The translations under genes and the position numbers were made by a program. A model generated the notes under the pieces. That model did not search any database, was not told where the DNA came from, and was given only the letters and a program-made list of their open reading frames with translations. DNA of 61,876 nt, filler included. It is 4 parts of 4 records of this genome, joined end to end, with 100 filler letters (N's around TTAATTAATTAA, not from the genome) between each part and the next. Parts side by side here need not be neighbours in the genome. Positions count along the whole stretch, not along the records: positions 35,036 to 42,999 come from SRR20825019_3101; 3 more parts are not named here. The stretch is one strand, 5' to 3'. Every line of letters starts with the position of its first letter. Within the stretch, counting starts at the first letter, position 1. Shown here piece after piece: positions 1-61,876 of this stretch.

Positions 1-20
1 CCCCCCCCCCCCCCCCCCCC
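1..20. repeat. poly-C tract at contig 1 start
   Basis: 20 consecutive C at the window start. Confidence 0.9.
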
Positions 21-347
21 GGCCCGCAGTGGGGCTTGCCTGCCATCCCACCGCTTTGCGCGGCCGGCCTGGCTCGCGACCGCCCGCGGCTGTCCCCCCA
101 CCGGCCAGGCAGCAAGGCAATCTATCCAGTACAATGCAGCCAGCAGCGACGAGGAACATTCCACTGATAGACCCTTGTGCAGTGTTGTACCGTGCCGCGG
201 AATCCCTAATGCGAAGGTGGACCACCTGAAGACTCCTCACCAGCGGCGAGCTCGATGATATTCTTTATCGTAATAAATGAGGTTAGGCGGTTCTACATGC
301 TGAGAATAGTGCTGTGCTTGCTTTTGGCTTAGCTTGTTGAGGCGAGC

Positions 348-1422
348 ATGCCTCGAAAAAAGAAGAAATATACAGGGCAAGTCGGCGATATCGTTGATGT
401 AAGTATAGATTTCCGTTGCCAAGCTGACCTAGACTTATTTGGTCTCTCAGCTTGATTTGTATCTCGTTGGGAGGCAGAACCAACGATGGTTGAAGAAGAG
501 ATATAACAAACTAGAAAAACAGCGTATTACTCACACTGAACTCCAGATTCTACACGATGTCTTTGTTGCTTTGGACGAAGATAAGTCTGGTTCCATTGGA
601 ACAGACGAGATTTGGATGGGCTTCAAGTCCTTGGGTCTGGACGTTGCAAAGAACTACGTGCAGCTGTTGGTTGACCAAGTTGATCAAGACGGGTCGGGTA
701 TGGTGGAGTTTGGCGAGTTCGTGGAGGTCATGATGATGTCGGAAAAGCAAGGTGGGGAGATTTTGTTGAAAGAAACTTGGGCGGAGGAATTAGCCAAGCT
801 AAGAGAGGACAAGAAAAGGAAGAAGCAGCCATACATTTCATTCTCACTAATCGCGTGCGGGCTTCGGCGGAAGAGAATATTGGAAGCCATCTATGGAGGA
901 AGACGGTGAGAATCATGTTGGCTGGTCGATCCAGCTTGGCAAGGACTAACAAGCTTCACCTTCCACAGAGATCACCCTCTACTTGCTGGTGACAATGTCC
1001 CTGACCACCAAAGGTTTAGAAAATCTGTGCTAGAAGGTGTAGAGTTGGAGAGTGAGCTAGGGACCAACCAGACGGAGCCAAGAATGCGCCGCCGACGAAG
1101 ACGCCCCCATGAGCTCATTGAGCGGAACGGAGGAGGATTCCCCGTGCTGTTTAAGAAGAAGGCAGAATGGAAGCCTACATACGTCAACACTGATCAGAAC
1201 CGCAGGCCAAGGAATAATGTGCCCCTGGAAGATCTCCGTCGGGCCAAGTCATGTCCACCTGAGAAGCTGCCGCCTATCAAGCCACGAACAGAACTTGAAT
1301 ATCATATGGCCGAGGTCCGCGTTTTTGACCACTCGTATACTCCTGATTACGCCCAGCAGCGGAAGGAGGACTACTGGAAGAGGTGCGTACCCAACTTGAT
1401 CGACAAACTGGAGAAGGTATAA
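348..1422 (+). CDS. EF-hand (calmodulin/centrin-like) protein, 3 exons
   Basis: ATG 348; introns 399-450 and 906-968 (GT..AG, branch gctgac/actaac) join ORFs 439-909 and 1027-1422 in frame; EF loops DEDKSGSIGTDE and DQDGSGMVEFGE. Confidence 0.8.
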
Positions 1423-1660
1423 ATCACAATACCCGACCGTCCCGGGCGGACCATACCTTAGTCCTTACACATTCGGATGTTGTGGGGTGATATGGACTGA
1501 AGGGCGATAGTTGATCTAGGCGCAAATCGTGAAATTTATGGAAGGATATCCAAATGGTGGAGTATCATCCTTGAATAACCATCAGATTCCAAATTTGATG
1601 CGCTGCCGGGCCGGATCAGCTCTCTAGAATGAAGGGGGGTGCTGCAGGAGCCCGAGCCAA

Positions 1661-3969
1661 TTAAACCTTGTACATTTTGATGAGGCGTGTGATGAATCCA
1701 TTGCATTTGGGACAGCGCTGCATGCTGCTTCCGCACCCCATGCACACTACCACATGCCCGCACTCTAGGATGGTGCAGTCAATCTTATTTTCACCGCAAG
1801 ACTTGCAAGTGTCCTTGTCCTGCAACCTTCGCAATGTGTTTTCTTTCTCGAGAATTAGTTTCTTCATGTTGTCCATCGAATCTGGTGATGTTCCAAGCTC
1901 GGTGCTACCGGAAGGGCCAGTTTGTGCGATAAGTGAATCTTGCCTACTGAGAGAATGACCCTGCGTTGGACTACCAGACCGGGACCCTCCCCTCGACCTA
2001 CCACCCAACTGCATCCTTTCCAGCACCGTAGTTACATCATCGATTGGGTCACCAAGGTCAAGCATCTCGTTAATGGCCCTCAAGATGTCCTTCCTCTTGT
2101 GGCCTTGGGCCAACAGCTGCGACATCACACCATCTCGATCCGCGCGGCTACGATCAGTGGCTCTGGCCAGGTCTCGCGACAAAGCTCGCGACTTTGTGTC
2201 CACAAATTCTGTGGTGGGGGTAAACTGTCCCGGCTGCAGGGGTAGCCGCCTCTTTCTCCTCCCGGAATCAAACTCTTCTTCATACACTTTACCATCAGCA
2301 CAATGGTATATCTGAGCACGACATCAGCACCAACCGAAGGATCTTGCCGCCAACTTACTGCTAATCCATGAGGTTGATGTTGATAATATTCTCCTTCATA
2401 CTGGTCTCCATTGCTGTAAAAGTACCTTCCGAATCCATTCTTCTGATCGTTCTCCCAGTAACCTTCGTATCGCTCACCACTGTGAAACAAAAAGGTGCCT
2501 AGCGGACATTAGCGATTTTGTTGTAGTCCTTGCTGATACTCACCAGCCCCGTTCATGCGACCATCCTTGTACATGCCTTCATATTTGTTTCCAGATGGAA
2601 ACACATTCTTGCCATAGCCGCTTCGTTTGTCAGCAACCCATTCGCCTTCATAAACTTCACCGCTGCAGAAGGACCATTAGCCCCCGGGTGCATGGTGTCG
2701 TAAAAGCAAAATCACCTGGCGAATTGAAACACGCCGAATCCATGCATCTTTCCATCGACAAACTGGCCTTGGAACCTGTTTCCGCTGGGAAACACGTTGT
2801 CTCCATATCCATTTCTCTTGTCGTATTCCCACTCTCCTTCATACACCTCGCCCGAAGCAAACGTAAATGTCCCGGTCCCGTGCTTTTTCCCTGCAGTTCA
2901 ATAAAATCAGGGGGAAATTCAAACAGGAAACTCCTATGCGACCCACCAAAAGCATAGTGGCCCTCGAATCGATTGCCGTTGGTGAAAACATTGACGCCAT
3001 AGCCGTGACGTTTGTCTTCCATCCACTCCCCATCGTACTTCTCTCCTGAGGAAAACACAAAGACGCCTTGTCCGTGCATTTTCCCATCTGCATACTGGCC
3101 TTCATAACGGTCTCCGTTTGGGAATTTATTCTTCCCCCTGCCGTTCCTTCTGTCATCGCGCCATTCGCCTTCATAAATTTCGCCATTTCCGAACATGAAC
3201 AAGCCCTATTACCGGATATTAGAAATCAACGGAAGCCTTCGAATCATTAGAAGGCGCCTCACATGTCCATGCATTTTCCCTTCGCAATACTCTCCCTCGT
3301 ACTGATTGCCACTAGCAAACCTGTTGAGCCCCTTCCCGTGCCGCTTGTCATTCTCCCACTGTCCATCATATTTCTCGCCAGAAGCAAACTCAAACACTCC
3401 GTGACCATGCATCCGTCCATCACGGAACTTGAGAAGTGCACATTAGTTATAAGAAACTGGCATAAATACAATGCACCCACCTCTCCATGGTAACGGTTTC
3501 CAGAAGGAAATACATTGGTACCATTGCCATTCCGCTTATCATTTTCCCATTCGCCCAAGTAGCGCTCTCCACTCGCAAACGTAAACGACCCCGTTCCATG
3601 TTTCTTACCGTTCTTGAACTGCCCATCGTAAACATTTCCACTCACGAACTGAGTAACACCTTGCCCATTCTTCTTATCACGTGTCCACTGCCCTTCATAT
3701 CGCTCACCGCTCGCGTAGACCATGGTTCCGTAACCATCCTTCTTTCCGCCTAACATTGTGCCTTCGTACTCATCTCCATTTGGTAACTTTAGGGACACCT
3801 TTTCATATCCTGGAGGGAGGGGATCCAGAGTAAGGGACTGGCCAGAGCTCGTCGATATCGGCATGGGTCGCACATCAGTGGACCTTCGTCGGGTTTCCGA
3901 TGCAGCTGGTGGCATCCCTTGTTGTCTTTCAGGGGGGCTTCCAGTCATCGAACACGCTAAGGAACACAT
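1661..3969 (-). CDS. MORN-repeat protein with C-terminal UBA-like segment and C3HC4 RING; 7 exons
   Basis: Many YEG(E/Q)W..(D/G)K.(H/N)G.G repeats across six short introns (e.g. 3428-3480); last exon has CKSC..ECGH..CMGC..RCPKC; start 3969 or 3948. Confidence 0.85.
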
Positions 3970-4031
3970 TTTTCACATACACTTTATTTATGCGGCCCTC
4001 AGGCTGACTTCGTGGGGCAGTCAGAGTTGCA

Positions 4032-4074
4032 GGGCGGCAGGCACATGATCTGCCGCCCCATGTGCCTGCCGCCC
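4032..4074. repeat. perfect 16-bp inverted repeat (hairpin)
   Basis: GGGCGGCAGGCACATG (4032-4047), 11-nt loop, CATGTGCCTGCCGCCC (4059-4074). Confidence 0.9.
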
Positions 4075-4179
4075 AAGTCGTGGTGATCACTATTGGGGCG
4101 GCTAAAGAAATGAGGCTTCACTCCCCCTTCACTCTTAGTCTATTGGTGTTGCGACTGTTACCATCTGGACCGAAAAGCG

Positions 4180-4880
4180 TCCGCCGGCCGGAGGGCCACC
4201 TTGACCCGGGAAGCTAGCTTATGCTGATGAGAAACTGAAAACGTCGCCTATGATCGGCGGGCGGTCGGGTCTCGCCCCGGCGGTCGGAGCCCGCCGCGAG
4301 GCCCGGGCCCTGTCATCACTCCGAACTGAAATGTGGGAGGCCGGATTCGGTCACTGAGCCGGGTTCTGATGCACCCCCCGGCGTTCCCGCCACCGCCGCC
4401 GCATGAAGGTCATGGGTCGCGCCCCGTGGCCGTCGCGACGCGGCCTGCCCGATGCATCCTCACCCGGCTGGCAGTGGCCGGATCAGCCCCAACTGCCACC
4501 GGATATTTGGCCCTTATTTGAGGTCAAAGTTTGCAGTCAGTCAAGGGCCAGTTACCGGACTTATCCAGTGAGGAGAGTCCGGGCCGCCCGGCCGCGCCCC
4601 TGAGCAACGGGCCCGGCGCGCCCCCGGCGGGCCGGCCGGCCCGCCCCGGCCCACCGTAAACCGCCCCCGCGCCCCCCAGCTGGGGAGCACGCGCCTCGCC
4701 GCCTCGGAGCCCTCGGGCCCGTCACTCAGGGGGCGCTGCGCCCCATCGGGCCTGGCTGGCACGGGGGGAGGGGTTCGCCCGGACGGGGCCCCGGGTATGG
4801 CCTCAGTCGGGCCGCCGGGCACGTACTACAGGCGAGCACCGGCGCGCTCGTTTGTGACCCGGCCCTGGTGACCGACATGG
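4180..4880. promoter_or_regulatory. GC-rich intergenic island, probable bidirectional promoter
   Basis: CCGG/GGCC-rich stretch between the divergent MORN-RING and Sfi1-like genes; only low-complexity spurious ORFs. Confidence 0.5.
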
Positions 4881-5028
4881 CGCACAGTGCTGATGCTCAA
4901 GTTTCGTTTTGCCATTGGCAAGAGAGATATTTTTACATGAGGCTATAGGTGAGCTAGGAGTGGAAACAGAGATACCGAACAGGTTGGAAGTGCGGTCTAA
5001 TGAAGTGAGTGTGTGATCACCGCAGAGG

Positions 5029-8000
5029 ATGCGTTTCTCACAACTTTGCAGCACGGTAGAGTCTCTAACAAAGAGGGCTCTATTGGCATCTGGTGACGTG
5101 GTAAATGAAGTTGTCATAATTCCATTTGGCGATAACTCTAAATTGAACACGTAGAATGATGCTAGGTCGGCTCAGCGCGTGTTGGAAAATTTGGTTCTAG
5201 ACAATCCCAACGTTAGGCGCCGAGTGAGGGAGATAATCGAAGACAGCCTTGGTACAGACTATGAGAATATGCGAGTGGTGAGTGGATGGTGCCATATTAG
5301 TGTGAGGTGCTTACGAGCAACGGCTAGGATGTCTGCTCCCGCCTTCTAACCAAAATGGACTCTGCGGATGGGAAACTTGCCGGATCACCAGGAAAGCCGA
5401 AGAAAAAGCCGTTGGCGTCATGGGATGGGGTAGCGAATGCACTTTCCGGGCAGAGCAGGTATGCAACGCATTCGGATGGGTGCGCGAGGAAAGGGTACTG
5501 AGGTGGGTTACGCATCAGAAATCGGGTGATTAGGGTCCTATCCCCGAGCCGGGATCGCCAAACAAGCCAAAGATCTTCATCACCGTTCGGTCAGCCCTTT
5601 GAAACTGTTATGCATCCTTCACCTCAGCGTGGGGAAGGCCGTAATATTGCTTCTCGGCAACTGTCTCCTCCGAGGAGCGCCGTGCTGCCTCTGGGGATTC
5701 ATGCTAGTCGGGTCGTGTGCTTGTCCTGCGGCACACACCACGGAAGAGGCCCGTGTCCTCGGCCAGCGGCGGCGACCGGCCGCGCGCAGACGAAAAGCAT
5801 CGAAAGGGACGGACGCGGACTGAAGCACGTAGCACCGAAGAGTGGAAATGTTGTGGTAGGGCAGAAGGAGTATGAATTGGTGAGATTGTATCTCATATCT
5901 GGCAGATCAATATGGTTGACCACATCGGGAAACAAGAACTCGAAACAAATGTGAGATCGCTTCAGCAAGACCGCGAGGAACTCCTGGAGAGGCTTCAAAA
6001 CGAGATTTCCAATAACCAAGAAAGAAATGACGAGTTTGCCGAAATTAGGTCCCGGTTGGAAGACCGCATTTCACATCTCACAAATGTCCGTAAATACCTG
6101 GCCAGGCGGTATTCAGGCATATTGCGCTGACATGTGTCTATTTTTAGGTTGTGCAAGGATTCCGACGAATGAGGACTGCCTTTTCACACATGAGAAGGTT
6201 GTCAAGTGCTCGCCACATAGAGCGGAGAAATGAACGGCAGACAAACCGGCTGGTCCTTCGTTCTGGATTTCGGCAGTGGTTGAGGAACGTAGATGAGTCT
6301 CGATCGGCAAGGCGCAAAAGTATGGCTCTGGCAGGCCGTTTCTTTTTGTCAAGAAAGATGGATGGTTTTATCAGCTGGAAAGGAGTAGTGAAAAATGCGA
6401 GGCGAGAGGACAGGATCCTAATGAAAATGTCGACACGAACGAAGCTAAATCGGAACAGAGAGATATTCATGACTTGGAAAGAACAGGTATTTGAGTGTGT
6501 TTGATATCATGCGACTATGAGGCTGATTGAGGTCATTCGTAGGTGAAAAAGAATGAATTGCAACGGCTATTGGTGCTCCGGATGTGGAAAGCAATCCAGC
6601 AACGCATATGCAGATATTGCCTGAACAAGTGGAAGATGAAGATTATGCTGAAGCGAAGGTTAGGGTTTGTCATATCTGTGGAGGATGCATCCAGATAGCT
6701 AATGGATCTTAATGAACGCAGCCCCCAGGTGGAGATGTTCATGCAAAAACGGCTCTCGATTGTGAGCCGCATGACCGAAAAATCACGAGTGCACTTTAGT
6801 TTCAGAATCTGGAAAATGCAATCATCCCTTTCAAATCCGCGCTCCCAAGGAATTATTTCAGCACTAGGAAGGTCGATCCAGAACCGCACCGCACGGGTTT
6901 TCTTTTCAAAATGGTCAAGCTTGACCTACACACATAAGAAACAACGAAGAGTCATGTCTCTCTTGATAGAAGGATATCGTAACCGATCAATAGAAGGAGG
7001 CTTCCATGCTTTTATGCATGCTGCTAAACAAGCAAAATTGATGCGAAAAGTCCTGAGGCGCATGAGCAACGCAAAGTTATCTATGGGCATCCAGACGTGG
7101 TCGGCTCGTGTATCACTGAAGGGCAAGGCCAACCTTCTTCTAATGAAGGAAAAGCGGCTGTCGGGCCGCCACTCCAAATCTACGCTCCGGGGAGCGTGGC
7201 AACTGTGGAGGTCAAGAGTGAGGGTCACGCTGCGAGAACGCGCACTCCTTTTGAAAGTGACGGCAAGATTTGCCCTCCGTGGCCTTCGAGGCGGTTGGGT
7301 ATCTTGGTGGTCATTTTTAGTTAACGGTAGGACTTGCCCTCTATAGTGTGGAAATCCCAAACCTAATTTATTCTACAGCAAAGCAACAGAAACAGCGTAG
7401 TGCTTTTGTGACGCGGCGGGTGTCAAGGGTTGTCCTCAAATCATTCTTGAGACTCTGGGCGCTCCGGGTAGATCAGTATGTAAGACTCCGAATGTGCTCT
7501 AAAACCTTCGGATTATTGTCCAATGATCAATCGAAGAGGAGTCGTTTGCATCATTGGCGGGCGGTGGTAGTTCAAGCAAGGAGCCTGCGCCTCGCATTGC
7601 AGAATAACTTTTATAAGAGTAACACCGCCGCCATTGCCCAAGCGTTTCGTTTATGGCATCAGCACTCTGTTCAATGCAAGCGCACCTTCAATCAGTCGAG
7701 AAAAGCATTCCATCGTTTCGCATCTTCGGCAAAATTCCACGCATTCGAAGCGATAAAGCACAATGCTGTTGTCGCTCGGACCATCGGAAACTTGACTGGA
7801 AGAGTGCACAGATCACAGATCAGAAAAATGATGAAAAGATGGAAGGGTTTTGTGAGGTACAGGTGGATGTGCGGGGCGGACAAGGGGAGGATGACATTGC
7901 TACGGAGGGGAATAGCGGCGTTCGCCTTGCCGATTAGGAGGAATCAATTTAATCAAAAACTGATGCGTATCAAGGAATTAATCACGGGGCGATCCGATCG

Positions 8001-8886
8001 CAGGATGAAAGCGGTAGCCATCCTTTTCTGGAAGGCAAGGGTGGACTTCCAGAGCCGAGTCCGGCAGATGTTGGATCGAGCCGACGTTAAGGATGAATCC
8101 ATGACTCGTAGGCGAGGATTCCGCCGTTTTGCTCAGAATGCCAAGGTGTTGATAGTCTCGAGGAAGCAAAATCAGATCATGGCTTTCCGTGCTTGTCGCG
8201 TATTCATAAGAAAAGCCCTCCACACTTGGCTTTTCTCGGCGAAGAATGGACGTCGTCTTCGTGCCGCTCGTGCACTGGCCTATGCCAAGTGCGCAAAGCA
8301 CTCGGAGGTGTTCTTATCCAGGAAGTATTTGTCGCAGTGGCGGCGTGCCAAGGAACTAATTATTCGCTCCCGGTATGCTAGCCAAATTTCAGCGCTGAGA
8401 ATGCGAGCCGAGACAGAAGAAGGCGAGCGTCATCGTGCTGAGGCCGCCCTGAAGGACCTCCCAAAAGATGTGGCACGGCTGCGATCAATGGTGTCGGAAG
8501 AAAAGAAAAAGAAGGAAGAACTGGAGAGGCAGCTGTCCTTTGAACGGTCAGAGCACATTCAAGTGAAGGAATTTTTGAGTGAGCAAATCGCAAATCTCAA
8601 GCGTCAAATATCAAAGGAGATCGCTTATAGGTCCCAGCTCCTTTTCGGAACCTCGACATCAGCGCTTACACAGTCCTTAACGCAAGCTGACGACAAGTTG
8701 CGGGCAACGGGTTCTGGCGGCAAGTTTAGAAGTGGTCATGATGGCGCAAGAACACCATCTAAGGCAGCAGTGAACACCCGGGACCCCCACGCACTGAACT
8801 ATGATGTGGGGGAGCGATTGGAATGGTCTAATCTCGTCCTAGAAACACAGAGCAAGCTTTCACGAGTCTACAAGCCAAAAGATTAA
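5029..8886 (+). CDS. Sfi1-like (centrin-binding-type Trp-repeat) basic helical protein with coiled coils; multi-exon, 5' end uncertain
   Basis: Periodic F/L..W motifs (GFRQWL, GFISWK, IFMTWK, FFSKWS, AWQLWR, FLRLWA, AFRLWH, YLSQWR) in ORFs 6151-6504, 6702-7346 and 7348-8886, separated by short GT-AG introns. Confidence 0.65.
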
Positions 8887-9210
8887 ATGTCCGTTGGTAT
8901 AGGGAGTGCAAAAACCATCATTCTATTGAGGTTCTAAGCCTCGACAACTTTGTCCAAAATGGCGCAAGGTAGGCCAGGAGCTCAGCTATTCATGCAGAGT
9001 ATATATCTACATCAGAGATGGTGCGCGCAGCCACCATAGCCGTAAGTCGGAGAGGCTCTTGTCTCTTTGGCATTGGTTTTTCTTTCACTTGCTATTGTTG
9101 CGATGAATATCGGACACGGGACCCCAAACACGCCAGGCATCATGACCAGTTTCCCATGTGCATCAGCCGACAGCGTTTCATTGAACAAACTTCTCAGGGA
9201 TTAATCTTCT

Positions 9211-11008
9211 CTACCACCGCATCAATTTGCCGCCCACCCGTCTGAGACTTGTTTGGGGCTGTTTGGAAGGGGACACCCGGACTGTCATGTGATCTAGCTG
9301 CCTTTTTTCCTGATTGATCCTAGGATAGTACAACGCCCCTCTGCGGCCCATCGTCGCAACACGGAATTCACTTTCCATTGTGCGTGTTGCTTCAGGGCCA
9401 ACAGTATTTTCTATTGTCCTGATTTAGGCAGGGAAACTATGGGTTGACAGTACTCTTACCGCGGATATCCACTGACTCAACGTACATATTCTGCTTGATA
9501 GCATTGATTAGCTTGACACTTCCCTTCGGTCCGATGCCCGAGTCTAATAATTGTCAGTCAACAATATGGCTTCATGTTTTTGCACATCCCACACGTACTC
9601 TTCAAGCGGAGGTCCTTTATGCTGCGACATTCAGATAACACGTTCGCAAGAACACCTGCTCCCGAATCTCCCAACTTCTCGGACCCGTCGTTCACTAAAT
9701 CTTACGATCAGCTGCAGGTTCAGAATAGCATCCCATAGCTCACCCACCTGAAATGACAACATTGCGGAAGGATGAGAAAGTAGCAGTCATAAGGCGATGG
9801 ACACTTTGCGGCCCAATCTTGATGACCGTGGGGAACGTTCGGACTGCACTATACCAGTCCTAAAGGCGCTGTTAATTCCGGCAAAGCACGCGATAGAGAA
9901 CTCATACCCAGCTGATGGTGGCATATTTCAAAAACACGCGTTGTTTGGTGTCATCCTTGGGCTTGAGGAAGCTGAGAATGTGTATTATGATATCTTCAGG
10001 GAGCTCAAGGCACGGGCGTGGCGAAGCAGGAGAAGCTGGAATTCCAAGAGCAAGGCGGGTTTCTGCACCGAACGTTAATCAATCAACATCGGAAAACTAC
10101 TCTGTCTGCATCCCCACCTTTCACATCAGCCTCAAGGTCATCCAGGAGCCTTTTCGTATTCTCTATATCTGAACCCACTGTATCAACCATACGGGCGTGT
10201 GCTAGTGTTTCCACACGTTGAGATGAAGTCCTTTTCTTCTGGCTGGGATCCAGGTCTTGGGGAAGCTTAGAGAGCGATGTTGTCGTCACCACTCGCCTCC
10301 GCCTTGGGGTACCCATTCCGTCTAAGCTTACGGGTGATGTTTTCCCTTCCTCGAGGATGGAGCTTCCTATAGACGACATCGGACTGCTCTTTGCAGCATC
10401 TTCAAGGAGAGAATTCACCCATGGTTCCAGGCGCTTGAGAGCCTCAGCAGAGGCAGGGTGGTCCATCAATCTATTATTTGATGTAAGGGCGAAGCTTGTT
10501 AGCACTGTCATAGTGAGTCATACCTAGTGACGTGCTGATAGCTGGCATAAGCGTTAACGTAGTCTCTGCTCCTTTCGTGAGCACGTGCAAGATTGTAGTA
10601 TGCCAGAGCGTAGTCAGGTTGGAGTCGGATGGCTTTTTGCAGGTCCGAAAATATGTCAAACAGCTTGTCCTTGTCTTTGTTTTCGTCAGGAAGGCCCATA
10701 AGTTGTGCTAGAGCTCGATTATTGTAAGCGAGGGCGGATTCCCTAATTTTCAAGCACTCGTTGAAGTCCTCTATAGCCTCAGCCAAGGCACCGATAGATA
10801 ACCGAGCCACCCCCCTATTGAACAAAATCTAGGCTAGACTCAGCACTAGGCTCTGCTTACATGTCCACCAAAAACGCACCTGAAAAATCTTCTTCTTGCC
10901 TGTCGTGAAGCTCAGCAGTTTCGTGTATTCCAATATAGCCGAGAGGTGATTATTTTCGTCTCGGTATCGGTCATTAGCAGACGCTAACAAGTCAGAGTTG
11001 TGCACCAT
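9211..11008 (-). CDS. TPR + F-box + LRR protein; 3' end uncertain
   Basis: ATG 11008; TPRs (FNRGVARLSIG..AIEDFNECL, AYNNRALA, PDYALAYYNLARA); spliced exon LELPEDIIIHILSFLKPKD (F-box core 9965-10003); RI-type LRRs KLGDSGAGVLANVL..IKDLRLK and NSGIGPKGSVKLINAIKQN..VESVDIR. Confidence 0.75.
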
Positions 11009-12137
11009 GTCACACAGTCTTGCTGGTCCGATCTAACCAGATGTGGTAGTAACCGAACCCCTATGTATATGCTTTGTACTCACTCGAACGCATTGGTAGT
11101 TCGTGTGGTTCCCTTGTTGGTGGTCGGGTCGTGTTTGCCCGTTGATGGTCACTACGTGTGACCACACCGAGATGAACCGTGGGCCCCGTCCGCTAAACAA
11201 TGCCGTGACTGGCACGCTTGCGATGTCCGCACCCTTGCCCAGCTCGCTCACCGCTGTGCGACGCACCGACCGGGCCAATGAAACCCACTACGCCGGCGCG
11301 AAGAGGCAGGGCCATCAGGAGTCGGCCGAACATGAATCCATTCGAAGCGACGTGGTGAAGGCCCGATGTATCCATTACTCACCTGCCGTTTCGTGATGGT
11401 CGTTTTAACGCGCCCTGAGGAGCTTCGGCTAAGAGTACCTACTCGGCGTCAGCGTTGGCGGCTGGTGACGTGGCCCGCAGCCGACGCTTCAAGCGGCGGT
11501 GGCGACTGCATCCATACTTGGTAGTAAATAAGAGGCCAATCACCGAACTTGAGCCCAGCCAATACAAAAACCTTAGGCTTAACCCCGAAACCGGAGGAAT
11601 TTTTTCCAATCTCCCAAAATCTCCCGCAACCAGAAATACTCGTTATGAAGAGATAAATTCAATATAACGAAGGGTACACCAGAAACGAGAGAGAGTGTCT
11701 TTTTGAAAGTCTTCACAGACGGCCCCGCACGGTTTGAAAAGTGATGAATTCTTCGGTTGCGCGGACGGGGGCCGGGCTGCTCGAGCCGGGGCTCTCCTCC
11801 CCCCGCTGACCACAGCGAGCGCCGCCCAACCCGCCGCCCGTCCCGTTGATCCTCCGCCGGGTCCTCTAGCTCTAGCAGAGGCGGGAGCGCTCCGTCCCCC
11901 TCCTTCTTCCTGTGCCCCCCCGCTCTTGCTACTATGCCGCGCCTACCACCTTGGGGACGTGTCACGAGCCCTTGGTGACGGTCGTACTGCTTGAGTGATC
12001 CTGCTGGGATATACGGCAGAACCTTGGGTGCCGACCATGAAGGGTCAACTCTCACCGCGCGCTCGCCACGTTCGCCACGCTCGCCAGCTCCCGCTTCAAA
12101 TATCTTCCACGTATTTGGTTTTCGGAAAAGTCAAGCC

Positions 12138-12755
12138 ATGAAGACGTCTAGTATCCTCATCTTTGTTACTATTTTTGCGTGCATTTATGCTGTTGGCGCA
12201 GAGTCAACTTGCGATCGCTCGTCTCAAGTGTTCTGCGCGTGCTGCAATACATGCAAGGCGTGCTTCAAGGACGGGCTGGTCTGCGAAGAGGGCAAAGACT
12301 GTATGTGCAACAACAACTTTGAAGGTTACGACTGTGACTGTTCCAAGTTTGCCTGCTCAGACTGTTTGAGCAGCCCCAAGGATGGGTGCAAGGGGGAGGA
12401 TGTCGGGTCTTGCAGTGGTCTCGGAGATGCTGCACGCCAGTGCGAGTGCACCCATGGCTCTGAGAGGACCTCTTTGGGCGTTCAGTTCTGCCTCTCCAGC
12501 CCCCGTCCGAAGAGACTTGGTGGCGACAGCCAGGGCCAGACCGTGGTTGTTACCCGTGACAGCGGCTGGACTGTGATGACCAGTGTTTCGAGGACAGTGC
12601 TGTACATATATTTGTGCATGTCTGCTATTATTCTTGTATTCTTTGTTGTGTTTATGAGGAGGTACAAGATCAGCTGGTATCAGCTCCTACCCGAGTTTTT
12701 GGATCCGGCATCATACAGGAAGTTAAATACAAAGCCCATGAACTTGGCGGCTTGA
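12138..12755 (+). CDS. Cys-rich type I membrane (cell-surface) protein
   Basis: Signal peptide MKTSSILIFVTIFACIYAVGA, Cys-rich EGF-like ectodomain, TM VLYIYLCMSAIILVFFVVFM, short tail; no introns. Confidence 0.75.
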   Translation: MKTSSILIFVTIFACIYAVGAESTCDRSSQVFCACCNTCKACFKDGLVCEEGKDCMCNNNFEGYDCDCSKFACSDCLSSPKDGCKGEDVGSCSGLGDAARQCECTHGSERTSLGVQFCLSSPRPKRLGGDSQGQTVVVTRDSGWTVMTSVSRTVLYIYLCMSAIILVFFVVFMRRYKISWYQLLPEFLDPASYRKLNTKPMNLAA

Positions 12756-12849
12756 AGCGATCCCACTGTGCATCTGAACCATTTTGTACAATTTCAAATC
12801 AACTGTGTTCATCCACTTTGCGGGATGGAAAGTTACTTTATTGCTGCAA

Positions 12850-15512
12850 TCAAGACTGAGGTCCTGGAGTCAAGTGATTATTCCGGTCCAATAAATTGAC
12901 CTTGAAGAGTTCCGATGGTGCTGCAGGATGGTTGCTAGATATTGGGTCAGTCAATGAAGAAACTAATATTCACTTAGCACATACAACGCGACCAAAACGC
13001 TCATGTGGAAGCCTCGATGGGGATCTCCTCTAAGACTCTGGACAAACAAGTTCGACTCGCTCGAAAGTTCGACATCACATAACTGTCTTCCATTGCTTGA
13101 AGAGTAGAGTCTCACGATATTCTCCTCACAGCACCCTGTGATGACGTAGTCTCTGTAGAGGTGGTGGTTGGAACAAGTTGGAGGACGATAATGCCAAACC
13201 ATACCTATTGTTGCAATAGTATGAGCGGGTATAGTTGTGTGAACTGTCCCGCTTCGGAATGTCGAATGCAGTATGCAAACTTCCGTCGCTAGTACGGAAT
13301 TGCTTCACTTCATTGTCGATTGCAGAGCTACACAAACAATCAAGTCAACCCATGGAACTGCCCTTCACTTAAACCATCCCACCTGAGCAAGTACATGTCA
13401 TCTGGAGAGAATATCACCATAACATTTCCTCCCTCCGACCGTGTTGTAAACACTGGCTCATTGGGGGACCGGATGTCCCACATCTTCACAGTTGCATCGA
13501 AGGAAGACGTCGCAAATAGGTGAGGGGAGTGATTTGAAAACTTAGACACTACGAAAGAAGGTCACAAACTAGGTCTCTGATTGAGTCCCGTTAATTACCA
13601 TTAATATGTTCTTCATGGATGCCCTTGAATTCGTGAACCACTATTCCATTCTTCAGATCAAAAATTCTTGCATTCCGGGTGTGGCCACCTGAAAATCAGG
13701 ATTACTGAACAGCTCTGGGAAAATGAGGATGAAGGGATGGCCTACTTGACAATACCAACGAGTCATTACTATTCACGCTGACAGATGTCAACTGCGAAAA
13801 CCTTGAATATTGAACCAAAGCAGGTTTCTTTGCCTTGACATCGTCAATGTCATGTAGATGAAGCGCACCATTGTCTTGTCTGTTGCAATGGTCAGCTGTG
13901 ATCATGCGAAATGCATAACCGAGCATACCCCGCGACAAACTTCTTATCGTCAGTCCGGAGCCACGCCAGGCCCAACACAACAGATCTAGACCTTTGCAGA
14001 GTTAGACAAACGACTAGCATGCTCGGATTCTTCACATACCCTTGTGGGCTGTGAACATGCCCAAGCACCCTATTGGTGTCATGGTTGACAATATATGTAT
14101 GGCCCTCCCTCGTTCCAATAACCATCAAATGCTCGACATTTGGATGGTACTCGAACTGCCGAGGCTTATATCGAGCCGGGCACAACACCGCACAAGTAGC
14201 ATATGGGCTCAAGCCCTGTCGCCGTGCTGTTAGCAATACTCGCAACTCCGATGTTAACACTAACCTGCAGTGATGCCTCCGCATCCCTCGAAAACGCAAC
14301 GTTTGGCACAACTCTCCCATCGGATGACCCCCCCAGTGCAACCTTCGTTCCTCCCTCCCCTCTATACCCACGACCATGCGCCCCAAGCTCCCGCGCTGCG
14401 AGAACCCTGTGTCGCCCCAATAAGCGCCTCGATTCATCTATGTCACAGGCAAAATACCTCTGAACATTGGGTCGTACGCGGCGGCCATATGGAACTGACT
14501 CGAACTTTGACATCATTAATCTAGATGCCAGTGCTCGTTCCTCTGCCGATATACTAATCCCATCTAAAGACACAAGGTTCGGAAGCGCATTGATGAGATA
14601 CTCTCTATAGCAGGGAAACGATGTCAAGGGGGTGCGGGATCGAGATTCACGCGACTCCAAGTTCATCCTATTCACACAGTGAGTGCAGTTCCAAACAAAC
14701 ATATGAATGGAATCAGACCTCGTAACTTGAACAGCAACTCTCTGTACCACTGCGCTGTCCGCCTGCCACTCCGCAGGGTTGGCCAGGGCCTCCACCTCCA
14801 CATCCGCCATATCAACTTGCATCACGCCCGCAGGAGCATCCCCGCGGCTTGAAGCAGGCATTCTTCCTGGTACGGACTCCATCGGCATCCTTCCAGGAAG
14901 AGTTTCTACTGTACGAATAGGGAGGGACTCTGCAGTGCGAGGCCTTTCCATTGTATTAGGCCGTTCAAACGAACTCATGTACGAGCTACTAAACGTATTC
15001 GCAGTTTCCCCCCAGCTACACAACCGTCAGCGACCGGAACAAACCAGCACTCAAGTCCACACCTTGAGTCAACGCCGGAAGGTTGCGACGCTCCAGGTTC
15101 GGACAAAAATCTGAGGTGCTCCAAGGCCTTGAGTTTCTTTAAGGCATATACAGTTGCGCCCATATTGGAAATCTGCGCATACGTAGCACGACTCAGAGAC
15201 CTTATCCAAAAGGACACCCAAGATCACTACCTGAGTCTCTGACAGTGAAAGTTGTTTAAGGTTTTTGTACCCTTCAAGGCGACTTGATATCAGCCTCTTC
15301 AATGGGTTCCCGTCTAGTAGCAAACATTCCGCGGTCCTGGTTTCTATCGGAAGGTCATCAAGTGACTGTAATCTTTGACGACGGAAGTCCAGGCAGACCG
15401 TGACTAGGTCACACGGCCCGCCTATTTCTCCTCGGTCCTCCACTGTGACTGTCTACGAGAGCGTGCACCAAATAGAACGGACCTTCTTTGTATCTCACAT
15501 TCTCACAGCCAT
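12850..15512 (-). CDS. DHU1: LRR + WD40 protein, homolog of plant DWD HYPERSENSITIVE TO UV-B 1
   Basis: N-terminal LRRs with LRRcap (YREYLINALPNLVSLDG); WD40 motifs KPRQFEYHP, VLGLAWL, FSNHSPHLFATSSFD, GNVMVIFSPDD, NYTRSYY, FVQSLRGDP, KVNLL as recalled for the DHU1 family; many short introns; start tentative. Confidence 0.75.
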
Positions 15513-15549
15513 GAGTGGTCTCAATATTTGATATGAGACGCGACGACGT

Positions 15550-16400
15550 GACGCTGGGTGGACCAGCACCAAGCCGCTCAGTTCTGAGGCTCGGGTGCGG
15601 GCCGCGCCGGAGTTCTCTACATGTGCCGGTGAGCAGATGGCCGAGCTGTCAGCCAAGCCGACCCTGGGCCGTGGTTCCGGCGGCCATTGGTACGGCCGGT
15701 CCCAGGGTCCGACCCGGCGCCACCGGCCGGTCCGCCAACCAGTTGGGGTGCTTCGCCGGGCACCAGTCCTCCCATGCGCGCCGCGCGGCCCAAGCCCCCG
15801 CCGCTTGCGGCAGTGCAGCACTGCACGCAGCCCGAATGCCCGATCATTCGGGAGCCAACCGGAGCACACCTGTCCGTGGGGACGCGGTACTCTCGGTGAT
15901 TGCTGAGGCTCGTTCAGCAGCGGGAGTGGTGAGGCCCGAAAAAAAATTGCCATTGCTTTCGGAGCCGTTTGGGGTCATGTTGACTTAGAAGTCGTGTCGG
16001 TTTCTCGGGGACTCCAAACTCTCACCCTACTCAGTCTCGTTCACCTGGGGACCGGACACTCTGACACGCGCACCGGGCCCCCCCCGGCGCGCACTGGGCG
16101 TAGCCGGGCCCGCAACGGACGGCCCGGGGCGGCGCCGGCCCGGCCGGGCCCGGCGACCGCGTCGGGCTCGCTGACTTGGCGGTCCGGTGGGTCCCACTCC
16201 GCTCTGGCGTCGCCCCCCGGCGCGGCGTCCCTTGCTCCGCCGTGGCCGCGCACACCACCGCCCCGCCCGGCTGCCGGGACAGCGCTGGCCGGCCCGCCGC
16301 CGTGGGACCGCGCCCTGAGACTGAGGGTCGGTCGGGTGCGACGGGCTTGCATCCATGACTGCTGCCCAGCCCGGTTTTACGCACCTGCCACAAGCCAATT
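15550..16400. promoter_or_regulatory. GC-rich intergenic island, probable bidirectional promoter
   Basis: Between the divergent DHU1-like and IDO-like genes; CCGG/GGCC and CTGAG/TGAC words. Confidence 0.5.
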
Positions 16401-16536
16401 CTGGTAACTCTTGTTGTGAGGCTATGGACATGGCACCCCAAGGAGGACTGTTATTAGTATGACACGTACAAGATTCAGTTTCGCCCGCAGCGAGTACTTC
16501 ATTGGGATAGAAATGTTGTTACTCTGACGGGGTTCC

Positions 16537-18354
16537 ATGGTTTTTCAAGGAACTGCTCGTGTTGGTCTTGTCCGCGCCGTGGTAGCGCTGGCTGTGTTTG
16601 TTGCGGCCTCTACATGCACAAGCAAATGTTATCAAGGAGATCTGGCAGAATATGATATGTGCATACCGCAGCACCTAGAGGTTGTTGACTCTGAGGGTAG
16701 CGACGACAAAGTGGACGTGTTTGTGTCTAATGCAGGCGTCCAAACATTGGATGCTTTTCTGCAAGAGTGTCAAGAAAAGCGGGAAGCATGCAATGTTGAA
16801 GGTTGTGTCACTTTTGATCGTGGCCTGCTCCCTGTTACTGGGACTCCGGCAAGCTTTGGAAACAGTGTATTTCGCCTGTGGGACCGGGCAATAGCTCACC
16901 TTCCTGACAATATTTTGAAAGGAAATCTTGAGTCTGCTTTCGGAAACCTGGAAATATTAGATATTGATCGCATTTGTGACAAGGACGAAGAAATACAAGA
17001 ACTTATGACCTCTGATCCCGTTTGTATTCCCCAAGAGTACTTGCCAAGGGCGCATGGTATTTTGTCGTATTTGGCTGCTGCATATATGTATCGCGATACT
17101 ACAGTTTTCGCAGAGGAATCAATGAGAGCCGAGTCTCCACGCCTCTTCCTCCCAGATGAAATATCGATCCCACTGAATCGTGTCGCTGTTCTTTCGGGGA
17201 GACTTAATGCAGATGAGATACTGGAGAGGCCACGGAGCAATAGAAGTTTTAGCTGGCATGATATGTTCACGAACAACTTTATAGATGAGGGTTATGACTC
17301 AGCAGATGAAACTGTTGTTCAATGGGATACCTTTAAGTTGGCTTTCAGGTTCACCAACTTGGAGTGTGAGAGGCGCTTCATTGGAATCACTGTTGCCCCA
17401 ACCCAACAATTTGGGAGGGTTATAGAGGACATGTCAGATGGGCTGAAGGTCATTCGGACGATTTTGGTCAGTCAGAGGGCGAGTCTGCTCAGAGGCTTGC
17501 TCCATCAGCCCGAGAACTTCCGCATGTTGTCCAAACATTTCACCCGAATTGCCGATACCGTTGGTGGACCAAGCGGGATGATAGCTGCCTTCGATGATAT
17601 GAATGACGAGTGAGTGATGTGATGCAACTATGGGAGTCCATTGCCTAAACAGCTAATGTGCAGAAATTGTGACCCTGTTGATTGGTGGAACAAAGTCGCC
17701 GTTTGGGCCCAGGTTGGTATCCAGTACGAGCAGAGAGTGCGTTTCGGAAAGCTAATGATGTTATAAGGCACCCTACCCAGACACTGGTCCAAATGGCCTG
17801 CAATTTGTGCCGGTGTTGGCAATGGATGTGTTCTTCCGGAGGCAGCTGGCAGCATCCGATCTGGCGAGGTCCATTGAGAAGAATATGGCCCAATTAGCGC
17901 CTAGGCATCGAAGGTTTATTGAAGTCTTGAAAGAGGAGGTCAATGTTCCAGAGTTTATGGATCTAGTTAACAAGTGGATCCGGGAGGTACGCGTGGCTCA
18001 TCGTGATGATACACACTTGCTGACGAAGCGGCTTCACGTTCGCAGTATGAACAATATGAGATGTCGAATTCCTTGGACGCAAGTGGCCTGGTGATGCTAA
18101 AGGAGATGAGATGGTGCCGAGAGAGCTATAATGATGCAGTGAACGCCCACCGCCGTTGGTATGCTGTCCCTTTGGCACGCCGAACAGTTTACCTAATTCT
18201 AATCATATGTCCAGGCTGGAGAAGCATCTAGCAAAAGCATCTTATTATATATCGATTGGGGTCAAAGACGGATTGCCTCGAGCGACATCGGGAGGTACAT
18301 ATCACACAGGAAGCGGGGAACCACGAAATATCAATCATGCAGGCGGGGGAGATG
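16537..18354 (+). CDS. indoleamine 2,3-dioxygenase/PrnB superfamily heme protein with signal peptide; truncated by contig end
   Basis: Spliced product has RAHGILSYLAAAY, CDPVDWW, GPNGLQFVPVLAMDVFF, LAPRHRRFI, ESYNDAVNAHRRWLEKHL..YYI and ATSGGT, colinear with IDO motifs (GGSAGQ, MPPAHRNFL, LRSYHL..KYI, GTGGT). Confidence 0.7.
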
Positions 18355-18454
18355 NNNNNNNNNNNNNNNNNNNNNNNNNNNNNNNNNNNNNNNNNNNNTT
18401 AATTAATTAANNNNNNNNNNNNNNNNNNNNNNNNNNNNNNNNNNNNNNNNNNNN
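18355..18454. other. artificial contig linker
   Basis: 44 N + TTAATTAATTAA (stops in all six frames) + 44 N. Confidence 0.98.
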
Positions 18455-19139
18455 TGGCAGCAGTGCCTTGACCGGACCCGATCCTGCCAAGGCCTCAGCA
18501 ATTCACGGCTATCCTACGAAAAATGCCACCGAAATAGTTGAACAAGGCGTATCAGCCCATGCCGCTGAAGATGGATTGGTACATGACAAAGCTGACATTT
18601 CAAAGGATGTTCGCATCCCTGCTGGTACTGAAGGCAATACACCTCCACGTCATGAGAGTGCGCCGAACAATACACCATCCTCCCCTGCCGCGCTTGTGAA
18701 GAGTCCCATTGCGGCTAGTGAAATGACAAGCACACTTGGACGGATGCCCGTTCAAGAGCCATTCGTAGCTCCTCCCGCTCTTGTAAAAAGCCCTGTCGCT
18801 CCTGACCACGTGAAAGATGTGGCGAGCATAGGTCTTGACACTGCTTCGTCAAATCTCACTTCGCAGTCAGAGAAGAGCAAAAGCCAGGATCACCTAGAGG
18901 CCAAGAAACATGTCCAATTTGGCCAGAGTGACGAGATCGAGGCTTCTCGTGAAGTCGACGACGAGCCTCCACAAAGCAGCGACAGGGCGTCTTCTGCTGC
19001 GGACACCGAGGCCCTATTGTCAAAATCTGCAGGAGATGCTGATGAGGGCGACCACTCCGAGGAGGACGAGGATGGGTCCGAAGAGGAGGATGAGTCTGAC
19101 AACTCGTCGGTAAATGCAGAGGAGTATGACTCTTGTTAA
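18455..19139 (+). CDS. 3' part of a low-complexity acidic protein (5' truncated)
   Basis: Open frame near contig start; ALVKSP occurs twice; D/E-rich C-terminus. Confidence 0.6.
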
Positions 19140-19290
19140 GCCCAGAGCACAGAACGAAATAAAGGCAACAACCTTGAACACTTCCAAAGATTGTCTCCCT
19201 ACCCTTCATGTATTAACGATCTACCAAGGCGACACCAGCACAGCAGCCGCAAATGCCATGGCGACCCTGGCTATAATAGAACTGGTCATA

Positions 19291-20147
19291 TTACTCTATA
19301 GAAACGGATCAGCACTGTACCAAGACCAGCAATACATGACCATACTCTTTGCGTAAGTGATGTGCATCAAGTTTGTGGGCGTGATCTTGAAGTTCTGTAA
19401 TCCATTCATTGCCTCAGTAGATACCACCTCAGACTCGAACTCCACAAACGCAATTCCTGACTTGCCCGGGACCAAACGGGCCTCCCTAAACCCTTCAAAC
19501 TGCTGGAAAAGCATGCTAAGCATGAGATCATTGCACTCATTCGGAAGATTCTGAACAAAGAGAATCTTATTGGGCTCAGCAGGTGCTTCAGATTTCTTGT
19601 TTGCAGCCTTATTTCCGTTGAGTGCGGCCTTTTGAGCAGCATCAGAGGCGGATGACTCTTTCTTGGTTTTCTTCTGCACTTGGTCTTCTGCAATAGAAAC
19701 ATATTAAACCACACACGTTAAGATTATTATACCCGAACAGAATACCAGTGCGTTCCGACGCCTTCTTTTCGTCCCGCTTCCTCTTCTGATCTTCGTAAGT
19801 TCCATCAATCCTTGCAACAGCATCTGACTTCGACTTCGCGTATGCAATTTTCTACACGATGCTAAGCATTTCCACATAACAAACAAACAAGCACGAAATC
19901 ATACCATTGGCTTATCCATAAAAGGGTGATCCTGCATCTCGCGAAGAGCATTGGTGGCTGAGGAAACATCCTCAAACACAATAAACGCCTGCCCGCGCAT
20001 TTTCAACGTTTTCAATGCTACGACATCCAAAATGCGTCCGAACTTTGAGAAGCAGTTATACAACTCCTTCTTCAGCTCTTCCTTCTTAGTCTTCTCGTTC
20101 AGGTTTTGCACATAAATGGTTTGGCACGGCGGATTGTCAGCCTCCAT
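19291..20147 (-). CDS. SNRPA: U1A/U2B'' (SNF-family) snRNP protein with two RRMs
   Basis: [37 protein letters not shown]; final intron 19296-19345 gives the canonical TYAKK-stop; cannot separate U1A from U2B''. Confidence 0.9.
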
Positions 20148-20299
20148 TTCGTTTAGTGGGGTGAGACGGCCAGCACAACTCCTACAACAAGTAAACCACA
20201 CGTTTCTATCAATAGCAAAAGCTAAAACGAAACTAATTAACTGAGCCAAACAGGCAGGTTCAGCTCTGGTAAGTTCGGCCAACGGGCCTTGCTTCGTGC

Positions 20300-20960
20300 G
20301 CGAAAATTTTCGCAAGTGGCCGGGGAGGAGCAGCGATCATCGGCAGCGCTCGGCCCGTCCGGCTGTGACTGAGTGCAGCCCGGCGGTCCGGACGCTGCCG
20401 CTCACCGCAGCTCAGGCCGGTTCCGTTCGGATCATCTGGCCTTGAAGGCAACCAAATGAAGGCGCTCCCGAGGCCGCACTGGGCCGGCCTGAACTGGGCC
20501 TGGGCGCCCGGAGGCAGTGAGTCGATCGCCGGACGGTGGCCGGGCCAGAGTTTGTCGGGGGTGTCCCGTCCTCCGTGTCCGTCCGCCGCGCCGGCCCGCG
20601 CCGGCCCGCGCCGGCCAGGGTGGCTCCGGCGCCCGGCTGACAGTCGCGGCCCCCCGAGGCGGGGGCCGCCGCCGGCCGTGCCGGCACGGCGCACTAACAC
20701 GGTCGTCGGCGCCGGGACGCTGATCAGACCTGGTCGGTGCTCATCAATATAGCGAAATATCTGGTCATAATGAACCATGCAGGAACGGCGTCTACGACGC
20801 TCTGACAACTTCCGCAGGCCGGCAACCGGCTATGAACCCCAAACATGAGCGCACCCACTGAAGTTCGTCGCCCGCCGGGCCCGTGCGAGCCCCGGGCGCC
20901 TCCACCTCGGGCACGCCGGCCGCGCCGCGGCACCGGTCGACCCCGCGCTAGAGCATGGCA
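20300..20960. promoter_or_regulatory. GC-rich intergenic island, probable bidirectional promoter
   Basis: Between the divergent snRNP and thioesterase genes. Confidence 0.5.
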
Positions 20961-21063
20961 GCTAGTGCCTATGCAGTTGCAGTTGGGCACAGTTGTTGGG
21001 TTAAGTGATATTTCTAACGCTAATATTATGGAGCTCTCTACAATTAACATATACTGTGTCAAG

Positions 21064-22283
21064 ATGAACTTTCGAGACTTTGCAGCTCGCAAGATACAAA
21101 AGGGGGAAGTTGGACAGACATCTCAAACAGCTGTGGCTGCATCTCTGGCAGTTTCAAAGTCGGACGCTTCGATGTTCCCTCCTGAAAGTTCCCCAACAAC
21201 CTCAAATAAACGGGTAAGTAGGCGTCTAGATGAAATTGAAAACGCGGACCAAGATATCAGCGAACTGGACTCTGCTCCGGTTGTTGAAGAAGGCCACAGC
21301 TTCAGCTCTTTCATGAGGATGAAGATATCCCAGAAAGGGGTGAGCCATGACAGTAGTAACTCCAGCGGCCCATGGGTGAGTTACGTAGTGTGATTTGATG
21401 TGGACCTCCTTACATGTTGCGCGAAGCCACTGTCCAACAAGGGCGAAAGAAGTGTGGACTCGGCTACCTCATCACCGCAGAAGCCCCTTCCAAAATCCCC
21501 ATGGCTTGTGGCGAACCCCGAGAAAAACAAGTCTGGAAAGGATCGACTCTTTTGCTTCCACTTTGCTGGTGGCAACGCGAACGTATACAAGTCTTGGTTC
21601 GACCTTTTTGTTGATATCGAAGTAATTGCCATTGAGCTTCCTGGACGTGGACGGAGGATGGGGTATGCCGGATCATACATATCGATATTTATTCTAACCT
21701 TAGGTGCTGCAGTGAACCTTTAGTCAACGATCTTTCAGTTCTGACAAAGGACCTTGTGGAGTCTGCGAAAGATGCTTTCACTGGCAGGTTCTCGTTTTAT
21801 GGACACAGTATGGGATCTTTGGTCGCATATGAGACAGCACGTTACTTGCAGAGTCAATGTGGGATTTCTCCATTGAACCTATTCGTTGGTGCCCAGGAGG
21901 CCCCTCAGCTGACTAACCCCAACGTTGATTTGACAAATGGCGACGGTCCGATCATTGATATGCTTCGTCAAACAGGCAGCATGGGAGAAGAGGAGTTGTG
22001 CAACCAAGACCTTGTCGAGCTTATCCTGCCGATAATTCGTGCTGACCTTACGGTTGAGACAAATTACAAACACACAAAGGAGCCACTGTTGAAGTGTCCT
22101 ATCACGTCAATCGGCGGGAACAAGGACGAAAGGTTGCACAAAGGCATGCTTGAACCTTGGGCAGAAACTACAAGTGACAAATTTTCACTTGAAATGATTC
22201 GCGGTCCCCATATTTTTATTAATGAGAGGGAAGCCATGGAGCGGGTTCAAGACATTATCAAGACGGCACTGGCACGGAAGTGA
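21064..22283 (+). CDS. stand-alone type II thioesterase (GrsT/OLAH-like) with N-terminal extension
   Basis: RLFCFHFAGG, IELPGRGRR, GHSMG nucleophile elbow, IIRADL, GPHIF; introns 21376-21426 and 21663-21711 keep the frame. Confidence 0.85.
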
Positions 22284-24990
22284 GTGTGCTGAAGTCGTAG
22301 GCCGATGGCGTCTGGCTTGTGTGCTGTCAAGCACAGTGCTGTGTGGAGACGGGTATCTGCACCCATATTACAGTGGGGCGCAACTCTGGTACAGCGCACA
22401 CTGCCATGCTGGTGTTAGACAACGTCGAGAAAGTGTCGAGATTGGTCACTTACAAATAGTTCAGGCTCGCATACAGTATTGGCTCGTGCAAAGAATATCG
22501 CGACGAAGAGCAGTCCAACAGAGTGGTATACAGCAGTTATCCCCAGCCGCCGTAGCCCGTGCCAAACTTGCTCTTGCAAGAAAATACGCTCGTACCCTTC
22601 CCCATTATCTTCCTGCGCAAGCAGTGAGTTGTGGACACACTGTCAGGTGAACTGGATTGTACCTCCATAAATATGTCGATCATAATGGCGACAACCACGT
22701 TGATGATGGCGGCCAAGTAGACCAGAACACCCCATGCAATCAGTGGTGGGCTGATCAAACCTTCTGAACATAATAAATGTGAGGGACATATCCACCAAGT
22801 TTGCAATTCCAACGTACGACTGAAGTCATCATCTCCGTAATAAGCATGCGCCGTATGCTTCCTGTGAGGTGGCAGAAAGATTGACATGACAGTCTCCACT
22901 GAACAGTGCGCCATTCCGCGCGCAGTGGCGGGTGACCGCGTCATGTGTAATAGCCAATAGAAGAATCCCGCAGACAATATGTACAATACCACCAAGGCAA
23001 TAGCGTTGCGCTTCATCAAACGAATAGTGTTCACGATCTTGTTCCCACACGAGTTCACAGTACCAAGGCAGCCCTCTTCCTCTTCGAACATTCGAAGATA
23101 GCCTGAGACAGCACAATAAGTGCCATGATTCTGCAGAGTCTGTGCAAACTCACTTTCGTCTTCGTCAACGGACACATTACTCTCCCGGCGCGGACGTTGT
23201 TCCAATTGAAGGCATCTTTCATATGTCTCTGCCGTTGGGTTGTCATTCGTCTGGGGATGGTCAGCGCTGGACACCGAGAGAGCGCACACGCATTACCTGG
23301 CGGAAGAAAAGCATATATGCCTTTTGTGAAAGCACTTCCTCAATGTCGACTTTGGATATTCTTTGTTGCGCTGTTAGAGGCCGCTTACCACTACCCACAA
23401 CCCATACATACCTCGAATCATTCATTAAATACCACCCACCGCCTTCATTCCCCTCTGCTGTTTTCGAGCTACCCAAAACATCAATCTCCAATCATCGATG
23501 GATTCTTGGAATTCCTACCTCTTGTCCACCTTAACATAGCAAACATAGTGGCCACTACTCATGCTCCATCCAATGTGAACAATGACAGCATAAAGCTCAT
23601 AAAGCTTTGGGATATTTTCCTCACAACTCATGTACTTCGATAGGTCCAACCATTCATCAAAGGCCACGCTGTGATTCAACTTTCGCGGAGAAAAGAAGCC
23701 TCCCACCTTGAATCTTTTAAGATGGATCGTGAGAACTTTGGGGGGCTCATATATTGTAAATCGCTTTGTCGCATCCGTGTATTCTTTGCACTGGATTGCA
23801 AATCTGTTAAAAGTCCGGGGACAAGCAGGGATAAGTCAACATACCTTTTCACATTGATATTGACCTCCCCCTAACTCTTCTTCATCTGTGAACATCCTTA
23901 AGGCAGAATAAATACTGCTTGTCCTATTGATATCTAAGGATATATCCAAGAAAGGATCATGGCACTTTGAAACGTAACCACATGTTCCACAAGTAACTTG
24001 ACTCTCGAATCTGCCACCAAAGAGCTGAGATATAAATGTCGTCCTTTGAATATACGAAGGGAACTTGTGTCTGTGCTCTTCTAAGCAGCCAGTGTGCATG
24101 GCATCAACCAGATAACGCGCAAACTCATGAGCGTCCTCCTGCTCCCCAAAACGGAAGTTCTTTCCAATAGACTGCAAATTTTTTAGAATATCCTCAGGTA
24201 TTACTACACTCTCCTGAAACTAGAGTCAATCGTCATGGACTCGAGCTACTGCAAAGCCACGAACCTGACTCAGCCGTGACGTAGCAGCAAGCTCTTCGAT
24301 GGAACACATTGCACACCACTTTGACCTACGACAAGCCTGCTTCCAACGTCAAGGACGTATTCAAGAACAAATGTTTTAGCGCCTTACCCGGGAGTGTGTT
24401 TCCTTTAGACAGTAGTTTACAAGAGGCGTTGTATGTAGGAGACTTTGCATGACGCTATTTGCAAAACAAGTGTTGCCCATATTCCGCAGACCACAACCCA
24501 CTGGATTCGACTTTTTGTTGAGGGGCTGCTCAAATATTCGATCGAATTGTGAACGCGGGAAAAGATATTGCGATAACGTGGGGGACTGAGGTTGTGTTAA
24601 ATCAAAGCAGTAAGGGAAGTTTCATTGGACTACCTTCGGTGTACTAGAGGGCTTAGAAGTCTCATCATCCCTTTGCTCTTCCTCTGATTCGCTGTCAGAG
24701 CTTCCCTGTACTACAACTTTCCTCTGGGACGAGGCGGTTGAGACCGGGAGTCTCTCTCTAAAGGCTCGTGATGCTGAGCGTGTAACAGGCGAGCTCGCAA
24801 AACGGACGGAGTGGTTCGGCGATCCCTGTTGCCGTGCACCTGAATCTCCTCCTAAACGCCTTTGAGGCTCGACTTCGCTATCACTCGAGCTTGACGCCAC
24901 ACCGCCCGTTCCTGTAGGGATACTGCTGCCCTCCAACGGTCGGGGCATTTGTGTTCCTTCAGAATTAGGAACACTTGACGACCCTGGCAT
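22247..24990 (-). CDS. USP (peptidase C19, USP36/42/17-like) deubiquitinase with C-terminal multi-TM region; stop at 22247 or 22415
   Basis: Cys box GLRNMGNTCFANSVMQ, QEDAHEF, His box YAVIVH..SSGHY, WYLMNDS, AYMLFF; intron 23251-23296 joins in frame to hydrophobic exons. Confidence 0.8.
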
Positions 24991-25249
24991 ACTTCAGCTT
25001 AAGGACAACTTTGTTGTGACAATTGCCCATACTTACGACGTAAGGCCACAGCATCACCCAGGAAGACGATTGACCATTCTAACGTGATTGAGGCTGCTGC
25101 TGGTGCCGGATGTCCCTTTTGCCGCGTCCACGTACGCTCCGCAGATACCGGAAAGGCATGGATTAGTGATGTTCGCTAAGTTGCGCCTCAAACCTGACTG
25201 ACCTCAGCGATCAACCAGCGACAGTTGAAACTGACTCCGATGAGAGACG

Positions 25250-26170
25250 GCCGGGCCGGACAACATCCCTGCCTTGGCACCCCCGCCACGCCAACACGCG
25301 GGTGCAGCGCCAAGCAAGAGCAGCTGGACTAGACCGCTGTTACGACCCTGTTTCGTTCCTCCCCCGTCCAACTCACTCACGCCGGTCGTTGCCACGGTCG
25401 GAGGGTTACTACAACACGGGTCGCAGCGCCCGGGCGAGCTGCCGATGGCCCGCACTTGGAGCACCAGGTCGCCTCAGAGAGCGGCCTGAGGGGCACTGAC
25501 TCAGCGGCCGCCGGACTGCTGGGCCGGGCCCCCGGCTCGGCCCGGCCAGTGCGCGGGGTCCCAGGCGGCCGGCGCCCGAGTCACTCCGGGGGGCTCCGGC
25601 CGGCCGGGGCCAACCATTGGCCCGTGACTGGCGCCGCCGAGTCGGCGCCGGCGGAGTTTCACGCGCGGGCGCGCCGCCGGCCGGCCCCGCGGCCGCCGCC
25701 GCGGCAGCGCACCAGCGCGCCGCCGGCCGGCCCAGCGCGGCGCGAGCTGAATGGGGGCGCCCGCCCGGGCCCGGCCTCTGACTGCTGCGCTTGTTGGGCC
25801 GGGCCCGGCCGGCACGGCTGGCCGGTCACCGGGGCCGGCCCGCGTCGCGCGCCGTCGAACTGACGACTCAAGCACTGATCGGATGCCAATACTTGGCTGG
25901 GATTTCATAATTCCTCCTATGTTCCAAAACTGTTTTCTCGCGGCCCGGCCGGCCCGCCGGGCCCACGGCTTGCCGTTGGGCGCCGGCCGGGGCCCGGCCG
26001 GCCGCCTCGGCCGGGGGTCGGGGCGGCGCCCTCCTCGGCCGGGGCGGGCCGCCCCGGGCCCCGCACCCGGCCCCGTTCTGAGAACGCCGGCCCGGCCGCG
26101 GGCGCGCGCCGTTGGCCCCGGCGCTTCAGGTTCGCCAGGCCGGCTGTTGCCCCTGCCGTCAGCGCGGTTT
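25250..26170. promoter_or_regulatory. GC-rich intergenic island, probable bidirectional promoter
   Basis: Between the divergent USP and ARH-like genes; extreme GGCCGGCC content and CTGACTCAG at 25496. Confidence 0.5.
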
Positions 26171-26205
26171 CTATTTTAATTTACCAGGCCTCAGGAAACA
26201 GGTCC

Positions 26206-27597
26206 ATGTGGAGAAAAGAGAAATTACTTCGGCCAAAAAACATGGTCGTCGATTTAGTTCACATAGCTCGTCACATGAGCCTTAGTACACTTTCGCTTGG
26301 CGGGTTGCTAGTGTTATTTCTAGCGTTCTTGGTGCAGTGTATCTGGGCTTTACGGCGAGAGTCAGGCAAAGGTGACAAGGACCCCTTGGACACGGCAGAC
26401 CGCTCTATTGGTCTCATGCTTTGTGGAGCCATAGCCAACGCGAAATCGTTGCCTTTCGAGGGCATGACACATACTCAAGCGACTTCGTTTATGCACACGC
26501 TATCTCCAGACGAGTACCCTAACGTGGTGGAGAGTCATCCCCGTCTAGAGGCGGAAGACTGGCAGCCGGGATCGTGGGACCAGCACACTAGAATGATGCT
26601 AGGCGCCCAGCAATCCTTAGTGCGTGATGCTGCTGGGGACAAGGCGCTGAAAATCAAGCTTTTCGCGGAAACGTATTTGGAACAATGGAGGAAGGCTTCT
26701 CATAGGGGAACTTTTGATGCCGATATGCAGCGGGTCATGAGACTCCTTGACAAAAACAGCCGTCCTGACAGGTGCGGAATCGTAGACCTATTATCCCCGA
26801 CGTTTCTACCTACCCTTTGCCCCGTTGCCTTGGCGATTGCTGAGAAGAAGACTGCACTCAGACTGAGCGGTGCGTTGTCCGATAGGGATCCGTTGCTTCT
26901 CGAACACGAGATTGAGTTTATTGAGAAGGTGGTTTGTTTAACCCATCGCAATCCGGTTTCTGTTGTAGTCGGCACCGTTTTTGTAGCGTTCGCAGTTCAT
27001 TTGTTTCTGAGCAAAGGTCAAACTGGTCGTGTAACCTTGCTAGCGGGAGAGTCCGGAAGAAAAGACATCCTTAACAACATGATTCTTTACGCCACTGTGG
27101 TTGAAAAGCGATACCTGCGGAGGTCTGCTTTTCAGCAGATTGCTGGCGCTGACTGTCCTCAAGTGCCTGCCACATCTCCGTTGCTCCAAGCGGTGTCTCC
27201 AAGTTTGAAAACTCTTCAAGAAAATTTCGAGTCTTTGGGCGATGATTCGCTTGTGTCTTCGATTGTTTGTGGCGAGAAGTTGCCTGGAGGCGCCCCAATT
27301 GCGCCATGCAATAGGGCGCTAGCTCTTGTTTTTGCTGTCATTCTTCGCAGAGCCCCGTCATTCAACACTGTCGACGAAACACTTTGCTTTGGTGGTAATG
27401 ATATTCCTGCTGTAGCTACCACGACTGCAGCTGTCTTGGGAGGGGTTTTTGGTATGAGACTTGTATCACATAAGCAGAAATTGATCAAGAATCTCCAACA
27501 GAGCTCCAGTTTATATATGGCTGGAAATGTAATGGCGAGGCACATAAGAGAAGGGGTGAATGCCTCCACACAACCACGTAGAAATATGCACGAATAG
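26206..27597 (+). CDS. ADP-ribosylglycohydrolase (ARH/DraG) fold protein with N-terminal TM, probably inactive
   Basis: DRSIGLMLCGAIANAKSLPFEG, PGSWDQHT, LTHRNP and GGNDIPAVATTTAAVLGGVFG align in order with ARH motifs; hydrophobic N-terminal helix. Confidence 0.65.
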   Translation: MWRKEKLLRPKNMVVDLVHIARHMSLSTLSLGGLLVLFLAFLVQCIWALRRESGKGDKDPLDTADRSIGLMLCGAIANAKSLPFEGMTHTQATSFMHTLSPDEYPNVVESHPRLEAEDWQPGSWDQHTRMMLGAQQSLVRDAAGDKALKIKLFAETYLEQWRKASHRGTFDADMQRVMRLLDKNSRPDRCGIVDLLSPTFLPTLCPVALAIAEKKTALRLSGALSDRDPLLLEHEIEFIEKVVCLTHRNPVSVVVGTVFVAFAVHLFLSKGQTGRVTLLAGESGRKDILNNMILYATVVEKRYLRRSAFQQIAGADCPQVPATSPLLQAVSPSLKTLQENFESLGDDSLVSSIVCGEKLPGGAPIAPCNRALALVFAVILRRAPSFNTVDETLCFGGNDIPAVATTTAAVLGGVFGMRLVSHKQKLIKNLQQSSSLYMAGNVMARHIREGVNASTQPRRNMHE

Positions 27598-27611
27598 GTG
27601 GCTCGGGATGT

Positions 27612-29416
27612 TTAATTCATCCAAAGTTTCAAGATTTTGTCTTTTCCTCCTGATGCCACTCTGTCGCCATCAGGGGACCAATCTACTGTGAAAACCTCAT
27701 CTGCATGACCTGGCAGATCAAACTTGAGCTTCTTCGTCTTGAGGTCCCATACTTTCATCGTACTGTCCTTGCTTCCGCTCACTATCATTCGAGAATCCCC
27801 CGACCATCCAACCTGATAAACCGATCCAACATGGCCACGGAGAGCTGCCTCAAATTTTCCTGTCTTTCCATTCCACAAGCGCACGCTCTTATCAAAGGAG
27901 GCACTCGCGACCCAACGGCCATCAGGGGAAAAGGAGACCTGATTGACAAGTTGTTGATGGCCGTGTAGACGCGCCAATGGTTTCTTGGATGCCGAAGGCT
28001 CCCATAAATACATAGTGAAGTCGTCGCTTCCTGTCACCAACCGCTCCGGAGCTGATCCCTTGGCTTCAAGGTAGCGCTCCTTAGCCTTAGCTTGGGCTTC
28101 ACCCTTGTCCTCGATCCGAGCACCAGTGTGATCAAATGCACCTGTGCGAAGAACATAGTCCGTGCTCAAAGCCATAGTGTTCACCCAATGCGCATGCCCA
28201 TCCAGCGATCGTACACATGATCCCTGTGGTGGAACATCAGACATTACACAACATACTCTCAGCTTGTGTCCCTACATCATCCGCTGACCAGACTTTTACG
28301 CTCCTGTCTTCAGAACCACTATAAATCAAACCTTCTCCTCCCCACCGCACACATGTTACAGACATCGTGTGGCCGTTGATGGAAAAGAGAACCTTGCCCA
28401 ATGTCACGCTCCACACCTTCGTATGGTCAGAACAACACTATGATACAACCAATGACATACTCTCAATTGACCATCCTTTGAAGCGGATACAAGTCTATTG
28501 CAGTCCTTATTCTTGTGCATGGGCTCCCATGCAATAGCCGTGATCCACTTCGTGTGACCAGCAAGCACTGCGCCAGCTGCTCCGCCAGTCTTAGGGTCCC
28601 ACAACCTCACTGTTTTGTCCTTTCAAAATGTATCAGCGTCACTAGAGTGAATGCTGCGAGGAATCCACTCATACCATGCTTCCACTGGCAATCTTTGTGC
28701 CATCGGGAGACCATGCAATGCAAAGAACCCAATGTTTGTGTCCAGTGCAGGTGAACCGCGGGGTCTGCGTCATGATATCCCACACACGTACGCTTGTGTC
28801 ACCAGAAGCACTCGCAAGGCTTTGCCCATCTGGGCTGAATTGCACCGCCAACACAGCCTCAGTATGGCCTAATCGGACACAATTAGCTGTAGCCCACCAT
28901 AACACAATTCTAAAAGTACCTGAAAGGGAGCTTGTACACCTAGTTACAGCTTTTACGCGGAACACAGCCTGGGGCTGGTATTTCACCTTGACAACGTTCT
29001 CTGTTGACACTTTTTCGTCCGAAATAGTAGTCACCAAATCATTAGTAATCTCTGTTATAAACACTCAGTTTTTGCGACTTGTAGTCAGACTCAAGGCGTT
29101 GATACCAGTATCGTTAATATAGAAGCTGTAAGGCAACGGATCATCCTATCGTGCATGTTAGTATTATGAGCAATTCTGTCTGCGAAAGAGAACCCACGTT
29201 CTCCAAAATTTCGTTGAGGATACTCTCCAGCTGTTGCTGGGAAACATTTGAGGGTACGTCAAACTGTGGGCCTGCACCAGTTCATTCAGACAAAGAAAAC
29301 GCCAAGCTGAAGACCCATTTACCGGCAGCTTCTCCCTCCCCGGACTCAAACTGCACAATGACAGTTTCTCCAATATCAGGAGTAACTTCCTGCGCTTTGC
29401 GCTTTCCCTTGGACAT
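27612..29416 (-). CDS. NLE1: Notchless/Rsa4 WD40 ribosome-biogenesis factor
   Basis: YQPQAVFRVKAVTRC, GHTEAVL, GHAHWVNTMALSTDYVLRTG, LVTGSDDFT, DLPGHADEVF, ASGGKDK; multi-exon. Confidence 0.95.
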
Positions 29417-29880
29417 AGTTACGGCGACCTTCATTAAAGGAGACGTATGCTACTATGTATAGGCAGGACTGTGGTGGATCCTGTCCTGCAAACATGGGCC
29501 CCACGCATGGCGCGTGTAAGGACGAAGAGAAAACGCTTCCAGCTTGAGGACTCCAAACTGATTGCAGCATCAAAGGTGGGCCCAGCCGGGGAGGCTGATC
29601 GGAATCCTTCAAGGCCATGATTGTGCCCTTGTCAACATACCGGTCACAGATTGAACACAGACTGAAACTTTAGCTCCGATATTTTCAATATTGTCCAATA
29701 ATCTCATGTGGGCACAGCCTCGCTGGGCCCAACTCCACCACATGGGGACCGTGTAGGCAAAGGACTCAACTGCTGGCTTGAGGTGTTCACAGACCACCTC
29801 ACCATGACCCCAGTCACCAACAGTTGGGGAAGGCTTGACTGAAGTAGAAGCACGCTAACAAAGCTTGGGCAAACACCACT

Positions 29881-30999
29881 ATGGGAGATAGCCCTAACGT
29901 TGTGGCGGCAGAAGAGACTCCGGTCGTCGCGGAAAACGCCGAAAAGGAGATACTGACTTTAGAAGAGAAGCTTCAACAGCAATTTCTTGGTATTTGACCT
30001 TGTATGGAAAGTGTACCATATTCTTACAGCGACACAGATGGCAGCGATGGGGACTATGAGTTCAACTATAGTGGAGCGGAGGAGGAGGAGGAGGAAATTG
30101 TTGAGATGACTGAGGATGAGTTGCTTGCGCTGCTTGACAAGCAGCAAGATCCATTCAAACTCTGTGCAAAACTCTTTGTGGAGGATGAAAAGATCGAGCA
30201 ACAAGAGTTTAAAGTTGTCAATAAGGATACTATTCGCAAGTTACGTAACCATGGATATGTAGTTGTTGACGGTTTGGCTGGCTCAGACCTTGGCAAATCG
30301 ATTAAGGAAGAGGCCCTTGCTGGCATGGAATCTGGAATGTTGAAGGCCGCAAGTAACGTCCGCGAAGATGATATGTATGCTTTTGTTGTAGATATGCTGA
30401 TAGATTATTGATGTTTTCCTGCAGATTTAGAGATGGGAAGGCTCGTGGGGACTACATTCGCTGGCTGCATGCCGAAGATGTACATGACGGCAATATCGGA
30501 AAATATATTCAGATACTAATGGGAGACATGCTGCATGACTTGTCTAGTGTGATTCACCTCAATAAGACAACTCCTGAAATGATGATCACGTGTTATCCTG
30601 GAGGAGGGTCTCTTTATGAGCGCCACCGTGATAGCATGCCTGATGGGGGGGCCGAAGTTGGACAACGACGGTGAGTTGCCCTTTTGTCACGGAGAAAGAA
30701 AGCTTATGCGGCTTGTCATTCAGTATCACAGTTATCACATATATGAACCATGACTACAAGCGGGAGGATGGTGGAAGCCTTCGCGTTTATGTAAGCCGCA
30801 CAGATTCTGCCGTTGATGGCAAAGAGTTTGTTGATATCGAACCATCTTGTGGCCGTACGGTGATATTTTTGAGGTAATCCTTCACAAAATACCCTACGTC
30901 TTGTGGCTTACGGATTTTTGCGTGTGTAGTGGCGCTGTCTGGCACGAAGTTCTGCCTTCATTCTCGAGTCGGGTCGCCGTGACGGCGTGGTACCAGTGA
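29881..30999 (+). CDS. EGLN/PHD-like 2OG-Fe(II) prolyl hydroxylase
   Basis: RGDYIRWL, CYPGGGSLYERHRD (HxD), ITYMN..GGSLRVY, DIEP..GR, HEVLP..RVAVTAWY; four introns. Confidence 0.8.
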
Positions 31000-31393
31000 G
31001 AGGGCCATCGACGATAGTTTCTTTTATTTACTTTTTATGGTATTAATTGATTATACAAAGATCCTGTGGAAGATTGATGTAACGGCTCACCACCGTTGAC
31101 TGTACACACACAGACTGAGTGCCCGGGAGCCGCCGGGGCACGGGTCACGGGAGTCTGCCGGCCAACCGCGGGGCAGTGGGCCCAGGGCCGACCGGAAGGA
31201 CTCGGCCAGCCAGGCCCATCCTCGGGACCACCTCCGGCCGGCGGGCTGCCAGGCGCCCGGTGGCCACCAGCAGTACTCTCCAGCAGCCGGGCCTAACGTG
31301 TCTGTCCCCCAGTAGTTCCTCGGTCGGAACTTTCGTAGAGCAGAAGGATAAAACCAGCTAGAGAATACATGAAGTATATGTTCAAGCTACTTC

Positions 31394-32069
31394 ATGCGGA
31401 ATAGCATGGCTGAAACAAATGAAGTACCGCTTGAAGATATGGACGACTCCAGGACGTCCCCTGAGAATGAAGAAAGTATTTGCAACCCTGTAGAACCAAT
31501 GCAGGACCCACTAGATCAAGTGGAGAATGTGGCCCCGGTTACTGAGGAGGAAGCTGCGACATCCTTAGATAATGTAGACACCGATGAGTTGTCACAAAAA
31601 GAAATGGAGAAGAAGGCCGAGGCTGAGCGTGCTAGCATTCGCATGACCCAAATTGCGGAGTTGGCCACTGGCCAAGCAAGAAGGCTTGAGCGCATTGCTG
31701 AGATTGATGATGAGCTGCATAATGCGGAAGCTGCGCGACTGGCAAAGTTGTCTAGACTTCAACAATCTGAGGAAACAAGGTTGAAAAGAATTGAGACTCT
31801 TCGAACTGACCAAGAAAAGAGATCTCAAGCTATCAAGGAGTTGACGGACTCTGCACCTGAAAGATTGCTGCGACTGAATACCTTGCGAGGCGAAAGAGAA
31901 ATAAGACAAAATCGCATAGAGGAACTGAAGGCTACTGAGAAACGTCGCATAGAAAAGGTCAGGTCACTTTAAATGTGCAGTAGCAAAGCATGCGTAACCG
32001 CAGAACTTCCAATACCTGGGGGCGAAGGTATTCTGTGAAGAGTCAAAGAAGGAAAGAGTCCTCCCTTGA
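31394..32069 (+). CDS. acidic/coiled-coil hypothetical protein
   Basis: ORF 31394-31972 with repeated RL.RI..L helices; intron 31958-32003 leads to TGA at 32067-32069. Confidence 0.6.
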
Positions 32070-32163
32070 TCAAGCATGTTCTTCCATACCGTGTAAGCTT
32101 AGAACCCAAGGAGGTCATCGATATCCTGCGAATGGCGGAATTAAACAAGACGCGACAGGCAAA

Positions 32164-33956
32164 CTACGCAACGTTACTAGGTACCTTATCATCGATTGTT
32201 GCTGCTGGTTTGGACTCGACCGCACCAGTCAAGTTTGATACGTCCCCATCGTTCAAAAAAGCATCAAAGTCTACATCATTGTGAGCACCTGGTAACAAGT
32301 GGATACTAAATAAATAAAAGAAATACCATCCATAATCTCTTGTGCAGACTGTCCAACCTTTTCGCTGGATCCTGACGGTGCAACAGCAACGTCTTCGAGT
32401 GAGGCAAGGAACGAATCAGTAGAGCCTCTCTTCCCCCCTTTCGCAAGAGGTGCTCCCATTGCCGGTTGAGGTTTCGATTCTGCACCTTCTTCACCCAGCA
32501 GATCCAACATCGCAGGGTTTGGAGTAGACGATACTCCTGTATCTGAATGAGAACTGTCCGCTAAGGGTGCGCCAATCAATAGCTCGGAATCCATCGCGCC
32601 ACCACTACCGGATGCAGCTGTAGGAATGGAGCCCCTGCCCTTGTTCAATGTTAAATCAAATGCATCCTCATCGTCATCATCGTCTTCGTCGTCATCACCG
32701 AGGGAAAATGCACTGGGATCAGCTGGAACAGATGCATTCAGCCCAATATCTCCACCCAACTGCATGGGCTGCTGTGAGCTGGCAGAGTTCAGGTTCATTT
32801 GGCCAAACATGGCATCCACTGGTCCTGCAATCTTCTGTTCTTGCTGGGCGTCAACAACATCTAGCGACATGAGATCCGCACTCGGTTCAGTTGGGATGGA
32901 TGACGCTGCAGGTGCAGTGGCCGGTCTTGAGGGCACAACCAACACCTCTTCGGTGAAATCAATTAGAGAACCTCCACTGTCCCCAGCCTTCTTTTCTTTC
33001 CACATCTTATACTCCTGCTTATATTGCGTCATCACATGATTAAGCTCATCGTTAAGATCAAGCAACTTGGGAAGCACTTCATGAGATCCAAGCTCGCCAA
33101 TCAAGTGCTGTAAACGAGGGGACATTTCCGATAAGTTCGTGAAAAGTTCTGCAACAATTTCGTTGTCTTCAAAGTTCTCTTCTGGACTGTTGAAGGAGAG
33201 CATTTCTGATAGCAAAGTAATATTCTCCTTGAGAATGCCAAGGTCACGAAGGAGTTTCTCATCAGACGACTCCTGAGATGAGGCTAGTTTGGGAGATGAA
33301 GGTTTTGAGTCGGATCCCTTTCGAACCGAGCTACCCTGAGGAGCACCGACACTCTTTCCTATTGTATTCTTCACTGAGTCAGCAACAGAACCGTGTAGGT
33401 TCTTCCTGTAGGCACGTGTACCATCTGGATTGTATGCTGGAGGAGTCAGTACAGGCGACACCTCCATGTTCTCATTTGGGAAGACATAGCCACTATTCTG
33501 CATATCCACATAAGTTTCGACAAACTGCGGATACCTTCCGCCTTGTTGGCTCTTAAACGCTTTTGCCCAGGACTCAATGAGCTGGGCCGCTTTGTCAGAG
33601 ACTTTCTTTTCGCCCTTTCTGTGGGCAGCCTTGACGACCTCGGATATAAATTCTTTCGATGCAACTTGATTATGAAAATCAGAGTTGCCGTTTTTAACGC
33701 AAGAATCCAATAGGGTTAGTGCAAGTAGTGAGACTTTGGGGTTCTTGTTCGCGATTCGTTTTCGCAGGGCTTTCGTTGCTTCCTTGTGAGGGCCCGACTC
33801 CACTCCAAACACGTTCATTTTGGAAGGTTGTGCCTCCTGCTGGTTGATGAGATCGCAAACTTGCATGTTGGCTACCCAGTCTGGACATATCAAATATTCA
33901 CTCGTTGCTTTTTCGACCAAGATGTGGACAGGTGATGCAGGGGCAAAAAACTCCAT
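32164..33956 (-). CDS. TOM1: TOM1-like VHS-GAT endosomal adaptor
   Basis: VEKATSEYL..PDW..N..CD.IN, ALTLLDSCVKN (VHS); LLDLNDELN (GAT); a terminal intron yields DDFDAFL. Confidence 0.85.
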
Positions 33957-34910
33957 TGCAAAGCCCGATCAAGCCTGTCTTACCAATATGAGTACGGAAG
34001 CCTTCAAATGTACTTGGGCTCTCAACAAGGTGTCCTCGGCACGTAGGTTCGAGTGCCCTCGGGATGTCGAAGCGCATGGATTGGAAAGAGGCTTCAATGC
34101 AAAACTTTCGATATCACCAAGCAGCTGTCAACATGGTGGGACCTCCACCTCCCTCGACTGCCTGGTAGTGAGTAGGGTTCGGACTGGCGCTTCGTGCTCT
34201 CACCGACCGGGTCTACAAACCCAGCCCGACCGGACTCGAGCCCCAGGCTACGGCGGCCCGGCCGGCCGCGGCCGGCGGCCGCGCTGCACTTCACCCTCCG
34301 ACGCCCGCCGTCCGATGGCGAAAGGCTCACGCACGGCACTCACAGCACTCCTGTGGCATGAGTGGAACCGAGTTTGAGTTTAGAAAATTCAACCGCTTTT
34401 TATTTATTATTTTCTCAGTGAACAGAACAGCAGGATTCGGACCTACTACTTCGGATGATGATGATGACACGCCTTGCTTCTAAAATTGGGATTCCATTTT
34501 TAGCTTTCTTTTTTGGTGACCCGTGTCCCTTGATGGGTCTCCCTCACACCCTCGATCCCAGCCCGGGGCGGATAAGGTTGTTGGATCGGCCGCTGTGATG
34601 TGGTGCGGTCACCCTGCTGGTAGGGGTAAGGGCCAGAAAGCAAAGCCGCTGGGATACGGACCTGATCCGACCCGGCACCCGGCACTTGCATTGGTTGAGC
34701 TTCAGCTGGGGGTCCGGCTCTCGACAGCAGCCAAGGCCGGCATAGACACTTTGGGCAGCGTCGTAGCCGGGGCTCGTCGCTGCGGACGCTCAGGGGGGGG
34801 TCGCTATCGGGAAGAGTGTATTGTTGGATCGACGAGGGATCCAACGTTGTATTCTTGGTTCGCAGCGCAGCGACCTTACCCTAACCACGCAGGCAGCAGC
34901 GCGGTACTGA

Positions 34911-34935
34911 CCCCCCCCCCCCCCCCCCCCCCCCC
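34911..34935. repeat. poly-C tract at contig 2 end
   Basis: 25 consecutive C directly before the linker. Confidence 0.9.
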
Positions 34936-35035
34936 NNNNNNNNNNNNNNNNNNNNNNNNNNNNNNNNNNNNNNNNNNNNTTAATTAATTAANNNNNNNNN
35001 NNNNNNNNNNNNNNNNNNNNNNNNNNNNNNNNNNN
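34936..35035. other. artificial contig linker (eukaryote/bacterium boundary)
   Basis: N44-TTAATTAATTAA-N44; abrupt composition change. Confidence 0.98.
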
Positions 35036-36581
35036 AAGTTTAAGTCCTTTAGAAACCGAAGAAGGTCTGTTGGTTTCAACAGCAATTCGTGATATTACAC
35101 TACAGAAAAAAGCAGAAAATGAACTTGTTCGCAAAAACCAATTACTAAATTTTGCTGAAAGGATTACCTTAATGGGAAACTGGCAATGGAATTTACTAAC
35201 AAATAAAGTAATATGGTCTGCGAATCTCTATGATATATTTGGTCAAGAAGCTAATACCAATGTAGTTTTCGATACTTATTTTAATTATGTACATCCAGAC
35301 GATAAAGAACGCGTAAGCAATCACATTGAAAAATCCTTTGAAGCGAAAAGGTTTAATGATTTATTACACCGTATTCTATTAAAAGATGGTACAGTAAAAA
35401 CAATTCATCTTCTAGCAGAATTTATCACTAACCCCGCTGGAGAAGTAGTTGAACTTATTGGGGCATGCCAAGATGTGACTAAGCAAAAAATGGCAGAGAA
35501 TAAGTTTAGAGGCTTATTAGAGTCTGCTCCCGACGCAATGATTATTATGAACGAGAAATGGAAAATTCAACTTATTAATAAGCAAGCAGAAAAACTTTTT
35601 GGATACACCATAACTGAATTACTGGAAAAATCTATTGAGGAACTTATTCCATCACGATTTAGAAGCGACCAAACAATTCAGGAAGCAATTTTACATACTA
35701 CTTCTGAGGTTAGTGCCGTAGGATTTCAAGAGGATCTATTCGGAATAAATAAAGAAAATACTAAAATACCTATTCAGATTAGCTTAAGTCCGTTGGAGAC
35801 TGAAGAAGGTTTATTAATTTCTGTAGCTATTCGTGATATTACAATTCAGAAGGAGGCAGAAAATAGAATAATACAAGCTAAGGAAAGCCTAGAAGTTTTA
35901 ACGGAGCATTTAAAGGGGCAAAATAATAAGCTGGCTGAATTTGCGCATATCACTTCCCATAACTTGCGTGCTCCTGTAAGTAACTTAAATGCACTGCTTC
36001 ATCTATATGATATGGCAGATAATGAAGAAGAAAAGAAAATATTGTTTGAAAAATTCGAGTTAGTAATAAGTCATCTCACAACAACCCTAAACACATTAAT
36101 AGAAGCAATAAAGACTAGAAAAGAAATTGAAAAACCATTACAAACATTACACTTCGAAAAAATACTTACTAAGACAAAAGAGATTACTTCGGGTCAAATT
36201 ATAGAAACAAAAACAATTATAAGAAGCGATTTTTCAAAAGCACCTACAATTAAATATCATAAAACCTACCTGGAAAGTATTTTCCTTAACCTTATAACAA
36301 ACGCTATGAAATATAGCTCCCCAGATCGCAATCCTGATATATTTATTAAAACAGATTGTGTAGACGGTAAATTAATTCTTACATTTCAAGATAATGGATT
36401 GGGCATAGATTTAAAGAAACATGGCCATAAATTATTTGGACTTAATAAGACATTTCACCGTCATCCTGAAGCAAAAGGTGTTGGACTTTATCTAACTAAA
36501 ATACAGGTTGAGACTATGGGTGGTTCGATATTTGCTAGCAGTGAAGTGAACAAAGGTTCTATTTTTACTATAATCTTTTAA
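35036..36581 (+). CDS. multi-PAS sensor histidine kinase (5' truncated)
   Basis: PAS motifs VHPDD and LLESAPDA; H-box HITSHNLRAP; NLITNAMKY, DNGLG, GVGLY. Confidence 0.9.
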
Positions 36582-36591
36582 ATAAACGAGG

Positions 36592-37008
36592 ATGAAAAAT
36601 TTATATTCTATCTGTGTAATTGACGATGATAAAATCTATCAATATACTGTGTCTAAAATATTAAAGGCAAATGAGTTAGCTAAAGACATTCTTGTTTTTT
36701 CGGATGGAGAGGAGGCTTTAGAGTTTTTTATTGAAAACCAAGAAGTAAATGAAAACCTTCCTGATATAATCCTATTAGACATTAATATGCCTATAATGGA
36801 TGGGTTTCAATTTATGGAGGAGTACATAAAACTTAAACCAAGCATTGAAAAAGATATTGAGGTTTTTATGGTTTCATCTTCGGTAGATTCAAGTGATGTG
36901 GAACGCTCTAAAAGAATTACAGAGATCTCTGATTATATTGTAAAGCCGATAAAATCTGATGAAGTAATTTCAATAGTAACCACTTTTCACGATAAAAATT
37001 CAGATTAG
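36592..37008 (+). CDS. single-domain response regulator
   Basis: VIDDD, ILLDINMPIMDG, YIVKP. Confidence 0.92.
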   Translation: MKNLYSICVIDDDKIYQYTVSKILKANELAKDILVFSDGEEALEFFIENQEVNENLPDIILLDINMPIMDGFQFMEEYIKLKPSIEKDIEVFMVSSSVDSSDVERSKRITEISDYIVKPIKSDEVISIVTTFHDKNSD

Positions 37009-37202
37009 TTTTTCGCAGTTTCTTATGGCTAGAAGGCTAATTTATAAGTCTTTTAGTGGTATACACCCTTCTATTTATTAAAGGAATAAGCAATCCAATT
37101 TAAATATTGAGAGTTGTTTTTATTGTATTTAATATACTTCTTCAAATTTTAAAATGACTCCTTGGTATTTGGCATATAAACATGGATTGTTTTTTGATTC
37201 AC

Positions 37203-37210
37203 TATATTTG
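37203..37210 (+). promoter_or_regulatory. Bacteroidota -7 promoter element
   Basis: TATATTTG matches TAnnTTTG, 22 nt upstream of ATG 37233. Confidence 0.5.
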
Positions 37211-37232
37211 TTTTTTAAGAATACTTTAAGGA

Positions 37233-38969
37233 ATGAAACCACTACTTCTATTACTCTCCATACTCGTTACTACACTAAGTTATGCACAGGTATCATCAGC
37301 TTCTATATCAGTCACTCCAGGGGGTGGTATTAGTGACGGCTTGTATACTTCTGCAGTTCGGGTGAAGGTAGCCATTATGCAAAACCATCGTCCGTGTACT
37401 GGAAAAGTTAGTGCTATTACTAGCTATACGTATTCTGCTCACGCGTATCAATATAAGGGTGTTAAGTATTATTTCAAGAATGGGAATTTAGTTGATTCAA
37501 AAAACGAGCTTGTTGTAAATGGTGTAGGAGACTATAAAGATGGTGCCAAGTTTTCTATAGAGGTATTTATGAATACAGGAGTTGTTTTTGAAGTAACGGG
37601 TTATGCTAATGGTGGTTTACAACACCATATTATACAAGAGGATCTGCCAGAATTTGATGCGGATGGAAATAAGGCAAAATGTGTAGACCGTAATTCATTT
37701 ACGATGAGTGCTGCCAAAGCTGTGCAACCAATTCGATTAACGGATCGCGCTTTAGAGAGCAGAATTGATACCTACCTCAACAAGCAGGGACAAACTAGCA
37801 ACGAGAAACTAGGGATTGCTGTAAATACGGATGCTGGTAGCGATTGGAATGACTCAAGAAACCAATCCAATACAAGCCCGCAACAACCTGATTATACAAA
37901 AGCTTACGACGGACAAAAGTATGTACCTAAGTATGTAGTTAATGGCCAGACTGCGGAAAGCAATACCAATGCTCGGGCAGAACAAGTACGGCTACAACAA
38001 TCATTTGAGGCAAGGCAACAGCAGCAACTTGCATTTGAACAAAGCTTAGCTACACAAAATCAGCAGGCATTAGCAAAGTATGAGCAGGCATTTCAAGGAG
38101 ATCAGTTGTCTATTGGGCTTGCACAGAGCGCACAAGTACTTGGGTCTGCAATTGCGGGGTTTAATGATTATAATGCCATGGGTACAGCTGCGGCAAACCT
38201 ACTTGGTGGGCTTATAGCCGACGGTGAGCGTCGCCGTGAAGAACGTGCGCAGGAAGAAGCCCTTTGGCGGGAGCAAGAACGCATACGTGAAGAAAAGAGA
38301 GCCTATATTGCGACACTTGTTACCGCAAGAGAAGCAGCTTTAAGCGAACTACCAGCACCTAACTACCCAAATGCAACAACATCTAGCAGTTTAAAGACCG
38401 CTTATTTTTATAGCCTTTATTACAATACCGATAGTTTGCAGGTAGGTAGCCCTTCGATGCAAGTGACTGAGGTTTTTGCGATAAACCAATACTCGGATGC
38501 TACGTGGCCATTTATAACAAAGACACAAGAAAAGCTAGCTGAGTTTGCAACTAACGCGCCAACGCTTATTGGATACTTTGAGAGTTATGATGCTGCATAT
38601 AACTCTATGACCACCTTAACAACTTCACTAGCAGCAAATGCGGTTCAAATAACGTTTTTACCAGTTGCGGAGGAGTTTGACACCCCTGCTGCACTATCTG
38701 GTGGCACATCGGGGGCAACACCTCAACAAGATTTTTGGGGAAATACAGTTGCGAAGCCAAAAGCTTCAAAAGAACCAGAGACCCATTCAAAAAAGGAAGC
38801 GAGTAGCCAGTCCAATGATTTTTGGGGCGAGACTGTTCCTATAAAAAGCCAACAAGTGCCAAGCGAAACCAAACCTACGAAAGCAACTACCCCCGTACAG
38901 GATGCAACTACTTCAGATGATGATTTCTGGGGCACTTCCGTAGAGATAAAAGAGGACAAAACTGAGTAG
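37233..38969 (+). CDS. secreted hypothetical protein: coiled coils, Gly/Ala-rich hydrophobic segment, 3 DFWG motifs
   Basis: Signal peptide (..TLSYA-Q), Q-rich and E/R-rich helices, DFWG at 38730, 38817 and 38922. Confidence 0.85.
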   Translation: MKPLLLLLSILVTTLSYAQVSSASISVTPGGGISDGLYTSAVRVKVAIMQNHRPCTGKVSAITSYTYSAHAYQYKGVKYYFKNGNLVDSKNELVVNGVGDYKDGAKFSIEVFMNTGVVFEVTGYANGGLQHHIIQEDLPEFDADGNKAKCVDRNSFTMSAAKAVQPIRLTDRALESRIDTYLNKQGQTSNEKLGIAVNTDAGSDWNDSRNQSNTSPQQPDYTKAYDGQKYVPKYVVNGQTAESNTNARAEQVRLQQSFEARQQQQLAFEQSLATQNQQALAKYEQAFQGDQLSIGLAQSAQVLGSAIAGFNDYNAMGTAAANLLGGLIADGERRREERAQEEALWREQERIREEKRAYIATLVTAREAALSELPAPNYPNATTSSSLKTAYFYSLYYNTDSLQVGSPSMQVTEVFAINQYSDATWPFITKTQEKLAEFATNAPTLIGYFESYDAAYNSMTTLTTSLAANAVQITFLPVAEEFDTPAALSGGTSGATPQQDFWGNTVAKPKASKEPETHSKKEASSQSNDFWGETVPIKSQQVPSETKPTKATTPVQDATTSDDDFWGTSVEIKEDKTE

Positions 38970-39008
38970 CAAACCTCAACTAATTCTATTATTATTAAAA
39001 ATCATTTT

Positions 39009-40247
39009 ATGTTCCCCAAAGTTATTTTATTTCTATTCGTAAGTATTATTTCCCAAACACCAATTATTTCACAGAATGCATTAGCAAAGATTGAGTATGC
39101 CGAAGCTGAAACTGCTTTTCAGGAAGATAGGTATGCAGCTAGTTTAGAACATCTAGCCCTTGTAAAGGAAATGCTAGGCAGTACCAATGCCAAGGTGATG
39201 TATTTAGAGATATTGGGGCGGAATAAACTACTTGCGGAGCTAGCATTAGCTAGTTTGAAAGAAAAAATGCTAACTGTGGGTGATTTACCCGACACCCATA
39301 AAAACCGAAGCGACTATTTGATGCTTAAAAAACAAGTAGATGCCTTTGAAGACAAGGACCAAGCAGGGATTATACCGAGTATGGAGTATTTAATCAACCT
39401 ACAGGAATTGGTTGGCTTAACGGAGGTGTATATTGCTAGCTTTGAGACTACGGTTCCTTTAGAGAAGCTAAAGGCTGTTTATACTATTAGTAAGGAAAAG
39501 AAAGAACTTGCTATTGGTATAGACGCTGTAATGAAGGTAAAAGAGTTGATGAAACAAGATGCCAAAGAAGCGGCACTTACTATCGCAGAAAGTGTATGCG
39601 AAAGCGGAGGTACGTTGGGGTGTACCCTTTTAGCGCACCTTGATGCAGCGGTTACACAGAAGAAAAACTTAAAAGCGCTCGTGCAAAGTATTAAAGATGA
39701 GATGATATTAGTAGCAGGTCCTACCCCATTTTATATTGCGCCTTATGAATTATCTATAGAACAGTGGCATGCAGGTTTTGGGAAAGACTATAAAAACTTT
39801 TATAGCTCTGGTGGCGGCACTGCGCCTATAAAAAACGTTTCAGTTATTAATATTGCGGAGTTTATTAACGCATTAAACACACTTACAGGTTTGACATACC
39901 GATTACCTACTGAAACAGAATGGGATTATGCTGCAAGTGGCGGGGCTGCGAGTAAGGGATATAAGTATGCGGGGAGCGATGCCATTGATGAGGTAGCGCA
40001 TTACAAGAAAAATACAAGTAGTTACGGGTATCGCGGTACTTTAAAACCAAATGAACTAGGCTTATACGATATGTCTGGTAATGTTGCTGAGTTATGTAGT
40101 ACGGAGGGCAACAATACTGTACTTAAAGGAGGGAGTATTTTTTCCTCTAGGTCTGAATGTGAGCTTTCAAGAGAAGGTGAGCAACTTAAAAATGAAATAA
40201 ATCCTCAAGGTATGGGCGTTCGTCTTGTACTTGACGCTTCCTTATAA
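39009..40247 (+). CDS. secreted helical-domain + FGE-sulfatase/SUMF1-like domain protein (paralog 1)
   Basis: LAKIEY..STNAKVMYLEIL; YRLPTETEWDYAASGG, PNELGLYDMSGNV, KGGS, G.RLV. Confidence 0.85.
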   Translation: MFPKVILFLFVSIISQTPIISQNALAKIEYAEAETAFQEDRYAASLEHLALVKEMLGSTNAKVMYLEILGRNKLLAELALASLKEKMLTVGDLPDTHKNRSDYLMLKKQVDAFEDKDQAGIIPSMEYLINLQELVGLTEVYIASFETTVPLEKLKAVYTISKEKKELAIGIDAVMKVKELMKQDAKEAALTIAESVCESGGTLGCTLLAHLDAAVTQKKNLKALVQSIKDEMILVAGPTPFYIAPYELSIEQWHAGFGKDYKNFYSSGGGTAPIKNVSVINIAEFINALNTLTGLTYRLPTETEWDYAASGGAASKGYKYAGSDAIDEVAHYKKNTSSYGYRGTLKPNELGLYDMSGNVAELCSTEGNNTVLKGGSIFSSRSECELSREGEQLKNEINPQGMGVRLVLDASL

Positions 40248-40259
40248 AGATGTATTATT

Positions 40260-41009
40260 ATGAAAAGAATTATTATTTGCTTGGTGGTTATGATTGGCTT
40301 TGTAGGTATATGCGGGGCTCAAAATGAATTAGCAAAAATTGAATATGGAGAAGCGGAGACCGCTTTTCAGGAGCAGAAATACAAGAAAACGCTAGCGCAT
40401 CTTGAAACTGTGAAAACGCTTTTAGGAAGTACGAATGCAAAAGTTATGTATTTGGAAATTTTAAGCAGGCATCAGGTGTATCTATTCGACAAGGAGTTTA
40501 ATGCAAGCGCAGATTTTACTGAGACCTACGGTTTAGATCCAAAGACTTATTTAAAAAATACACTTGTTAACCTAAACTCATTAGTTGCAGACTACGATAC
40601 ATATAAGCATATCAAGAATATTGGGTTAGAGTCCAAAGAAAGTTATGAGAAAAAGATAGTGGAGGTAGAACAACGACTAAAAGATATAGACGCTAACGGC
40701 TATAAGGATGTAACAAAAGAGATTACACTTTTTGAAGCCAGCAAACTTATTGAAAATCTCTCTGACACTTATATTGCAAGCTTTGAAGAAAGTGTGCCTT
40801 TAGCAAAGTTGAAAGAAGTTTATATGATTAATAAGGAGCATAAAGCATTTAATGTAGGGATGGACGACTTTACGCTTGGGGGAAAACTATATGAAGCAAA
40901 AAAATATAAAGAAGCGCGACCTTATTATCAGAAAGCATGTGACGCTGGCAACACAATGGCATGCACTGCCTTAAAAAATCTAATAACTACTATAGAAAAT
41001 GGAGGCTAA
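40260..41009 (+). CDS. secreted helical-domain protein with Sel1-like repeat (paralog 2, no FGE domain)
   Basis: Same N-terminal motif; ends YYQKACDAGNTMAC. Confidence 0.85.
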   Translation: MKRIIICLVVMIGFVGICGAQNELAKIEYGEAETAFQEQKYKKTLAHLETVKTLLGSTNAKVMYLEILSRHQVYLFDKEFNASADFTETYGLDPKTYLKNTLVNLNSLVADYDTYKHIKNIGLESKESYEKKIVEVEQRLKDIDANGYKDVTKEITLFEASKLIENLSDTYIASFEESVPLAKLKEVYMINKEHKAFNVGMDDFTLGGKLYEAKKYKEARPYYQKACDAGNTMACTALKNLITTIENGG

Positions 41010-41159
41010 AGCACTTTTGTGCTAAGCCTTATCTACGTTAGGGTTCTTTGTGCCTATAAAGGAGCTATACAAAACCTAGGGATGATACCAACTAGCGTGC
41101 TTGAGGGAATTTAAAAACTAAACATACTAAAGCTACTACCTGATAAAATTAAAACTACC

Positions 41160-42533
41160 ATGAAATATACACTTACATTCCTTTTACTTATTGTTTTTAG
41201 TTTTGGTATGGAAGCTCAAAGCGGGCTTGCTAAAATAGAATACGCAGAGGCGGAAACGGATTTTCAAGCCGGGAATTATGCTGAGAGTTTAGCACATCTA
41301 GAAACCGTAAAGGAGTTATTGGGTAGCACGAATGCTAAGGTGATGTATTTAGAAATTTTGAACCGTAATGCTTTCACCTATAGGGAAGGCGAAAGACTGT
41401 TAAACCGTCTTACGTTTATACAGAAGAAAGTTAAAGATTCGGAAACGGGTTATCCTTCAAAGGCGCAGCTTGCCGAACTTGAGGAGCTTAAAAAACAAAC
41501 GGAGGCACATCTTGGCAGTGGTAAAAAATCATATCCTCTGAATGTGGAATACCTTGATAACTTAAAGGTATTGAATTTACTTACGGATACCTACTTAAAG
41601 ACCTTTGAGACTAAAGTTCCTTTAGATAAACTAACGGAAGTTTATAGTATTCATAAGAAAATAAAGGATAGTGCAATTAATATTGATGGTTTTATAACAG
41701 CCTACACCCTACTGGAAGTGGGTAAGACAGGAGAAGCGCTTCCTATTTTAAAACCAATTTGCAGTTTCGGAAATCCGCTAGCCTGTGAGCGCTATGAGGA
41801 GTTGAATTTCATTTTTGAGAAAAGCAAAAAACATGCTGCGGTTTTGAAAAAGCTACACAGTGAGATGGTATTTGTAAAAGGAGGAAGTTTTAGCATGGGA
41901 GGAGAAGTGCCCCGCACCAAGAAGGATTTGCAACCCCTACCTATACATACGGTAACTGTGGATGATTTTTATATTGGCATGTATGAGGTTACTAAAACAC
42001 AGTGGTTTGCTATAACAAAAAACATGACGACCGATAGTAGCAGTGATTTTGCACAGCGATCCGTATCTCGGGACTGGGCATTGGAGTTTATTGAAGAGCT
42101 TAACACCCTTACGGGTTTAAAATACAGATTACCAACAGAGGCAGAATGGGAATATGCCGCTAGAGGCGGAAATATGAGTAATGGTTATGACTATGCAGGG
42201 AGCAATACTATTGATGAGGTTGCGAATTATAAGAAGAATGCGGTGCCTGAAACTACTAAGGGAAGCTTAAAGCCAAATGAATTGGGCTTGTATGATCTAT
42301 CTGGAGGGCTATGGGAATGGTGTAGTGATGTTTATGATGCGGGTTATTATGCGAATAGTGAAACTACTAACCCACAGGGACCTGAAGCTTCCGGTTATGG
42401 TACTCATTATGTGCTACGCGGAGGTTCTAGTAGCAGTTCGGATTATGAATGCTTGGTTTATAATAGATATCATGCACAGTCTACTGTTCCTGCTCCTGTG
42501 TATGGTTTCCGTTTGGCGCTTGATGTTGATTAA
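41160..42533 (+). CDS. secreted helical-domain + FGE-sulfatase/SUMF1-like domain protein (paralog 3)
   Basis: Same N-terminal motif; MVFVKGGSFSMG, YEVT, RLPTEAEWEYAARGG, PNELGLYDLSG..WEW, RGGS, YGFRL. Confidence 0.88.
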   Translation: MKYTLTFLLLIVFSFGMEAQSGLAKIEYAEAETDFQAGNYAESLAHLETVKELLGSTNAKVMYLEILNRNAFTYREGERLLNRLTFIQKKVKDSETGYPSKAQLAELEELKKQTEAHLGSGKKSYPLNVEYLDNLKVLNLLTDTYLKTFETKVPLDKLTEVYSIHKKIKDSAINIDGFITAYTLLEVGKTGEALPILKPICSFGNPLACERYEELNFIFEKSKKHAAVLKKLHSEMVFVKGGSFSMGGEVPRTKKDLQPLPIHTVTVDDFYIGMYEVTKTQWFAITKNMTTDSSSDFAQRSVSRDWALEFIEELNTLTGLKYRLPTEAEWEYAARGGNMSNGYDYAGSNTIDEVANYKKNAVPETTKGSLKPNELGLYDLSGGLWEWCSDVYDAGYYANSETTNPQGPEASGYGTHYVLRGGSSSSSDYECLVYNRYHAQSTVPAPVYGFRLALDVD

Positions 42534-42623
42534 GCTACGGAGTACCACAGTTGTGGTTTGACATAGCGAAAAGGCGCATCTCCCCTACACTATTGTACTA
42601 TCTAAAATACACCTATTGGTATT

Positions 42624-42815
42624 ATGTTACTCTTTGCTACTATTCTGATTTTGTTTAGTGTTTACCTTTTTTTATCGATACGATTTGATTGGGAGCATGC
42701 TAAGAAGTCCTATCAGAAAGGGATTCCTTATTCTAGGGTTGATAGGTACTTGGGGTATGCTATTGCTGGCATTTGTTTTGTTTTAGCACTTTATATTTTC
42801 GTAAAGGCATTGTAG
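42624..42815 (+). CDS. small two-TM membrane protein
   Basis: 63 aa, two hydrophobic helices around a basic loop. Confidence 0.6.
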   Translation: MLLFATILILFSVYLFLSIRFDWEHAKKSYQKGIPYSRVDRYLGYAIAGICFVLALYIFVKAL

Positions 42816-42999
42816 TTTTTTAGTGCCGGACTGTGGTGGCAGGTTGTTGGCAATGGATTTACTAACTGCTTTAATACTATGCGTTCTTGTGGGTAGGGTT
42901 ATTTAAAGTGTAGGGAGCTGATTTACATTAGCGCTTGCGCGTATTGACTTTGTTCGTGGTAGAAGTCTTTTTGTGATTGCTTGTATTCTCTTTGGTATC

Positions 43000-43099
43000 N
43001 NNNNNNNNNNNNNNNNNNNNNNNNNNNNNNNNNNNNNNNNNNNTTAATTAATTAANNNNNNNNNNNNNNNNNNNNNNNNNNNNNNNNNNNNNNNNNNNN
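43000..43099. other. artificial contig linker
   Basis: N44-TTAATTAATTAA-N44. Confidence 0.98.
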
Positions 43100-43806
43100 G
43101 CCATATGATCTCCTCCTATTTTATCTGGAAGAATTACATTATCTGCACCTGCAAGTTTTAGTTTTCTAAAAGACGTATCTACACTTGCTCTACTAATTAT
43201 TTTAAGGTTTTTATTTAATTGCCTTGCAGAAAGCACTGTAAATAAATTATCTGCATCTTCAGGCATTGCACATATTAATGCTGAAGCTTGGTCTATACCT
43301 GCACGGATAAGAGTTTCATCTTCGTTGGCATTTCCTATACAAAACATGGTATCATCATCTTCATGTTTAGAAACCAAATCTTCATCCATCTCTACAATTA
43401 CAAACTCTTTCTTGTAACTCTTTAGTTTTTCTACAGCTTCTCTACCATTTCTTCCAAAACCACAAACAATAACGTGATCTTTTAATTTCTGAATCTTTTT
43501 TTCCAAAGTTTTGTGTTTAAATTCCTCGTAGCTTCGTCTTGTAAACATGTATTCTGTAAATACAGATATTACGTAACCTAAAATAACAACGCTAAATAAA
43601 ATTAAGAAAATTGTGAATACCTTATCGGCATTTGTAAGCGGATTTACTTCTCCAAAACCAACTGTGGTAATGGTAATAACCGTCATATAAAGTGCATCTA
43701 TCCAATCATAATTAGATATGAAACGGTATCCTAAAATGCCGAATCCTAAACTAACTGAAAGTAGTAGGAATGCTACGTAAATTCTAGATTTAAATATTTT
43801 AATCAT
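43100..43806 (-). CDS. potassium channel protein with TrkA-N/RCK domain (3' truncated)
   Basis: Selectivity filter TITTVGFGE; HVIVCGFGRNG. Confidence 0.92.
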
Positions 43807-44033
43807 AAATCGAACACAGAAGTTCGTTTAGTATATACTAAGTCTTTAAGCTTTAACCAGAATGCAAGCGTTAAATAAATTGCAAAGCCAACTCCTAAAG
43901 TTGCAAAAGATACGTAAATAAAGAATAGGCGAACACTTTTAGCCCGCATACCTAATCTGTCTGCTAATCTTGAAGACACATAAAACCCATGTCTCTCAAA
44001 AAAGTGCCTTATTTTATATACCACAGTTAACAT
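43803..44033 (-). CDS. PspC-domain small membrane protein
   Basis: RLADRLG..VRLFFIY...IYL.LAF pattern. Confidence 0.7.
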   Translation of the reverse strand: MLTVVYKIRHFFERHGFYVSSRLADRLGMRAKSVRLFFIYVSFATLGVGFAIYLTLAFWLKLKDLVYTKRTSVFDL

Positions 44034-44066
44034 ATTCCAAAGATAAGATATGTAATAGACACCAAG

Positions 44067-44102
44067 AAAAAACCACCTTAAATTAACTTCAAGGTGGTTT
44101 TT
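44067..44102 (-). terminator. intrinsic terminator after the subtilase gene
   Basis: AAAAAACCACCTT-loop-AAGGTGGTTTTT. Confidence 0.8.
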
Positions 44103-44124
44103 GTTATAAAAAAATCAAATTCAA

Positions 44125-45351
44125 TTAGTGAACTGCAATTGGATCTGGATTAAAATCTGGATCTAAAAACACATTTCCGTCTGTTCTCAAATCTCCTAAT
44201 AATAATAACCCACAAACATGAGGTGCCGCCATAGATGTACCACTTAACGTAGCATAACCACCTTGCATAGATGTAGAATATACACTTACACCTGGCGCAC
44301 AATAATCTACAACACTTCCAAAGTTTGAAAAGTAAGCAAATTGATCATTGCTATCCATTGCAGAAACTGTATATACATTTTCTCCAGAAGCTCTTGCTGG
44401 AGAGTAAAGGTTTGCTATACTTGTAGAGTTACCTGCTGCAATTGCAACACCAATACCTTTTGCACCTACTCTTGTGGTAGCATTATCTAAAGCACTGTTT
44501 ATTCCTAAAATTGGAACTGCTGGCCCTAAGCTCATATTAGCAGCATCACCAGGTTCTCCTACAGCAGCAACATAATCTAGCGCCGCTATAATACCAGATG
44601 TAGCTCCACTACCATCTGCTCCTAACACTTTTAATGCCACTACTTTTGCATTTGGTGCAACTCCAATAACTCCTATTCCATTATCAATTGCTGCAACAGT
44701 TCCTGCAACATGACTACCGTGACCATTTTGATCATCTGGTGAAGGTTCTCCTGGAACAAAAGATCTACTTCTATCTACATCTACATTTAAATCTGGGTGA
44801 TCTAAATCTATTCCGCTATCTATAATCCAAGCTGTTTTACCTGTACCATCTACACCACCATTTACTCTAGTAATTCCGTAAGGTGTATTTTGAGCTACAA
44901 ATGTCATAGCTGTAGTTTCTTCTTTTGCAACACTTAATTTCACCATTACATCTGGCTCTACACTTGCTACTCTGCTGTCTGACTGTAATGATTTTAATTG
45001 CTCAGGAGACAATGTTGCTGTAAATCCTGTCATTGCAAAACCATATACTTGTTTTACAGATGTAGACTTCATGTGCGGAGCTGCAATCATTTCATTTACA
45101 AATGCATTTACATTTGCTAATCTACCTTTATAAGAATCATCATTCTTAATAGATTTTGAAGCAGCTTCATTTAAGGTTACAATATATTGCCCAGATATTG
45201 CTTGGGATTGTGATTCCTGAAGTACACTAGAATCATTTTTTAAATTTTGTGTTTCTGTAATTTGTTCTTCTGCCTCACAAGACAAAAATAAAGATGATAC
45301 AGCCATACCTGCAATGGCTATAAAAGTTGTGTTTGGTTTAAAAATTTTCAT
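44125..45351 (-). CDS. S8 subtilisin-like lipoprotein protease with I9 propeptide
   Basis: Lipobox FLSC; IIDSG, NGHGSHVAG, SGTSMAAPHV. Confidence 0.95.
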   Translation of the reverse strand: MKIFKPNTTFIAIAGMAVSSLFLSCEAEEQITETQNLKNDSSVLQESQSQAISGQYIVTLNEAASKSIKNDDSYKGRLANVNAFVNEMIAAPHMKSTSVKQVYGFAMTGFTATLSPEQLKSLQSDSRVASVEPDVMVKLSVAKEETTAMTFVAQNTPYGITRVNGGVDGTGKTAWIIDSGIDLDHPDLNVDVDRSRSFVPGEPSPDDQNGHGSHVAGTVAAIDNGIGVIGVAPNAKVVALKVLGADGSGATSGIIAALDYVAAVGEPGDAANMSLGPAVPILGINSALDNATTRVGAKGIGVAIAAGNSTSIANLYSPARASGENVYTVSAMDSNDQFAYFSNFGSVVDYCAPGVSVYSTSMQGGYATLSGTSMAAPHVCGLLLLGDLRTDGNVFLDPDFNPDPIAVH

Positions 45352-45489
45352 ATTAAAAGGGTTTTGGTTTGTACAGGCTAAAACTATGCATACATATTAA
45401 AATGAAAACTTAAAAAATTATTAATATTTGTTAATTATAGTTAAATATTAGTAATTATTCATATTTATTCTTAAAAATCATATTTATTC

Positions 45490-46764
45490 TTATTTTTTGA
45501 TAATTTTCAACCCTATTTCACAATTTAGACATTTTAGCTTATCACAATAATTTCTCTTCATATGTATTAAGCCTTGTGAATAAAGAGCATTAGCGTTTAG
45601 TGACGGATAAATAGCTGTATAACCTTTAGTAATATTATTTAATTCTAGAGGTAATAACCTCATCCAATTGATAATAGTTGTGTTTTCTAGACCATTTTTC
45701 TTGTTGTAGAAAAACGTTAAAGGTATGATGGTGTTAATAATCAACAACCTCACAAAAGCTTTACTAAGTTGTTTCTTTTTTTGTTTATGAGACGATGTGA
45801 ATGAATAATGGGTTTGCCAAAATTCACTCACCTCAATCTTAAATACAGTTTCTATTTCCTGAAGAGTTGTACACTTAATAATTTTTGAAAATAAATTACT
45901 GTTCGACGCATAAAGCTCTACAAATTGAGCAAGTCTAATTGTTGGAAAATTGTCAGGACGCAACCTAAAAAACTTTGGTGTTTCTGTACTATGATTTTCG
46001 AGCTTAAACTTCTTGACTAAATAATTGTATTCCTTTAAAAGTGAGTTTGCATAAAACACCTCTTCATTGGCTTGCAACAAATTACATTGGCCGAAAACCA
46101 AAGCTTCTAATTGAAACCTATTATGACGAGTTTTTAAAACGACGTTAAAGGGTAAGCTTTGTAATGCATTAAAAAAAAATGAACCATTTACATTTAAACC
46201 AAAGTTTTTGGCCAACATTAAAAACAATACTTCTTCCCAATTAGATTGTGTCTGTTCGACCAAACGTTCAATTTCATTAGATTTTTCTTCCAAACGCTCT
46301 AAATACATGCGCTCTAACCAATGGGATAAAGTAAACTCCTCAATTAACGGAAACTCATCTTCACAAGCAATCCATTTGGTTTTGTTAGATAATAACTTCT
46401 GAGCTTTCCTTAATAAAGATTCTGAAACAATTTCTTTTAATGTTAATGTGGGTATAGGCTGTCCATCATTTCTGTAAATCTCAACATCATGTTCCCAAAC
46501 AACATGAAGTATCACATTATCATAAGCAGGATCTTTCTCATGACGGTGCGCATACCAGTCTGATGATTTTAAATGCAACTCTACATTACCTGCCCAAAGT
46601 TGATCATCAATCTTTAATTTTGCATTAAAAAAATCTGGGCCGGACTGCGTGGTATTATGAATACCCACAGAACTTATAATAAGTTGCTGGCCTTGTTGTG
46701 TAGTTGCATTAAGGAAATCGAACTTTTTAAAGTTCCAGATATGATGTAGAAGTGTTTCTTGCAC
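45490..46764 (-). CDS. DUF2851 family protein
   Basis: GPDFFNA, WAGNVELH..SSDW..H.H..D..YDNVILHVVW, RLRPDNFPTIRLAQ, terminal C..C..C. Confidence 0.85.
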   Translation of the reverse strand: MQETLLHHIWNFKKFDFLNATTQQGQQLIISSVGIHNTTQSGPDFFNAKLKIDDQLWAGNVELHLKSSDWYAHRHEKDPAYDNVILHVVWEHDVEIYRNDGQPIPTLTLKEIVSESLLRKAQKLLSNKTKWIACEDEFPLIEEFTLSHWLERMYLERLEEKSNEIERLVEQTQSNWEEVLFLMLAKNFGLNVNGSFFFNALQSLPFNVVLKTRHNRFQLEALVFGQCNLLQANEEVFYANSLLKEYNYLVKKFKLENHSTETPKFFRLRPDNFPTIRLAQFVELYASNSNLFSKIIKCTTLQEIETVFKIEVSEFWQTHYSFTSSHKQKKKQLSKAFVRLLIINTIIPLTFFYNKKNGLENTTIINWMRLLPLELNNITKGYTAIYPSLNANALYSQGLIHMKRNYCDKLKCLNCEIGLKIIKK

Positions 46765-46785
46765 ATTTAAAGTTACAAAAATCTC

Positions 46786-47478
46786 TTATTTAAAGTACTG
46801 TTTTACAAATGGAAGCATATATTCTACCCAAAGTTTATATTGTGCACCACTAGGATGCAAGCCATCTGAAGCAATTAAAGATTCATTGGAATATGCTTGC
46901 TTTGAAATTGTATTAATATCATAAACTGGAATCTTATAAGTGCTAGCTACTTTTTTAAAAACAGTATTAAATTCGTCTATTTCAACTGCTACTTGTTCTG
47001 CTTTATGGTGTAGCATTGGTGCAGAACCATAATCCGGAATATTTAAAGCAAACACACCTTTAGCGGCTTTTTTTGAATGTTTTATTGCTTTTTCAAAAAC
47101 CACTTTTAAGTCTTCCTCATAAGTAGTTATAGATTTTTTTTGATATTGATTATTTACGCCTATTAAAACTGAAACCGCATCGTAGGTTTCAGTTTCATCT
47201 AATCTATAATTAATAGCGCTTATAAGGTCGTCTGTACGCCAACCTGTTTTAGCTATAATTTTTATATCCCTAACCTTTAATCCATCACGATTTAAAGCTT
47301 CTTTTAGTTGATTGGGCCAACGATTATCTTCTGAAACATTTTGACCAATAGTATACGAGTCTCCTAGTGCCAAAAAAGAAACACCTTTTTTAGTATCTGA
47401 AACAGGAACACTTTTACATTGAAAAAATATACAAACTAAAACAACTAAAAGTATTTGAAAGGTATATTGAGTTTTCAT
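46786..47478 (-). CDS. SGNH/GDSL hydrolase, probable lipoprotein
   Basis: ALGDSYT, IGVNNQY, DGLHPS. Confidence 0.9.
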   Translation of the reverse strand: MKTQYTFQILLVVLVCIFFQCKSVPVSDTKKGVSFLALGDSYTIGQNVSEDNRWPNQLKEALNRDGLKVRDIKIIAKTGWRTDDLISAINYRLDETETYDAVSVLIGVNNQYQKKSITTYEEDLKVVFEKAIKHSKKAAKGVFALNIPDYGSAPMLHHKAEQVAVEIDEFNTVFKKVASTYKIPVYDINTISKQAYSNESLIASDGLHPSGAQYKLWVEYMLPFVKQYFK

Positions 47479-47825
47479 TCTTCAGAGATTTCCTTAGGGT
47501 GTTCTTTCTCATTTAAAGATTCTTCCAACAACTCCTCACCTAAGATTTTTTTCCATTTAAACAATTTTCGTTTCAACAACAAAAACCTTGATATTCCTAT
47601 TGTTAAAAATATCACACAAGAAACTAAAGCCAAATAACCAACCGAATGTAGCGTACTAAAATCTTTTAGTTGCAAAACCGCAATGCCGCCAATTAGCAAG
47701 TATAAAGAAGATCTTATATATGCCAAGAGCGTACGCTCGTTTGCTAAACGCGTACGCTCCAGTGCTAAAATTTCTCTAGTATTTGCGGGTACAGGACTTG
47801 TTCTAAAAGGGTTTTTCAGTTTCAT
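47475..47825 (-). CDS. DUF202 (YidH-like) membrane protein
   Basis: LALERTRLANERTLLAYIR. Confidence 0.9.
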   Translation of the reverse strand: MKLKNPFRTSPVPANTREILALERTRLANERTLLAYIRSSLYLLIGGIAVLQLKDFSTLHSVGYLALVSCVIFLTIGISRFLLLKRKLFKWKKILGEELLEESLNEKEHPKEISEE

Positions 47826-47858
47826 TTAGCATTATAAATAAAACAGAAAGATAATGAA

Positions 47859-48839
47859 TTACTCAATATAACCCATCTTTCTCATCCAATCGTCATTATA
47901 CATTTTACCAACATAACGGCTACCGTGATCGTGAAATAATACCACAACAACATCATCTTTTGAAAAGTGTTCTTTAAGTTGAAGTAATCCTTTAATAGCT
48001 GCTCCAGCAGAGTTCCCTAAGAACATACCTTCTTCTTTAGATAAGCGTTGTGTATAAACCGCAGCATCTTTATCTGTTACTTTGGTAAAACCATCTATGA
48101 TATCAAAATTTACATTTTTCGGCAAAATATCTTCACCAATACCTTCTGTAACGTAAGGATAAATTTCTTTCTCATCAAACTCTCCTGTTTCATGATACTT
48201 TTTAAAGACACTACCGTAAGTATCAACTCCCCATATTTTTACATTCGGGTTTTGTTCTTTTAAATATTTCCCAACACCAGAAATAGTACCACCAGTACCT
48301 ACTCCTACAACAAAGTGAGTTACCTTGCCATCTGTCTGTTCCCATATTTCTGGGCCAGTACTTTCATAGTGTGCTTTTGTATTGCTCAAATTATCATATT
48401 GATTAACATACCAAGAGTTTGGGATTTCTTTAGCTAATCTTGCTGAAGTAGAGTAATAAGACCTTGGATCATCTGGAGCAACATCTGTAGGGCAAACGTG
48501 TACTTCACTTCCTACAGCTCTTAAGATATCCATCTTTTCTTTACTCTGTTTGTCACTCAATACACAAATCATTTTATAGCCCTTAACAATAGCTGCTAAT
48601 GCTAATCCCATTCCTGTATTACCACTTGTGCCTTCTATTATTGTTCCGCCTGGTTTTAAGCGGCCATCTGCTTCTGCGTCTTCAATCATTTGTACCGCCA
48701 TACGATCTTTAACCGAGTTACCTGGATTAAATGTTTCATATTTAGCAAGTACTAGACAAGGTAGCTCTGCAGTAAGTTTGTTAAGTTTTACCATTGGTGT
48801 ATTTCCAATAGTACCCAATATATTTTCAGCGTATTGCAT
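47859..48839 (-). CDS. PLP-dependent cysteine synthase/cystathionine beta-synthase family protein
   Basis: NPGNSVKDR, EGTSGNTG, GVGTGGT. Confidence 0.92.
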   Translation of the reverse strand: MQYAENILGTIGNTPMVKLNKLTAELPCLVLAKYETFNPGNSVKDRMAVQMIEDAEADGRLKPGGTIIEGTSGNTGMGLALAAIVKGYKMICVLSDKQSKEKMDILRAVGSEVHVCPTDVAPDDPRSYYSTSARLAKEIPNSWYVNQYDNLSNTKAHYESTGPEIWEQTDGKVTHFVVGVGTGGTISGVGKYLKEQNPNVKIWGVDTYGSVFKKYHETGEFDEKEIYPYVTEGIGEDILPKNVNFDIIDGFTKVTDKDAAVYTQRLSKEEGMFLGNSAGAAIKGLLQLKEHFSKDDVVVVLFHDHGSRYVGKMYNDDWMRKMGYIE

Positions 48840-48858
48840 ATCTTTTATTTTGAAGGTG

Positions 48859-48866
48859 CAAAATTA
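48859..48866 (-). promoter_or_regulatory. Bacteroidota -7 promoter element
   Basis: TAATTTTG on the minus strand, 19 nt upstream of ATG 48839. Confidence 0.55.
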
Positions 48867-48909
48867 GTAAATGAAATTAGCAAAAAGGTTAATTCTGAGT
48901 AAAGAATCC

Positions 48910-50142
48910 CTAATCGAATTTTATTGCTTTTATAGGATTTATTTTTGAAATAACATAAGATGGTATGAGCAACATAAGCAAACACAAGGTTAGTGTTCCT
49001 AAGTTTACAAATAGAATATACCAACCAATATAAACTGGTGCTTCTGTCACATAATAGGTTTCTGGATTAAGCGGAAGTACCTTAAAGTATTTCTGAATAA
49101 ACAATAATCCTAGACCGATTAGGTTACCCCAAAATAATCCTACAACAATTAGGTAACCTGCATTATAAAGGAAAATCTTTCTAATACTATTGTCATTACT
49201 ACCAAGTGCTTTTAAGATTCCTATCATTTGTGTACGCTCTAATATTAAAACTAAGAGCGCTGTAATCATATTAATACCTGCAATAAGGATCATTATTCCT
49301 ATTATAAGAGCAATATTAAAATCGAACAGTCCAAGCCATTCAAAAATTGAGTAATACTGTTGTTTTATGGTTTTAGAATCTAAGGTAGAATCTATGTGTT
49401 CATACACCTCAACCCCTTTTTCTTCAAGTTCACTAAAGTCATCTATAAAAACCTCAAAGTGTCCAACATCATTATCATTCCATTTATTTAAACGTCTTAT
49501 ATGCCTTATATCTCCTATGACATAGGTTTCATCAAATTCCTGAAAACCTGAATTATATATCCCAACAACTTTAAACGCTCTCAACAAAGGCCTCTCTAAT
49601 GTGTTATCTCTTAAAAAGTAGGTAACTGCTTTATCACCTAATGTTATATTTAGTCGATTAGACATATATTCAGAAATAAGAACTTCATCATTTAAAGACT
49701 CCTTGTAATTTGGCAATCTGCCTTGCATTACGTAATCTTTAAACACGTCCCAATTATAATCTGTATCTAAACCTTTTATTACAACACCTTCAAAATCATC
49801 TTCAGTTCTAATCACACCAGCTTTAAATGCTACACCTTGTACATGAGTAATACCATTTACACTCTTAAATTCTGGGTAAAAGTCTTGATTTTTAGATATA
49901 GGTTTTAAACTAACCTTGGCGTTGTTATTATCGAAATTTGAAATGGTTATATGCCCATTAAACGCAGATATCTTATCTCGTATCTTATTCTGCAATCCTA
50001 AACCTGTTGCAAATGCAATAAGCATCATAATAACACCCACAGCAATTGCCACGATAGCAATTTTAATTATCGGTGCCGAAATGCTACTTTTATACGATTT
50101 TGAGCCAATAAGCCGTTTGGCAATAAAGCGTTCGAGATTCAA
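48910..50142 (-). CDS. ABC transporter permease, LolC/E-FtsX family
   Basis: TM1, periplasmic domain, ILERTQMIGILKALG, YYVTEAP. Confidence 0.88.
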   Translation of the reverse strand: MNLERFIAKRLIGSKSYKSSISAPIIKIAIVAIAVGVIMMLIAFATGLGLQNKIRDKISAFNGHITISNFDNNNAKVSLKPISKNQDFYPEFKSVNGITHVQGVAFKAGVIRTEDDFEGVVIKGLDTDYNWDVFKDYVMQGRLPNYKESLNDEVLISEYMSNRLNITLGDKAVTYFLRDNTLERPLLRAFKVVGIYNSGFQEFDETYVIGDIRHIRRLNKWNDNDVGHFEVFIDDFSELEEKGVEVYEHIDSTLDSKTIKQQYYSIFEWLGLFDFNIALIIGIMILIAGINMITALLVLILERTQMIGILKALGSNDNSIRKIFLYNAGYLIVVGLFWGNLIGLGLLFIQKYFKVLPLNPETYYVTEAPVYIGWYILFVNLGTLTLCLLMLLIPSYVISKINPIKAIKFD

Positions 50143-50153
50143 ATGATTAATTT

Positions 50154-51422
50154 ATGATGAATATGTGGTTCAAAAATACAGCTTTTGTAATGGTTTTTAC
50201 TTTCCTATCCTGCGGAAATGGAAAAACTCAAGTAAATAATACGTCCAAAGCTTCAGAAAACGAAAAAGTTAAGACAACCCAATCTACCACAACCCGATCA
50301 CCACAACGCGGACTTTCGGTAACTGTTGGCGCCAATCAATTTGAGGAATACCTTCCGCTTTTAAAAGACAAGAAAGTGGCAATTGTTGGTAACCAAACCT
50401 CAATTGTTTTTAAAAATAGCGGATATGTTCACCTTGTAGATACACTTCTTTCTAAAGGAGTTACTATTACTAAAGTATTTGCACCAGAACACGGTTTTAG
50501 AGGACAAGCAGATGCTGGAGAAAAAGTAAACGACTCTAAAGACACTAAAACAAGACTACCCATAATTTCATTATATGGTAATAATAAAAAACCTAGTGTT
50601 GAGCAGTTAAATAATGTAGATGTTATTGTGTTTGACATACAAGATGTTGGCGCACGTTTTTACACTTACATTTCAACATTACATTATATTATGGAAGCTT
50701 GTGCAGAACAAGGTAAACCGCTTATAGTTTTAGACAGGCCAAATCCTAATGGGCATTATGCAGATGGCCCATTATTAGACCAAAAACATTCTAGCTTTGT
50801 AGGTATGCATCCTGTGCCAGTTGTACATGGTATGACAATAGGTGAATATGCACAGATGATTAGTGGTGAAGGCTGGTTAGACACTCCTAAAAAGACCGAC
50901 CTTACTGTAATACCTGTTAAAAATTACAATAAGTCTATGCCATATAGCTTACCTATTAAGCCATCACCTAACTTACCTAACTCCACTGCTGTAAATTTAT
51001 ATCCTACATTGTGTTTTTTTGAAGGCACTAATGTTAATGCAGGTCGCGGTACCAATAAGCAGTTTCAGGTGTTTGGCTCACCATATTTAAATCCTGAGAT
51101 TTATAATTTTAAATACACTCCCAAAGCAAATGAAGGGTCAAAATACCCTAAGCATTTAGGAGAATTATGTTATGGGTTTGATTTAAGCGAAAACAATAAA
51201 CGTTTCACAGAGCTTCATTTAGAAATTTTAATTTCTGCCTATAACAACACAGCAAACAAAGCTGAATTCTTCAATTCATTTTTCACAAAATTAGCAGGAA
51301 CTACAACCTTACAAGAACAAATTGAAAGTGGATTAACAGCTGAAGAAATTTCTGAAACTTGGCAAGAAGGTTTAAAAATTTACAACCAAGTAAGAACAGC
51401 TTATGAACTTTATAAAAGATAG
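50154..51422 (+). CDS. namZ: DUF1343 exo-beta-N-acetylmuramidase NamZ-family lipoprotein
   Basis: FAPEHGFRG, FDIQDVGARFYTY, VLDRPNPNG, HGMTIGE, PSPNLP. Confidence 0.85.
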   Translation: MMNMWFKNTAFVMVFTFLSCGNGKTQVNNTSKASENEKVKTTQSTTTRSPQRGLSVTVGANQFEEYLPLLKDKKVAIVGNQTSIVFKNSGYVHLVDTLLSKGVTITKVFAPEHGFRGQADAGEKVNDSKDTKTRLPIISLYGNNKKPSVEQLNNVDVIVFDIQDVGARFYTYISTLHYIMEACAEQGKPLIVLDRPNPNGHYADGPLLDQKHSSFVGMHPVPVVHGMTIGEYAQMISGEGWLDTPKKTDLTVIPVKNYNKSMPYSLPIKPSPNLPNSTAVNLYPTLCFFEGTNVNAGRGTNKQFQVFGSPYLNPEIYNFKYTPKANEGSKYPKHLGELCYGFDLSENNKRFTELHLEILISAYNNTANKAEFFNSFFTKLAGTTTLQEQIESGLTAEEISETWQEGLKIYNQVRTAYELYKR

Positions 51423-51460
51423 TCGCCATAACCTTTAAACATACATATACTTTAGACGAT

Positions 51461-52270
51461 TTGGAGATTTTGGTTTCAACTATGAACCGAAATAACTTCG
51501 ATTTTCTTAAAGCGATGTTTGTGAATATCCCAATTGAGAATTATCACATCCTTATAATTAATCAAACTACTGGAAACAATAAACTTGAAAGTGATTTTGA
51601 GAATGTTCGAGTAATAAATACTACAGAACTTGGTTTGTCTAAAAGCAGAAACATGGCATTAAAACAAGCTCGAAAAAAAATTGTTCTCATTGCCGATGAT
51701 GACGTTGTCTATTTAAAAGATTTTGGACAACACATAATACAAAGTTTCAACAGACAAACAGATGCCGATTTTATTTCATTTAAAACCATAGTAAATGAAA
51801 ATGCAAAACCTTTTAGAAATTATGTAAAAGTACCAAGAGCTTTAAAAAAGAAAGAATTAAGAAGAATCTTATCTATTGAAATGTGCTTTAAAAAAGGGTC
51901 TATAAAACAAGCCCGATTTAATGAGTGGTTTGGTTTAGGTGCTAAGTTTCCAAATATGAGTAATCAATTTTTCTTGAAGGATTTATGGCAACAAGGCCTT
52001 AAGTTTTATGAAGACCCTACACCAATAGTTTTACACGAACCTATATCCTCAAGTGACGAAGTTTCTACAGACAGAATTCTATATACTCGTGGCGCAGTTT
52101 TTTATAAAAAATACGGTAGCTTTGCTTATCTGTATGTAGCAAAATATGGTTTTTTTATGCTTAGAAAAGGTTATGTATCTATCTCTAAGCTTCCAAAAAA
52201 GCTATGGAAAATGCAAGAAGGCATTAGTGATTATAAACAACTTTTAAAACAAGGACTTGACAGAAGATAA
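51461..52270 (+). CDS. glycosyltransferase family 2
   Basis: GLSKSRN..L, IADDD. Confidence 0.85.
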   Translation: MEILVSTMNRNNFDFLKAMFVNIPIENYHILIINQTTGNNKLESDFENVRVINTTELGLSKSRNMALKQARKKIVLIADDDVVYLKDFGQHIIQSFNRQTDADFISFKTIVNENAKPFRNYVKVPRALKKKELRRILSIEMCFKKGSIKQARFNEWFGLGAKFPNMSNQFFLKDLWQQGLKFYEDPTPIVLHEPISSSDEVSTDRILYTRGAVFYKKYGSFAYLYVAKYGFFMLRKGYVSISKLPKKLWKMQEGISDYKQLLKQGLDRR

Positions 52271-52673
52271 GACCACCGTAAAAGACGTAACGTTTTTAGA
52301 TATTCCAAAAATTATAGACCCAAGAGGCAACTTAGCAGTTATAGAACAACAAACTATTCCGTTTTCTCATAAACGTGTATACTATTTATTTGATGTTCCA
52401 GAAGGTGCTAAACGTGGCGGTCATTCCCATATAGAGCAATCTGAAGTTTTAATTGCTTTAAATGGCAGTTTTACCGTAATTGTAGATGATAGTGAAGACA
52501 AAAAACGTGTTACTTTAGATAACCCATTAAAAGGATTACTAATACCTAATGGTATTTGGAGAGAACTTGAAGACTTCACAAAAGGAAGTGTATGCTTAGT
52601 ACTCGCTAGTGATATTTTTGAGGAGGCAGATTATATTAGAGAATACACCGACTTTAAATCATCTAAAAGTTGA
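52257..52673 (+). CDS. fdtA: sugar 3,4-ketoisomerase (FdtA/QdtA, WxcM-like cupin)
   Basis: DPRGNL, RVYYLFDVP..RGGHSH, CLVLAS..DYIR.Y. Confidence 0.88.
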   Translation: MTEDKTTVKDVTFLDIPKIIDPRGNLAVIEQQTIPFSHKRVYYLFDVPEGAKRGGHSHIEQSEVLIALNGSFTVIVDDSEDKKRVTLDNPLKGLLIPNGIWRELEDFTKGSVCLVLASDIFEEADYIREYTDFKSSKS

Positions 52674-53594
52674 TATATAAAAACCTTTTTCTAATAAAAA
52701 CTGATGTATTTCTTTTAATGTAACCACTAAACCTACAGGTAGTTTTAAAAGTAATTTCTGTTTTTTATTCAGGTTTTCTAACTCAATTTGATTTTTCCAA
52801 AACTTATAATTTTTTGAATCTTTAGCTAATCGATATGCCAATGCAATTGCATATCTGTTATTATCTAAATACACCTTTAAATCTTTAGACTTACGTTCTG
52901 CTTCATTAAATTGATTAAAGTCCGGAAAGACTTTATCATCTATTTTCAGGTTACTTACTCTGCCCTTAATATTAATTAAATGTGTAACAGTGACAATATT
53001 ATACAATGCTACTTTGCCTTGTAATGCTAAGGTTGTCCAAAGTTCTATGTCTTCTCCATGAGTAACACCTTCAGTAAAACCTCCAACTTCAATAAACTTT
53101 GCTTTATTAATTGCTACAGCGCCCATACCTGCAATTGTAAATGGCAATGAATTTTTAAAATATGCACTAACCACACCTTTATAACCATCTGCTATTGTTC
53201 CAAACTGAGCTCTAATTTTACTTTTTTCAGATTTTTGCTTTATATAACCCATACAATAAAGTGCATAAGAAGGCATATCAACTATAAGATTATGCAAGGC
53301 ATCTAAATGATTTGGCTTCCAGATATCATCTGCATCTAAAAAGGCGATGTAATTAGAAGTTGCTTTTGTTACGCCGTAATTACGAGCAGTTGACACACCC
53401 TTATTGTCTTTTGAGTAAATTACAATTCTATCATCTGTAAAAGATTCAGCAATTTTCAAACTGTTATCTGTAGAACCATCATTTACGATGATTACCTCAA
53501 AATCATCAAAAGACTGCAATAACACAGAGTTCAACGTACGCTCAACATATTCTGCTTTATTGAATAACGGTATGATTACTGAAAAAAATGGCAT
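52659..53594 (-). CDS. glycosyltransferase family 2
   Basis: SVIIPLFN, VNDGSTD, AFLDADD, GED. Confidence 0.92.
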   Translation of the reverse strand: MPFFSVIIPLFNKAEYVERTLNSVLLQSFDDFEVIIVNDGSTDNSLKIAESFTDDRIVIYSKDNKGVSTARNYGVTKATSNYIAFLDADDIWKPNHLDALHNLIVDMPSYALYCMGYIKQKSEKSKIRAQFGTIADGYKGVVSAYFKNSLPFTIAGMGAVAINKAKFIEVGGFTEGVTHGEDIELWTTLALQGKVALYNIVTVTHLINIKGRVSNLKIDDKVFPDFNQFNEAERKSKDLKVYLDNNRYAIALAYRLAKDSKNYKFWKNQIELENLNKKQKLLLKLPVGLVVTLKEIHQFLLEKGFYISTFR

Positions 53595-54484
53595 TAGTTA
53601 TAAAGTTTACTATAGTGATACAACTTAAATAAATCAAAACATCTAATTGAAGGTGATGCACTATTTAGGTTCGCCATGATATATTTTGAGAATAGGCTAT
53701 ATAAGTTTTGAAATATGGCTGTCATGTAAAATTGATTAAGCGACAAATATGCTTTATGTAGCGGTCGTTCTTTGGCTGCCAAATTACCTGCTTCTACTTG
53801 CTGCTTTAGTGTTGTTAAAGCTTCAATTTGTTTAGGTAAATATCTATGTATAGGTTCTAGTCCTAAATGATATACGGGATTATGAATATGTTTAACACTT
53901 TTACCACTTTGCTTTATCGCTTCTAAAAAAATAATATCTGTCCCATAATTAGATGTCGCATTAGTACTTGTTAATTGTATAAACGATGACTTCTGTACAC
54001 ACATGTTTGCTGAAACAATAGTGTTATAAGGGTTATTTTGCCTCACCGTTACATCTCGCTGTTCTCGAGTCTTACCATATAACCAATGCAATCTCAATTC
54101 TTTTGCAGGAGAAACATCATCCTTATAAGACACACCTCCAAAAACAAAAGGATGACTCAATTCTGTCTCAAGTAAATATTGCTTTAAAAAATTAGACGCG
54201 AACGGTAAAACATCTGCATCTAAGAACAGCAACCAATTAAATTTGGCTGCATTTGCTAAAGCTAATCTAGACTGTAACCTTCCTTTGTTTTTAGCCTGCC
54301 TTATTATGGTCACTAAGGGACGTTTCTCTAAAATTTCAAGTTCTAATGTAATATTGGAATTGGTTGATCCGTCATCTAAAATAATGATTTCTAGAGGCTC
54401 CTTAATCGTCTTGGCTTGCTCTTCAAGGCTATTAACCAAGGTGCTGCAACTATCATTATATGTAGGGATGAGAATAGAAAGCAA
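53594..54484 (-). CDS. glycosyltransferase family 2
   Basis: SILIPTYN, LDDGS, FLDAD. Confidence 0.9.
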   Translation of the reverse strand: MLSILIPTYNDSCSTLVNSLEEQAKTIKEPLEIIILDDGSTNSNITLELEILEKRPLVTIIRQAKNKGRLQSRLALANAAKFNWLLFLDADVLPFASNFLKQYLLETELSHPFVFGGVSYKDDVSPAKELRLHWLYGKTREQRDVTVRQNNPYNTIVSANMCVQKSSFIQLTSTNATSNYGTDIIFLEAIKQSGKSVKHIHNPVYHLGLEPIHRYLPKQIEALTTLKQQVEAGNLAAKERPLHKAYLSLNQFYMTAIFQNLYSLFSKYIMANLNSASPSIRCFDLFKLYHYSKLYN

Positions 54485-54525
54485 TAATAAAATATTTATC
54501 TTGCAAAGATATTCAATTAATCATA

Positions 54526-55794
54526 GTGGCTCTAAAATATAAATCAAGTTACAAAACGCTATATCTACTTCTTAGCATTTCTGTCATTTGGTATGTCTTG
54601 GTATTTACAAGTATAAATCTGTGGAGCCAGAATTCAATTTATGTAGACTGCTCTACTTACCTAAAAGCTGCACAATTATTAATCTATGATTTTCAGCCTC
54701 ACCAATGGCGACCTTTAGGTATGGCGATTTATGCGACTATACCAGGTGCATTAGGGCAAGATTATCAAAGTGTTTTTACCTATGTAAAACCAATAAACCT
54801 TTTACTTTGGTTAGGCTGCATAACCTTCCTATACCTCATTATCTTAAAGCTAAGCAATAGGAAATTCGCTTTTTATGGTGCACTTTTATTTATGTCCTGT
54901 ATAGGTTTAACAGTATTAAATAATTTATTGCTTTCTGAAATTCCTTGGTTATTCTGCATTCTCATAGGTATTTATGGCCTAACAAAACATAAGATTGATA
55001 ACAGTATTTTATGGCTGAGTGTTGGGATAGCTTTTATAATCATATCTATTGAATTTAGACCAATTTCAAAATTCATAATACTTTTATTACTATTAATTTA
55101 TGGGTCTACATTTTTAAAATCTTTAGCATCTAAAAGTCGTTTTTTTGTTGCCGCTGCTGCTTTAATCATTTTAGGACAATGTAGCTTAATGAAGCAAGAG
55201 TATGGTGATTTTACAATTAGCTACATAGATTCGTTTACAGTACACCATTACCTAACAGAGCCTGCTGCTTTTGCTACATCTAATTACACAGACCGCAAAG
55301 CTTTCGAAGACGATTGGATGGCTCCTTATTTTAATAAACGATATACAGAGCGTCGTGAATATGCTACTTCTAAATTTATTACTGAAATTTCAGAAAACCC
55401 TTTTGGTGTAATAAACGTGTACTTAAAAAACCAATTGCACAATCTCACCACTCCAAGTTTGTATGTGTTAGATGCTAAAAATTTAAAGAACACACCTTAC
55501 TTTACATTAAGCAAGACTATACTATTACTGCTTTCAAAATTCCAAAATATTGCATTTTCGTGTTTAGGGATAGTAGGTTTATTATTAACGCTTTTCCTTG
55601 CTTTTAAAAAGCAACTACAATTTAAAGAAGATAAATTACTGCTATTTATTTCGTTATCCTTAGGATATACAATAACGGTTATAGGGATTTCTGCAGAACA
55701 ATATGACAGGCTCAACGTTCCTAACTATGCCTTAATTATTATTTTGAGTGTTTTATTATATCCAAAACTTAAGTCTTTAAGTAAGGCTAAGTAG
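54526..55794 (+). CDS. polytopic membrane protein, possibly GT-C (ArnT/PMT-like) glycosyltransferase
   Basis: Many TM helices; D..Y...A..RP.G loop after TM1, LLSE, FRP. Confidence 0.55.
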   Translation: MALKYKSSYKTLYLLLSISVIWYVLVFTSINLWSQNSIYVDCSTYLKAAQLLIYDFQPHQWRPLGMAIYATIPGALGQDYQSVFTYVKPINLLLWLGCITFLYLIILKLSNRKFAFYGALLFMSCIGLTVLNNLLLSEIPWLFCILIGIYGLTKHKIDNSILWLSVGIAFIIISIEFRPISKFIILLLLLIYGSTFLKSLASKSRFFVAAAALIILGQCSLMKQEYGDFTISYIDSFTVHHYLTEPAAFATSNYTDRKAFEDDWMAPYFNKRYTERREYATSKFITEISENPFGVINVYLKNQLHNLTTPSLYVLDAKNLKNTPYFTLSKTILLLLSKFQNIAFSCLGIVGLLLTLFLAFKKQLQFKEDKLLLFISLSLGYTITVIGISAEQYDRLNVPNYALIIILSVLLYPKLKSLSKAK

Positions 55795-56476
55795 TTTGTT
55801 TTTTCTGAACAACCTCAAATACCTTTTGTCCATCACACTTTAAAGTTTTTGAAGGATATTTAAGGAGTAAAGCATAATCATGTGTTGCCATTAAAATAGT
55901 GTTGCCATTTTTATTTATGTCTTGCAACACTTCCATAACCTCAACACTCGTTTGCGGGTCAAGGTTACCTGTTGGCTCATCTGCCAAAATAAGTTCTGGA
56001 TCATTAAGCAAAGCTCTTGCTATTGCAACTCTCTGTTGCTCGCCACCAGATAATTGGTAAGGAAACTTAAAGGCTTTGGTTTTCATGCCAACCTTATCAA
56101 GAACTTCGTCTATCTTACTATCCATCCCTTTTTTGTCTTTCCAGCCAGTTGCTTTAAGAACAAACTCTAAATTACCTCGAATAGTTCTGTCATTCAATAA
56201 TTTAAAATCTTGAAATACTACACCTAACTTTCGTCTTAAAAAGGGAATATCTTTCTCTTTTAATGTTCGCAGGTTATAATCTACTATACTACCTTCACCT
56301 TCTTGCAATGGTAAATCGCCGTATAGTGTTTTCATAAAACTACTCTTCCCTGTTCCTGTTTTTCCTATTAAATACACAAAGTCACCTTTGTTTATATGCA
56401 CATCTACTTCAGAAAGTATAAGGCTTTCACGTTGATAAATTGCTGCATTTTTAAGTTCTAAAACAGTTTCAGACAT
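55787..56476 (-). CDS. ftsE: FtsE-like ABC ATP-binding protein
   Basis: GKTGTGKS, IPFLRRKLGVVFQDFKLL, LSGGEQQR, DEPTGNLDP. Confidence 0.88.
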   Translation of the reverse strand: MSETVLELKNAAIYQRESLILSEVDVHINKGDFVYLIGKTGTGKSSFMKTLYGDLPLQEGEGSIVDYNLRTLKEKDIPFLRRKLGVVFQDFKLLNDRTIRGNLEFVLKATGWKDKKGMDSKIDEVLDKVGMKTKAFKFPYQLSGGEQQRVAIARALLNDPELILADEPTGNLDPQTSVEVMEVLQDINKNGNTILMATHDYALLLKYPSKTLKCDGQKVFEVVQKKQTT

Positions 56477-56742
56477 TGGTGTAGGTTTTGGGTTAAAAGT
56501 ACAAATTTTAGCTAATGAGGCGTAAAATGTTGCTATAGTTTTTAATATACAGACAACATATTTAAAAAAGCTTCTCTTCTATAACTTCAACTTAAACACC
56601 TTAGTATCATCATAAATTTACTGTTGTATAATTACCTACGTTAAAGCTGTATAAGATTTGCATAATTATAACAGAACTTTCACGTTATGATAGTCATGAA
56701 CTTGTAATTTAGTTCTCCAGAACCTACTAACAATTATTTATA

Positions 56743-59700
56743 ATGAAACTACCCAAAATATTAGTCATCCTAAGTTTCGGATTACTGTTACATACAGCCT
56801 CAGCACAACAAACAGCTGTATTTACAAATCAATATGTAGCGTATGAACAAGCACTGTCTTTGTACGATAACAATCAATTTGCTGCAGCACAACAACAATT
56901 TGAAAAAGTAAAGCTAACCACAGAAGATGGTACTGTTGAGGCCAATTGCTCCTATTATATTGCTAATTGTGCAGTAAGACTTAACCAGCAAGGTGCAGAT
57001 GATCTTATGCAGGATTTTGTAGATCGATATCCTACAAGTACAAAACGCAATTCAGCGTTTAGTGATGTTGCAAACTATTACTTTGAGAACGGTCAATATT
57101 CTCGTGCAAGAAAATGGTATGACCAAGTAAACCAAAGTAATCTTTCTAACTCAGAAAAAGAAAAATTCAATTTCAATTATGGCTATACATTATTTCAGAA
57201 CAAACGTTTTGATGATGCTAAAAGCTATATGAATAAAGTAAGAGACTCTAAAGAATATGGTGCGCAGGCAAAATATTATTTAGGATTTATGGCTTATGAA
57301 GGTGACGATTATCAGGAAGCAGACGAGCTGTTTGAAGAAGTAAAAGGAAACGATCGTTATGAGAAAAACCTAAGCTACTTTCAAGCTGATATGAATTTTA
57401 AGCTTGGTAAGTTTGAAAAAGCTGTAGCCGAAGGTAAAGCACAACTCGCAAAGTCTAATCCTAAAGAAAAGTCGCAACTTAACAAGATTATTGGTGAGAG
57501 CTATTTTAATTTAGGTAATTATGCTGAAGCTGTTCCTTACCTAAAGGAGTATAGAGGTACAAGAGGAAAATGGAACAATACAGATTACTACCAACTAGGT
57601 TACGCCTATTACAAACAAGGCGAGTTTGATAATGCGATATCTGAATTTAATAAAATTGTAGATGGTAAAAATGCTGTTGCTCAAAACGCATACTACCACT
57701 TAGCAGAATCTTATTTAAAGCTTGGCCAAAAGCAGCAAGCCTTAAATGCATTTAAAAACGCTTCTGAAATGGAGTTTGATAATGCTATTAAAAAAGACGC
57801 CCTTCTTAATTATGCAAAGCTATCCTATGAAATAGGAAACAGTTATGAGAGCACGCCAAAAGTGTTAACACGTTACTTAGAAACGTATCCAGATACTGCA
57901 GAAAAAACTGAGCTTCAAAATTTATTAATCGACTCATATATTACCTCTAAAAACTACGCTGAAGCTATGGAGCTTTTAGAAAGCAGTAGAGATTTTGATA
58001 ATAAAGTGGCATATCAAAAAGTTGCTTTTTACAGAGGAATTGAGTTATACAATGAAGACAACTATACCGAAGCAAAAACATATTTCGAAAAATCTTTAAG
58101 CGAACCTAGAGACGCTTCTTTTACAGCAAGAGCTACGTATTGGAACGCAGAAACAGATTATAACTTAAATAATTTTCAAGATGCTCTAATTGGTTATAAA
58201 GAGTTTCAAGGTATGAGTGCAGCCTCTCAAACAGAAGCATATAAAAATCTAGATTATAATTTAGGGTACGCTTACTTTAAACAAAAAGATTACGAACAAG
58301 CCATCTCATATTTCAAAAAATACTCTGAAACCTCTTCAGATACTTCAAGAAAAAAAGATGCTTTTTTACGCTTGGGTGATACTTACTTTGTTACTAGTAA
58401 ATATTGGCCAGCAATGGAAAGCTATAATGATGCTATTGCTCTTGGTGGTAAATCTGCAGATTATGCAGCATTTCAAAAAGCTATTAGTTACGGTTTTGTA
58501 AACAAGAACGACCGCAAGATTGAGGACTTAACTTCATTTTTAAATCAGTTTTCAAGGTCTACATATCGTGATGATGCCCTTTATGAGCTAGGTAACACTT
58601 ATGTAGCTATCGGCAATACACAAGAAGGTATAAAATCATATAACCGTTTAATTAGAGATGTCCCTAAAAGCTCTTACGTTTCAAAAGCACTTTTAAAACA
58701 AGGTCTTATTTATTACAACTCAGATCGTGGTAATGAAGCCTTGGAGAAATTTAAAAAAGTAGCCGCAGATTTTCCAGGAACCGCACAGGCAGACCAAGCT
58801 GTTAAAACTGCTCGATTAATATATGTAGATTTAGGACGAACTTCTGAATATGCCAACTGGGTTAAAACTTTAGATTTTGTAAATGTTACAGATGCAGATC
58901 TTGACAACACAACTTATGAGGCTGCAGAACAACAATACAGGCAGGAAAATGCAAATGCAGCACTAAGAGGTTTTGAAAATTACTTAGAAGAGTTTCCTAA
59001 TGGTTTACATGCGTTACAAAGTCATTTCTATCTAGCTCAACTTCAATTTAAAGACAATAAAAAAGAAGAAAGTATCTCTCATTATAAATTTGTATTAACC
59101 AAAGAACGTAATGAGTTTACAGAACAATCTTTAGCACAATTGTCTCAAATTTATTTAGAGAAATCAAATTATAAAGACGCTATACCAGTGCTTAAACGTT
59201 TAGAGACTGAAGCAGATTTCCCGCAGAACATTGTTTTTGCCCAATCTAACTTAATGAAAAGCTATTATCAGCAAGATAATTATGAGCAAGCTGTTTCCTA
59301 TGCAGAAAATGTATTGGCAAACTCAAGTATAAATACTAAGGTTAAAAATGATGCACATATCATTATAGCAAGATCTGCAATGAAAACTGGAGATGAAGCT
59401 AAAGCAAAAACGGCTTATGCTACGGTGCAAAAAACGGCTACAGGAAAGTTAGCTGCAGAAGCTTTATACTATGATGCTTATTTTAAGAATAAAGCAGGTA
59501 ATTACAAAGCCTCAAATGAAAGTGTACAAACCTTAGCTAAAGAGTACTCAGGATATAAAGAATATAGTGTAAAGAGTTTATTAGTTATGGCTAAGAACTT
59601 TTATGCTTTAGAAGATGCATACCAAGCTACTTATATTTTAGAAAATATCATAAACAACTTTACAGACTACCCTACAGTTGTAGATGAAGCTAAAGCAGAG

Positions 59701-59763
59701 CTAATTAAAATTAAAACAGAAGAAGCTAAAACAAATGCAGATGTTAACACTAACGGCAACTAA
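56743..59763 (+). CDS. large periplasmic tetratricopeptide-repeat protein
   Basis: Signal peptide and TPRs throughout (YQLGYAYYKQG, YNLGYAYFKQK, ALYELG). Confidence 0.9.
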   Translation: MKLPKILVILSFGLLLHTASAQQTAVFTNQYVAYEQALSLYDNNQFAAAQQQFEKVKLTTEDGTVEANCSYYIANCAVRLNQQGADDLMQDFVDRYPTSTKRNSAFSDVANYYFENGQYSRARKWYDQVNQSNLSNSEKEKFNFNYGYTLFQNKRFDDAKSYMNKVRDSKEYGAQAKYYLGFMAYEGDDYQEADELFEEVKGNDRYEKNLSYFQADMNFKLGKFEKAVAEGKAQLAKSNPKEKSQLNKIIGESYFNLGNYAEAVPYLKEYRGTRGKWNNTDYYQLGYAYYKQGEFDNAISEFNKIVDGKNAVAQNAYYHLAESYLKLGQKQQALNAFKNASEMEFDNAIKKDALLNYAKLSYEIGNSYESTPKVLTRYLETYPDTAEKTELQNLLIDSYITSKNYAEAMELLESSRDFDNKVAYQKVAFYRGIELYNEDNYTEAKTYFEKSLSEPRDASFTARATYWNAETDYNLNNFQDALIGYKEFQGMSAASQTEAYKNLDYNLGYAYFKQKDYEQAISYFKKYSETSSDTSRKKDAFLRLGDTYFVTSKYWPAMESYNDAIALGGKSADYAAFQKAISYGFVNKNDRKIEDLTSFLNQFSRSTYRDDALYELGNTYVAIGNTQEGIKSYNRLIRDVPKSSYVSKALLKQGLIYYNSDRGNEALEKFKKVAADFPGTAQADQAVKTARLIYVDLGRTSEYANWVKTLDFVNVTDADLDNTTYEAAEQQYRQENANAALRGFENYLEEFPNGLHALQSHFYLAQLQFKDNKKEESISHYKFVLTKERNEFTEQSLAQLSQIYLEKSNYKDAIPVLKRLETEADFPQNIVFAQSNLMKSYYQQDNYEQAVSYAENVLANSSINTKVKNDAHIIIARSAMKTGDEAKAKTAYATVQKTATGKLAAEALYYDAYFKNKAGNYKASNESVQTLAKEYSGYKEYSVKSLLVMAKNFYALEDAYQATYILENIINNFTDYPTVVDEAKAELIKIKTEEAKTNADVNTNGN

Positions 59764-59824
59764 GTTCTTTAAGATGTTAAACACTCAAATTAACCTACAC
59801 CTAACAAAAAATCTAAGTCTGGAT

Positions 59825-61570
59825 ATGTCCAAATTAAATATAAAATACCTAATCTTAACCATAGCTATATTGGCAAGTTCTGGCCTTATAGCTCAAGAAG
59901 ATGACAAAGAAACTATTGGTTCTGAAACTGTAGTTGTTGTAAAGCCCTACACACCATCTGTTAGTGATGCGTTTAAAGTAAAGCAAACGCCACAGCTTTT
60001 AGACTCTATTACTTTGCAAAAGAAAAGTATTACTTATAAAATCTTTTCTGTACCAGTAGCTTCTACATTTACACCTACAAAAGGAACTGCAGCTAGAGTA
60101 GAAAAAGCAAGACCAATTCAGGCTTTTGACAGTTATGCAACTTTAGGTGTAGGAAACTACACATCTGCTTTTGCAGAATTTTACACCAATTTTGAAATTA
60201 ATCGCGGCGAGAACTTCGGTATTAATTTTAAACATAACTCGGCTCAAGGAGGCATAGATGATGTTTTGTTAGATGATAATTATTATGACACTAACCTTGG
60301 TTTAGATTACTCTTTTAGAGATAGAGATTTAAGCTATACAATTGGTTTAGATGCGTTGCATAAGCAATATAACTGGTACGGTTTTTCTAATAACATTATA
60401 GTTACTAATGACAACCTTAATCGTACAGATGTTGTCCAAAATTACTTTGGAGCAGGTTTAAGAGCAAACTTAAGTTTAAATGACAGCTTCTTAGATCAAA
60501 CAAGATTTGGCTTGTCTGTATTTGGAGATAGTTATGGCTCTTCTGAAATTAATGCCACTTTAAAACCAGAAATGGAATTTGAGATTGCAGGCGAAAAGAT
60601 TCAAACTAACGTAAGTGTAGATTACTTAAATACTAGTTTTGACCAAAATTACGAAGGCACTACAGACCTAGCCTCTAGCTACCTTAACCTTGGTTTAAGC
60701 CCAAGCATCTTAATATTAAGGGATGACTTAGAATTAAATTTAGGAGCTTCTGTATTTTATAGCCTAGATTCAGAAAGTAGTGAATCTAACATATTTGTAT
60801 ATCCTAATATAAATGCAAGCTACAGACTAGCTGGCGAGTATTTTATTGCTTATGCTGGCTTAAATGGAGAGCTTAAACAAAACAGCTATAAAGGATTTGT
60901 AGATAACAATCCATTTGTATCTCCTACTCTTGCAATTACGCCTACAGACCAACAATATGTTGGATCCTTAGGAGCAAAAGGTAAATTAAGTGATGTTATT
61001 AGTTATAATATTAAAGGAAGCTACGCTAATGTAGAAGCACAGCCTTTATTTAAATCTAACACTAATACCTTTCCTTTAGGAGGTTTGTTAGAAGACTATG
61101 AATATGGTAACAGCTTTGGTGTTGTGTATGACAATATTAAAACAGTCTCCTTTTTTGGAGAACTAAACTTTGATATTACAAAAGTGCTACGATTAGGGCT
61201 TAATGCTGAATATTTTAGCTACAATACCGACACCCAAGAAGAAGCTTGGAACTTGCCAGAACTTAAAGCATCTTTATTAGCAGACTATAAAATAACTGAT
61301 AAATTTACTGCAGGCGCTAATCTTTTCTTTGTTGGAGAACGTCAAGCTCAAGCATCAGATTTTGATATGAGTGGTAACCTTACCACAGAGAACATTACAT
61401 TAGATTCTTATATTGATGCTAATGTGCAATTAAACTATCTTATAAATGATCAATTATCATTCTTTGTGAAAGGAAACAATCTTTTCGCTGATAGTTACGA
61501 GAAGTGGTTAAATTTTCCTGTTTACGGTATACAAGGAATGGCTGGTGCCACCTACAAGTTTGATTGGTAA
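59825..61570 (+). CDS. TonB-dependent-receptor-like outer-membrane beta-barrel
   Basis: Signal peptide from ATG 59825, TonB-box-like ETVVV, amphipathic strands, GNNLF, terminal GATYKF. Confidence 0.75.
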   Translation: MSKLNIKYLILTIAILASSGLIAQEDDKETIGSETVVVVKPYTPSVSDAFKVKQTPQLLDSITLQKKSITYKIFSVPVASTFTPTKGTAARVEKARPIQAFDSYATLGVGNYTSAFAEFYTNFEINRGENFGINFKHNSAQGGIDDVLLDDNYYDTNLGLDYSFRDRDLSYTIGLDALHKQYNWYGFSNNIIVTNDNLNRTDVVQNYFGAGLRANLSLNDSFLDQTRFGLSVFGDSYGSSEINATLKPEMEFEIAGEKIQTNVSVDYLNTSFDQNYEGTTDLASSYLNLGLSPSILILRDDLELNLGASVFYSLDSESSESNIFVYPNINASYRLAGEYFIAYAGLNGELKQNSYKGFVDNNPFVSPTLAITPTDQQYVGSLGAKGKLSDVISYNIKGSYANVEAQPLFKSNTNTFPLGGLLEDYEYGNSFGVVYDNIKTVSFFGELNFDITKVLRLGLNAEYFSYNTDTQEEAWNLPELKASLLADYKITDKFTAGANLFFVGERQAQASDFDMSGNLTTENITLDSYIDANVQLNYLINDQLSFFVKGNNLFADSYEKWLNFPVYGIQGMAGATYKFDW

Positions 61571-61591
61571 TCATTTAATATAGCATACATT

Positions 61592-61627
61592 AAAAAGCTA
61601 GTTCTTCACAGAACTAGATTTTTTTTA
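61592..61627 (+). terminator. intrinsic terminator
   Basis: CTAGTTC-ttcaca-GAACTAG followed by a T-run. Confidence 0.75.
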
Positions 61628-61645
61628 GTAATAACACATAGGCAT

Positions 61646-61679
61646 AAAAAAAGCGCTTCAGAAAAATCTGAAGCGTTTT
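61646..61679 (-). terminator. intrinsic terminator for typA
   Basis: CGCTTCAGA-aaaa-TCTGAAGCG with flanking A-run. Confidence 0.75.
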
Positions 61680-61701
61680 ATATATTTAGACATTACTTAG
61701 A

Positions 61702-61876
61702 TTATACAATCTTGTAACGTTTTCTATCAACTTCTTTTAAGTAGATTTTACGTAATCTTAAGTGGTTTGGCGTTACCTCAACATACTCATCTTTCTGAAT
61801 ATATTCTAAAGCCTCTTCTAAAGAAAACTTAATTGCTGGTGTAATCTTCGCTTTATCATCTGCTCCAGAAGAACGT
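61702..61876 (-). CDS. typA: 3' end of translational GTPase TypA/BipA
   Basis: Minus strand reads RSSGADDKAKITPAIKFSLEEALEYIQKDEYVEVTPNHLRLRKIYLKEVDRKRYKIV-stop. Confidence 0.92.
   Translation of the reverse strand, partial: RSSGADDKAKITPAIKFSLEEALEYIQKDEYVEVTPNHLRLRKIYLKEVDRKRYKIV

Follow-up and report, generated by a model that had tools for sequence, protein, structure and literature searches.

The cargo motifs of kinesin light chain are centred on Trp or Tyr, have acidic flanks, lie in disordered regions and often occur in more than one copy. In cellulosomes, a scaffold with repeated docking sites is combined with clustered proteins that share a small docking module and carry varied domains. 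It is the TPR domain of kinesin light chain that binds the W-acidic and Y-acidic cargo motifs (PMC6214655). For the envelope of Bacteroidota, a second paper describes PorK/GldK and GldJ as carrying an FGE fold without the catalytic cysteines that serves as a structural docking surface (PMC12421860), and a third treats FGE-fold domains (C-type lectin fold), such as the FGS domains of conflict systems, as non-enzymatic binders (PMC7159879).

The locus described here, in which the gene of a secreted protein (g1) precedes those of three paralogs (g2 to g4) with a common N-terminal block (N-block), can be set against each of these systems. The likeness to kinesin light chain lies in the pairing of a helical-repeat reader with a W/Y-acidic motif, which is proposed below for the N-block and the D[FY]W tail of g1. 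Kinesin light chain, however, is eukaryotic and cytosolic and has no sequence relation to the proteins of the locus, and the comparison, in which the binding on our side is one that we infer, concerns working and not membership. With the cohesin-dockerin systems the locus would share repeated docking sites and one constant module fused to varied domains, encoded by clustered genes, but the folds are unrelated: here a linear motif would be read by a helical solenoid, there a beta-sandwich cohesin pairs with a Ca-binding dockerin. Furthermore, cellulosomes are extracellular and have enzymes as their cargo, and no Pfam match to cohesin or dockerin was obtained for the g1-g5 locus proteins.

Among the envelope proteins of Bacteroidota, g2 and g4 came closest in NCBIfam to PorK/GldK and GldJ, and the match to GldK covered the FGE-like part only (TIGR03525: 81.9 bits for g4 and 47.7 bits for g2, compared to an equivalog cut-off of 350). 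Both differ from PorK/GldK by the lack of a lipoprotein Cys and of detectable PorK insertions and by another N-terminal scaffold. The FGE-like domain of g4 reached its best single-domain score (60.0 bits) with the non-catalytic Treponema denticola variable protein 2Y3C, in which lies the likeness to 2Y3C and to the FGS domains. In contrast to these systems, the proteins of the locus are exported and have no NTPase or conflict-system partners, and neither a reverse transcriptase nor a template repeat is evident among the ORFs and Pfam matches of the 8-kb contig. HcpB/HcpC and other Sel1-like proteins, which are secreted helical repeats with paired Cys that bridge the two helices of a repeat, may be similar, but g2-g4 contain only one C-x7-C repeat, and the N-block has no counterpart in HcpB/HcpC or the other Sel1-like proteins. 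Finally, NlpI and BamD resemble the proposed arrangement as envelope helical-repeat adaptors that gather several partners. These, however, are lipoproteins encoded by single genes, without a shared N-block, swappable C-domains or a motif-bearing partner gene, and the VIA-align row of BamD for the g3 model (Z 9.5, rmsd 8.5, 160 residues aligned) has a Z of the size that any helical repeat would give.

Gene content and conservation of the locus

The locus is situated on one contig of 7964 nt with runs of N at both ends (positions 35036-42999 of the window, which is the whole stretch of 61,876 nt that was analysed). ORF reading recovered five co-directional genes on the + strand behind a TAnnTTTG element, as a sequence-only reading of the window had claimed, and at the coordinates stated there. 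The element itself, TATATTTG (37203..37210, +), matches the consensus 22 nt 5' of the ATG of g1 and sits inside a block of ~60 nt that Aequorivita sp. Q41 shares with hardly a change, the remaining spacer having diverged. TAnnTTTG is the consensus of the Bacteroidota-type promoter element, and by this match TATATTTG is a candidate promoter of g1. A scan for sigma-70-type promoters and terminators yielded sites no commoner than in shuffles, and Rfam gave 0 matches within the window.

The first gene, g1 (37233..38969, +), codes for a secreted protein of 578 aa, the putative hub. It is followed by g2 (39009..40247, +; 412 aa) and g4 (41160..42533, +; 457 aa), each consisting of a signal peptide, the scaffold and an FGE-like domain, and between them by g3 (40260..41009, +; 249 aa), which has a signal peptide and the scaffold only. 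The product of g5 (42624..42815, +; 63 aa) contains two hydrophobic segments with hydropathy peaks of 2.58 and 2.22 in 19-residue windows. Similarity to Q41 stops ~110 nt past the stop of g4, and no g5-like ORF was found downstream in that genome. Thus g5, which had been read as a member of the system, is not kept in Q41 and probably lies outside the conserved unit. Upstream of g1, Pfam matches mark a PAS histidine kinase, incomplete because the contig ends within it, and a receiver-only response regulator (35070..37008, +). The same pair is present 5' of the locus in Q41 and missing at the loci of an Aequorivita MAG and a Pelobium MAG; judged by gene order, kinase and regulator are neighbours outside the conserved unit.

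Relatives of g1 adjoin paralogs of g2-g4 in three other genomes, namely Aequorivita sp. Q41 (3 copies), the Aequorivita MAG (1) and the Pelobium MAG (2), and every profile match in these genomes (3, 1, and 4 segments in 2 genes, respectively) falls inside the locus. The expected co-localisation with variation in copy number was thus borne out, and the adjacency supports the earlier proposal of a constant scaffold with variable modules that works with the 578-aa protein. Within the Flavobacteriaceae sample, an N-block gene comes next after each of the four proteins with a g1 core (4/4; G001, G257, G209, and G131). The distribution is patchy (12/401 Flavobacteriaceae genomes) and extends to the Pelobium MAG and to G578 from a phylum-wide draw, so that the description of the system as flavobacterial was too narrow. 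Word-based protein searches returned 2 proteins with g1, 4 proteins with g3, and at least 2 proteins, again, among the 7999 candidates scored with the 6-sequence g1 profile, many of which probably entered through low-complexity words, and scans of metagenome contigs with the scaffold and g1 profiles gave no confirmed relative. A class-wide search with the A5 profile, in which 5 candidates were scored per genome, matched 97/401 genomes through generic FGE domains because this profile kept the FGE-domain columns, and N-block genes were crowded out. Among the matches listed, those beginning at the N-terminus are G003 and G990 alone, and nothing but the G990 locus is used here from this search. 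Two candidates were dropped: L002, whose short match covered the Sel1-like end, and L003, whose short match covered residues 4-49.

Neither g1, for which a weak Pfam row (DUF1223, E 0.0062) stayed under its cut-off, nor the N-block nor g5 has an accepted family in Pfam, NCBIfam, PADLOC or PHROGs, with PADLOC returning 0 families for g1-g5 at E <=0.1. No description was found in the literature either, in agreement with the sequence-only reading, which had not recognized a described system. The genes constitute a conserved two-part gene set in a small group of Bacteroidota genomes that no described family or system matches.

The shared scaffold and the parts joined to it

The shared blocks, the unrelated inserts of 71-102 aa and the Cys pair previously noticed in genes 2-4 are all real. 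The N-block extends over aa 25-69 of g2, aa 24-68 of g3 and aa 23-67 of g4, with 34-36/45 residues identical between pairs, and is followed by the inserts (g2, 71 aa; g3, 102 aa; g4, 77 aa), by a second block of the form Y[IL]..FE..VPL.KL..VY.I.K (aa 141-162, 171-192, and 145-166, respectively) and by the C-x7-C pair (aa 197-205, 227-235, and 201-209). This pair, which is invariant in g2-g4 and in 9/9 aligned relatives, appears to be of the disulfide type. Since the third base is the same in only 13-16 of the 34-36 codons for identical residues, the N-block, which is near-identical across genomes, is held by selection on the protein and not by gene conversion; by this codon comparison it is under purifying selection, with synonymous sites close to saturation.

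The AlphaFold2 model of g3 is all-helical and comprises 12 helices (mean pLDDT 86.7; insert 57-80). Foldseek retrieved 0 rows at E <=0.001 for this model, the top row being a weak one to HcpC (E 0.03, TM-score ~0.17), and the best Z obtained with VIA-align was 9.8, compared to ~13 advised for helical repeats. The weak matches that stand out, HcpC and BamD, are to peptide-binding TPR/Sel1 proteins. The ESM Atlas contributed generic TPR clusters only, the Pfam row of g3 to TPR_2 (15.6 bits) was under the cut-off of 27, and no row to Sel1 (PF08238; gathering score 30.7 bits) was found for g2-g4 at E <=0.1. On the level of the model, the fold matches are generic and say no more than that the helical arrangement is a common one. 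The N-block, the second block and the C-x7-C helix pair would together form a TPR/Sel1-like solenoid according to this model, and the Pfam Sel1 threshold is exceeded in related members of the family whose C-terminal arrays are long.

An FGE/SUMF1-like domain had been reported in two of the three paralogs and was recovered with PF03781 (FGE-sulfatase; cut-off 23.3 bits) in g2 (E 4.5e-18, 66.3 bits; ~aa 267-407) and g4 (E 2.3e-34, 119.7 bits; ~aa 232-455), with no PF03781 match in g3. Human FGE has its two active-site cysteines at positions 336 and 341 (Cys336 and Cys341). When g4 was aligned to the human chains with HMMER, 'ggsssssdyeclvynry' of g4 paired with 'ggsymshrsycyryrca'; g4 matches only the second Cys of the human active-site stretch and has Ser at the first position, and g2 displays the same one-Cys pattern by eye. 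The human FGE chains aligned to g4 themselves carry Ser at the first position, where wild-type human FGE has Cys. Because only one of the two catalytic Cys is present, the FGE-like domains of g2 and g4 are most likely ligand-binding and not formylglycine-making.

The signal peptides of g2 and g4 end in SQ or AQ before the N-block and contain no lipobox Cys as judged by eye, and no Pfam row for a type IX secretion C-terminal domain (Por_Secre_tail or CHU_C) was obtained in g1-g4. A periplasmic location is most likely, given Sec-type signal peptides recognized by eye and the lack of a type IX or lipoprotein signal, and the surface complex suggested earlier loses ground through the absence of the type IX domain.

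A profile search for the family gave 1538 matches at E <=0.001, some of which are plain Sel1 proteins. In 107 of the best 150 matches the N-block lies directly behind the signal peptide, from residues ~22-45, and the C-terminal parts of these 107 proteins are FGE (14), Sel1/TPR (39), other (4) or none (50). Across the family the N-block is fused to FGE-like, Sel1/TPR, LRR, MORN, WG or MsrA parts, of which LRR, MORN, and MsrA were also encountered at the loci examined, and one distant member (P0148) has CHU_C. By these matches, the N-block marks out a large family of Bacteroidota proteins that are exported and carry no annotation. An outer-membrane beta-barrel end considered for some N-block proteins had no Pfam support.

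The position behind the signal peptide, the very different cargo joined to the block and the CHU_C type IX secretion domain of the one member could also suit a sorting tag, with g1 as a carrier that escorts or loads the tagged proteins towards destinations such as the outer membrane, vesicles or the cell surface and no lasting complex being formed. We judge this improbable: no conserved transporter gene occurs at the loci, g1-g4 are devoid of a type IX secretion signal, and the same recognition between hub and block would be needed, which makes it a variant of the docking on g1 that is favoured below.

The secreted protein g1 and its acidic-aromatic motifs

The signal peptide of g1 (aa 1-19) precedes a variable beta-rich N-domain (up to aa ~190), the conserved sequence YDGQKY (aa 225-230), long helices (aa 241-371), within which aa 292-331 are Gly/Ala-rich and amphipathic, an alpha/beta C-domain (aa 390-476) and a disordered, charged tail (aa 480-578). 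The orthologues have identities of 93%, 61%, and 36-44%, and in both the 4- and the 6-sequence alignment the N-domain is the variable part, core and tail being conserved. The AlphaFold2 model of the whole protein was poor (mean pLDDT 45), with blocks over aa 391-480 averaging 59-82 and the tail <50. A wide VIA-align search with this model gave coiled-coil rows only (Z <=7.5), over residues 238-337 and hence outside the C-domain, and the ESM Atlas contained no usable match for g1.

Tandem paralogs of varying copy number, the patchy occurrence noted above and the Gly/Ala-rich amphipathic segment might be expected if g1 were a secreted toxin, perhaps membrane-active through this segment, and g2-g4 its diversified immunity proteins, an effector/poly-immunity locus having been one of the options of the sequence-only reading. 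This interpretation is very unlikely. No toxin, PADLOC or polymorphic-toxin family was found for g1 in the databases named above, although its N-domain, not folded with confidence, may hold an unrecognized toxin fold, and the Kyte-Doolittle maximum of the Gly/Ala-rich stretch (1.26) is under the usual transmembrane range, so that it represents no clear membrane helix. Moreover, the paralogs are most conserved in their shared block, where immunity proteins would have to differ, the relatives with MsrA, LRR or long Sel1 arrays would be odd as immunity proteins, and it is the N-domain of g1 that varies and not its core and tail.

Repeated DFWG motifs, which had gone unmentioned before, occur in the tail of g1 at aa 500-503 (38730..38741, +), aa 529-532 (38817..38828, +) and aa 564-567 (38922..38933, +). 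Both alignments, that of 4 and that of 6 sequences, show no change at D500, F501, W502 or G503 of the first motif, and the linkers diverge. The second is found in the three Aequorivita proteins and missing from the shorter Pelobium tail, and at the third D563, D564, F565, W566, and G567 are invariant in 4/4 orthologues. The motifs thus are invariant islands within a diverging tail that AlphaFold2 leaves disordered, and by alignment and model they appear to carry the signature of a short linear motif.

Genomic context was covered for 18 loci, as distinct from the 107 family representatives. The motif class [DENG][FY]W, a wider form of DFWG defined after the data had been seen, occurs at least twice in the ORF directly 5' of the first N-block gene in 13/17 loci, once in 2 loci and not at all in 2. 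The 18th locus (G990) fits too, bringing the number of loci with >=2 motifs in the adjoining upstream ORF to 14/18. In comparison, 178 other ORFs at the 17 loci (54,825 aa) hold 17 motifs altogether, and 1/178 has >=2. The upstream ORFs without a motif are those of G062 and G086, and G352 and G130 have one strict match each. Several motif-bearing proteins (the G059/G118 type, G359, G130, and G578) have no BLAST link to g1, and within these comparisons the motif is the sole feature common to otherwise unrelated upstream proteins. As many of the 18 loci are related, they represent perhaps ~5-6 independent lineages of upstream protein. The number of motifs does not track that of the N-block genes (Aequorivita MAG, 3 vs 1; G209, 2 vs 3; G578, 4 vs 1).

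Possible docking of the paralogs on a hub

Adjacency by itself is no proof of binding, and the numbers of motifs and paralogs differ, which would be compatible with g1 and the paralogs being co-regulated for one process, for example the handling of an envelope polymer, in which they do not dock. Aromatic residues in charged repeats could suit glycan or membrane binding, and the D[FY]W tail would then bind another target such as peptidoglycan, lipid or glycan, with the N-block as a structural solenoid cap. This explanation is considered unlikely. A purely structural cap would need neither the identity of 34-36/45 residues between paralogs with saturated synonymous sites nor the near-identity across genomes, and nothing but the motif is common to the otherwise unrelated upstream proteins.

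The explanation favoured here, at somewhat less than an even chance, is that the N-block serves for docking, its TPR-like fold recognizing these motifs on an envelope hub of coiled-coil type. The Sec-exported g1, whose long helices lead to a charged, disordered tail bearing short acidic-aromatic motifs, would be this hub. Its gene is followed by one to three genes for Sec-exported partner proteins, each of which opens, behind the signal peptide, with the same helical module of ~45 residues. The docking would resemble the binding of short peptides by TPR domains, with the constant module attaching to the D[FY]W motifs, and a helical and probably oligomeric hub might in this way bring several different binding or enzyme domains side by side in the envelope. 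The C-terminal parts of the partners are swappable, being FGE-like domains of lectin fold at this locus and Sel1/TPR, LRR, MORN, WG or MsrA elsewhere. A complex prediction for g3 (22-249) and g1 (380-578), run without alignments or controls, gave scores of 0.17 and 0.01 (mark 0.34).

More tentatively, with about one chance in three by our own estimate, the gene pairs may represent a plug-in assembly code of the Bacteroidota envelope, in which the ~45-residue module reads D[FY]W hub motifs and thereby docks lectin-fold, repeat, enzyme and possibly membrane-barrel domains. Equally tentative is the parallel to cohesin-dockerin logic, with a TPR-like module reading a linear motif and each of the two parts belonging to a family without annotation.

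If docking proves wrong, a well-delimited conserved gene pair with two new families would still stand. If it is true, a function could be given to a large family of exported proteins in Bacteroidota that has had no annotation, and a small helical module and a motif of 4-6 residues would make up a simple recognition pair, which could be reused as a tagging system and could explain how binding and repair domains meet in the envelope. TPR-type reading of Trp-acidic motifs, so far known from eukaryotic transport, would in that event have a bacterial and extracytoplasmic example as well.

Gene content of the locus and its relatives

The window is made up of four contigs with paired runs of 44 N between them. 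The locus is located on the third contig (35036–42999; 7964 nt, 30–45% G + C), which opens with a PAS histidine kinase gene truncated by the contig edge and the gene of a receiver-only regulator (35070–37008; ORFs with Pfam assignments). These ORFs are followed by g1 (37233–38969), coding for a secreted putative hub protein of 578 aa, the three paralogs g2 (39009–40247; 412 aa), g3 (40260–41009; 249 aa), and g4 (41160–42533; 457 aa), and the small ORF g5 (42624–42815; 63 aa). The TAnnTTTG element proposed in the sequence-only reading was recovered: TATATTTG at 37203–37210 fits the consensus and is embedded in a block of approximately 60 nt that is almost unchanged in the closest relative, Aequorivita sp. 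Q41, with the remaining spacer having diverged. Membership of g5 in the gene set is improbable, as g5 is not conserved and the likeness to Q41 stops about 110 nt past the g4 stop codon, without a comparable ORF thereafter. The first two contigs (1–34935) have about 50% G + C and sparse long ORFs, the last two (35036–61876) about 30–45% G + C and a densely coding, flavobacterium-like sequence; the assembly may mix more than one organism. Short contigs of 157–306 nt with 100% identity to parts of g1 and g3 were found in two runs of uncertain type (RNA being a guess), and in one such run loose ends of these contigs (37812, 38441, and 38561, inside g1) resemble a template-switch cDNA adaptor, hinting that this run is cDNA and that g1 is transcribed in its sample. 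The short contigs weakly suggest transcription of g1 and g3 and have no bearing on operon structure. A 7964-nt contig in two other runs is identical to the third contig of the window and may have been its source.

The architecture previously described for g2–g4 was borne out by alignment. A shared helical block of about 45 residues after the signal peptide (N-block; aa 25–69 in g2, 24–68 in g3, and 23–67 in g4) has pairwise identities of 34–36 of 45 residues and is followed by unrelated inserts of 71, 102, and 77 aa, respectively, a second common block (Y[IL]..FE..VPL.KL..VY.I.K), and an invariant C-x7-C pair. Since the third base is the same in only 13–16 of the 34–36 codons for identical N-block residues, this identity has been kept by selection on the protein and not by recent gene conversion. 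Of the 421 window ORFs with a length of 40 aa or more, the block profile matched g2–g4 only and the g1 profile g1 only.

Co-localisation of g1 with the paralogs at varying copy number, a test set beforehand, was found in three relatives, in all of which every match to the scaffold profile fell inside the g1 locus. Aequorivita sp. Q41 has an unchanged order (kinase, regulator, and proteins of 578, 412, 249, and 457 aa) at 93–94% protein identity. In an Aequorivita metagenome-assembled genome (MAG), a 581-aa g1 orthologue (61%) precedes a single 412-aa paralog in another neighbourhood that lacks the kinase pair. In a Pelobium MAG, the g1 relative (508 aa) retains the core and tail but has another N-domain, and the genes that follow it code for an FGE paralog of 370 aa and a paralog of 212 aa that consists of the scaffold only. 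Upstream of the Aequorivita MAG locus (L004 280–5000), ORFs resemble, by eye, a DNA adenine methyltransferase, a ParB-like protein, and a PLD-type nuclease; a variable, island-like neighbourhood is suggested. Q41 has the PAS kinase and receiver-only regulator in the corresponding upstream position, and a regulator and kinase that look highly similar by eye are encoded on the opposite strand some 2.5 kb downstream of the G059 locus (L023 11247–15232, minus). Because the pair is absent from the other examined loci, its tie to the g1 unit appears loose.

Domain partners and distribution of the N-block

AlphaFold2, given an alignment of 55 sequences, folds g3 into a purely helical solenoid (12 helices) with a mean pLDDT of 86.7 (57–80 in the insert). 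Foldseek returned no rows at E ≤0.001 for this model, the top rows being HcpC (E 0.03), designed TPRs, AspH-TPR, BamD, Hop, and 14-3-3; the wide VIA-align comparison yielded Z up to 9.8 (BamD: Z 9.5, rmsd 8.5 over 160 residues), values that any helical repeat would be expected to reach.

A search of the scaffold profile against 1.84 billion representative proteins gave 1538 matches at E ≤0.001, 185 at ≤1e-10, and 20 at ≤1e-30, part of them plain Sel1 proteins aligned to the C-terminal repeat of the profile. The N-block began within the first 60 residues in 107 of the best 150 of these 1538 matches, typically starting at residue 22–30, straight after the signal peptide. According to Pfam, the C-terminal part of these 107 proteins, a list skewed to Sel1 proteins by the profile's own Sel1-like end, consists of Sel1 or TPR arrays (39), FGE-sulfatase (14), or, in one protein each, WG_beta_rep, Fib_succ_major, CHU_C, and Oxidored_molyb, and has no assignment in 50. 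Two relatives (P0002 and P0003) are without the variable insert and have the two conserved blocks almost contiguous. No model covering the N-block was found in Pfam, NCBIfam, PADLOC, or PHROGs.

Swappable C-terminal domains of locus members beyond the FGE-like and Sel1/TPR types include LRR (genomes G062 and G086) as well as MORN and MsrA (G359). A G359 protein joins the N-block to a PMSR domain (Pfam; MsrA, E 1.1e-53; L030 10251–11108), and the metagenome protein P0138 joins it to a molybdopterin oxidoreductase domain. Domains of both types serve methionine-sulfoxide repair, and these fusions may hint at envelope protein repair. Three N-block proteins (L037 4533–5696, L024 7949–9310, and L029 8014–9729) end in Phe/Trp after Gly/Tyr-rich stretches and have the look of outer-membrane beta-barrels, for which Pfam gave no support.

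The FGE/SUMF1-like domain ascribed to two of the paralogs was likewise confirmed, with Pfam FGE-sulfatase matches in g2 (E 4.5e-18) and g4 (E 2.3e-34). Among solved structures, g4 matched human and bacterial FGEs at E ~1e-17, and its best single-domain score (60.0 bits) was to the Treponema denticola variable protein 2Y3C. In alignment with human FGE, g4 retains one cysteine of the active-site stretch and has a serine at the other position, where the wild-type enzyme has cysteine. The NCBIfam rows GldK, PvdO, EgtB, and GldJ remained far under their cut-offs (GldK 81.9 bits vs 350). PorK is described as an FGE fold minus the two catalytic cysteines that serves as docking hub (PMC12421860), and FGE-type domains of conflict systems and diversity-generating retroelements are described as non-enzymatic binders (PMC7159879). 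On this basis, g2 and g4 are read as putative ligand binders.

Genome scans detected the scaffold profile in 12 of 401 genomes of the family of Q41 and in 2 of 401 genomes of a phylum draw (Q41 included in both), counts that are lower bounds because only five candidates per genome were scored and at least one carrier (G131), later met via g1, was missed. The g1 profile matched 7 of the 401 family genomes. Four of these (G001, G257, G209, and G131) encode the conserved g1 core, in all four cases with N-block genes downstream of it; G063 and G348 are weak matches. The remaining protein, from G255 (759 aa; L036 6722–9001), has only the Pelobium-type N-domain, without the D[FY]W tail or an N-block neighbour, and hub N-domains thus circulate independently.

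Acidic-aromatic motifs in the upstream proteins

When the surroundings of all distant N-block matches were collected and their genes listed, a large exported protein was encoded immediately upstream of the first N-block gene at nearly all loci. These proteins carry repeats of an acidic-aromatic motif inside a stretch rich in Lys, Glu, Ser, and Thr: DFWG in g1 and its relatives, three copies of DDFWSG in G059 and G118, three to four of DYW in G068 and G078, DFWG and DFWD in G359, DFWNG and DLWNG in G130, GFW, DFW, SYW, and GFW in G578, and two copies each of LDYWGNP in G131 and DFWGNP in G990. At 17 loci, the upstream ORF contained at least two strict motifs ([DENG][FY]W) in 13 cases, one in two, and none in two; across the remaining 178 ORFs ≥100 aa in length (54,825 residues), 17 motifs were counted in total, and only one ORF had two. 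Adding G990 gives at least two motifs at 14 of 18 loci, to be read with the motif class having been set after viewing the data and the loci representing perhaps five to six independent lineages. Several of the upstream proteins are not tied to g1 by BLAST, and these have no Pfam family except for WG repeats in two. Motif counts and N-block gene counts do not agree with each other.

The g1 model is poor (mean pLDDT 45), with long helices at aa 241–371, an alpha/beta C-domain at aa 390–476 (surrounding ten-residue blocks averaging pLDDT 59–82), and a disordered tail; a Gly/Ala-rich stretch (aa 292–331) is amphipathic and not clearly membrane-spanning (hydropathy maximum 1.26). In g1 orthologue alignments the motifs are invariant and the linkers between them divergent, and the tail (aa 480–578) has AlphaFold2 pLDDT <50. 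Invariant motifs in a diverging tail of low predicted order are a pattern typical of short linear motifs. The toxin with poly-immunity that the sequence-only reading had considered is highly improbable, as no toxin domain was recognised in g1 with Pfam, NCBIfam, PADLOC, or PHROGs and the conservation pattern is the reverse of that expected. One of two DFWG motifs in the distant g1 relative from G209 (L026 6064–7980) lies mid-protein at residue ~330, and the repeats of the G059/G118 type are likewise internal, which argues against a signal confined to the C-terminus. A sorting tag recognised by a carrier, which we consider quite unlikely, would require the same recognition step as docking.

Proposed working of the gene pair

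What is conserved is a two-part gene set: a helical, exported protein that contains a D[FY]W-repeat stretch, and one or more exported proteins that combine a constant N-terminal helical module with swappable C-terminal domains. We propose that the N-block module would dock onto the D[FY]W motifs of the hub; that the genes are co-regulated without any docking of their products is an unlikely alternative. That the N-block can be fused to an enzyme, for example MsrA, speaks for cargo localisation rather than binding of the final ligand as its likely role. The signal peptides of g1–g4, read by eye, are of the Sec type and end in AQ/SQ, and neither a lipobox nor a type IX secretion domain was seen, so that these proteins probably reside in the periplasm. 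Cohesin–dockerin pairing is one of two working analogies for docking, not a homologue. The other, also not homologous, is the kinesin light chain TPR with its W-acidic or Y-acidic motifs (PMC6214655).

A description of this system was not found in Pfam, NCBIfam, PADLOC, PHROGs, the ESM Atlas, or a small set of keyword-based full-text searches, and one in different terms may exist. In line with the earlier view of a candidate undescribed system, the gene pair is rated as lying outside the known kinds of system, with function and docking as proposals. By docking the N-block proteins, the hub would bring different binding and enzyme domains together in the envelope.
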